A stretch of DNA of 64,000 nt, from the NCBI GenBank assembly GCA_038087875.1, contig CM075992.1, forward strand, positions 3,102,001 to 3,166,000, in the 5' to 3' direction. Shown here one piece after another: positions 1 through 64,000 of the stretch. This DNA is from Malacoraja senta (taxonomy: Eukaryota). The position numbers and the translations under genes are program-made. The stretch's first letter is position 1, and each line of letters opens with the position of its first letter. Under the pieces are notes generated by a model that was not told where the DNA came from, ran no database searches, and saw nothing but the letters and a program-made list of their open reading frames with translations.

Positions 1-2297
1 ATTTTATTGGGAATTTCCCGCACACAGCGAGTGGCCGGTGCATAAACGTGGTACAAATGCTGATGAATGCGAATGATTCCCAGAATCATTGATTTAATCA
101 TCTCGTTAGAGCCTCCTAATTATGTGCATTGTTCATGGTGTTGATATAATGGTTTCTCGACCTGATTATGTATGAGCGGAGGAAACGTTTCCTTCAGGGA
201 GCAACTTAATTATTTCACAAAACTGATTACTTGAGAACAAGGTGCCAGATCTCGGAAGGTGCATGGGTCCGGTGCATGGGTGCAGCCCAGTGCCGAGAAT
301 GGCAATGCCAAATGCTTCCGGGTAAAGCTAAAAACGTACAAGGACAGTAAACCAAAGGCTTTATGTGTTGGAAGGAACTGCAGATGCTGGCTTAAACCGA
401 AGATAGACACAAAAAGCTGGAGTAGCTCAGCGAGTCAGGCTGCATCCCAAGAGAACATGGATAGGCGACGTTTTGGTGGGAACCTTCTTTAGACTTATTG
501 TGGTGGGAGGGAGGGTGGGGTTGGGGTGGAGAACGCTGGAAAAGAGGAGAGACAGCACAAAAAAGTCACAAAAAGCTGGAGCAACTCAGCGGGACAGGCA
601 GCATCTCTGGAGAGAAGGAATGGGTGACGCTTCGGGTCGGGACCCTTCTTCAGACTCTGAGTTGCTCCAGCATTTTGTGTCTGTCTTCGGTTTAAACCAG
701 CATCTGCAGTTCCTGCCAACACATGTGTTTCGTCTTTCATGTGTTGAGCAGGTGGCCAGTTTGTTCAACGTGTGAGTGATGTGTTTGGAGCCGTTTGTGA
801 GTAATGCATGGAATTGCCCTGGAAATGCAATTCTCCTTTCCAGTCAGTGACAGGAACCAACAGGCAGTGTGATGTCCGGGATATGAGACATCGTTAGCCT
901 GTGAAGGTTCAAACGCTGAGGTGTTGACTGACTAAAAGGCGAAGCCCTGGAGCAACTCAGCGGGACGGGTCAGGCAGCATTCGTGGTGGGAAGGAACAGG
1001 TGACGTCTCGGGTCGGGAGCCTTCTTAAGGCTGATGCATGGGCGTGGGGGCAAAGCTACTTCCAAGAGGGAGCCAGATAAGGCTCTTAAAGATAGCGGAG
1101 TCAGGGAATATGGGGAGAAGGCAGGAACCGGGTACTGATTGGGGATGTAGACAAAAGTGCTGGAGAAACCCAACGGGTGAGGCAGCATCTATGGAGCGAA
1201 GGAAATAGGCAACGTTTCAGGCCGAAACCCTTCTTCAGACTGGGTCAGGCAGATGAGATCAGTTGCCTATTTCCTTCGCTCCACAGATGCTGCTGCACCC
1301 GCTGAGTTTCTCCAGCATTTTTGTCCACCTTCGATTTTCCAGCATCTGCAGTTCCTTCTTAAACATACTGATTGGGGATGATCAGCCATGATCACATTGA
1401 ATGGCGGTGCTGGCTCGAAGGGCCAAATGGCCTACTCCTGCACCTATTGTCTAGAAGCTGGTAAAAAAAGACGGGGGTGGGGGTAAAGCATGGCAAGTGA
1501 TAGGTGGAAGATAGACACAAAAAGCTGGAGTAACTCAGCAGGACAGGCAGCGTCTCTGGAGAGAAGGGATGGGTGACGTTTCGGGTCGAGACCCTTCTTC
1601 AGCTTTTTGTGTCTACGGTTTAAACCGGCATCTGCAGTTCCTTCCTGCACAAGTGATAGGTGGATACAGGTAAGGGGATGGGTGGCAAGAACATAGAGAA
1701 CAGATGGAACAAGATGCCAAGTTGAACTGATCTCCTCTGCCTGACCATGGCCCATACTCCTCTATTCTCTGCACATCCATGTGCCTATCTAAAAGCCTAG
1801 AGGTCATAGCCTCAGAATTAAAGGACGTTCCTTCAAGAAGGTGATGAGGGGAAAATTCTTCAGAGGGTGGTGAATCTGTGGAATTCTTTGCCAGAGAAGG
1901 CTGTGTAGGCAAAGTAAGAGGATATATTTAAGGCAGAGACAGATAGATTCTTGATTAGTACGGGTGTCAGAGGTTACGGGGAGAAGGCAGGAGAATGGGG
2001 TTAGGAGGGAGAGATAGATCAGCCATGATTGAATGGCGGAGTAGACTCGATGGGCCGAATGGCCTAATTCTACTCCTATTCCTTATGACCTCATGACCTC
2101 AAACACCACCATTGGATCTGGCCTCCACCACCATCACCCCTGACAATTGCCAGAGGCAAATTAACCTACAAACCTGTACTTCTTTGGAGCATGGGAGGAA
2201 AACTACACGGCCACAGGGAGAACGTATAAACTCCGCACACAGGCAGCTCCCGAGGTCAGGATGGAATCCGGGTGTCTGGCGCTGTGAGGCAGCAGCT

Positions 2298-2693
2298 TCT
2301 GCACAACACCGGCTGACGCTTCTAAGGCCGCCTGGGTCAAGACGAGATGGAGAGACCAGTGGAAGTCAGCGGAACCATCTAGGCTACACCATTACATCGA
2401 TGACCCCATGGACGTCCCTGGCCAGGACCTGCCCCTGAAAGCAGTGGACAACCCTCAACCACTTGAGGGCAGGCATCGGACGCTATGGAGTGGCGATGAA
2501 GCGGTGGGGCCTCGTGGACAGCACCTACTGCGAGTGTGGGGACCCAACACAGACAGTGGAGCACATCGTCACCAGTTGCCCCAAACACCGGCCACCGAAT
2601 GGTAAACGAGGCCTGATTGACCTGGACGATGACACGTTGGCCTGGCTCGCCTCAACGGAGCTGCAGGTCTACAAGACGCACGACAGAAGTAGA
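2298..2693 (+). mobile_element. 5'-truncated LINE 3' end with CCHC finger (Vingi/Ingi-like), inserted in a minus-strand V-SINE
   Basis: MKRWGLVDSTYCECGDPTQTVEHIVTSCP..LDDDTLAWL; 11-bp TSD aggcagcagct (2287-2297 and 2694-2704); clade assigned from recalled motif only. Confidence 0.6.
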
Positions 2694-4098
2694 AGGCAGC
2701 AGCTCTACCGCTGCGTCACCGTGCTGCCCTCGTCTGAGATCCTGGAGATTTTCTCGGGCAGATTCACGACGTTTTCATGGTTTATTGCTCCCTCTTTTGT
2801 GGACCATGTGCCATACATCCTCTCCTGGCAACGCCTGGGAGCTGGGAAGATGCCACATGCCTGTACACAGCTACAGTCTCTCTCCAAACAGCTGCCTGGA
2901 GAACAAGCCACCTTGCTGTACAGTGGCCATGCCAGGCAGCTAGGGCGGGTGCCAGGGTGAAACTGTGGCCCTGCATCTCATCTCCGTTTGTGTAGGAAGG
3001 AACTGCAGATGCTGGTTTAAACCGAAGATAGACACAAAATGCTGGAGTAAGTCAGCGGGGCAGGCAGCATCACTGGAGAGAAGGAATGGGTGAGGTTTCT
3101 GAAGAACACTGGAAAATGGGAATGCTGGAAAAGAAGAGAGACAGCACCAAAAAGTCACAAAAAGCTGGAGCAAGCAACTCAGTGGGGCAGGCAGCATCTC
3201 TGGAGAGAAGGAATGGGTGACGTTTTGGGTTTCGAGACTCTTCTTCTGACCCGAAACGTCACCCATTCCTTCTCTCCAGAGATGCTGCCTGTCCCGCTGA
3301 GTTGCTCCAGCTTTTTGTGTCTATCTTCTATGTTTAGACTGATTTAAAAATCTAACGCTGCAAATTCCAGGGCGAAAATGTTTATTATCAATGTCTCAAA
3401 CAGGTCTCTGCAAAAGTGGCAGGGAATTGCAAATACTCCCTCTGAAGATGATACAGGGGGAATTAGTTTTGTTTAGAGATGCAGCAGAGAAACAAGCTCA
3501 AATCCATGTTGGCCACTGATCACCCATTCACACTAGTTCTATGTTATCCCACTTTCTCATCCACTCCCTTCACACTAGGGGCAATTTACAGAGGGCCAAT
3601 TAACCTACAAACCCGCACGTCTTTGGGACGTGTCCTGTTCCCATGCTGTATCTCCAAACTAAACTAAAGACGATAGGGGAGGGACAGATAGAACAAAGGC
3701 AAGAGAGGCACAAGGAACTGCAGATGCTCGAATCTTGTCGAGCAAAACACAAAGTGCTGGAGTGGGAGAGGCTTTTGGATAGGAATGGAGGGATATGGAT
3801 CACGTGCAGGCTGAGGAGATGAGTTTAACTTGGCATCGTGGTCAGCACGAACATTGTGGGCTGAAGGGCCTGTTGCTTTGTTGTGCTGTTCTATGTTCCA
3901 TGTACCACAGAGGGAGGTTAGAAGATGGAGAAGTGGTTGGATGGTTCAGTACCGTCACCCATGCAGTGAAGTAACGCAGTGGATTTCCTTTGCACAACCC
4001 ACAAATGCACAGTCGCCATAGAGTGGCGTCGCTTGCAAAGTAACAAGAAAATGTCCAAAGTCAGGTCCACATGCGGGGAGTACTGGAGCTCCCCCGAT

Positions 4099-4730
4099 CC
4101 AGGTACGCCCAGGTATCCCCAGGTAAGCCCAGGTATCCCCAGGTAAGCCCAGGTATCCCCAGGTAAGCACATGTATCCCCAGGTAAGCCCAGGTATCCCC
4201 AGGTAAGCCCAGGTATCCCCAGGTAAGCCCAGGTATCCCCAGGTAAGCCCAGGTATCCCCAGGTAAGCCCAGGTATCCCCAGGTAAGCCCAGGTATCCCC
4301 AAGTAAGCCCAGGTATCCCCAGGTAAGCCCAGGTATCCCCAGGTAAGCCCAGATATCCCCAGGTAAGCCCAGGTATCCCCAGGTAAGCTCAGGTATCCCC
4401 AGGTAAGCCCAGGTATCCCCAGGTAAGCCCAGATATCCCCAGGTAAGCCCAGGTATCCCCAGGTAAGCCCAGGTATCCCCAGGTAAGCCCAGGTATCCAC
4501 AGGTAAGCCCAGGTGTCCCCAGGTAAGCCCAGCTATCCCCAGGTAAGCCCAGGTATCCCCAGGTAAGCACAGGTATCCCCAAGTAAGCCCAGGTAAGCCC
4601 AGGTATCCCCAGGTAAGCCCAGGTATCCCCAGGTAATCCCAGGTATCCCCAGGTAAGCCCAGGTATCCCCAGGTAACCCCAGGTATCCACAGGTAAGCCC
4701 AGGTATCCACAGGTAAGCCTAGGTAAGCCC
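4099..4730 (+). repeat. 20-bp minisatellite (CCCAGGTAAGCCCAGGTATC)n, about 31 units
   Basis: Directly visible tandem array of alternating 10-mers. Confidence 0.98.
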
Positions 4731-4769
4731 CGGGCTGCTGCAGATCCGCAACCTGACATCCCTCTCTTC

Positions 4770-5000
4770 ACCCGACTACCTAGGTGTCCTGAGACGCCCT
4801 GTCCACGGGCACCCTGGGGGATTTCCGGGACCGCGGGGGGTGGAATGCATCCTGGACAAGGATTGCAATACAGTTGCCTCGTGGTTTACTTAGTATAATT
4901 ATTTGTCTTGTATTATGGCGGTGGGTTCTGCTTTGTTTTATTGTATTGCAAATACTGTTTTAATATTTGAATAAATATTTTTGATTTATTTTAAAAAAAT
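4770..5000 (+). mobile_element. Tx1/L1-like LINE 3' end; related copies at about 9215-9666 (+) and 35475-35710 (-)
   Basis: STGTLGDFRDR(WAP)RGVECILDKD-type ORF2 end, then T-rich UTR, AATAAA and A tail; three related copies in the window. Confidence 0.6.
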
Positions 5001-5415
5001 AGTTTTGCTGAGAGGGACTCAGTTCCGTTTATTGTCACATGTATGGAGGTACAGTGAAAAGCTTTTGTTGCGTGCTAACCAGTCAGCGGTAAGACAACCC
5101 ATGATTACAATCGATCCATTTACAGTGTACAGATACATGATCAGGGAATAACGTTTAGTGCAGGGTAAAGCCAGCAAAGCCCGATCAAGGATAGTCCGAG
5201 GGTCACCAACGAGGTGGATAGTAGTTTGACGACCAGACATCTGCAGACCCACAAGTAGACCACCCTATGGAGAGGAGAGGACAGTCATACTCGTTTCCAG
5301 TGACCGCAGATGATGGGTTCAGGACTGCTCTCTGGTTGTGGAAGGATGGTTCAGTTGCCTGATAACAGCTGCTGGGTGAGTTGGCTAATTGTATTCTTTT
5401 CTTTCTTCCTTGCAG

Positions 5416-5519
5416 AGTGACGATGCTTTGGGGAGCACCTGGAACTGGTTGTACTTCATCCCTCTCATCATCATCGGCTCCTTCTTCATGCTCAACCTTG
5501 TTCTCGGGGTGCTGTCGGG
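5416..5519 (+). CDS. CACNA1A: Cav2.1 alpha-1A exon (human exon 7 equivalent): end of domain I pore loop and IS6
   Basis: ttgcag|AGT...TCGGG|gtaagt; 104 nt; [35 protein letters not shown]. Confidence 0.96.
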
Positions 5520-6561
5520 GTAAGTGTCCCCCTGTCTTCCTCCTCCTCTGTCAACATCAAGCCCATTGTTAACGTGTGTGGGCCCAGCGGTGGAGTCGCT
5601 GCCTCACAGCTCCGGCGACCCGGGTTCGATCCCGGCTACGGGTGCAGTCTGTACGGGGTTTGTACCTTCTCCCCGTGACCGCGTGGGTTTTCTCCGAGAT
5701 CTTCGGTTTCCCCCCACACTCCAAAGACACACAGGTTTGTAGGTTAATTGGCTTGGTATAAATGTACAAATTGTCCCTAGTGTGTGTAGGATAGTGTTAG
5801 TGTGCAGGGATCCATTCTCCTTGTGACCGTGTGAGTTTTCTCCGGGTGCTCCAATTTCCTGCCACGTCCCAAAGACGTGCGGGTTTGTAGGTTAATTGGC
5901 CCTTTGTAAGATTGTGTAGGGAATGGGCGTGAAAGTTGGATATCATAGAACTAGTGCAAATGGGTGACCAATGGTTGGTGTACACTCGATGGGCCTGTTT
6001 CCATGCTGTATCTCCAAACTAAACCAAAGGAGATATGGGAAGGCCAGGCAGAACAAAGGGAAGAGAGGCACAAGGAACTGCAGATGCTCGAATCCTGAGC
6101 AAAACACAGAGTGCTGGAGTAATTCAGCAGGTCAGGCAGCACCTGGGAAGGAAGTGTATGGGTGACATCTCATTTTGTGTCCCTTCTTCAGACTTGGACA
6201 CTGAAGAAGGGTCCTGACCCAAAATGTCACCTATCTATTCCTTCCACAAATGCTGCCTGACATGCTGAGTTACTCCAGCATTTTGTGTTTAGATTCTTTC
6301 AATCAATCAGTCGGAAAACCCTGACCCTCCAGAGTTTAAGTTTCCGTATGCCATCAAAGTACTGACAGGAGAGGGTCATTACTTGTTGCCAGTCTCAATA
6401 TCCGGGCAGGATTTACACTGATGATGGGTTCCAGGGTTTTTCCCTTCATGGGATATCCTTCCCAAAAGCAGCAGATCAATCCTTTCCCACCGCTGGCGCT
6501 CCCAAACAATTCCTGAGCGAAGGAGCGTGGCCCTTGCGGAAAGTCGCTGATCTAACAATAA

Positions 6562-6711
<150 letters not shown>

Positions 6712-8503
6712 TGAGAGGCAGGTTGGGCTAGGCTTCACCTCCTGTCCTCGGGCTTCCTGAGAAGTCACTGATGGCTAGCTTTCACTGTAGTTCTGGGGGC
6801 TCTGAGCTAAATGACAATGGGCTGGAGGAACTCAAAGGGGGGGGGGAATCAAAGAGCTAGGGGAACTCTTAAAAGGGTGATGGGGGGAAGTCAAAGGGTT
6901 AAAAAGTGCAGGACGAACTCAAAGGGTAAAAATAATGTTGGCAGAAATGAAAGGGTAATATTGGAGGAAGTCAAAGGGATAAAAAATAAAGTGCTGGAGG
7001 AACTTGGAGCAATGCACTGCTCTGTGCTTCTGTTAGTGAGGGGAGTCTGAGCTTTCATCCAAGGGTAACGTTTGATCCCATGGTGACAGCAGTGAACTCT
7101 CTGCAGGAACTTTCCAGGAAGTCAAGAATGTTTAATTGTCATATGAACCAGCAACTTTAATGAACCTCGTGGGTTTTCTCCAGGTGCTCCGGTTTCCTCC
7201 CACACTCCAAAGGCCCACAGGTTTGTAGGTTAATTGGCTTCGGTAAAATTGTCCCGAGCGTGCAGGGTGGTGTTAGTGTGCGGGGATCGCTGGTCGGTGC
7301 AGACCCGGTGGGCCGAAGGGCCTGTTTCCGAGCTGTATCACTAAACTGAACTCAACTAAAAGTATACTATAAGGTTCATAAGGTTCATTTATTGTCACAG
7401 ACACCAATTGGTGTAGTGAAATTTCACTGGCCAGGTCAGTCATCCAATTTTTAAAAAGCCACAGACTCAAAAAAACACATTTGAACATAAACATCCATCA
7501 CAGTGACTCCAACACATTTCTCACTGTGATGGAAGGAGAAATAAAGTTCAAGTCCTTCCCTTTTTGTTCTTCCTCGGTCGGGGGCCTCGAGCCCCCCGTT
7601 GACGGGACGGTCAACTACAATAAATAATGAATAAATTAATAATTAGTAGCGCTAGGTAACCAGATTCTAATAGTGCAAAAGCAAAGAAAGATGGATCCCT
7701 AAACTAAACTATAGAAATTGCTGCTGTTTAATCCCAATGAAGACGGTCTCAAAGGTTACGGGGAGAAGGCAGGGGAATGGGGTTGAGAGGGAAAGTTAGA
7801 TCAGCAATGATCGAATGACGGAGCACACTTGCTGGGCTAAATGTAGACAGGAAAATGGTGGAGTAACTCAGCGAGTCAGGCAGCATCTCTGGAGAAAAGG
7901 AATAGGTGACATTTCACGTCGAGACCCTTCACCAGATAGGCTGAATGGCCTAATTCTGCTTACGGTCTAATGATAAACATAATTAACTCTCTAAAGATAT
8001 CAAAGAACTAATGGCAATTCTCCATGTCAAAAATTCCCAGCAATCTGATGTATTCAAGAGAGATGTATAGGAAGGAACTGCAGATGCTGGTTTAAACCAA
8101 AGATAGATACAAAAAGCTGGAGTAACTCAGCAGGACAGGCAGCATCTCTGAAGGGAAGGAATGGGTGACGTTTCGGGTCGAGACCCTTCTTCAATCTGAT
8201 TTAAGAGAGAGTTACAGTAGATATAGCTCTTAGAGCTAACGGAATCAAGGCATATGGGGAGAAAGCAGGGACGGGGTACTGATTTTGGATGATCAGCCAT
8301 GATCATATTGAATGGTGGTGCTGGCTCGAAGGGCCGAATGGCCTACTCCTGCACCTATTGTCTATGTTTCTATCAAGTTAAGCCTCAAAGTTTTATGAAT
8401 GTGTAAAACTGTTCTGGGATGTATTCTGCACATAGGAGTTATTACTGGTCCCTTCATCATATTCTCATTTTCTTCCTGTTATCTGACTATTCATTGCATG
8501 CAG

Positions 8504-8560
8504 AGGAGGTAATATTGGCGGAGGAGGAGACAGACACTGAGGAAAAATCACCCTTTGATG
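8504..8560 (+). CDS. CACNA1A: Cav2.1 exon 9 equivalent (I-II loop)
   Basis: atgcag|AG GAG GTA...GAT G|gtaagg; 57 nt; EEVILAEEETDTEEKSPFD. Confidence 0.95.
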
Positions 8561-11117
8561 GTAAGGCTAATCTTAAGAAAATGTATCTATTCAGTCTTGG
8601 TCAAGAGTTGTAAATGAACCATGTGATGAGAGGTGGACAAAAGTGCTGGAGAAACTCAGCGGGCGAGGCAGCATCTATGGAGAGAAGGAATAGGTGACGT
8701 TTTGGGTCGAGGCTCTTCTTCAGTGTGGGCCATGCGGGGTCCATGGGAGATCTAAAGGAGATCATGCCAGTGTTTAGGAGACTCGAGGAGTTTTCTAATG
8801 TCTAAAGTAATAAGCTGGAGTTCGAAGAAGATTGAAGAAATTTGGATGTATCTCACTGTTTTCTATCAACAATAAAGCATTTATTCATCAAAAGACTGTG
8901 TTTTAAAGCCATATCTGAGAAGAAGCTCCGAAGGTCTCTGTGAGTGAGCTCGCATGCGTTTAGAAGATACCCCCTTCGACCATTCTCATCCAAATAGCGG
9001 CTTGGGTGCTAATTACCTGAAAGATATGAAAATCTGCGGCTACTTTAAGTACGAAGAAGTCTGAAGAAGGGTCTCGACCCGAAACGTCACCAATTCCTTC
9101 TCTCCATAGATGCTGCCTCACCCGCAGAGTTTCTCCAGCACTTTTGTCTACCTTCGATTTTTCCAGCATCTGCAGTTCTTTCTTAAACATGTGATGAGAG
9201 GTGTTCCCTTGCACCCGAACCTCAGATCCACTGCCCCTTTTCCGGGGGTTACGTCCGCCCCCAGGTGGTACTAGAAAGGGTAGACACTAAATGCTGGAGT
9301 AGCTCAGCGGGTGAGGCAGCATCTCAGGAGAGAAGGAATGGGTGACGTTTCGGGTCTCGAAACATCGCCCATTCCTTCTCTCCAGAGATGCTGCCTCACC
9401 CGCTGAGTTACTCCAGCATTTAGTGTCTACCTTTGATTTTAACCAGCATCTGCCCTGGGGGGATTTCCGGGACCGCTGGGCACCGCGGGGGTTAGAATGC
9501 AGCCTTAATAAGGATGGGGAAATAGTTGTTTAGTAGTATATTCGATATTGAATAATATTTGTGTGACTTGTATTATGGTGGTGTTTTTCTGTTTTTAGTT
9601 ATTTTGTATTGTACATGTTATTGTAAATAATTGTATTAATTATTTTTGGTAAGGTTAAAAAAAAAACTTAGATCCACTGGGGGGAATCGAACCAGTGGAC
9701 AGGTGGATTCCCCATGTCCCACCTGACTCCCACCTGACTCCCGCTCTTGTCCAATCCCCCCTCACCTGGATCCATCTTTATCTGGAACATAGACACAAAA
9801 TGCTGGAGTAACTCAGCAGGACAGGCAGCATCTTTGGAGAGAAGGAAAGGGTGACATTTCGGGTCGAGACCCTTCTTCAGACTGTGGAACATATTGTCTT
9901 TCCGCTGACTGGTTAGCACGCCACAATAAACTAAAAACTGAACTGAAACAAAGAAATTAGGTGCAGAAGTAGGCCATTCGGCCCTTCGAGCCAGCACCGC
10001 CATTCAATATGATCATGGCTGATCATCCAGAATCAGCACCCTGTTCCTGCTTTCTCCCCATATCCCTTGATTCCGTTAGCCCTAAGAACTATATCTAACT
10101 CTCTCTTGAAAACATCCAGAGAATTGACCTCCACTGCCTTCTGTGGCAGAGAATTCCACAGATTCACAACCCTCCGAGTGAAAACGTTTTTCCTCATCTC
10201 ATTCCTAATTGGCCTGCCCCTTATTCTTAAAATGTGACCCTTGGTTCTGGACTCCCCCAACATGGGGAACATTTTTCCTGCATCTAACTTGTCCAATCCC
10301 TTAGGGATTTTATATGTTTGGCCCATATCCCTCCAAGCCTGTCCTATCCACGTACCTGTTCTAATGTCTTTTCTGTAATATATTTTCAATCCGTCTCAAT
10401 AGTTTTTAAATGTTTCTGTCAGCAAGATGTAAAGATAGTTCGAAGGTCTTTGCAGCTGCCGATTGGTATCAAAAGGTATCCATGGTGATGCCTAGAGTGA
10501 AAGGCCTGAGGCCTACTTGCTGCCCAGAGCCTGCTGTGCATTGTGGGATACCTCTAGGGTACCGAGGGCCATTTTACCCAGCTCTCCACGCCTGGGAAAG
10601 GTAAGTTTAGAATGGTGGGCAACTCTGACCAGTAAGTACACTAAGTGCTGGAGTAACTCAGCGGGTCAGGCAGCATCTCTGAAGAACATGGATAGGTCAT
10701 GGACATGAATGAGCAGGAGACCTCATTGAAACATAGCAAATAGTGAAAGGCCTGGATAGAGTGGATGTGGAGAGGATGTTTCCACTAGTGGGAGAGTCTA
10801 GGACCACACGTCATAGCCTCAGAATAGGACGTTACTTTAGGAAGGAGATGAGGAGGAATTTCTTTATCCAAAAGGTGGTGAATCTGTGGACTTCATTGCC
10901 ACAGATGGCTGTTGAGGCCAAGTCATTGGATATTATTAAGGCAGAGATTGATAGGTTCTTGATTAGGAAGGGCGTCAAAGGACACAGGGAGAAGGCAGAA
11001 GAATGGGTTTGAGAGGAAAAGATAGATCAGCCGTGATTGTATGGCAGAGTAGACTTGATGGGCTGAATGGCCTAATCCTGCCCCCATCACTTATGAACTT
11101 ATAGGTGACCTTCTTGA

Positions 11118-11313
11118 GAGGGCCTGTCCCACTTGGCCGTCATTTGTGTGTAATTTACGCGACATCATTTACGCGTCACGACGCACGATGGTGCGCATTA
11201 CGCGCGCATGGTGCGTGATGACATAGGCAGTGACCCGCGGGATTTTGTGATGTACAAAATCTTTGCGCGCCATCTGCGTGACGCACAAATGACGGCCAAG
11301 TGGGACAGGCCCT
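11118..11313. mobile_element. PIF/Harbinger-like MITE
   Basis: About 30-bp TIR AGGGCCTGTCCCACTTGGCCGTCATTTGTG; TGA on both flanks. Confidence 0.8.
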
Positions 11314-11435
11314 TGATTGTGGTGGGGGTGGGGTTGGGAGGTGAGAGAGGCTTTGGAGAGAGGAGAGGGAGGACAAAGCGTGGCAGGTGGACACATAGTC
11401 AAGGGGGGGTTGATAGGTAAAGGCCAGAGATTGTA

Positions 11436-12033
11436 ATGTTAAAATTGTACAAGGCATTGGTGAGGCCAATTCTGGAGTATGGAGTACAATTTTGGTCGCC
11501 TAATTATAGGAAGGATGTCAACAAAATAGAGAGAGTACAGAGGAGATTTACTAGAATGTTGCCTGGGTTTCAGCAACTAAGTTACAGAGAAAGGTTGAAC
11601 AAGTTAGGTCTTTATTCTTTGGAGCGCAGAAGGTTAAGAGGGGACTTGATAGAGGTCTTTAAAATTATGAGCGGGTTAGACAGAGTGGACGTGGATAAGC
11701 TTTTCCCATTGAGAGTAGGGAAGATTCAAACAAGGGGACATGACTTGAGAATTAAGGGACAGAAGTTTAGGGGGAACATTAGGGGGAACTTCTTTACTCA
11801 GAGAGTGGTAGCTGTGTGGAATGAGCTTCCAGTGGAAGTGGTGGAGGCAGGTTCGATGTTATCCTTTAAAAATAGATTGGATGGGTATATGGACGGGAAA
11901 GGAATGGAGGGTTATGGTCTGAGTGCAGGTAGATGGGACTAGGGGGGAGTATTTATTTAAATGTTCGGCACGGACTTGAAGGGCCGAGATGGCCTGTTTC
12001 CGTGCTGTTATGGTTATATGGTTATATGGTTAT
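11436..12033 (+). mobile_element. CR1-clade LINE 3' end with open ORF2 C-terminus
   Basis: LYKALVRPILEYGVQFWSP..LERRRLRGDLIEVFKI..FFTQRVVAVWNELP; (GGTTATAT)n tail. Confidence 0.9.
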
Positions 12034-12456
12034 TAAATGAAGGCGTGATGAAGAATTGAAGAGTTGCAAATTGTGAAGCCAGATGAAGGAATGGAGGGGG
12101 AGGGGCGAAATGTGTGTGTGTCCAGTTAGAGCACAGGGAAGGGGTGGATGTTGGGGAGATAGCAGAGTGTGGGGGGTGGGGGGGGGGGGGGGTGAGCAGT
12201 ACGTCTTAGGAGCTGGAGAGGTCCCAAGTCAAGCCAGATTCATGTAGTGCACTGGGCTGCGTACGTAGCTCGCGATTGAGAAGACAATATTTCATTGATG
12301 AAGTACCATGAGAATCCTTTCATCAAGTGGCCAGGATGGACCAGGACCACCCTGGGGCTCATTCCTGCCGAAAGCCGAGTGTCGGGGTTTTTCGGAAGAA
12401 TGAAGCGTCTCTGAGCTGCCTCAGTCTTTTTCTCTTTGTCTCCCTGTGTGTCGCAG

Positions 12457-12546
12457 CTATGAGAAGAGGAACAATAAAAAAGAATAAAACTGACCTGCTG
12501 AATCCTGAAGAGGGCGAGGATCACCTGGCGGACATCTCCTCCGTGG
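12457..12546 (+). CDS. CACNA1A: Cav2.1 exon 10 equivalent (I-II loop)
   Basis: tcgcag|CT ATG...GTG G|gtgagt; 90 nt; [39 protein letters not shown] is Cav2.1-like. Confidence 0.95.
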
Positions 12547-12874
12547 GTGAGTGTTTGACACCGTGCTGCCTTGCTGGGTGGGATGGGGTGGGAGAGCGGG
12601 GTCGAGCGTTCCCATTTGCAAGGATGCATCAGGAAGCAAGTCCAGAGAGGCTGCATTACCAACTCCAAGAAGGCTTCGTTTTTAATTTAGTTTAGAGATA
12701 CAGCGTGGAAACAAGCCCTTTCATTACTATCAAGGGGTTGCGGACCCGTTTTAAACATACTTCACTTGGAACATTTACTGTTGCTCTTTTCAAACATGTT
12801 GCATTGGACCCGTGACCTGCAGCATTGCAGGAGCATTGATGGATGCACTAATTGTTGTTCTCTTTCTTGCCCAG

Positions 12875-13084
12875 GGTCTCCGTACACAAGAGCAAGTATT
12901 AAAAGTGCCAAATTGGAGGGTTCTTCATTTTTCCGCAAGAAAGAAAGACGCTTTCGATTCGTCGTCCGTCGAGTAGTGAAAACTCAGGGCTTTTACTGGA
13001 CTGTGCTCAGTTTGGTCGCTCTCAACACCTTGTGTGTTGCAATTGTACATTACAAGCAGCCCGACTGGCTCTCTGACTTCCTAT
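12875..13084 (+). CDS. CACNA1A: Cav2.1 exon 11 equivalent (end of I-II loop, IIS1)
   Basis: gcccag|GG TCT...CTA T|gtgagt; 210 nt; [70 protein letters not shown]. Confidence 0.96.
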
Positions 13085-13120
13085 GTGAGTATCGTGGTGT
13101 CTTCATCGTGTGTTGGGAAG

Positions 13121-13610
13121 ATGAATGAATGAGTGAATGAGTGAATGAATGAATGAGTGAATGAATGAATGAGTGAGTGAATGAATGAGTGAGTGAATGA
13201 ATGAGTGAATGAGTGAATGAGTGAATGAGTGAATGAGTGAGTGAATGAATGAGTGAGTGAATGAATGAGTGAATGAGTGAATGAGTGAATGAGTGAATGA
13301 ATGAATGAGTGAATGAATGAATGAGTGAGTGAATGAATGAGTGAGTGAATGAATGAGTGAATGAGTGAATGAGTGAATGAGTGAGTGAATGAATGAGTGA
13401 GTGAATGAATGAGTGAATGAGTGAATGAGTGAATGAGTGAGTGAATGAATGAGTGAATGATGTGAATGAGTGAATGAGTGAATGAGTGAATGAGTGAATG
13501 AATGAATGAGTGAGTGAATGAATGAGTGAGTGAATGAATGAGTGAATGAGTGAATGAGTGAATGAGTGAGTGAATGAATGAGTGAATGAGTGAATGAGTG
13601 AATGAATGAA
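13121..13610 (+). repeat. (GAAT/GAGT)n tetranucleotide satellite; resumes at 14343-14400 after a CR1 insertion
   Basis: Directly visible. Confidence 0.97.
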
Positions 13611-14342
13611 ACATAGAAACATAGAAACATAGAAAGTAGGTGCGAGAGCAGACCACCAGGCCCATCGAGCCCGCACCGCCATTCACTCATGGCTGAACAC
13701 TAAACAGACACCCTTACCCACAAACAGTAGACACAAGACACAGAACACAAGACACTACCCTCCCCTTTATATCGCTATCACCCCTCTCCACCCCAAGAAC
13801 CGCGTGATCTCCTGGGGGAGGCAAAAAAACGGATAAAAACCCAGGTCCAATTCGGGAAAAAAATCCGGGAAATTCCTCTCTGACCCCAATCCAGGCGATC
13901 GACACTTGTCCAGGAGATCACTCAGGTCTTACTATACTAACCATACCTAGGTCCATATCCCTGCCCTCTCCCCGTAGCCCCTTATCCCCTTGGCAGCTAA
14001 AAAACCATCTATTTTAGACTTAAATATATTTAATGTTTCTGCTTCCACTGCTCCCTGGGGCAGTGAATTCCATAAATTAACCACCCTCTGGGTGAAGAAG
14101 TTCTTCCTCATCTCAGTTTTAAAGAGCCCCCCCTTATTCTGCAACTATGTCCCCTAGTTCTAGTTTCCCCGATCATTGGGAACATCCTTGGTGCATCCAC
14201 CCGATCAAGGCCCCTCACGATCTTATATGTTTCAATGAGATCGCCTCTCATTCTTCTAAACTCCAAAGAGTAGAGTTCCAGCCTACTTAACCTTTCCTCA
14301 TATGTCAATCCCCTCATTGCAGGAATTAATCTTGTAAACCTT
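13611..14342 (-). mobile_element. CR1 (HER1-like) LINE 3' fragment inserted into the satellite
   Basis: RFTRLIP..YEERLSRL..RMRGDLIETYKI..FFTQRVVNLWNSLP on the minus strand; (ATAGAAAC)n tail. Confidence 0.9.
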
Positions 14343-15069
14343 ATGAATGAATGAATGAATGAATGAATATGTGAATGAGTGAATGAGTGAGTGAATGAAT
14401 ACGTTGCTTGCACACCCAAGGTATGCAAATAGTCACCATATAAAGGGTGGTTACAAAGTTACAAGTACCCCCACGCTGGGTCCTCCATTATTCCTTCCCT
14501 CGTTAGTGGCGTTCTCACTTCCACGTGGTCTCTCCTCATTCGTCGGTCGGTCGGCGACAATTTGGGCCGCTGCACCGACCTCTCCACTATCGCAGCCGGG
14601 TCCTCTCCGGACGCCTCCGTGGCGCCGAACCGGGCCTCAGCCGCGGCTCTGCAGACCCAGGGGCCGATGGAATTTCGCAAATATAAATCTGAAACCTGCT
14701 AGAAGTATATACTGTAGCCATAGAGGCCTAGGAGGTTCGACATGTCCCCAACAGCTCTCACCAACCTCTACAGATGCGCCGTAGAAAGCATTTTATCAGG
14801 ATGCATCACAGCACGGTTTGGGAACAGCTCCATCCAAGACCACAAGAAATTGCGGAGGCTTGTGGACGCAGCCCAGACCATCACCCCTGTCATTCCCTCT
14901 GATAGGAGGGAAATGAGAGCGTGGCCAGGATACCGTGGGTCTTTGATACTGAAGTTGTAAGCAGCAGCATAGACAATGAGGAGCAACGAGCTGGAGTATT
15001 TGGGCTTTCCGGGGGGCTTTGATCAGACGATACTGCCTGCCTTGTTAAGACATCTTATACGCCCTCTTA

Positions 15070-15269
15070 NNNNNNNNNNNNNNNNNNNNNNNNNNNNNNN
15101 NNNNNNNNNNNNNNNNNNNNNNNNNNNNNNNNNNNNNNNNNNNNNNNNNNNNNNNNNNNNNNNNNNNNNNNNNNNNNNNNNNNNNNNNNNNNNNNNNNNN
15201 NNNNNNNNNNNNNNNNNNNNNNNNNNNNNNNNNNNNNNNNNNNNNNNNNNNNNNNNNNNNNNNNNNNNN
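15070..15269. other. Assembly gap (200 N); probably hides exons 12-17
   Basis: Run of exactly 200 N between the exon 11 and exon 18 equivalents. Confidence 0.99.
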
Positions 15270-15805
15270 GCCTATGTCTCTGATCCTCAGAAGGACTTGG
15301 AGAAGGACTTCAAAGGATGAGGGGAGGTTGCCACATACACACCATTGAATGAAGAAGGGTCCAAACCCAGGAATGTCTCCTGTCCAGTCTTAGTTTAGTT
15401 GTATTTATTATTGTCGCATGTGGAATTCTCTGCCACAGAGGCAGTGGAGGCCAATTCACTGGATGTTTTCAAGGAGAGAGTTAGATAGAGCTCTTAGGGC
15501 TAACGGAATCAAGGGATATGGGAGAAAGCAGGAACGGGGTACTGATTTTGGATGATCGGCTCGAGGGGCTGAATGGCCTCCTCTTGCACCTATTTCTATG
15601 TTTCAGGTCCGTGATTGTGTGAGCAGGGTTGGAAGGCTGTTCTGGAGGGACGGACGTTAGGGCGTGGGGTTGCGTTGGCGTTCGAGGGCGTTGCCAGATT
15701 GGTATCCCCGCGACCTGGGGCGTGCATGTCACCCCCCACCGCCGCTCCATGTACCCCTAATCGCCCCGCGTGTTGCTCACGGATTCTCTCCATGTGTCAC
15801 ACTAG

Positions 15806-15911
<106 letters not shown>

Positions 15912-18156
15912 GTAAGTGGTGTCTGATTCACGTATCCTAGGGTCACTGTCCATGCAATATATTACGCACACAACCAAAGCTGTATTTAAAGAAATAAGAA
16001 CACCCTTGCCAGTGTGGCTGCTCCCTTTGTGACAAGTTTGGTGCTGCTCGCTGTGCAACAATAAGGAACTGCAGATGCTGTTTAACACCAAGGAAAAACA
16101 CAAAAGTGCTGGAGTAACTCAGCGGGTCAGGTAGCATCTCAGGAGAAGACGGATAGGCGACGTTTCAGGTCAGGAATATCGTGTCTGAAGAAGGGTGCCA
16201 ACCCTAAACCAAATGAATTGGTTAAATCCATGTTCTCCAGAGATGCTGCCTGACCCGCATGAGTTACTCCAGCACTTCATGTCTATCTAGGATGTGGATC
16301 AATGGGATGTACCATTTGGTGAGGCTTTTTTTCCCGGAATAGTGGACACTACACAGGTAATGCTAATATGAACGGCCATTCAGCCCATCGAGCTTGCCCT
16401 ACCATTCAGTGATTATGGACAATCCTTTGCCTCTCTCCATTTTCCCCACTTTCCCTACATGTCCATGAATCTATTGACATCAGCCTGCAATATGTCCAAC
16501 AACTTGAGCATGAACAGTTCCCTGGGGGGAGAATCCCAGAGGTTCACAACCCTCTGGGTAAGAGCACGTTTCAGTCCTAACCTAGTGACCCTTTATTCCT
16601 GAGTCTGGGCCCGTTATTGGTGACTGCCACACAAGATGGCATGGTGCCAAACATTGTGTGCTAGCGTGCTATTCAATTGGGGGTACGTTGCATGTGTGGG
16701 TTTCCCCACTGGTCAGAATGGGGGTGCATCATCGAACCCCTTCTTCCCAATGTCGGGCGTAGTGTTCATATTAGCATTACCCCAAAAACAGGTCAGCTCT
16801 CTTGGCACCTTGGATTGGACTGGCACGACTTGAGGAAGTACCATTGGCCTGGAGATGGGAATGGTTTGCTGGATCGAACCCATTCATGTTCTGGGTGGGG
16901 TGGGGTGGGGTGGGGTGGGAGTGGGCCTCCTGAGTGAGATGGGTTCAGCCATGATACGGAACCCTTTGGGAATTCATTTGGATACAGCCTCGAAACACTG
17001 GACTGATCTCAGGGTCAAAGGAGGGGGAGAGAAGGTGGATTCAGATTGTGTTAAGTATCTCTCCCCAATGGGCTGGGGTCTATTTTGATTTTTTTTTTCC
17101 CGGAATAGTGAACACTTCACAGGTAATGCTAATATGAACGGCCATTCAGCCCATCGAGTTTGCCCTACCATTCAGTGATATGGACAATCCTTTGCCTTCT
17201 CCATGTCAAAGATAACATCACGGGCTTGACATTTCTCCTCAGTAGATTTGCCAAACTTGCATGGTCTTAAATTCGAGAAGGACACACAAATGGCAGCCCT
17301 TGCTGTGCGGTGGGTTCAACCTGCTGAACAAGGATACCTCTCTGCCCATTAATTCCTTCCTCCTTGAAAAGACCTCGTTTCAGCCTCAGTCTCTCCAGGG
17401 TCACAGCATCGCTGCTATTTCAGCTGCAACTAGTGGTCACACAGCTCTAGTCAGGAAAGACTCTTGGATGAGATGTTAAACCAATTAAACCATGTTAAAC
17501 CAAGAGTCAGGAATGACTCTTGGATGAGATGTTAAACCAAGGCCCCCTCAGGTAGGCGTAAAACATCCCATTAAAACCAAACACCCTGACAGCTGAAGTT
17601 GTGACAATAGTAGTCAGTTGGGATATAAAGTTAAAATTCTATCTGAATCCACCTGAACTGACAACTTGTATTTTTCAAACATGACAACCCAATTATTACG
17701 GCAACAATGATAGACCCAAGGAACTGCAGATGTTTTTTTTTTTACAAAAAAAAGGCATCAAGTGCTGGAGTAACTCGGGTAACATCAGGAAGCATCTCTT
17801 GGATGAACATGGACAGGTGACATTTTGGATAAAGCATAAAGATACTGAACAGTGGCTGGGGAAGTGATGAGAGTTACATCCTGCACATTCAAATCCACTT
17901 CAGTGAGAAGGGATGATTTGTTTTTCAGAGAGTTTTTGTCCGACCAGGTCAGGGGTGTCACGGTGGATCAGCGGTAGAGTTGCTGCCTCACAGCCCGGGT
18001 CTCTGGCGCTGTGAGATAGCAGCTCCACTGTGCCATCTGAGGAGGTACCTAGTAGGAGGTGGAGGAATTGCTCTGTTTAAGAGACTGTCGGCGGAGCTGA
18101 TGCTTACGTGGGGAGAATAAATATATGGGGTTAATGCAGGATTAGTGTAAATGGGT

Positions 18157-18597
18157 GTGGGAGATTGCAACCTTCACGTGTGGGAGATTGCAAACTGTTT
18201 CGACGAATGCAATCAACCTGGCGTGCACAATCAAATAAGATCAACACCGGAAATTGGAGGAACAGCACCTCATATTCCACTTGGGGAGTCTGCATCCTGG
18301 GGGCATGAACATTGAATTCTCCCAATTCTGTTAGCCCCTTGCGCTCTCCTCCCCTTCCTCAGCCCTCGGGCTGTCCCATCCCTCAGCCCTCGGGCTCCTC
18401 CTCCGCCTTTTTCCTTTCTTCTCCCCACCCCCCATCAGTCTGAAGAAGGTTTCGGCCCGAAACGTTGCCTATTTCCTTCGCTTCATAGATGCTGCTGCAC
18501 CCGCTGAGTTTCTCCAGCATTTTTGTCTACCTAAGATCAAATAGAACAAGTTGTCCGACAACTTTAGGCTCTGCACGCCATACGCAAGAAGAAGAGA
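18157..18597 (+). mobile_element. Second copy of the ribozyme-headed short element, interrupted by a Penelope fragment
   Basis: 13-bp TSD agtgtaaatgggt (18144-18156 and 18598-18610); tail gccatacgcaagaagaag; homologous to 39094-39223. Confidence 0.8.
18245..18531 (+). mobile_element. Penelope-like element 3' fragment (GIY-YIG endonuclease C-terminus plus pLTR with hammerhead-like core)
   Basis: Encodes RKLEEQHLIFHLGSLHPGGMNIEFSQFC*, followed by ctgaagaaggtttcggcccgaaacgtt; 9-bp TSD taagatcaa (18236-18244 and 18532-18540). Confidence 0.8.
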
Positions 18598-21500
18598 AGT
18601 GTAAATGGGTAGATGATGGTCAGCACAGATGTGATGGGCTGAAGGGCTTGTTTCTGCATTGCAAGGAATGGAGGGACACATCGTGTGTGTGCGGATGAGA
18701 TTAAATCATATCGGCATCATGTTCGGCACAGACGTTGTGGGCCGAAGGGCCTGATGCTGTACCGCACTATTCTGTGTCCGATGATTGTATGAATTGTCAA
18801 GGCTAGAGAGTTGATGAGGGGCTCCGCAAGAGTTAAACTGAGAAGAGGGGACATAGTCAGAGTCGTGTGAAAATAGGCAGCAGCAGCAACAGTCGTCTAA
18901 GGATTGGGTAGAGTTTCAGGCCGATGCCAGGGGGAGATAATGGAATTGGCAATGGGTGGAATATCCTTCCACCTTCACCTAATGCCGGACATTAGCGACA
19001 CATTCCCCGACTCCAAACATCCCGGCACAATCCCCTCGGGAGATCCATTTGGCCGAAGTAAATGATGTCAATACACATTCCACAAATACAGTCACAGTAA
19101 CATGGCAAATAAACATTTTATAATGGGCACATTCACACTGTAATTAAGACAATTTTATTTATGAAGTCATGTCATCAAAGCTAAAGCTACAATTAAACTG
19201 TTTAAAACAAGAAGATATTTTGAAATCTTATCACAGATTAGGCGTTAATGATAATCTCACTGTAATGGTTTGGTGTCTATTAATTCATCCCTCTCCCCAT
19301 TATGCTGTCCCCTCACATAGAACATAGGTGCAGGAGTAGGCCATTCGGCCCTTCAATATGATCATGTCTGATCATCCACAATCACCTCGTTCCTCGGCTT
19401 CCTTACCTTTTTGCATTGAACACAAATATAAAAGTCCATTTGGCCCGTTTAATTCATGCAACATTCAGGTTGACAGCACAGGCAATGGTATTGTGATCAT
19501 TGTCTCTCTGGGCTAACTCTTCATTGTTGCAATCGCTGCCAAGTTGATCCACAGGGGTTTTCAGTTGACAGATTGCAGACTTCCATTTCCTTTGGCTTTT
19601 GAAGAATGCCCTGTGATGAGTGGCTTGGAGAGTGGCCCGTTCCTCTCGAACCAGGGGCGAAGGGACCCGGGGGGAGGGGGGGATACACCTGGTCTTTGCT
19701 TGTCATTGCCGTCTCTCCTGAAGGAGCACTGTCCCCAGGTTCCAGAGAAAGGTACATCAGCTCAGAATTATCCCGCTCATTATTCTTTGCAGCAAACTGC
19801 TTGCATCGGACCATTGGGCTGGTTCCACAGTGACGCACAGAAAAATAGTATTAGAGCTATCAAGTCATACAGCATGGAAACAGGCCCTTCGGCCCGACTT
19901 GCCCACACCGACCAACGTGTCCCACCTACACTAGGCCAGTTGTCTCCACCTTCATGTGTTTAGGACTAGTGGCAAAGAATGAATTGCTACCCCCTGGTGC
20001 TCATGTAGTGGAGGACATAATCGAGTACTGTTTACCTGTCTGACCATCAGGTTGTCCCCTCTGGTGAGGGGAGAGGGACATCGGTGGGGGGAGGTGATGG
20101 ATGGGGAGATGTGTTGGTCAAGGCTCATTTAATCCTTCGTACTTTGAGCTAGTGCTCTTTTCCCCAGGCCAGCTCTGAACCACTCTTTCTTGCCTTCTTA
20201 CGCTATGACTGTGTTTCAGGATGCAAACCTTGAGAAAGGAATGCCAATGTGTGCTGATTTACTGGTTAATATTTGTGACTTTTTTTTTTTTTAATTGTAT
20301 GTTTTTTATGTAACAATGTTTAAAGATAAACCTGACTTTCCTGGCTTGGTTACATGGCTGCCCCAGTCCAAGTAGTCTCAAGGCTGGGAGGGAGCCTCAA
20401 ATTTAGATCCAGGCTTCAGAAATGCTAGGCCGGCCTTCAGCAATGAGACATTACATTGAATGGTTAGAGTATTGGATTTTTTGAAAAAAGATATATTTTC
20501 TTACACAGAAAAGCAAAGAACATCAGCCATTTTGCTTTTTGATCTTGATTCTTTGCTGAGGAATTAAGATTAAGGAAACATGAAACTATCATCCATAATT
20601 AACACAAACTTAACAGAACTTTACATTTTAACTAAGCTCCTTTGCATGTCCTACCCTGAGCCTCCAGAAAAGATACTTGTCCTTGGTTGATATGCAACAC
20701 AGTAGTGGCTGCGCTTTGAACTTTCTTTCCAAGTCCTCTTGCACTTTCTTTCCAAGTCCTGTTGACTTAAGCAGGAATGTATCATTGCCTCTGTATTTCA
20801 TATCCAGCAATGGACAAGTGTCAATCCTGCAGTATTTAATACACTTCACCAGCTATGCTCCATTGTGTCCATTTGGGAGTGGGGCGGGTGATAGCTGGCC
20901 TTTCATTTGTTGCTCTCCTATCTGGTCGTAAAGTGCAATTAAGTGTTGGAACAAATCTCCAAGCTGCAGGATGGTGGAGGATGATCTTTGCTCTCTTGAT
21001 AAATGCATGGTTCCAATGATTTTCTTTAAAGCTTGTGTTTTGGAGTCGTGGGTTGTTCGTTGAGGAGTTTGTGATGTTTGCTGGACAGTGTGGGGTGGGA
21101 GGACCCGTTGCTCCTCCCGTGCAGCAGGTGGCGCTGCACATGACAAAGGGAGATGTTTTGTATATAGTTTATCAGGTCGGTGTGGTCAGTCAGATTCTGT
21201 AAGACGAACGCGAAAGAGTTGTTATTCTCTCTCTCTCTCTCTCTGGGCCAGGGGTTTGCTGAGTTGTGCCATCTACAAACGCGACTGGCACGTCTGCATA
21301 CATCACCCTGCCTCTTGTCCAGTTTGATTCATCCTCCATGTGCATGAAAGGTTGGCAAGGCCATTGTCGATCGTGAGTTGCCACGAACCTCCGCTGCCGC
21401 CTTTGCGGTGAAGGTGCTCCGACAGTGTTGTTGGGGAATTGGATTGGACAGGCTCGATGCAGGAAAAATGTTCCCCGTGTTGGGGGAGTCCAGAACCAGG

Positions 21501-22240
21501 GGGTCACACAGTTTCAGAATAAGGGGTAGGCCATTTAGGACTGAGATGAGGAAAAGCCTTTTCACCCAGAGAGTTGTGAATCTGTGGAATTCTCTGCCAC
21601 AGACGGCAGTGGAGGCCAATTCACTGGACGTTTTCAAGCGAGAGTTAGATTTATCCCTTAGGGCTGAAGGAATTAAGGGATATGGGGAGAAGGCAGGAAC
21701 GGGGTACTGATTGTGGATGAGCAGCCATGATCATATTGAATGGCGGTGCTGGCTCGAAGGGCTGAATGGCCTACTCCTGCACCTATTTTCTATGTTTCTA
21801 TGAAGGAGTCCCAGGATTTAGAAGCAGCCTTGATGGAAGAGCAGGGATATATTTCCAATTTAGGATGGTGAGTGGGGTTCTGGAAGCTGATGTTCCATTG
21901 CTCCTGCTGTTCTTGTTCTCCTGGGCAGTAGAGGTCACACGTTTGGGACATGCCGATGAGGAAGCATATGTGTAGGAAGGAACCGCAGATGCTGCTTTAC
22001 ACCGAAGATAGACACAAAATGCTGGAATAACTCGGCGGGAGAGGCAGCATCTATGGAAAGAAGAAATGGTGACGTTTCGGGTCGAGTCTGAAGAAGGGTC
22101 TTGAACCCGAAACATCACCCATTCCTTCTCTCCAGAGATGCTGCCAGTCCCGCTGAGTTACTCCAGCTTTTTGTGTCCATCTTGAATGAAGAAACATAGT
22201 TGGCTTATAGGTGCTGCACAGAACAGCCATGGTGTGCGAG

Positions 22241-22555
22241 TGGTGGCTCAGCGGTATAGTTGCTGCCTTACAGCGCTTACAGTGCCAGAGACCCGGGTTC
22301 CATCCCGACTACGGGTGCTGTCGGTACGGAGTTTGTACGTTCTCCCCGTGACCTGCGTGGCTTCTTTCCGAGATCTTCATTTTCCTCCCACACTCCAAAG
22401 ATGTACAGGTTTGTGGGCTAATTGGCTTGGGATAAATGTCAATTGTCCATAGAGTGTGTGTGGGATAGTGTTAATGTGCAGGGATCGCTGGTCGGTGCGG
22501 ACTCGGTGGGCCGAAGGGCCTGTTTCTGCGCTGTATCTCTCAAACTATAACTAAA
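22241..22555 (+). mobile_element. tRNA-derived V-SINE (HE1-like); other copies at about 5585-6025, 38055-38377, 44515-44757, 45440-45720, 50768-51045, 56012-56398, 60921-61237 and 62938-63234
   Basis: A-box TGGCTCAGCGG, B-box-like GGTTC(G/C)ATCC, V-domain GGAGTTTGTACGTTCTCCCCGTG..TTTCCTCCCACACTCCAAAGA, CR1-like tail GGGCCGAAGGGCCTGTTTC..(CTAAA)n. Confidence 0.85.
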
Positions 22556-25500
22556 GATCGAAATGAGACTGGCTGTTACTTCTGGGATGGTGGAATGGAG
22601 TGTTGTAAATGCATGGAAAACATCCTTCATGATCCTGGTTTGTAGAGAGGGAAATGTTTTGGTGCTTTGTGGAGTCAGGAGCTGAATCACTCATCTCAGT
22701 ACAAGGGCGAATAATCACAGAATTCAAACACTGAGGTGGCAGAAATTAAACAGCATTAATTAATTCATACTAGCACCATGATGATCTCATCAATCTCACT
22801 TCCTTAAACAATTAATGCTGTTAATTACCTCTCCTTAAACTCCTTGGAACATCCAAAAACAAGGATGTTATCCCAATCCCCCATCTGCAGAATCCAATAC
22901 TCAAACCTTGAAGACAATTCGGTATTTTTGAATTTCAATGAATTTTTTTTTAAAATATGTGTTGCAAGGGCTGATTCTCACCTGAAGTGAAATTAGCCGG
23001 AGATTTGTAAACCCAGTGAGTCCAGGACAGTCATGATCACCAAATGTGTGCACTTCATTTCGTGTTTAGTAACCTCGAGCATTCTTCTGAACTCTGACAC
23101 TCTCTCCACATGTCTGGACAGTACAGAGAGGGTAAGACCTCTTTCCCCTAGGAGCTCTGTGTACAACAGTGATGCCTGCACTCAAATGTAAGTACCAAGA
23201 AGTGCAGGTTGGAAATGAAAACCAAAAAGACCAGAGTTTCCCCACTAAACATCCATCCAACATTGCAAATGGTTCTAGACCAATATTTAGACAATTATTA
23301 TATGAAAATTTGTTTTTATATTAATACCACCAGCATTTGCGCGCCAGTTCTGGATGTAATGTCATTTTCACAAATAGTTGTTTTTGGGGCAAAATCACGA
23401 GGATTGTAAAATCAGGATTTATTATTAGAATTTTGTTTCTTTTTTTCATTGGGCTGATCTTAAATCTGGAAGAATTGGGCACAAATTGAACTGGTTTCTT
23501 GAGAGATGTGAGATTGGGCGAGAGTCTGGGGCGGGTGTTTTGAACGTTGTTTTAAAAAAAAAACGCAACGTTTATGAACCTCAAGTTTAGAAGCAAATTA
23601 ATACCACGTGAAATGAGAAGAAAGTTGTACACCTGATGCCCGACTCACCACCTAGAGCTACAGATGAGCATTGTCACTAAGATTAACATTTTCTAAAATA
23701 GGTTTTTCAAACAAAAGTGACTTTCATTTGTATAGTTCTTTCCACGTCCCTTTCAAGACATCCGAAGGCACTTTACAGATAATATTTTTTAAAATTTGGC
23801 CAATATAATGTAGACTGAACAGCTTGAGGGATATCTCTTGGTTCCGAGACATCAGGAAACGAAAGACAGAATAGACTCGATGGGCCGAATGGCCTAACTC
23901 TGCATCCTATCTCTTAAAGTCTTATTAAAGATCTCGCGACACAAGGAATTGGAAATGTTGGGATGATGCGTATTGGAGTAACTCAGCCGGTCATGTAGCA
24001 TCTCTGGAGGACAGGGACATTTAGCATCTCCTACCCATGTTCTCCAGAGATGCAGCCTGACGCGATGAGTTACTCCAGCACATGGGAAAGGTCCCCTGTT
24101 CAGCTGTGGGATCTTTTGCATCTTCCTGGGTGGACAGAAGGGATTAAAGATTTAAGGCATATAAAATGGAAGATACCCTCAGGGTATTTTTGAGAGGGCT
24201 TCTCCACCATCCCTTCAAGGACTGGAGTATCAAATGCTCCAGCTGTTTTGGGTTGGGTCAGCAAAGAGACACTGTCCAATAATCTAGATGTATGCCCCTG
24301 TTGACCGCGCTGTATCTCTAAACTAAACCAAACATCTAGGTAATCCGAGGAATGGATCCAAAACCTGTCTAGGGACAACCATGGAATTGTCATGTCCGAG
24401 TACCCTCCATCTTCGATTGAGGTCCCTTTCCTCCCACCTTCTAAAGACCTGGAGGCGGTTTAATCATCAACGTGACTCTTAGTGTAGGGAATGGACGGAA
24501 AATCAAAGGAGAGGTCATCGGGTTAGTGAGAGGACTTTGAGATGTCGGGCTAGTGGGAAATGGTACAGGAGAGGAGAAATGGTACAGATGGAATTTTACC
24601 TGCTAGGGGCCAGTATTGATCTACTGGGCCAAATGGCCACCCTCTGTAATATAAGTAAGTAAGATAGAAAGCAAAATAAACTGCCATGTATTTTAATATA
24701 ACAATTTAAAATAACAATTTTTATGTAAAATTGTTCAGGATGGAGTGATTATGAAGTTGAAGCTGAGAGGCTGTGACTGAATCTGTTTCTTCTCATGTTC
24801 CCCTGTATATTTCTGTGGACTTCACTCCCTGATAGATTCTCATTTCAAGTACCCCCGATATTGCAATATCCTGTCTATATACAGATACGCTCTTAGCCCT
24901 GGTCTTCGTAAATGTACGTTGGCGGATTGTAGTTCACTTTTTGCGTGTTTGGAGTGTTTTGTCTTTCAATGTGAATTCTTTTACAATCTGTGTGCTTTTT
25001 GATGTGTGTTTGCCATTGCCTTTCATCGATCGCTTTCCATGATTTGCATTTTAATTTCTTGGCTGGTTGACTTTGTTGGTGGGAGTGGAGTAACATCTCC
25101 AGCTAATGGTGGAGACAGTAAGGCTCCAAAACGGGAATAGTCTAGTAGCTGTTCACATCCCTGTTCTGCTGCACACAAGGAGGGATTTGCATTATCAGAG
25201 TAATATATTCATAAGACATCGCAGCAGAAGTAGACCATTGGGCCCATCAAGTCTACTCCGCCATTCAATCATGGCTGATCTATCTCTCCCTCTCAATCCC
25301 ATTCTCCTGTCTTCTACCCATAACTTTTGTCACCCGTACTAATCAAGAAGTACAAATCTCCGCTTTAAAAATACCCATTGACTTGGCCTCCATAGCAATA
25401 AATTCCACAGATTCATCTCCCTCTGGCTAAAGAAATTCCTCCTCGTCTCCATTCTAAAGGAACGTCCTTTTATTCTGAAGCTGTGCCCTCTGGTCCTAGA

Positions 25501-27714
25501 CTCTCCCACAAGTGGAAACATCCTCTTCGCATTCACGCTATCCAGAGGTTCTGATTGCCTACAATATCTTAATTTGATACACCTCTATCAAGTCTCCCCT
25601 CAACTTCGGACGTTCCAGACGAAACAATCCAAGTCTGTCCAACCTCTCCCCATAGCTGAAACCCTCCAATCCAGGCAGCATTCAGGTAGCCCTCCTCTAA
25701 AAAGAGGGACAATAGAAAGGACAAGGCCAAAAACGGTACCTGGATGGGACGCCGAAGGATGAGAAGCCGAAGGCAAGATGCCAAAAAGCCATGATGCCAA
25801 ATGGACATGAAGCCGAAATGATAAATAGATATGAAACATTTTTTAAAATCAATATTTTTAACCCAAACCCTAATCTTTCGGTTTCATGTCCGCTCGGCCT
25901 CAAGGCTTTTCGGCTTCATGTCCTTTCGGCATCTTGCCTTCAGCGTGCTGTCCCTACGCAGCCAAATACAATACAATTGAATAGGCTTACCTGCTTCCTA
26001 CCTGACAAAGTGGCTCACACTGAACCTTGTACATTAACTGATTGCATGCTGCATGGAATGCACTGGACTTTATTTGCACTCCGGTAAGTAGACCCAGTGG
26101 CTGTGATATCATTAAATCTCCATTCTTTTTGTCGTGGTCATTGTTTCCGTGTTGTGTGCTTTGACACATAGTGAAATCCACCAATGGGAAATGTATCTGC
26201 GAAAACGCCTAGCGGTAAACGGTGAGACGTTTCACCCACCGCTGCGATTTATCATTGTTATTAACCGAAAGACTCTGCTGTTTATGGGCATCTGGGACAT
26301 AAAGTCTGAAACATGGGCGCAGGTCTTTTCAGAGTAACCTTTGAAGATACCGAGTGTTTAGAACGATTTTCTTCTGCGCGCCAAAGTCAGTGCCCAAATA
26401 GTTGCCCATTTTAAAAGTGACAATGATGGATTTTCGTCAGAAGTAAAGCTCCGATGATCCAGCACCCTTGAGATTTACGAAGGTGCAGATTGTCCGGACT
26501 TCTAGCGATACCCGAACACATTTTTCATGCACTTTTTCAATGTTATTGCAACGGTATAATAAGTTTTCCGGTGAGTTTAAAGGGAGCGCGCTGGTGAGTT
26601 TCAAAAGGGGTTCGTGAAACAGCACAGGGTGTGATAAATGTTGGGCATTAGGATTTCTGAACAATAGGATAGCAGATGATTAGAGCTTTGCTCCATTTAG
26701 GAGAGGGGTTGTGTTAGTCAGAGATGAGCCATAACCATGCTGAACGGTGGGATAGACTTCATACGTTCATGTGATAGGAGCAGAATTAGGCCATTCGGCC
26801 CATCAAGTCTACTCCACCATTTCTTTAGCCAGAGGGTGGTGAATCTGTGGAATCTGTGGAGGCCATCATTGGGTATTTTTACAGTAGAGAATGATAAATC
26901 ATGGTTGATCTATCTCTCCCTCTCAACCCCATTCTCCTGCCTTCTCCCCACAACCCCTGACACCCGTACTGATCAAGAATCTATCTATCTCTGCCTTAAA
27001 TATATCCATTGACGTGACCTCCACGGCCTTCTGTGGATTTGTGTCTCCACCTGCTCATGGGTTTCTACATTTTTTCACCCCTCTCCTCTCCCACCACAAG
27101 ATCAGGTCGATTAGAATTTTCCTTTTCTTGCAGTTTGAGCATTTGGATTTGGGCCATTCAGGCAGCGAGTCTACTTCAATCTGAAATAAAATCATGACCA
27201 GCCATGTGGCTAATAGATTTTCCAACATCCTTATCAAATCCCTTGATATCCCCAAAAAATTGGCCATGAACATTGTCAACCAGCGATTGTGGGCCCAATA
27301 TCTGAGGAGAAATACGCTCACAGTGCCAGGGTCCCGGGATCGATCCTGACCCTTTTGTGCTGTCTTTGTGGAGTTTTCACATTCTCCCTGTGACCATATG
27401 GGTTACTTCTTGGTGCTCCAGTTTCCTCCCACATCCCAAGGACAAGTCATTGGGTACTTTTAAAGTAGAGATTGAATTGAATTGGCCCTCTGCAAAATTG
27501 CCCCGAGTGTGCAGGGAGTGGATGAGAAAGCGGGATAACATAGAACTAGTGTGAACGGGTGATGGGTGGTCAGCATGGACTCAGTGGGCCAAAGGGCCTG
27601 TATCCATGATGTATATCTCTTAAACTAATATAGCTTCTAGCCTTGTTGCAGACAGTATCTTCAGGACTTCCACATGAAACTGTACTTGTGGTAGTCCCGA
27701 AGCCACTGTCAGCA

Positions 27715-28257
27715 GGAGTAGGCCATTTGGCCCTCCGAGCCAGCACCGCCATTCAATGTGATCATGGCTGATCATCCCCAATCAGTACCCCGTTCCTGCC
27801 TTCTCCCCATATCCCCTGACTCCGCTATTTTTAAGAGCCCTATCTAGCTCTCTCTTGAAAGCATCCAGAGAACCTGCCTCCACCGCCCTCTGAGGCAGAG
27901 AATTCCACAGACTCACCACTCTCTGTGAGAAAATGTGTTTCCTCCGTTCTAAATGGCTTACCCCTTATTCTTAAACTGTGGCCCCTGGTTCTGGACTCCC
28001 CCAACATCGGGAACGTGTTTCTTGCCTCTAGCGTGTCCAAGCCCTTAACAATCTTATATGTTTCAATGAGATACCCGCTCATCCTTCTAAACTCCAGAGT
28101 GTACAAGCCCAGCCGCTCCATTCTCTCAGCATATGACAGTCCCGCCATCCCGGGAATTAACCTTGTAAACCTACGCTGCACTCCCTCAAAAGCAAGAATG
28201 TCCTTCCTCAAATTAAGGGGACCAAAACTGCACACAATACTCCAGGTGTGGTCTCAC
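27715..28257 (-). mobile_element. CR1 (HER1-like) LINE 3' fragment; similar copies at about 9955-10320, 21440-21800, 29672-30107, 30288-30870, 40793-41450, 48355-48765, 52758-53205, 56490-57250 and 58045-58560
   Basis: [42 protein letters not shown]; shared 3' UTR GATCAGCCATGATCACATTGAATGGCGGTGCTGGCTCGAAGGGCC. Confidence 0.9.
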
Positions 28258-28480
28258 AGCTATAGAGGTGAATGTTGGTCGGTTCATCGTCACCTATGCA
28301 GGAATAGTCACCAGAGTCCAGGAGAAAGCTGGGCAGTGAGGTTGAGCATTGTAATCCAACGGGCCTACTTGTAGAGTTGTGATGGGTAGGAAAGGCTTGG
28401 TTAACTATGGGGCAATGACTATGGGGGCAGGCGGGGTCCACCACCAGAGGACAACCTGATAACATCTGGTTTATTTTCAG

Positions 28481-29371
28481 GAAGGAACAGCAGAAGAACC
28501 AGAAGCTGGGGAAGACAGTGTGGGAGCAGAGGATGAACGAGATGAGGAAGCAGAACCTGATGACCAGCCGGGAGGCCATTTACAACGAGCTGGACCCAGA
28601 CGAGAAGTGGAAGATGACTTACTCCATGAACATCCGCCGGGACATGAAGACCCACATGGACCGGCCCCTGGTGGTCGACCCTCAGGAGAACAGGAACAAC
28701 AACACCAACAAGACCAGGTCGGCCGAGCCCACGGTGGACCAGCGTAGCAGCCAGCAGAGGGCCGACGAGTTCCTGAGGAAGCAGGCTCGTTACCACGACC
28801 CCAACAAAGACAGGACCCTGGAGAGGGAGGTGGGGACGGTGGAGTCGGGCGAGAGGGCGAGGAGGTACCGCAGCAACAGCAAGGAAGGGGAGTCCAACCG
28901 GGACGGCGCCCCCAGGGACCTGGAGTACCGAGGGAGGGAGCAGGAGGGGAACCAAGAGAGGGGGGTGAGGGAGGGAGAGGGCGAGAGGAACCAGGCCAGC
29001 GAGCCCCAGCATCGGCGGCACCAGCACAGGCCGGGCGGCAGCGGCAAGGAAGGGAGGAGCGCCGGCGGTGGCGGCGGCACGGCCAGGGGCGAGGGTGACC
29101 GGGAGCGGCGGCACAAGGGGCACAGGCGCGGCGCCGAGACGCACGAAGGGGGCGGCGCCACGGAGGAGGGCGGCAAAGGGGAGAGGCGCTCGAAGCACAG
29201 GGAGGGCAGCCGGGGCGGCAAGGCGGGCGGGGCCGGGGACGGCGAGCACCCCGAGGGGGCGGAGAGGAGACGGAGGACCCGTCACCCGCAGTCCACCAAC
29301 GACAACGATGCCAAGAAGGAGAGGGAGGACCGGGATCCAGCAGCGAAGGAGAGGAGGCACAAACGCAAGAA
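28481..29371 (+). CDS. CACNA1A: Cav2.1 exon 19 equivalent (II-III loop, synprint region)
   Basis: tttcag|G AAG GAA CAG...AAG AA|gtacgt; 891 nt, phase 2-2; [53 protein letters not shown] are diagnostic of Cav2.1. Confidence 0.95.
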
Positions 29372-29574
29372 GTACGTAATTTGTGAAACTCATTCACTTC
29401 AAACTCATGTGTGGTTGCATTTGAGAACGCATGTTGGGTTAGAAATTCACTGGGCTAAAACGTACCGAACGGCGGACCAGCGTAGCCAGCCAGCAGAGGT
29501 CCGAGGAGTTCCTGAGGAAGCAGGCTCGTTACCACGACCCCAAAGGCTAACTTGACTGACTCACAAAGTACCAG

Positions 29575-29667
29575 TCAACTCCCATTCCCTTTCCCACACT
29601 GACCTTTCAGTCCTGGGCCTCCTCCATTGCCAGAGTGGGGCCACACACAAACTGGAGGAACAGCTCC
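29575..29667 (+). mobile_element. Penelope-like GIY-YIG fragment
   Basis: SHTDLSVLGLLHCQSGATHKLEEQL, same family as 42591-43098. Confidence 0.65.
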
Positions 29668-31770
29668 TTGACATAGAAACATAGAAACATAGAAAATAGG
29701 TGCAGGATTAGGCCATTCGGCCCTTCGAGCCTGCACCGCCATTCAATATGATCATGGCTGATCATCCATCTCAGTATCCTGTACCTGCCTTCTCTCCATA
29801 CCCCACTGATCCCTTTAGCCACAAGGGCAACATCTAACTCCCTCTTAAATATAGCCAATGAACTGACTGGCATCAACTACCTTCTGTGGCAGAGAATTCC
29901 ACAGATTTACCACTCTCTGTGTGAAAAAATAAATTCTCATCTCGGTCTGAAAAGACTTCCCCCTTATCCTTAAACTGTGGACCCTTGGCCTGGACTTCCC
30001 CAACATCGGGAACAATCTTCCTGCATCTAGCCTGTCCAACCCCTTAAGAATTTTGTACGTTTCTATAAGATCCCCCCTCAATCTTCTAAATTCCAGCGAG
30101 TACAAGCTGCTTTAGAGCGGCACAGTGGCGCAGCGGCAGAGTGGATGCCTCACAGCAAACTCCGTACAGACAGCCCCCGTTGTCAGGATCGAACCTGGGT
30201 TACTGGCAACGTAAGGCAGCAACTCTACCGCTGTGCCACTTATTTTCACGTGTACCAAGCAAGGTACAGTGAAATTCCTTTCTTAGCATAGAAACATAGA
30301 AAATAGGTGCAGGAGGAGGCCATTCGGCCCTTCGAGCCAGCACCGCCATTCATTGTGATCATGGCCGATCGTCCCCAATCAATAACCCGTGCCTGCCTTC
30401 TCCCCATATCCCTTGATTCCACCATCCCCCAGAGCTCTATCTAACTCTCTCTTAAATCCATCCAGTGATTTGACCTCCACTGCCCTCTGTGGCAGGGAAT
30501 TCCACAAATTCACAACTCTCTGGGTGAAAACGTTTTTTTCTCACCTCAGTCTTAAATGGCCTCCCCTTTATTCTAAGACTGTGGCCCCTGGTTCTGGAAT
30601 CGCCCAACATTGGGGAAAAAAATTCCTGCATCTAGCTTGTCCAGTCCTTTTATCATTTTATATGTTGCTATAAGATTCCCTCTCATCCTTCTAAACTCCA
30701 GTGAATACGAGCCTAGACTTTTTACAATCTTTCCTTATATGACAGTCCCGCCATCCCAGGGATCAATCTCGTGAACCTACGCTGCACTGCCTCCATCACA
30801 AGGATGTCCTTCCTCAAATTAGGAGACCAAAACTGTACGCAATACTCCAGATGTGGTCTTACCAGAGCCGCAGAAGAACCTTGGATTCTTGCATTCAGTT
30901 CAATAATATTCTTACCGTACATAAGCACAATCATACTTACGTACAAGAATGTAAGAATAGTAGATGAAGCTCGGGTCTCTAGCGCAGTGAGGCAGCGACT
31001 CTACCAGTTGTGCCACTCTGCCGCCCTTTGTTCAATTGAGTGTTTCTTCCTACTGAACTTACTTTTGTTGGTGTAAATGATTATGTTACACAGGTCTGGA
31101 GTTTAAAGCCATCTTTAATTGTAACACATTGTAACACAGGTTGTTAGTTGTTAATTCATCATCACTGCTTCCAAGACTACTTAACGCAGGAAGTGGGTGT
31201 TAATATAAAGGACACAGTAAGGTGGGGTTAGTGATGCTGCACTACTATGATTGGTACACATGCAATAACCAATCTACAGTTGGTTATATTTTGCGAGATT
31301 CTATGTCTATGACTCCAGTAAAACATCCTTGAATCTTGAGTTTAAGAAGGAACTGCAGATGCTGGAAAATCGAAGGTAGACAAAAGTGCTGGAGAAACTC
31401 AGCGGGTTGCAGCAGCATCTATGTAGCGAAGGAAATAGGCAACGTTTCGGGTCGAATCCCAAAGGAAATAGGCAACGTTTTGGGTCGAATCCCAAAGGAA
31501 ATAGGCAACGTTTTGGGTCGAATCCCAAAGGAAATAGGTAACGTTTTGGGTCGAAACCCGAAGGGTTTCGGGCCGAAACGTTGCCTATTTCCTTCGCTCC
31601 ATAGATGCTGCTGCACCCGCTGAGTTTCTCCAGCACTTTTGTCTATCCTTGAACCGGGTGAATGAAGATCCAGCCTTCTGTTGCTATTGGGATCAGCGTG
31701 AGGGTTTGTGGGCAAACTCTTCATGACGTGTTTTGCTTAATGCTTCACTGTTCTGTTTTTGCTGTCACAG

Positions 31771-32234
31771 GGAGAGCCAGGGGACGGCTGCCCCTGCACC
31801 GGGCGGCCCGGCCTTGTCCACCACGCGGCCGGTACAGCAGGACATCAGCAGGCAGAACGGCCAGCACGCCGAGGACATGGACAACCTCCGCAACACCAAG
31901 CTGGCGACGCAACCCGCCAATCCCCGGAACGCCGGCAATCCCAGGGACACGGCCAACCCGGCCAACCCATCCAACCCCTCCTCCGGTCCCCACAACCCCG
32001 GCAAAATGGCGAACCACGCCAATCCCCCCAACCCCGGTGGCAACCCCGCCAACCCCCTCAACACCGCCAACCGCAAGGCTCCCACCACCAACCCCGGCAA
32101 CACCGGCAACCCCAAGAACCCAGAGAATAACCTCATCATGACCAACCCGGGCAACCCTAACAACCTAGCCAAACCAGTCCAGAAACCTGATCACACCACA
32201 GTGACCATCCCCTTCGCAGACCCCACTCTGCAAG
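31771..32234 (+). CDS. CACNA1A: Cav2.1 exon 20 equivalent (II-III loop, Asn-Pro rich)
   Basis: tcacag|G GAG AGC...CAA G|gtaaga; 464 nt; ESQG..LSTTRPVQQD..EDMDNLRNTKLAT..KPDHTTVTIP. Confidence 0.94.
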
Positions 32235-33432
32235 GTAAGACTGTTGGTGCTGGGATAGCATAGGGGGATCAATAGACAATAGGTGCAGGAGTAGCCATTT
32301 GGCAGAAAGGCTTGGATAGAGTGGATGTGGGGAGGATGTTTCCACTAATGAGAGAGTCTAGGACCAGAGGGCACAGCCTCACAATTAAAGGACGTTCCTT
32401 TAGGAAGGAGATGAGGAGGAATTTCTTTAGTCAGAGGGAATCTTTGGAATTCGTTGCCACAGACGGCTGTGGAGGCCCAAGCCAGTGGATATTTTTAAGG
32501 AGAGAAGGAATGCGTGACGTTTCGGGTCGAGACCTTTCTTCAGTCTGAAGAATCACGGCTGATCTGTCTCTCCCTCTCAACCCCATTTTCCTGCCTTCTC
32601 CCCATAACCCCTGACACCCGCACTAATCAAGAATCTATCAATCAATGCCTTAAAAATATCTATGTACAGGAAGGAACTGCAAAGGATGCTGGTTTAAACC
32701 AAACAGAAAGCTGGAGTAACTCAGCGGGACAGGCAGCATCTCTGGAGAGAAGGAATGGATGACGTTTTGGGTCGAGACCCTTCTTCAGACTGAAATGTCG
32801 CCCATTCCTTCTTTCCAGAGATGCTGCCTCACCCGCTGAGTTACTCCAGGATGTCTACCTTCGATTTAAACCAGCATCCACAGTTCTTATTTACACACGT
32901 ATGGGAAGCATGGACAAATAGAGACAGGGGGGAGAAGATCAAGTCAATGGATATTTTTAAAGAGAAATGCTTTCAAGAGAGAGCTAGATAGAGCTCTTAA
33001 AAATAGCGGAGTCAGGGGATATGGGGAGAAGGCAGGAACGGGGTACTGATTGGGGATGATCAGCCATGATCACATTGAATGGCGGTGCTGGCTCGAAGGG
33101 CCGAATGGCCTATCCTGCACCTATTGTCCATTGTCTAAAGCAGAGATAGACAGATTCTTGACTAGTACGGGTGTGGGGAGAAGGCGGGAGAATGGGGCTG
33201 AGAGGGAGAGATAGAATGGCGAAGTAGACTTGATGGGCCGAATGGCCTAATTCTGCTCCTATCTCTTACGAACTGAGGGGGAGACAGAGGTTGGGAGATG
33301 ATGAGGGATGAAGGAACCATTTAAGGGAGAGATGATAGGCAGGTGGACGAGGGGGGTAGGGTGGGTGGGGAAACCTATAAGGATGGATGTGTCGATACCG
33401 ATCATGGAGCTCCTTCTGTTTTGTCTCCCCAG

Positions 33433-33577
33433 TCAACAAAAATGCAAACACGGATGCCGTGCCCAAAAAAGTAGAAGAGAAGAAAGAGGAGGAGGATGAT
33501 GAGAAAGGTGACGGGGATGATGGTCCGAAGCCAATGCCGCCCTACAGCTCCATGTTCATCCTGAGCACCACCAACCC
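33433..33577 (+). CDS. CACNA1A: Cav2.1 exon 21 equivalent
   Basis: ccccag|TC AAC...AAC CC|gtaggt; 145 nt; [49 protein letters not shown]. Confidence 0.96.
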
Positions 33578-34179
33578 GTAGGTCACCTGCGCGTCTGTCT
33601 GGTCTAACGCTGCCCAACCGTGTCACCCTGCTTCAGTGAGCTAGCTTAACCACTGTGTTTGAGTAAAAGTTCACAAGTTCGATACGATACAACTTTATTG
33701 ATCCCAGGGGGGAAATTGATCTGCCAACAGTCATATAAACACAAAAACACAAAATAACATGAAACCATGTTCTTGAGTCATAGGAGCAGAATTTGGTAAT
33801 TCGGCCCATTGAGTCTACTCCGCCATTCAATCATGGCTAGTTTATCTTTCCTTCCCGACCCCATTCTCCTGCCTTCTCCCCGTGACCATTGAAAGGAATT
33901 TGGCGTCTCGATCAGAAAATTCAAAACCAAGGTTCCTCTTTCTCATTAATCTCATTGATTCTCATGCGGCTCACCGAGTCCTCGTCGACCATCGATCTCC
34001 CGCTCCAACTCGTTCCACCCGATCTCACTTCTGCACCCACTCCCCACACACTGAAGGGCAATTTACAGAGGGCCAATTAACCGACAAACCCGCATGTCTT
34101 TGGGACGTGGGAGGAAACCGGAGCACCAGGAGGAAACCCACAGGTTCCTAGGGAGAAGGTGTAGACTCCATACAGACTG

Positions 34180-35400
34180 TAATACCACAATATAATACTA
34201 TAGTAATATAATAATACCACAACACTATAACTACTATAATACTATAGTAGTTATGTAATATGTGCTAACACTATTACACTGTAAATACTTTAATACTCTA
34301 TAATACTATAGTGATATTTAATATATAATATATAATACTATAGCAGTCTATAATATGTACTAACACCATAACACTATAAATACCTCAATACTCTATAATA
34401 CTATAGTAATAAGCATGACTTTTCAAGTCTCGTTTATTTTTTATGTGGTGCTGTAAAGGAGCTTCTGTGATGCAAAACAAATTTCAGACTTTCTAACAAT
34501 AAAGTAATATCGTATCGTAGATGTAATATATTACCCTATAATACTATAATATTGTAGTATGTAATATGTTATAATACCATAATGCTATAAATTAATACTC
34601 AATAATACTATAGTAATATAATGTATAACACCATAATACTATAATTCCATAGTAGTATCTAATAATACCATAACACTATAAATACTTTAATACTCAATAA
34701 TATTATAGTAATATATAACACTATAATACTATAAATCCATAGTAATATATAATAGTACCATAACTATTAATACTTTAGTAATAATAGTATAGTAATATAT
34801 AACACTATAATACTATAAATCCATAGTAATATATAACAGTACCATAACACTATAAATACTTTAATACTCAATAAAATTATAGTAATATATAACACTATAA
34901 TACTATAAATTCATAGTAATATATAATAGTACCATAACTATTAATACTTTAGTAATAATAGTATAGTAATGACAATAAAGGAATCTAAGTCTAAGTGTCA
35001 TAGTAATATATAACACTATAATACTATAAATCCATAGTAATATATAATAGTACCATAACTATTAATACTTTAGTAATAATAGTATAGTAATATATTATAC
35101 ACTATAATACTATAAATCCATAGTAATATATAATAGTACCATAACTATTAATACTTTAGTAATAATAGTATAGTAATATATAACACTATAATTCCATAGT
35201 AATATATAATAGTACCATAACACTATAACTTTAATACTCAATAATACTATAGTAATATATAACACTATAATGCTATAATTCCATGGTAATATATAATAAT
35301 ACCATAACTATTAATAGTTTAATACTCTATAAGTATGTACTAGAGTATGAGTGCTGTAACTCTGGGCTATAACACTAGGCAGTATATAACACTGGGCTAT
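34180..35400. repeat. AT-rich satellite with a period of about 85 bp in its central part
   Basis: AAAT(C/T)CATAGTAATATATAA recurs at 34733, 34817, 34907, 35028 and 35114. Confidence 0.9.
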
Positions 35401-35746
35401 AACACATGTCATGGACTGGGAGGTTGTTGGGCTGGCTACCACTCTGGTTAATGTCACTGTTGCAGTAAACCTCCTTTTTGTTTTATTATCAAAAATAATT
35501 TATTCGATTACTATACAAACAATACTTACAAACAAAACCGTGTTAACACGCCCACCACCATAGTATAAAATCACCAAATTATCTACGACACTAAATTTTC
35601 AAATAACTATAATACAATCCGTATTGAGGACACATTCCACCCCCCGCGGTGCCCAGCGGTCCCGGAAATCCCCCATGGCGCCCGTGGACAGCGCGTAGTC
35701 CCTCTCTGGTACAGTAAACCACCTTGCTGTGCAATGTTCCCGACAG

Positions 35747-35876
35747 ACTGCGCAGAGCCTGCCACTACATCGTGACCCTCCGCTACTTCGAGATGTGCAT
35801 CCTCATGGTCATCGCGATGAGCAGCATTACACTGGCCGCTGAAGATCCCGTCCAACCCAACGCCACCAGGAACAAC
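35747..35876 (+). CDS. CACNA1A: Cav2.1 exon 22 equivalent (IIIS1)
   Basis: cgacag|A CTG...AAC AAC|gtgagc; 130 nt; [43 protein letters not shown]. Confidence 0.96.
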
Positions 35877-37209
35877 GTGAGCGCACGGCTTTGCCAGAAA
35901 ACATTCTGTTGTAATTCTGAGACAGAGAAAGAGTCCTGTTTGTAATTGGGTGGGGGAGGGAGTGAGGAGGGGGGGCGTTAATGGCAGGAAAACTATCTTT
36001 CCAGTATTAGGCAAGAACTGCTGCTTTGTGATAATTGGAATTAACAATTTTGTATTAAAATCAGCTCTTGAAAGAGCATTTGGATCTTAGACCCTCAGAT
36101 TCAATAGTAAGTTTGCTGATTATTTCCTTACTCACACAACAAAATGGCGGCACAGAAACAAAATGGCTGACTTCTACTTCAATGTCACTGGTCAGTGACT
36201 CCATGCAGCTGTAGGTCGCTAAGGTGTGGGGTGTAGTTTGGCCCAAACTCATAGATTGGGATGGGGTTAGGGATGAAAACTCTCCTCTGCTCCACAAGTA
36301 GATCATTTTATCATCAATTCAACTCACAAATAGTGAAGATTCAGAGCACAAAATGGGTCCTAATGTTAGCACGAGCCCAGGCGTGAGGTTGGCTGGTTTA
36401 ACAGCGCCTTTTGTAGAAGAAAGGATAACATGGAGAGAATTAAGCAAAGTACATAAACCAATAGAGGCTTTGGTCAAGTGGAGAGGATAAAGTTATCTCC
36501 CTGGACACTAATTGGATAAGAAGAAAGATGAAAATATTTTCCTTTATTTGGGAGTCAGGAACTTCCTCGAAGGTGCAATATTAATGGAAGTAATTGCTGC
36601 AAAGATCCATTAAGATAGACGCAAAATGCTGGAGTAACTCATCGGGACAGGCAGCGTCTCTGGAGAGAAGGAATGGGTGACGTGTGTCGGGTCGAGACCC
36701 TTCATCAGACCCTTATACCCTTAAAGATACCCTTATTAGCTTTGAGGTTAGAATGCGAGCAACTAAGCGAGAGGCAAAAAAACCCTGTTTTTTATGGTCA
36801 CAGGCTAAATGAAACACAAACTTTACGGGTCTCAGTCATTATCAGCAACTGCTAATCGTTTAATTAGATGTTAGGTTGTGTGAAACGTGGTCTATTCCAG
36901 GAGGCAGTCACAATCCTGCAGATAAAATGTGTAGGAAAGAACCGCAGATGTTAGTTTAAATCAAAGATAGACACAAAAAAGCTGGCGTAACTCCGCGGGA
37001 CAGGCAGCATCTCTGGAGAGGAATGGGTGACCTTTCGGGTCAAGACCCTTCTTCAGGCTGCAGATGTTGCCTCGGGTGTGAAAACATGTTTGCTTGTACT
37101 TCCAATTAAAATCTGTCAGAGCTGATGATATATTTTTAATTTAATTAATGACGCCACCACGTCAGGCAGCGTGGTTTTTACTCAACATTTTTATTCCTTC
37201 TTTTCACAG

Positions 37210-37269
37210 GTTTTGAGATACTTTGACTATGTATTCACAGGAGTCTTTACCTTTGAGATGGTTATTAAG
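37210..37269 (+). CDS. CACNA1A: Cav2.1 exon 23 equivalent (IIIS2)
   Basis: tcacag|GTT...AAG|gtgagt; 60 nt; [20 protein letters not shown]. Confidence 0.97.
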
Positions 37270-38585
37270 GTGAGTCAACCGATGCTGGAATTTTGAGCAA
37301 AACGCAAAATGCTGGAAGGACTCAATGGGTCAGGCAGCATCTGTCGAGGGAATGGATAGGTGACGTTTTGGGTCAGGAACCTTCCTCAGTTTCCATCTCA
37401 GAAGAAGGGCCCTGACCCAGAATGTTACTTATCCACTCCCTCCATTGATGCTGGCTGACCCACTGAGTTACTCCAGCACTTGTGATTTGCAGAAGTTAGA
37501 CACAAAGTGCTGGAGTAACTCAGCGGGTCAGGCAGCATCTCTGGAGAAGGAGGATGGGGGACATTTTGGGTCGGGAACACACTTGCGTATTGCATATCTG
37601 CAGCCAATTTTGTATCCTTTTCAGGATCTTCCAATGTATATTACATCAGTTGTAATGTGGGAGACACCACTGCCAAATTATCCCACAAACAGCAATAAAA
37701 TAATATATTTCTGGCTTTGTTGGAGGAAATATTATGCAGGAAACAGAGATTTCTCCCATGCTCATTGAAATAGTTCCCTTGGGATCTTTACATCCTCCTG
37801 GTAAAGATGATCAGGACACAAGGTACTTGAGTAACTCAGCGGGTCAGGCAGCATCTCTGGAGACATGGATAGATGATGTTAGACTCGAAACCATTCTTCA
37901 CACTTGATCCATGTTCTCCATGTGAGCGAGTTATACAGAAAATGAAACTCACCGGGACAACAGTGAATCTACACATCCTTTTCCTCATTATTGGTTGCTA
38001 AGGGGACTGGGTTTAGCTGTAATGTCCTTCAACAAGGAGTGCCTGCCAATTGTGGGCGGCCACAGTGGCTCAGTGTTAGAGTTGCTGCCTTACAACGTTT
38101 GCAGCGCCGATGACACAGGTTCGATCCTGACTACGGGTGCTGTCGGTACGGGGTTTGTACATTCTCTCTGTGACCGCCTGGGTTTTCTCCGAGATCTTTG
38201 GTTTCCTCCCACACCCCAAAGATATACAGTTATGTAGGGTAATTGGCTTGGTTTGTGTGTGTAAATTGTCACTAGTGTGTGTGGGATAGTGTTAGTGTGC
38301 GGGGATCGCTGGTCGGTGCGGACTCAGTGGGCCGAAGGGCCTGTTTCCGCGCTGTATCTCTACGCTAAACTAAACTGGCACAGGCTAGATATGCCAAGCC
38401 AACTGATTGGGGATGATCAGCCATGATCACATTGAATGGCGGTGCTGGCTCGAAGGGCCGAACGGCCTACTCCTGCACCTGTTGTCTATTATCACTATAA
38501 CCCACTGGCACTTGGCGTGAAAGGTGAGCAGCTAAGGAAAGTTGAAGTTTAGCCACATTGAATGAGTTTCTCTATCTCTGCATAG

Positions 38586-38693
<108 letters not shown>

Positions 38694-39093
38694 TAAGTTT
38701 CTTCCCGATCTCCCGTGCCTGTTTTGGAAGCGATTGCTGTCCAGGAATGGCGTTTGCAGTGTGTTTGGTCTCTCCTGATGAGGCACAGTGTGCGTTGCCT
38801 CTGCCTGTGTCTCTATGCCTGCAGAGGGAGGAGGGGGGATGCATGCCGACTGTACTTAGCAAACTTTTCACGTTTTAAGTTTTCATAAGTGTTCAGAGCC
38901 AGAACCAGTCGGGCCGGGGGCTGTAGGTGTCCCTGGTAGAGCTGCTGCCTTGCGTCACCAGAGACACAGGTCGGATCCTGACTACGGGCGCTGTCTGTGT
39001 GTGCACTTTGCACCTTCTCCCCGTGACCATGTGGGTTTCCTCCGGGTGCTCCGGTTTCCTCCCACGTCCCAAAGATGTGCGGGTTTTGTAGGT

Positions 39094-39223
39094 CTCCGTC
39101 TTCTTGCATATGGCGTGCACAGCCTAAAGTTGTGGGTCAACCTGTTCTATTTGATCTAATTTGTTTGTTGATTGCATTCGTCGAAACAGGGTGGACCAGT
39201 TGAAGGTTGCAATCTCCCACCCT
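39094..39223 (-). mobile_element. Short non-autonomous retroelement with ribozyme head and GAA-type tail, inserted in a V-SINE
   Basis: TSD tttgtaggt at 39085-39093 and 39225-39233; related copy at 18157-18597; no tRNA A/B-box head. Confidence 0.8.
39170..39223 (-). ncRNA. HDV/CPEB3-like self-cleaving ribozyme fold at the 5' end of a short retroelement
   Basis: Minus strand reads AGGGTGG-GA-GATTGCA-ACC-TTCAACT-GGT-CCACCCT-GTTTCGA-CGAA-TGCAATC: perfect P1 (7 bp), P2 (7 bp) and P3 (3 bp), 7-nt L3, C-GAA J4/2. Confidence 0.75.
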
Positions 39224-41804
39224 GTTTGTAGGTTAAATGACCTCTGTATATCGCCCCTAGTGGCTGGGAGTGGATGTGAAAGTGGGATAACATAGAACAA
39301 GTGTGATCGAGTGTTCGGTGGTCCTGTACCCTGAATATTCACTCCGCTTATTATTGTCACACTGATGTGAGCTACACCATCTACAACAAGCAGTGCAGTT
39401 GCTTCCTCCGGCTACTCCAACCGTGCCTGCCAAACCTGTGACCGCTACCTCCTCGATTATGGGCAAGGCTGGCAGGGGCGAGGGAAGACCGTACCTTATA
39501 GAAACAAGGAACTGCAGGTGCTGATTTACACAAAAGGACACAAAGTGCTGGAGTAACTCAACGGGCCTGGCAGGATCTCTGGAGAACATGAACGGGTGAC
39601 GTTTCGGGTCAGGACCCTTCTTCAGACCCGACCTGAAACGTCGCGTAGCCATGTTCTCCAGAGATGCTGCCTGACCCGCTGAGTTATTCCAGCGCTCTGT
39701 GTCCTTTTGTGAACACCCCCTACCTTTTTTTTTGTTTTCCCTCCTCCAGCCTGACTTGGAAAGATCTTCTCTCCATCATCCAGAGTCCTGAAGCGCGTTC
39801 ACCAAAAAAACTGTAGGAGGCACCTTCAGTGCATGGAGTGTGGTTGCTCTCAAGGCAGCAGCTCACCACCAACTTTTCAATGGTGGTTCGGGAGGGATGA
39901 TAAACACCGCCCTTGCTTGTTGTGAAAGGATAAATCAATGTCCTGCAAGCCTCCACCCCTCTCCAACCCCATTCTCACCCTCTCCCATCAGGGCTTGCAC
40001 GTTGAGGTGGGGGATAGAAAAAATATATAAAGATTCTATACACTTGTGAAAACGCTGAAAGTTGTGAAAATGGCTAAGTAGTGAAAACGGTTCATATGTT
40101 GTTCCTTGAATGCCATGCTGTAATGTAGACTGTAGAGCAACAGCAACAAGGGTTTAATTATTGGTTGGTGGCTGTGTTTGATTAGTCCACTTTAACTGAT
40201 AACCACATGGAGTTTTGTTGTCAAGTATTCAAATTTCTACTAGTATTCCATCTGGTACGTTTCAGAGCTTCAATCTTCCATCATTCACCCTGCGCACAAA
40301 TCCTCTCCTGCTTTTGGGTTGTTGGTTCCGCTTCTCATTCCTTGTGGTCCTCTCATGTTCCCCGCCATTTTAACCGTTAGCCACCCCGTGGCGACAGGCT
40401 GAAGGGGTGTCTGGGATTCGGTACCGGTCCCCCATTCATTTCTAGACCAGGAAGGCGGGTATCAAGCTTGCTGTTTGTCACCAACACCGACACAACCCAT
40501 TCAGTTGTCCAACAATGTGTGTGTGGTCTCACTTGGTTTCGACAGCCAACTAAATCTTGGTACGCATCTGCTGAGAAGTGGATTTCCAATGCAGTATTGA
40601 CAATCACGTACATTGGCATTATACCTTTCATAGAGTGCTTGAAGGGTTGCATCTTTAAAAGGAATTTAGGAGGCTTTGGAATGAATCATCTTAATTATAA
40701 CGGGAATATGCCTCAATAATATCTACAGCAGTGTAAGCCCTGCACACTGACCGAAGGCTGTTAGTGGATATTCCCTTTGATATCAGTGTAAAATGCTATT
40801 GAGGGAGTGCAGCGTAGGTTTACAAGGTTAATTCCCGGGATGGCGGGACTGTCACATGCTGAGAGAATGGAACAGCTGGGCTTGTACACTCTGGAGTTTA
40901 GAAGGATGAGAGCTGAGGGGATCAGGGGGTATGGAGAGAAGGCAGGTACGGGATACTGAGTTGGATGATCAGCCATGATCATATTGAATGGCGGTGCAGG
41001 CTCGAAGGGCCGAATGGCCTACTCCTGCACCTATTTTCTATGTATCTATGAGAGGGGATCTCATTGAAACATATAAGATTGTTAAGGGTTTGGACACGCT
41101 AGAGGCAAGAAACATGTTCCCGATGTTGGGGGAGTCCAGAACCAGGGGCCACACAGTTTAAGAATAAGGAGTAAGCCATTTAGAACGGAGACGAGGAAGC
41201 ACTTTTTCTCACAGAGAGTGGCGAGTCTGTGGAATTCTCTGCCTCAGAGGGCGGTGGAGGCAGGTTCTCTGGATGCTTTCAAGAGGGAGCTAGATAAGGC
41301 TCTTAAAAATAGCGGAGTCAGGGGATATGGGGAGAAGGCAGGAACGGGGTACTGATTGGGGATGATCAGCCATGATCACATTGAATGGCGGTGCTGGCTC
41401 GAAGGGCCAAATGGCCTACTCCTGCACCTATTGTCTATTGTCTATTGTCTAAAATATCACTGCTGGCTGATCATGGCATTACATTTAGCTTAGTCAGGCT
41501 GTCAATGTTAGAAAATCGCTGTTTAAATGAATCAAGGTGCGTGTAAAACAATCTGAGTGAAAGCACAATGGTGAAGGAAGGAAGTGCAGATGCTGGTTTA
41601 CAACAAAAAAACACACAAAGTGCTGGAGTAACAGTGGGTCAGGCTGATGCTGCCTGATTTGCCAAGATTTCCACCATTGACACTGGCTAATTCAAATTAC
41701 GTCACTCCTGGGATATGGCAGGATCATCAGTACAGCTTCCTTGTGTTTAGTACATTAACGTTACCTCAATGTTAGCTACCCACTAACATGTTAGTTTTAG
41801 TTGA

Positions 41805-42102
41805 AGATAGACACAAAATGCTGGAGTAACTCAGCGGGACAGGCAGCATCTCTGGAGAAAAGGAATGAGAGACGTTTCGGGTCGAGACCCTTCTTCAGAC
41901 TGATGTCAGGGGAGCGGGCGGGACAGAGATAGAATGTAGTCGGAGACAGTAAGACTGGTGGGAGAACTGGGGAATGGGGAGGGGATGGAGAGAGAGGGAA
42001 AGCAAGGGCTACTTGAAGCTAGAGAAGCTAATGTTCATACTGCCTGGGTGTAAGCTGCCCAAGCGAAATATGAGGTGCTGTTCCTCCAATTTGTGTGGGG
42101 CC
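41805..42102 (-). mobile_element. Penelope-like element 3' fragment
   Basis: KLEEQHLIFRLGSL motif on the minus strand; intact CTGAAGAAGGGTCTCGACCCGAAACGTC core at 41871-41898 (minus). Confidence 0.75.
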
Positions 42103-42590
42103 TAGTATTAGTTTAGTTTCAGAGATACAACGTGGAAGTCGGCCCCTTCAGCCCACGCTGACCAATGAACACCTGTACACTAAGTCCATCCTACACACTA
42201 GGGACAATTTACAGAAGCCTACACCCAAAATTTAATACAATTAAATTTGATATGCATTGGACACATTGAACGGCACGGTGGCGCAGAGGTAGAGTTACTG
42301 CAGGGATCAAGGGATGTGGGGAGAAGGCAGGAACGGGGTACTGATTTTGGATGATCAGCCATGATCATATTGAATGGCAGTGCTGGCTCGAAGGGCCGAA
42401 TGGCCTACTCCTGCACCTATTTTCTGTGGTGCGTGGTGTTCTACTCAGCACTATCATTGCCAGAAGGAGTTCCAGATCTCAGTTGACCAATTGAGAAGGT
42501 TAGTGCAGTAGAGGAAACATTCTCAAGCCAGGGAATATCTTTGCATTTCGGGAAAGCCCCCTTCACTCCAAAACTGGAAAAGAACATCTG

Positions 42591-43098
42591 TGTAGGAAGG
42601 AACTGCAGATGCTGGTTTATACCAAAGATAGACAGGAAGTGCTGGCGTAACTCAACAGGTCAGGCAGCATCTCTGGAGAAAAAGGATGGGTGACCTTCCG
42701 GGTCGGAACCCTTCCTCAGACTGAAAGTAGACGGGGTGGGTGGAAACTGGAGGTAGGAAAAGGCCAGAACAAATCAAGGTTGCCAACAGATGACCAAGGA
42801 AGGGTGGAGCCCACAATGGCCCATTGTTGGCTGGGGAAGAGGTGATAATGAAGGGAAACAAGGATGCGACCAGTGGCACTAGCAGGACCACGAGGGTCGG
42901 GGAGCGAAGGGTGGGGGAAAGAATGCAGCGGTTACTTGAAGTTGGAGAAGTCAATGTTCATACCGCTGGATTGTAAGCTGCCCAAGCGAAATATGAGGTG
43001 CTGCTCCTCCAATTTGCGTTGGGCCTCACTCTGACAGTGGAGGAGGCCCAGGACAGAAAGATGAATGTGGGAATGGGAAGGGGAGTTAAAATGTTCGG
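42591..43098 (-). mobile_element. Penelope-like element 3' fragment
   Basis: Minus strand HFNSPSHSHIHLSVLGLLHCQSEAQRKLEEQHLIFRLGSLQSSGMNIDFSNFK*, followed by the pLTR-type repeat found throughout the window. Confidence 0.8.
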
Positions 43099-44134
43099 GA
43101 CGTCATTGTTATCCAGGTACACCCATACCCCCACCACATCGCAATCCCCACCCCACCCCTTCCCCACCCCCTCCTTGGATCATTAACCAGATGACATTAA
43201 TGAAAGTGGAAGAAATAAATGCAGCTCAAACCATTCAGCAAGTTCGAGACCATTGAGGACATCAGATGCATGAAACATATCTTGGTTCCAAGATGGCGGC
43301 CAACGCAGGTGACTAGTTGCGTGCTGGCCACAGAAGCAGATCTACAGTCACATATTACAATCACTTCACCCTTTTAAATATACACTGCAAACGGCTCGAT
43401 TGTAATCATGTATTGTCTTTCCGCTGACTGGTTAGCACGCAACAAAATACTTTTCACTGTACCTCGGTACACGTGACAATAAACTCAACTCAACTAAAAA
43501 TATCAATAATCCATCGCGTGTGATGGTGGAAGCGAGCTACTACAAAGTGGTAACTATTCAGACAAATTTAAAGTCGAAGTTATATAAATCTTTCAAAATC
43601 TCGGCCTTTTAAGCTTCTTGGATTCTCTGAACACTGAATGTTTCTCCGCCCTTGATGCCAGACTGACTTGTTGCACGCTGATGTGGTAGGATTTGCGTTG
43701 TCCGTGTTTTGGGACTCGTGATTTGCTCGAATCCCCTTGGAAACAACAAGACTGTCTGTTTCCAAGACCTCTTTCTGCGAAACATCCACCCCCCCCCCCC
43801 TCCACCCTCACCCTCAGGCTCCCAGTGTATGTGCAGGATTCATGGAATCACTGGTCTACACCAAATTACTTGTACCAATCATGCCCAGTAGCTTCTAGAG
43901 TGGGATGACCTCTCTTGTCTTGCCAGGAACGGCTGAGTGATCCCATCTTGCATGTTGACTGAAGGGTTGAGATGGACCCCATTGCCATGCAGTGTAGGTA
44001 ATAGGCGAGGTTAGAGCATTGGCAAAGACCTAAATGCGAGAAGCATTGGTTGCATGTTGCATGTCAGTGCATGCCATAGGTTGCGACGAGAGTCTGTCTC
44101 TTCGCCTGTGGGGTAGCAGGTCACGCCCGTGCCA

Positions 44135-44330
44135 GGTTGCGAGTTCAAGTCCCACCTCGGGAGACTGGGCTGTCGCTTCAGTGCTGCACTGGGGGCAGTG
44201 TTGCATTGTCAGATGCGACGGCCAATTGAGGTGCCGCCTCCTCCCTCCTTGAGGACCAGGAGGAAAAGCAGCGGAGTTGTCCTTGGTGTCCCGGCCAATA
44301 TTTATCCTTCAAACATCAGCCTTAAAAAAA
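44135..44330 (+). mobile_element. Decayed Deu-domain SINE (SacSINE1-like); related pieces at about 17450-17570 and 37640-37800
   Basis: GTTCAAGTCCCAC head and GGAGTT..GGTGTCC.GGCCAATATTTATCC motif, recalled from DeuSINEs. Confidence 0.5.
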
Positions 44331-47300
44331 CCCAACTAGCATTGTGGATCTCACTAAGCACAATCTACCTGTTGAACCACAATCTACCTGTTAGGCTCTC
44401 CGAGTAGGATCCACGTGAGATCCAACAGCATAATCAGTTGGCACTCCTAGTGTTTCGGAGATTGTTATCAAAGGTGAAGTGTAGACACCAGAAATGACGG
44501 CCGTTCAAAGCTTGGGGCGGCACGGTGGAGCTACAGCGTTACAGCGCCCGAGACCCGGGTTCGATGCTGACCGCGGGTGCTTGCCTGTACGGAGTTTGTA
44601 CGTTCTCCCGGTGGGAGAACTGCGTGGGTTTTCTCCCAGATCTTCGGCTTGCAAGACTTGCAGGTTTGTAGGTTAATTGGCTTGGTATAAATGTAAATTG
44701 TCCCTAGTGTGTGTAGGATGGTGTTAGTGTGCTGGGATCGCTGGTCGGCGCGGACGCACACGCACACAACTACAGGACCAAGACTTTAATAGGAAATCAC
44801 AGTCGAGATTGTGATCAATTGCCCCCTGGTACAGAATTGTACCTGACTTGTATTCCACGTTTCTCTTGCTTAGTACAAACCAAAAGTACGCCAATAAGAC
44901 AGAGACACCTTGTGTCCAGAGCATAATTCTAGTGGAATAACCAAATATGTGCTGTTGTCATTGATTTGTGGGTGGGGAATTGAATTGAAGAGGCGTCAAG
45001 TTAAGTCAAGAGAGTTTTATTGTCATGTGTCCAAGATAGGACAATGAAATTCTTGCTTGCTGCAACACAACAGAATATTGTAGGCATAAATACAGATCAG
45101 ATCAGTGTGTCCATATACCATAAAATATATCTATATACACACACACATAAATAAACAGATAAAGTGCAATAGGCTGTTATAGTTCAGAATTTGTTTGAAG
45201 TTGTGTTTAATAGTCTGATGGCTGTGCTTTTAGGAGGGAATTTTGTTAACACTTCTACATGCAGAGGGTAGCAGAGAATCGGACATTTCTCCTGGAAAAG
45301 ACAGATGAATGCGGGTCAATTGTTAACTGGAAGTTAATCACTTTTTGACAAGCGGAGTTTTCAAGGCGATAACGCGAGGGATAAATTTGGTGTCTGGAGT
45401 CAGGTTTCAGTTGAAATAAAAGCAGGTTCAAGGAGCTGCTCGGTGGTGCAGCGGTAGAGTTGCTGCCTTACAGCACCAGAGACCCGGGTTCCATCTTGAA
45501 TCCGTGCTGGCTGTACAGAGTTTGTACGTTCTCCCTGTGACCGCACGGGTTTTCTGAGGGTGCTCCAGTTTCCCCCACACTCTAAAGTAGTACAGGTTTG
45601 CAGGTCAATGGGCTTTGGTGAGTTGCAAAAGTTGTCCCTAGCGTGTGCGGGCTAGTGTACAGGGGCGATCGCTGGTAGGCACTGACTCGATGGGCCAAAG
45701 GGCATGTTTCCGCGCGGTATCAAGTCTCAAGCTGCGTATCTTCCCATTGTTCCTGTGGGAGCAGCGAAAGATCAGCCAGGGATCCCTAACCTGAACGATA
45801 TTCAGATTCTCCGGTTAGGGAGGTGCATTGGTATCCAGTGAATCTTGCCCAGGCGAGCTGCGATCAAATGCCCAGCAGGCACAGTCCATCCCACAGCACA
45901 CCAGCATGCTCACTGGGAGAAGTTCCCATGCACAGCGGCATGGCCAAGATCAGGAGAAGTGGGCAGGAGAGCAATAAAGGGAAGGTGGAAAACTCAACTC
46001 AAGGAGGGTGGGGGGGGCACTGATGCAGAAAGAGCCTGCGTTTACCATTTGCGAGTGGTGCCAGTTCTCACCAGCTTGTTTCACCTGGCACCGGTTGGCA
46101 CTGCATGTTGCAAGCTGAGGACGCACGTCACCGACTCCACCAGTCGCCGTTCGCAAACCGGCCGCCGGCGCCCTCCGCGTCTTTACGCGGCCACCGTAGC
46201 CAACCGCGGGCGCGTGCCCAGGGTGGAGCCGCTGGCATAGACCTCGGTGGGTGCCACCTTGCCTTGGTTCCGGAGCTGTGCCTGGCTTTGACTTCCCTCC
46301 GACCTTGGCAGAGGTGGCTTTTGGCATTCCCCACCAGAAGTTTCTGAAGGAATGCCAAAGGGGTAACAAACGGGGTGATGTGTGGTGGGGTGGGGAGGAG
46401 GGGGGGGGGGGGGATTTGACCAGCCATGACCGAGCATTGGAGAACGGCATCCTGCATGACTGAGTTGCCAACGACCGGGGTGATGTAGCTCGTGTTTTCC
46501 TGTTTAAATCACTTTCACCTTTCTCAACAGGAAGCCACCGACGCCAGACCTGGGGTCAAATCAGGATTCCTCTGAAATGTAAATCAACCAATGCATCCGT
46601 TGTTGGGATTTATTACAGACGTGTATTGCACTAATTAGTTACTCATTGACATTTCCCTGGTATCAGAGGGGCCTCCTCATCTGTTTTTTAACTTTTAATT
46701 GCCTCCTCTATATTTATTATTTTCATTACCTCATGCAGCATTATTCCCGTTGCCCGGCAACTGAGATGGATGGAGGCCTTGGCTCGTCCCCCCCCCCCCC
46801 CCCCCCCGACTTCTCAATGCGAGTCATTCAGATGCAAGGTTCGGCCAAGGGGCCTGTCCCCCCCTCTCGGGTGGGTCTAACAGATTCCTGGGGCACTACT
46901 GTGGAGAGATTCTGATCATCATTGATCCTTCCTAATGTGACTAAGATAGAACCAATTTGGTTGTTGTTGCAAGTGGACCAAAATGCTGGAGAAACTCAGC
47001 GGGTGAGGCAGCATCTATGGAGCGAAGGAATAGGTGACGTTTCGTGTCGAGACCCTTCCTCAGACTATTATTGCAATGTCCTTTGTGGCATCATCTATGC
47101 CAGACCTACAACCCACCTGACAACAATGATCACCCATCAGAAGTAAGCGGGGGATTCTGAACTGGATGTTTAAGGTGTTGGAGGAAGGCAAGTCTGCATC
47201 TTGTCCTTCAGTAGTTAGACCTGTTGGGGAGCACACAGGGATACCAATGTCCTGGGAGTGTGAAGGAAGACCTTCTCACTCGCCAACGCCTGCATCCAGA

Positions 47301-50300
47301 CATCGCACATCAATTCAGGAACCTGTACAAATTCCCAAAGACATTTGAACAGATGCATATGTGGATAGGATGAGGGGGGGGCCTCATTAAAACTTACCGA
47401 CTAGTGCATGGCCTGGACAGAGTGGATGTGGAGAGGATGTTTCCACTAGTGGGAGAGTCCAGGACCACAGGGCACAGCCTCAGGATAAAAGGACGTTCCT
47501 TTTAGAAAGATGAGGAGGAATTTCTTTAGTCAGAGGGTGGTGAATCCGTGGAAATCATTGCCACAGGTGGATTGTGGAGGCCAAGACATTGGATATTTTT
47601 GAAACAGAGATCTACAGATTCTTGATTAGTATGGATGTCAAAGGTTAGGGAGAGAAGACAGAAGAATGGGGTTGTGAGGGAAAGGTAGATCAGCCATGAT
47701 TGAATGGTGGAGTAGACTTGATGGGCCAAATGGCCTAATTCTGCTCCTGTGGCTTATGAACTAATGGAAATAGAAAATATGAGTATAAAAAAACCTAGAA
47801 ATTACTGGAGTAACTCAGCAGGTTAGACAGAATTTCTGGAATGCATGGATAGGTGACGTTTCAGGTCGGGACCCTTCCTCAGACTAAAACATGAGTAAAT
47901 GGCTTCTCCTCATCTGCCGTCTGTTGGTCGGTGTGGGCAGTTTGGGCCGAAGGGCCTGTTTCCACTCTGGATGATTCTATGGGTTCCACTCTATGATTTG
48001 GATAGTTTTGTCTGGTATGTTGGAGATTGACAGGAGATTTGATAGAAGTATATAAAATTAAAAGCGTAGATAGGGTAGACAGTCAGAGCCTTTTTCCCCA
48101 GGGTGGAAATATCCAACACAAGCGGGAATGAATATAAGGTGAGCGGGGGGAAGTTTAATGGAGATGTGCGGGGTAATTTTTATGACACATAGAGTGGCGG
48201 TGGTGGCCTAGAACACATTGCCAGGAGTGGTGGTGGCGGCAGATAGTGGCGTTTAAGAGGCTTTTAGATAGGCACATGGATATGTAGGGAGGAATAGAGG
48301 GATATGAATCATGTACAGGCAGATGAGATCAGTTCAACTAGGCATCATGATTCACGAGTTTAGAAGGATAAGGAGGGATCTTATAGAAACATATAAAATT
48401 ATAAAAGGACTGGACAAGCTAGTTGCAGGAAAAATGTTCCCAATGTTGGGCGAGTCCAGAACCAGGGGCCACAGTCTTAGAATAAAGGGGAGGTCATTTA
48501 AGACTGAGGTGAGAAAAAACTTTTTTACCCAGAGAGTTGTGAATTTATGGAATTCCCTGCCACAGAGGGCAGTGGAGGCCAAGTCACTGGATGGATTTAA
48601 GAGAGAGTTAGATAGAGCTCTAGGGGCTAGTGGAGTCAAGGGATATGGGAGAAGGCAGGCACGGGTTATTGATAGGGGACGATCAGCCATGATCACAATG
48701 AATGGCGGTGCTGGCTCGAAGGGCCGAATGGCCTCCTCCTACACCTATTTTCTATGTTTCTATGTTTGGCATAAACATAAATGGTCGAAGGCCCATTCCT
48801 ATGCTGTGCTGATCGATGCTCCTCACAGAAAGGGCAGGCAGGCAGGCCAACATAAGGTGGGCCTGATGTCAGCACAATAGCCCTGAAGCACTGAGGGAGC
48901 ACCGCATGGTCAGGGGCGAAACCTTTCCTGTGATGCCTCACCTTCATTTTAGCCAGGTTAGTCCCTGGGGTAACGGCAGCGTGTTTTGTAGATGCTACTT
49001 ACCACAGCCACTGGTGGAGATAGAAACTAACGCTCAGGGCTGGGGGAGAATGGGCCGTTCAGGTAAGCAGTGTTGCCCTGGATGGTGCTGAGCTTTCAGA
49101 GTGTAATTGGAGTTGCACCCACTTGGGTATTCCACCACCCTCCCGCCATGTGCCTTGTAGATGATCGAACCCATCATAGATGTTCCCGATGTTGCAGGAG
49201 TCCAGAGCCAGTGGTCACACAGTTTAAGAATAAGGGGTCGGCCATTTTGGACTGAGATGAGGAAAAACTTTTTCACCCAGAGAGTTGTGAATCTGTGGAA
49301 TTCTCTGCCACAGAAGGCAGTGGAGGCCAATTCATTGGATGTTTTCAACAGAGAGTTAGGTACAGCTCTAAGGGCTAAGGGAGTCAAGGGATATGGGGAA
49401 GAAAGCAGGAACGGCGTACTGATTTTGGATGATCGGCCATGATCATTTGAATGGTGGTGCTGGCTTGAAGTGCCAAATGGCCTACGCCTGCACCTATTTC
49501 CTATGTTTTTATGAATAACTTTGAATTATTGAGTCACTCAACTGCAGGATATCCAGCCTCTAATCCGCCCTTCCAGCCACAGTCGGTAGTGAAAGAAACC
49601 AAACCTTCGAAACAGTACAGCCATATCTTTGACATTGTAGACTTAACCCATATGATGCCATTGCCCACATTCCTACAGATACACCCTCTGCTTTGGACCA
49701 GTTTATGGCCTTAATACCTATCCTGCTGGCACAGTGGTGACCCCGAGATATCGATGTCCTTGAATGCTGAGAGTAAATGGTTAGGCTTTCACTTGTTGGA
49801 AAGGGTTATTGCCTACCACTCTTGTGGTGCACATGTTATTGCCATTCAACAGCTCAGGCCTAGGTCTTGCTGCATGGGCTGCTTCATCTGCTGAGATGTT
49901 GCAGATGCAACCATTAGAATCAATCTCCATTGCTGACCCTACAAAGGAAGGAAGGTCACTTGATGAAGCATTTGGAGATAGTCCAGGACTGCTCTGAGGA
50001 GCTCCAACAACGATATCCAGGGGCTGGGATTGTAGACTTTGAAGTTCCAAGTTCACATCCTTCATGTAGCCTCTGCCATCTTTGGATCCACATTTATGCA
50101 GGCAATACTTTGATCTGACACAAATTATGATGTACCTGAGATGTAAACAATGGCTTGTGTCTGACATCAATGGAAGTAAAATGAACGCAGTTGACTTAAT
50201 GGTACACTAAATTTTTACCTTGCTTTCCACTACATCCAACTGGAATCTGAGTTGGCTGGCATTGGGGATGGTCTCATTGCTGATTCCCTTCATGGTCAAG

Positions 50301-52468
50301 TCTGCCCATCCCATGAACAGGATGGCCCACAGTGTGAAGTAGCAGAGAGCTACCTTTGCCTTTGGCTCTGTATTCTGGAGACTGGGAAGAATTGGGCGGA
50401 GGGGGTTGTGGGTCTCGGACAATTCATTCAAATGCTCTCTCGCACACAAATCTTCAACTTACCACCTGCGGGGTACTACCTGATACTTCACACTGGGGTG
50501 TTAAGGAATTGTTTTACTGCCCTATTTCAGTTGGATTGAAAGGCAATCTTGCAATCTGCACCAAGCCATTCCATCTAGAGTTTGTATTTTAACCTGCAAA
50601 CCAATAACCGTGGCATTTTTCTTCAGTTTCCCATCGACTGATAGTTGTGGCGTTCGATAAGATGTTGTTGCCTGGTTCGGGATGGTCTCTGGATAAGGCA
50701 TGAGTTGACGCGCTGCATATCTTTGCACTGTTGTTGAGGGAGGGGGGTGGTCACAGTAAAGAAGTGTGGGCGGCTTGGTGGCGCAGCGGGTAGAACTGCT
50801 GCCTCGCAGCGCCAGAGACCCGGGTTCGATCCTGACCTCAGGGTGCTGATGTGTGGAGTTTGCACGTTCTTCCTGCGGCCATTTTTTACTATCACTTACT
50901 TCTTCCCACATTCTAAAGACGTGCGGGTTTGTAGGTTAATTGGCTTCGATAAATTGCCCCTGGTGTGTAGGGAGTGGATGAGAAAATGAGATACATACTC
51001 AGTGGGCTGAAGGGCCTGTTTTCATGCTATATCTCTAAACTAAATAACCGATTGGAAGGTAGGAATAGGGATGCTTTATTGTCCCATGTGACTAAGCACA
51101 GTGAGGTTCTTTGCTTACACATACAATGTACACAAATAGCAGCCACCTACGGCACTAACAAAGTTATTTTCAGGAGTATTTCTCCACGAGAGCTGCAATG
51201 GGGATATCCATTGAGTCTTTACTCCTCCAATATGTACATTGCCCACTGTGCATTAAACCCCAGATCCCTGTTTACTTGTTGGAACATCAACAGGTAAATA
51301 TGGGCTGAGCACATGGCCTAACAGAATCAAGGGATAGGGGGGGAAAAGCAGGAACGGGGTACTGATTTTGGATGATCAGCCATGACCATATTGAATGGCG
51401 GTGCTGGCTCGAAGGGCCGAATGGCCTACACCCGCACCTATTTTCTATGTTTCTAACCTGGGTGACTGGGATGGCGGTGACCTTCCCAGGTCCCGTGTAC
51501 CCTGCAGCGGAGGAGATTCATGTTTTATCCAGAGACAGGCACAACCTCGGAAGCCATGCAAAGCGGGCATCTACCTGGAATATCACAGGGAAGGTTGCAT
51601 GCCTGAACCTTCGGTTGGATAACACGGGGAAACAGGAAACAGGATACTGAACAGGCATCCGTGGTTTATACGTTAACCAGCATGGAAAAATCCGCGACCA
51701 CCGTTGGTTTTAAGTTTGACTTCCAATTGAAATGCAACATGGATGCCAGTTAGTATTTTATTTGTAACACTCCTGTTGTGTTTTGTTTTCTAACTGGAAG
51801 AGACGGATTATTTTTGCATTGCGAGGGCTGGGTTACCTCACTGCCCTGCCCTCTCACCAACCTGTGTGGAAATACAATTGGACAGAAAGAGTGTTATAAA
51901 AAATTCTCCACCGACACTGTTCTGCATCCACATCACAACCGAAGGTGACACTGGAAGTTTTAGTCAAAAAAATCAACCTCTCTCTCTCTCTCTCTCCGCC
52001 GAAAATTGAATTGGTTCAGTTCGGTTCGGTGTCCGATAACTGGGGTGATGTGGAGGCAGACTAACTTAAGGGGAGAACTGGCCTGGTGTTTAAAGAGTTA
52101 TTGTCGGGTAACCTGATTGGAGTCGAATGTTGGACTTATAATTGCGTGCTCGATCCTGGTGAAGTTTCCCCCTCCCCCCCCCCCCCCCACCCCATCCAGA
52201 GAAGAGGGCAGCTGCAGCTAATTCTCCCAACGAATTCTGCAACGTCGCATGGCTAAGATAACCGGAGTTTTGCACTCTGATTCTTCAACACCCCCCACCC
52301 CCTGTCCCTATTGCTGCCATGTCTGTTCTGCTCCTCCAGGGGTTTTTTATAACTGTGCTTCCTATTTTCTTAGTCTCATTCTCTACTGTGCACGCAGTTC
52401 GTATTCCAAGCTTTTGTGTCCTCTCTTCACACTGACTTTCTTCTCATCTTTCCTCTCTGCTGGATCAG

Positions 52469-52480
52469 GAACATTATGGG
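52469..52480 (+). CDS. CACNA1A: Candidate 12-nt alternative microexon (exon 24a-like, adds NIMG to the IIIS3-S4 linker)
   Basis: Branch point CTGAC, long pyrimidine tract, tgctggatcag|GAACATTATGGG|gtaata; phase 2-2; resembles Cav2.2 e24a SFMG. Confidence 0.75.
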
Positions 52481-54304
52481 GTAATATACCTGTTCTATTC
52501 CTTTGCAATACTGTCATCAGATTTGCACTGTGTTCTATTCTTTTCTGTGTTTCTCTGCCTCCGCCTCTCAATTTGAATTCTCCTCGTGTATGTATCTATG
52601 TGCCGTCTGATAAATGATTCTGCTGCTTGCCCTGCTCAGTGCAAGGCAATCTGTTACTGTGTTAGACTGTTCCAAAGCCACCACAACCACTTCACCCTGA
52701 CAACCACCGCCAATGCCCCAATGCAGACCTGGCCCTTGTCGTTCAGAACAGTCGGCGTGAGAGAATGGAACGGCTGGGCTTGTACACTCTGGAGTTTAGA
52801 AGGATGAGAGGGCGTCTCATTGAAACATATAAGATTGTTAAGGGCTTGGACACGCCAGAGGCAGGAAACATGTTCCCGATGTTGGGGGAGTCCAGAACCA
52901 GGGGCCACAGTTTAAGAATAAGGAGTAAGCCATTTAGAACGGAGACGAGGAAACACTTTTTCTCACAGAGAGTGGTGAGTCTGTGGAATACTCTGCCTCA
53001 GAGGGCGGCGGAGGCAGGTTCTCTGGATGCTTTCAAGAGAGAGCTAGATAGGGCTCTTAAAAATAGCGGAGTCAGGGGATATGGGGAGAAGGCAGGAACG
53101 GAGTACTGATTGGGGATGATCAGCCATGATCACATTGAATGGCGGTGCTGGCTCGAAGGGCCAAATGGCCTACTCCTGCACCTATAGTCTATTGTCTATT
53201 GTCATAATTGCTAACCCATTTTAAATTGTAACACTTAAGGCGGGCACAGAGGAGCAGCGGTAGAGTTGCTGCCTTACAGCGCTTGCAGCGCCAGAGACCC
53301 GGGTTCGGTTTCAGTTGTAAAATTGACCTTAATGTGTGTCGGGTTAATGTGTGCGGTGATCGCCAGTCGGCACAGACTTGCTGGGCCGAAGGGCCTGTTT
53401 CCGCGCTGCAGGTCTAAAGTCTAAAGCTGATGTAGAATTGATAGCCTGAAAGTCCCTCTTATATATACCGCAAGGAAATACATGGAGTAACATGAAATAT
53501 CTGGAACACAAACTGAATAAAATATGCAGGAATCCCCAGGCAAACGCACAATGCAGCAAGGATTACAGTGCAAGACTGAAATGAATTTCTTACTGCTATG
53601 TTCTTTTTATATGAAGGCAAAAATCCTTACTGTTTTTTTAATCGGTTTCTCAAAGTCAAAGAGCCTTCAGCCTAGAAGGATGGGGAAATTCTTTAAGCTG
53701 CGGATTTCGTCAATGAAGGAAGGTGTCTCATCGACAAGGAGTGTCGGTGATGGAGTCTGTCCATGAGGGCAGATCGTTCATCAAAAGCTACTGTGCTTGC
53801 CCTTCATAGGGCTAAGGCATTGAGCCTCTCATCACCTCTGACCTCAGGGTAGTCAGGCCAATGCAATTACTAACCAAAAAAATAGGAAAAATAAATACTG
53901 GAGGTGCTGTGGTAAAAATATTGTGTTAATACCACAGGAAACCAAGTCTTTTATTCTATTGACCAACAAGGATGTCAGAGGTCATGGGGAGAACTCATGG
54001 GAATGGGGTTGAGAGGGAAAGATAGATCAGCCAGGATTGAATGGTGGAGGAAACTCGATGGGCTGAATGGCCGAATGCTGCTTCTGTGACATGAACTGAT
54101 GAACTTATTCCAGGTGTTCGAGCCAAATAAAAGTGACCGTATTGACTCCAAGTAAGTTGAATTTTGCTCGAACGTGACTTGTTAGAAGTTGGGGTTGGTA
54201 GTTGTGTGGAGATCAGATGAACTCTTGCAAGCAGCCGCAAGACTGAGATTGCTGATTTTGGTGTTGTTCTGTCAAGTGCTCATCGCCTATTGTTTCCTTG
54301 CCAG

Positions 54305-54401
54305 TGGGAGCAAGGGGAAGGATCTGAATACCATCAAATCTCTGAGAGTCCTTCGAGTGCTGCGGCCGCTGAAAACCATCAAAAGGTTGCCCAAGCTCAA
54401 G
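54305..54401 (+). CDS. CACNA1A: Cav2.1 exon 25 equivalent (IIIS4 voltage sensor)
   Basis: tgccag|T GGG AGC...CTC AAG|gtaaca; 97 nt; [32 protein letters not shown]. Confidence 0.97.
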
Positions 54402-54885
54402 GTAACAAAGACAAACATCGCCCTTGTTTTGGAACGGAATCGTTTATTGTCACATGTATCGAGGCACAGTGAATTCTTTGCTGTACACAAATAGCAGCCA
54501 CCTACGGTGTTGACAAAGTTACAAAGTACGCCGGCTCCCCCTTTTGTTCTCCCCCCCCACAGTGCCCCCCCCACGCCGGGCCCATTGTTCTCCCCCCCCC
54601 CTTCACAACGGTCCTCCACGCTCTCATCGACCGTCGACCCGCGAGGCTTCACCGCTGCCCTGGGAGTTGCATGTGGGAGTTACGAGTGTTGAATTCTCAC
54701 ATGTACCAACAACATGCCTCGCGCTGCCTCAGCAGCTTAACCATAGCCAGTCTCACCCCCCCACCCCTGGCAACTCCCTCTTCTCCCCTCTCTCATCGGG
54801 CAAAAGGCACAGAAGTGTGAAAATGCACTCCTCCAGATTCAGGAGCAGTTTCTTCCCAGCTGTTATCAAGCAACTGAACCATCAC

Positions 54886-55295
54886 CAAAGATCCTATAGC
54901 GGAGCAAGATAGACCAGTCCTGCTAAATGCAATGGGCTGACGTGTAGTACGCAACGGAGCGGAACGAGGGCCTTTTTTTCATCCATTTCAGTAACCCGAC
55001 CCGACCCGACCCGACTCGCAGTGTAATCAACGTTGCGGGGGGACAGTTTGTGTTAATAAATTAAAATTCTGAAAATGAGGAGAAGATTTTTACCAAAGAA
55101 CTTTTATTTTTACGAGGATGTTTCCGTAACCGGCTTCCGTCTCCGCACTAGTTATCTTTGCTCCGCTGTGGGATCTTTGGTGCGGAGACGGAAGCCGGTT
55201 ACGGAAATGGGGCCGAAAATTTCCCATGAATCTTCCCATGACCGTACTACGTCTTTTTCGTCGAGTGGACCATCTTGCTCGCTATAGGGTCTTTG
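54886..55295. mobile_element. Non-autonomous DNA transposon (MITE) with an internal perfect hairpin
   Basis: TIR CAAAGATCCTATAGC(G)GAGCAAGAT / ATCTTGCTCGCTATAGGGTCTTTG; internal 28-bp inverted repeat spanning 55121-55208. Confidence 0.7.
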
Positions 55296-55323
55296 CTTAT
55301 CACCAACTAGAGAGTGGCCCTGA

Positions 55324-55968
<645 letters not shown>

Positions 55969-58655
55969 CTGTCAGCAGTCACTGTTGGAGACAGTGTGGG
56001 TCTCTAGAGATGGGCGGCACGGTAGAGTTGCTGCCTTACAGCGCGAACAGCACCGGAGACCCGGGTTCGATCCCGACTACGGGTGCTGTCTGTACGGAGT
56101 TTGCACGTTCTCCCCGTGACCCGCGTGGGTTTTCTCCGAGACCTTCGAGTTCTACCCACACTTCAAAGACGTACAGGTTTCTAGGTTAATTGGCTTGGTG
56201 TAAATGTAAACATTGTCCCTCGTGAGTGTAGGGTGTAGAATTGGCTTAGTATAAATGTAAAAATTGTCCCTCGTGGGTGTAGGATTTGTCCCTAGTGGGT
56301 GTAGCGTTAGTGTGTGGGGATCGTTGGTCGGCACGGACCCGGTGGGCCAAAGGGCCTGTTCCCACGCTGTATCTATAAACTCAACTATACTAAACTAACG
56401 GAAATGTCCTCTTTCATTCCGTGCTGTTTCAACCCATGGTTTAGTTTGAGTTTTAGAGACATGAAAGAGGAACACAGTCCCGTGTCATAGACACATAGAT
56501 ACATAGAAAATAGGTGCAGGAGTAGGCCATTCGGCCCTTCGAGCCTGCACCGCCATTCAATATGATCATGGCTGATCATCCAACTCAGTATCCCGTACCT
56601 GCCTTCTCTCCATACCCCCTGATCCCTTTAGCCACAAGGGCCACATCTAACTCCCTCTTAAATATAGCCAATGAACTGGCCTCAACTACCCTCTGTGGCA
56701 GAGAGTTCCAGAGATTCACCACTCTCTGTGTGAAAACGTTTTTCCTCATCTCGGTCTTAAAGGATTTCCCCCTTATCCTTAAGCTGTGACCCCTTGTCCT
56801 GGACTTCCCCAACATCGGGAACAATCTTCCTGCATCTAGCCTGTCCAACCCCATAAGAATTTTGTACGTTTCTATAAGATCCCATCTCAATCTCCTAAAT
56901 TCTAGCGAGTATAATAATAATAATAATAATGGATTTTATTTACGGGCGCCTTATACCGAGGTCTCAAGGACACCATACAGAGATTTATAGAAAACATATA
57001 ATCAGAATTTTTAAAAAAAAGGTTATAAAGACCAATACATAAATCAGGGACAGAATTCCTTCCAAAAACACAAAAAAAAGAAAATCAGAAGCCAAGTCTA
57101 TCCAGTCTTTCTTCATATGAAAGTCCTGACATCCCAGGAATCAGTCTGGTGAACCTTCTCTACACTCCCTCTATGGCTATAATGTCCTTCCTCAGATTTG
57201 GAGACCAAAACTGTACGCAATACTCCATGTGTGGTCTCACCAAGACCCTGTGTCATCAGAATATCTCACTCACTCACATCTCTGTCTCTTGACTTGTTCT
57301 GCATCTCTCCAAGAGGCCTGGGAGAGAGGGGGACAAGTCAAGCGCAGTAGGTATAACACTATAGGATAGTGTTAGTGTGCAGGGATCGCTGGTCGGTGAG
57401 GACTCTGGGCCGAAGGGCCTGTTTGCACGCTGTATCTCTAAACTAAAAACTAAAAGTGTGGTACTGTACCCCTGAGGAACAGCACCATGGCAACTCAACA
57501 CCTGGTCATACAACCCCTTCAGCCCACCCTGTCCACACCAACCAAGATGCCCCATCTACACTAGTCCCATCTGCCCATGTTTGGCCCATATCCCTCTCAA
57601 CCTTCCTATCCATGTGCCTGTCCAAATGTTTTTATTGTACCTGCCTCAACCAATGCCTCTGGCAGGTCGTTCCATGCACCCACCACTCTGCATGAAAAAG
57701 TTGCCCCTCGTGTTCCTATTAAATCTTTCCCCCTCTCACCTTAAACCTACAGTGTGTCCTCTGGTTCTTGATTCTCCTACTCTGAGCAAAAGACTTTACT
57801 CACCCGATCTTAGACACCACTGTAAGGTCACCCTCATCCTCCTGCCCTGCAGATAGTTGACGTTTCGGGTCTAGACTCTTCCTGAAGGGTCCCGACCTGA
57901 AATGTCACCTATCCATGTTCTCCAGAGGTGCAGCCTGACCCGCTGAGTTACTCCTGCACTTTGTGTCCAAATTACTGATGGTTTTTGGCTTCAGGCAGCT
58001 GATGATGACTTCAGCCACCGTTCAACTCTGTCGCATAATGGCAGGGAGGGAATCTTATTGAAACATATAAGATCATTAAGGGTTTGGACACGCTTGAGGC
58101 AGGAAACATGTTTGTAAATGAACGACAGTCACACCAGAAAATGTATTCATTGTACACTCTGGAGTTTAGAAGGGTGAGAGGTGATCTCATTGAAACATGT
58201 AAGATTGTTAAGGGCTTGGACACGCTAGAGGCAGGAAACATGTTCCCGATGTTGGGGGGGGTCCAGAACCAAGGGCCACAGTTTAAGAATAAGGAGTAAG
58301 CCATTTAGAACGGAGACGAGGAAACACTTTTTCTCACAGAGAATGGTGAGTCTGTGGAATTCTCTGCCTCAGAGGGCGGTGGAGGCAGGTTCCGTGGATG
58401 CTTTCAAGAGAGAGCTAGATAGGGCTCTTAAAGATGGCAGTCAGGGGTTATGGGGAGAAGGCAGGAACGGGGTACTGATTGGTGATGATCAGCCATAATC
58501 ACACTGAATGGCGGTGCTGGCTCGAAGGGCCGAATGGCCTACTCCTGCATCTATTGTCTCTTGTCTACATTAAATACTTTGAATGATTTGTCTAACTTGT
58601 TTAATGCTGCATTGAAGTCTAAAGCCTGCTTTTGTTTCTCACTTCTCTGTTTCAG

Positions 58656-58796
58656 AGGGCAGTACCTGGTGTACATGAGGGAGAGTGATATTAAGGCACA
58701 GAAAAGGGAGTGGAGACGATATGAGTTTCATTACGACAATGTGCTGTGGGCTCTCCTCACGCTGTTCACTGTATCGACTGGAGAAGGCTGGCCAGA
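58656..58796 (+). CDS. CACNA1A: Cav2.1 exon 27 equivalent (domain III pore loop, selectivity-filter Glu in TGEGW)
   Basis: tttcag|A GGG...CCA GA|gtaggt; 141 nt; [46 protein letters not shown]. Confidence 0.97.
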
Positions 58797-58862
58797 GTAG
58801 GTATCCCTATTCAAGACCAACATGAGGCAAGAACAGTAACCTCAATGGTTCGTAGAAACTAA

Positions 58863-59192
58863 AAGCCCTGTCCCACGGTACGAGTTCATTCCAAGAGCTC
58901 TCCCGAGTTTGCCCTGATTCGAACTGGGAGATTTACGGTAATGGCCGCTCGTCGGTACTCGGGGCTCTCGTGGACATTTTTCTACGTGTTGAAAAATCTT
59001 CACGAGTCTTCCCGAGCTTACCTGCCGTTAGCGAGTCTTCCCGAGTACCTGCCGTTAGCGTAACGAGCCGCTAAGAGACGTCCCCGAGCTCCGACGTACC
59101 CGCTACGTTCATTCTCCGTGCTTACCACGAGTTTGATTTTTTTAAACCTCGGGAGAGCTCTTGGAATGAACTCGTACCGTGGGACAGGGCTA
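58863..59192. mobile_element. PIF/Harbinger-like MITE
   Basis: About 44-bp perfect TIR AGCCCTGTCCCACGGTACGAGTTCATTCCAAGAGCTCTCCCGAG; TAA flanks. Confidence 0.85.
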
Positions 59193-59977
59193 TAAATGCT
59201 GGAGTAACTTAGCGGGTGAGGCAGCATCTATGGAGAGAAGGAATAGGCGGCGTTTCGGGCCGAGACCCTTCTTCAGACTGAAGCTGAGTCTCACCCGCTG
59301 AGTTACTCCAGCGTTCTGTGTCTACCTTCGATTTTACCAGCAGCTGCAGTTCTTTCTTAAACCGCAATGGTTTCTTATCGTCACCTGGGGGGGACAAAGG
59401 ACAATGGGGGTCCGGTGTGGGGGAGCTGCTGTATGGGGGGGGCAGGGGAGAACAAAAGGTAGCGTGCTTTGTAACTTTGTCAGTGCAGTAGGTGGCCGCT
59501 ATAGGAACGGCAGGAACGGGGTACTGATTGGGGATGATCTGCCATGATCACCTTGAATGGCGGTGCTGGCTCGAAGGGCCGAATGGCCTACTCCTGCACC
59601 TATTGTCTATTGCCTATTCTCTATTGTCTATATCTATACGTTTTTATATATATATATTTTTTTTAATTAAATTATTTTATTGAACATGTTAAAAAAATAC
59701 AAACACAAATAAACTTATAAGCAATAAAAAAGAAAAGAAAACACAAAGGAAAACAAACCAATAAGTACCTCAAATAATACAAATAATATCGTTCATGTTC
59801 AAAAGGGGTAAGAGGAAGTTCGAAAACTTTTCTGGTCCTACCCCATCCTATTTTCTATACATTTTCATGGAAAAACAAAATAATGGGAACAAATGGACCC
59901 AAAATCTGTTGAACAGTCCACAGACAAGAAATAACCAAGCAGAAAAGAAAATCACTGGTCCAGCTCATAACCATTCA

Positions 59978-60615
59978 ATAGAATAGAATAGAATAGAAAC
60001 TTTATTTGCCACACGACCAGGGTTGGTGGTAATTGGGTTGGGTACATGATGGCACTGCTTTAGCACATTAACACTAACAACAATAATAATAAAGCACATC
60101 ACAAATCACAAATCTCACCAACAATACATAGTGCAAAAGAACAGACAAAAACCATAGACAAGACACTGTATACATCAAGTCAAAAAGTTATTGGAGGGAA
60201 TTAAGTGTTCTTATTGCTGAGGGGAAGAAACTGTTTTTAAAGCGGGTGGATTTTGTAGCAAGTGACCTAAGGCGCCTCCCTGAAGGGAGAGACTGGAAAA
60301 GGTGGTTTGCTGGATGGGAGGGGTCCGAGATGATCTTTGTTGCCCGTTTTGAGGTACGTTGGAGGTAAATGGAATGGATTGAGGGGAGGGGAGAGTTGAT
60401 GATCCTAGAGGCCTTGGAGACAATGCGCTGTATTCTGTGTAGTGAGTGACTGTCAGTGTTTCCGTACCAGACTGTGATTAAGGAGGTGATGATGCTTTCA
60501 ATGATGGATTGATAGAAGCGTACCAGGAGGTGTTTGTGGACTCTGAACTTCTTGAGCTGTCTGAGGAAGTATAGGCGTTGTTGTCCTTTCTTAATGATGT
60601 GGTCAGCATTGATGG
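59978..60615 (-). mobile_element. Rex1/Babar-like LINE 3' end
   Basis: KKGQQRLYFLRQLKKF..FYQSIIESI..VWYGN..DPSHP..LPSGRR..RFKNSFFPSAIRTLN; (TTCTA)n tail. Confidence 0.75.
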
Positions 60616-62015
60616 TTCTTTTGTTTCTGAAGAGTGTTTTTAGTTTGAATAGAGTCTTACATTTTTTCAGCTCATCATGGCAGTTATTCCAGAGACTAAC
60701 ACCCTTTGCTGTAACACAATGGAGTTTTGCATTAGTTCTTATTGCCGGTTTTTCGAATATATAGGTTCCTCTCAGATTGTGTTTGCTTTCTCTCCGTTGG
60801 AACAACCCCTGGATATTACAAGGCAATTGCTGATTTGCTGCTTTGAACATAATTTGGATAGTTTTATAATCTGTCATGGATATGCAAGCAAAGGTTTTCA
60901 CTGGGCCTAGTCACAGGGCAGGCAGGGTGACGCAGCGGTTGAGTTGCTGCCTCAGCGCGAATGCAGTGCCGGAGACCCGTGTTCGATCCTGACTACAGGT
61001 GCTGTCTGTACGGAGTTTGAACGTTCTCCCCGTGACCTGCGTGGGTTTTCTCCGAGATCTTCGGTTTCCTCCCACACTCCAAAGACGTGCAGGATTGTAG
61101 GTTAATTGGCTTGGTAAATGTTAAAAATGTCCATAGTTGGCGTAGCATAGTGTTAATGTGCGGGGATCGCTGGTCGGCGCGGACCCGGTTGGCCGAAGGG
61201 CCTGTTTCCGTGCTGTATCTCTAAACTAAACTAAACTGAACATTTGACAATAAGGTATTCCTATTCCTATACATTTTCTGCATTCAGCCCAGTGAGATTA
61301 TCCCCGTACATAAGCACAATCACTGTCGGTATGATTTACACGAGACCAGAATAATAATAATAATAATAATAGATTTTATTTAAGGGCGCCTATACAAAAG
61401 TCTCAAGCACACCTTACAAAATTTAACAAAGTAACATATAATCAGAGTAAAATAAGTTATAAAAACATCACCAATACATAAAATAAAAACAGAAATTCAA
61501 TCCAAAAAAGACAGCAAAAAAAATCAGAAACACAATGTGAGGAGAGAGCAGCGGCATCTAAACCGCGCCAGCGTCCACTCTCCCTCCGACCGCCATCTTG
61601 GACACAGACTAACATGGACACAACACACAAAAATCATCCCCCCACAATGATGTGACTATTAAACTCTAGCTGAAGAAAGACACAAAGAGCTAGAGTAACT
61701 CAGCGGGACAGGCAGCATCTCTGGAGAGAAGGAATGGGTGACGTTTCGGGTCGAGACCTCTCTTCAGACTGGTTAGGGATAAGGGCTGTCGGGAGATGTT
61801 GAGCAGGCTGGGTCTCTATTCCATGAAGCGCAGGAGGATGAGGGGTGATCTTATAGGGGTGTACAAAATCATGAGAGGAATAGATCGGGTAGATGCACAG
61901 AGTCTCTTGCCCAGAGTAGGGGAATCGAGGACCAGAGGATATAGGATCAAGGTGAAGGGGAAAAGATTTAATAGGAATCTGAGGGGTAACTTTTTCACAC
62001 AGAGGGTGGTGGGTG

Positions 62016-62617
<602 letters not shown>

Positions 62618-63746
62618 TAAATAATAATAAATCCTTTATTTCGAACAGACTAAAAAATATAAAGCAAGTATGAAACAGCATACAAAAAAAACACACAAAA
62701 ACCTAAGAATATTTATAAAGTGTCATAAACAATATTTATAAATATATGTCTGAAAAGGAGCAGGAAGAAGCCAAAGCTTATTAATTCCCACCCCTTATTT
62801 AACTGCGTATAATTATCTTATACAAATTTAAATGCATGAACGTAAAGGATATTGGGTGACAAGTGGGACAATGTCAGAAGTGGGTGCACAGGGTGACAAT
62901 TCTGTCCCTTGAGAACAGTGGGTATTCCCTGCCGAGTGGGCGGCAGGGTGGCGCAGCGGTAGAGTTGCTGCCTCACAGCGCCAGAGACCCGGGTTCCATC
63001 CTGACTACGGGCGCTGTCTGTACGGAGTTTGTACGTTCTCCCCGTGACCTGCGTGGGTTTTCTCCAGGAACTCCAGCTTCCTCCCACATCCCAAGACGTA
63101 CAGGTTTGTAGGTTAATTGGCTTGGTATAAATGTAAAGATGTAGGATAGTGCTTGTCAGCCTAGATCGCTGGTCGGTGCGGACTGGGTGGGCCAAAGGGC
63201 TTGTTTCCAAGCCGTATCAACCTAAACTAAACTAATTGTACTTGGTTAATGCAGTGCTGTTAGTAACTGAGCTTTTTTCTTTTTTAACATAATTCATCTA
63301 TAACTATCTTCACCATATATAGCATTCATAACGCATTTCGGCAACTCGACTATTTAAATTCTCCTGAATGAACAGGTTATTTTTACTAATTTAAACAAAG
63401 TTATTTTGTTTAACAGAGGTATTACTTCCCACGGTACTTCATTGAAGTGTCCACAATGGAGATATCAGGCCAAGTCCTGAAAGGTTTAGCGTGTAGGAAG
63501 GAACTGCAGATGCTGGTTTAAACCGAAGATAGACACAAAACGCAGGAGTCACTCAGCAGGTCAGGCAGCATCTCTGGAGAAAAGGAATAGGTGACATTTC
63601 AGGTGAAGAAGGGACTCGACCAGAAACGTCACCTATTCCTTCTCTCCAGAGATGCTGCCTGACCCGCTGAGTTACTCCAGCTTTTTGTGTCTATCTTCGC
63701 TATAAACCAACATCTGCGGTTCCTTCCTTCACCTACATGGGGTTAG

Positions 63747-63998
<252 letters not shown>

Positions 63999-64000
63999 TG

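Follow-up and report, generated by a model that had tools for sequence, protein, structure and literature searches.

A putative hydrophobic form of the Cav2 microexon e24a in the CACNA1A gene of a batoid fish

A 12-nt element within intron 24 of the gene studied here is very probably the alternatively spliced microexon e24a of a batoid CACNA1A, which, when included, would add the residues NIMG to the extracellular IIIS3-S4 linker of Cav2.1 (Table 1; positions refer to the window, i.e. the whole analysed stretch of 64,000 nt). On position, length, phase and orthology, as judged from the DNA and from protein models, the candidate is the e24a of Cav2 channels, and four-residue inserts occur at the same Cav2.1 junction in lungfish, paddlefish, teleosts, frog, turtles, birds, snake and mammals. 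Exon e24a is already in print for mammals and, in an apparent counterpart, for Aplysia, and its shark form is contained in RefSeq. The one fresh point is the hydrophobic, Gly-ending Cav2.1 insert of cartilaginous fish as opposed to SxxR in lungfish, paddlefish and tetrapods; a literature search covering few subscription journals returned no paper on the cartilaginous-fish form.

The host gene is represented by 16 ordinary exons on the plus strand of the window, all of Cav2 alpha-1 type. Of the 87 proteins matching the II-III loop exon, all except three (two with N-type labels, one unnamed) were labelled P/Q-type (alpha-1A), hypothetical or with a domain name by at least one source. The translated exon was identical in 249/304 residues to Cav2.1 of a skate (Rhinoraja), in 233/301 to sawfish and in 215/302 to catshark, and in 33/64 to rat Cav2.2. 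Exon 27 was identical in 46/48 residues to both sawfish and catshark Cav2.1, as compared to 35/47 for rat Cav2.2 and 30/47 for a teleost Cav2.3. Cav2.2 and Cav2.3 were ruled out as the window gene by their lower identity in exon 27 and by the weak II-III loop match to Cav2.2. By these translated comparisons the gene is the CACNA1A (Cav2.1) of a cartilaginous fish, the nearest of the proteins compared being from skates, and both exons agree with the Cav2.1 assignment of the first-pass annotation.

Several further features of the window were recorded. Positions 15070-15269 are a 200-nt N gap, and no strong match in the window was obtained for some 200 domain II residues (sawfish 630-829), several exons probably being lost in this gap. 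The exon following it (15806-15911, 106 nt) ends out of frame, reading SAAISP* in place of the SAANLSIAA of relatives, which is probably an assembly error. A short I-II loop exon at about 8500-8580 matched sawfish Cav2.1 residues 504-532 at 76%; it was unmatched by several other compared proteins and is perhaps optional. An AT-rich tandem repeat with a period of about 86 occupies 35000-35321, in the intron before exon 22.

Table 1. Positions of the candidate microexon, its splice signals and neighbouring exons in the window, and of the paralogous candidate.
Feature	Position	Strand	Remark
CACNA1A exon 24, IIIS2-S3, ends AFAFT / TTCAC, phase 2	38586-38692	+	
AG-free tract, 56 nt, 80% pyrimidine, 5' of acceptor	52411-52466	+	sequence
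CTGAC, predicted branch point, starts at -37, A at -34	52432-52436	+	function predicted from consensus
TGC between tract and AG, -11 to -9, predicted SRRM3/4 enhancer	52458-52460	+	
3' splice site CAG	52466-52468	+	AG without change in 4/4 relative runs
12-nt microexon e24a candidate GAACATTATGGG, NIMG, IIIS3-S4 linker	52469-52480	+	NLMG in 2/4 relative runs
5' splice site gtaata	52481-52486	+	donor G without change in 4/4 relative runs
Downstream YCAY cluster, 5 motifs (52678, 52681, 52687, 52692, 52704), doubtful Nova site	52678-52707	+	
CACNA1A exon 25, IIIS4, GSKGKDLNT..., starts TGGGAGC	54305-54401	+	
Candidate CACNA1B e24a GAGTTTTCTCGG, SFLG	G000:C3024:346915-346926 (L003:9915-9926)		known from DNA alone

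Re-reading of the window reproduced exactly the coordinates, cag and gtaata flanks, 56-nt tract, CTGAC and TGC given in the first-pass annotation. As intron 24-25 (15,612 nt) is of phase 2, the 12-mer adds N-I-M-G in frame, and translation across exon 24, the 12-mer and exon 25 yields AFAFT-NIMG-GSKGKD, the reading proposed earlier. The donor lacks the consensus G at +5. A search of the same genome with the flanks of the 12-mer found no second match. The one sequencing run that may be of RNA yielded a 180-nt unspliced contig spanning 52423-52602, with no joint; as contigs document presence and not absence, it is uninformative on splicing. No transcript or junction read with NIMG or NLMG turned up.

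The closest protein counterpart was found in Scyliorhinus canicula, where the Cav2.1 model XP_038640697.1 (RefSeq isoform X2) carries SLMG at the exon 24-25 junction, this being its sole difference from the sibling XP_038640700.1 (isoform X5), so that forms with and without the insert are annotated in this shark. With SLMG at the exact junction in a catshark isoform, the 12-mer is very likely e24a. The species of XP_038640697.1 was assigned via the sibling accession and contig; it is a predicted model, known here from the protein alone, and presumably rests on RNA reads. An alignment-based search reached two clusters of cartilaginous-fish Cav2.1, for which 7/7 and (shark cluster) 15/26 members were listed. 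The junction was intact in 21/22 of the listed proteins, and an insert was present in 1/21, the catshark; the ray-like set (cluster 1 plus Mobula) had it in 0/8 proteins. The expectation that gene predictors would miss the exon thus mostly held (20/21 listed proteins without insert), but not for the catshark model.

The chance expectation of such a site was estimated with a microexon filter demanding YAG, an AG-free zone of at least 30 nt, 70% pyrimidine, a GTRA donor, a length of 3-27 nt in frame, no stop, and TGC within 18 nt. The NIMG 12-mer was the only candidate in intron 24-25 (1/1), also when the TGC rule was dropped (1/1), and the only one across the window (plus strand 1, minus strand 0). 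No second, SSTR-like candidate in intron 24-25 passed the filter. Dinucleotide shuffles yielded any candidate in 7/200 whole-intron and 19/200 block-wise runs; the filter was written with the site already known, so that this test lends modest support only. These shuffles are what speaks for a chance AG-N12-GT in a pyrimidine-rich intron that was never an exon. Against it stand the xxMG reading, which a random 12-mer would not share with the annotated catshark SLMG and with SFMG of rat Cav2.2, and the counterpart SFLG in the paralogous CACNA1B (see below), which chance would likewise not supply. We consider this explanation extremely improbable, and it is largely refuted by the catshark isoform.

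Four public sequencing runs of other organisms (X1, X3, X5 and X7) cover the site. The relatives are close, with about 95% identity across the whole stretch, which makes the conservation seen in them shallow. For X3, 0/24 differences, and for X7, 1/29, fell within 52409-52486 (complete difference lists); the latter is an A to C change at 52473, replacing Ile by Leu to give NLMG, and is shared by X5. X1 and X5 together have six unlisted differences, all of them changes of C or T, with three unplaced in each, so AG and donor G are intact in all four runs. In the two relatives with complete lists (X3, X7), no change is listed in the tract, CTGAC or TGC. Pooling these two, 1/39 variable sites lay in the 78-nt core versus 5.2 expected (P 0.027, the stretch having been chosen post hoc).

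The same data bear on the idea that the 12-mer is a decaying remnant of e24a that rays and skates have ceased to include, or include hardly at all. It would account for the lack of the insert in the ray and skate proteins compared, for the donor without G at +5 and for the eroding YCAY cluster, but the splice sites, tract, CTGAC and TGC are all kept and the sole listed exonic change is conservative. Moreover, gene models often omit microexons: 259/287 Cav2 proteins matched by junction pattern were without any insert, despite inclusion of e24a in 94% of human cortical Cav2.1 transcripts (PMC11580629). Decay appears very unlikely, and we favour an alternatively spliced e24a.

A second Cav2 gene of the same genome, on G000:C3024, bears the Cav2.2-type sequence KVMSECSLEKNE. 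Its intron 24 (20,686 nt) holds a candidate e24a between ag and gtaagg, coding for SFLG; its 5' side carries a CTGAC and a pyrimidine tract as well as two TGC. It was the only match in this intron of a relaxed scan (AG-12-GT/GC ending hydrophobic-Gly); stricter scans barring an AG just upstream did not pick it. A second AG lies 5 nt upstream of the acceptor, and its use would shift the frame. A degenerate SFMG-type DNA pattern had no match in the animal's own genome. Some 5.4 kb within CACNA1B intron 24 are repeated in tandem at 95-99% identity (G000:C3024, about 353500-364100), through either a recent duplication or misassembly. Exon searches of the assembly for CACNA1E (Cav2.3) found none, the gene being either absent from the assembly, missed by this first look, or lost.

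For the history of the insert, the forms seen in other Cav2 proteins were compared. Cav2.1 inserts of the SxxR type were SNVR in lungfish, SSAR in paddlefish and macaque, SNQR in frog, SSTR in a bat, and SNSR and SSSR in turtles, birds and a snake, while teleosts had SLSG, GGSG and GGGG (seen as protein only); two odd inserts, GG and VFFQLDCS, look like prediction artefacts. Cav2.2 had SFMG in rat and five residues in a bat model. The e24a-type inserts named in the first-pass annotation were found to agree for rat Cav2.2 (SFMG, protein), Cav2.3 (NALG, PDB 7xlq) and human Cav2.1 (SSTR, PMC11580629). In a search of 50%-representative proteins, 26/149 new proteins matched the domain III pattern, none with an insert of the NIMG type, and no jawless-fish (lamprey or hagfish) Cav2 sequence was recognised among the matches, whose rows were without names.

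Parsimony by hand, with the two paralogs as outgroups, assigned a hydrophobic, Gly-ending insert to the common ancestor of jawed-vertebrate Cav2.1. Arg would then have originated either twice or a single time in bony vertebrates, teleosts having reverted in the latter case. Since the cartilaginous-fish insert is hydrophobic and Gly-ending like those of Cav2.2 and Cav2.3, the polar SxxR of lungfish, paddlefish and tetrapods is likely derived, as far as sequence comparison can tell. The earlier proposal of an ancestral xxMG-type e24a fits this reconstruction, while the jawless-fish sequence that would bear on it was not found. The fuller scenario, to which we would give about an even chance, starts from a vertebrate Cav2 ancestor with a hydrophobic S/N-x-x-G microexon, which sharks and rays retained in Cav2.1; in bony vertebrates the Cav2.1 copy would have been rewritten to a polar, charged SxxR, so that an insert neutral to gating became one shifting activation.

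The exon could also be real without being ancestral, its xxMG likeness to Cav2.2 and Cav2.3 having arisen by convergence under splice-site constraints on the first G and the last GG. Consistent with this, the NIMG and SFLG 12-mers of the same animal have only 7/12 bases in common and their flanks gave no significant alignment (CACNA1A versus CACNA1B, best E 0.58); the teleost inserts SLSG, GGSG and GGGG also end in G; the apparent Aplysia counterpart is AFDS (PMC10657410); and the protein searches yielded no lamprey or hagfish sequence. On the other hand, all three paralogs share the pattern small-x-hydrophobic-Gly (NIMG, NLMG, SLMG; SFMG, SFLG; NALG), and the Arg of the SxxR inserts shows that the last codon is free to differ, Gly thus not being imposed by splice-site constraints. 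Convergence is possible but rather unlikely.

Neural microexons controlled by SRRM3/4 are 3-27 nt in size; the NIMG 12-mer, with 12 nt, lies in this range and preserves the frame. The TGC upstream of the exon, noted in the first-pass annotation as the SRRM3/4 signature, is located as described and belongs to the motif class of bioRxiv 2024.09.17.613571, where a UGC separates the branch point from the AG in 79% and 74% of the members of two SRRM3/4 microexon classes; CACNA1 is unmentioned in the main text of this preprint. In the Cav2.1 and Cav2.2 of rodents, e24a is promoted by Nova2 (PMC12149502, PMC5633781). The YCAY motifs attributed to Nova were indeed present on both sides of the exon, upstream at 52376, 52427 and 52444. 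However, the downstream cluster is one of nine places with at least four YCAY in 45 nt within intron 24-25, and of its four core motifs (52678-52695) two, three and two are kept in the three relatives covering it, so that it is eroded in 3/3. With a cluster that is unremarkable and partly lost in relatives, Nova control rests on the mammalian papers only, and the local YCAY motifs are weak grounds for it.

Human CACNA1A e24a, GAGCAGTACACG, encodes SSTR in the same phase as the NIMG exon and is included in 10% of cerebellar transcripts, next to the cortical value above; it moves the activation V50 from -11.8 to -15.4 mV (about -3.6 mV), an effect modelled as that of an added Arg near voltage sensor III, whereas SFMG of rat Cav2.2 is reportedly without gating effect (all PMC11580629). 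We propose that the batoid e24a is skipped by default and that SRRM3/4, acting via the TGC and perhaps aided by Nova as in rodents, would bring about its inclusion in neurons. Inclusion would place NIMG in the outer loop beside voltage sensor III, which it may slightly tune. NIMG is hydrophobic and adds no charge, as is true of SFMG, so its gating effect should be weaker than that of SSTR, with a smaller shift in activation.

The NIMG exon reveals no new kind of element; its value lies in filling a hole in the annotation and in adding rays and skates to the known range of this channel microexon. Should the proposed history be right, Cav2.1 went from a hydrophobic to a charged insert only after cartilaginous fishes had branched off. 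Ray Cav2.1 channels including or lacking NIMG would then form a natural experiment on how a microexon acquires function, offering an easy comparison by electrophysiology.

Compared with known systems, the candidate resembles SRRM3/4 microexons (bioRxiv 2024.09.17.613571) in its length, a multiple of three, and in its set-back tract and branch point with UGC in between; the likeness is one of sequence layout. Human Cav2.3 (PDB 7xlq) likewise has four extra residues in the same place, NALG, following N-x-hydrophobic-G, a likeness seen between protein residues. Rat Cav2.2 SFMG (PMC10657410, PMC11580629) corresponds in position, length and the pattern x-hydrophobic-Met-Gly, but NIMG sits in the paralogous gene, and the candidate of the same animal's CACNA1B is SFLG. 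Catshark XP_038640697.1 represents the orthologous gene, with an insert ending in MG at the same junction and a sibling isoform lacking it; the ray insert has N-I in place of its S-L. Human CACNA1A e24a (PMC11580629) shares gene, junction, length of 12 nt and phase, starting with G and having its last codon completed by the T of exon 25, but while human SSTR is polar and adds an Arg, the NIMG of the ray is uncharged and hydrophobic.
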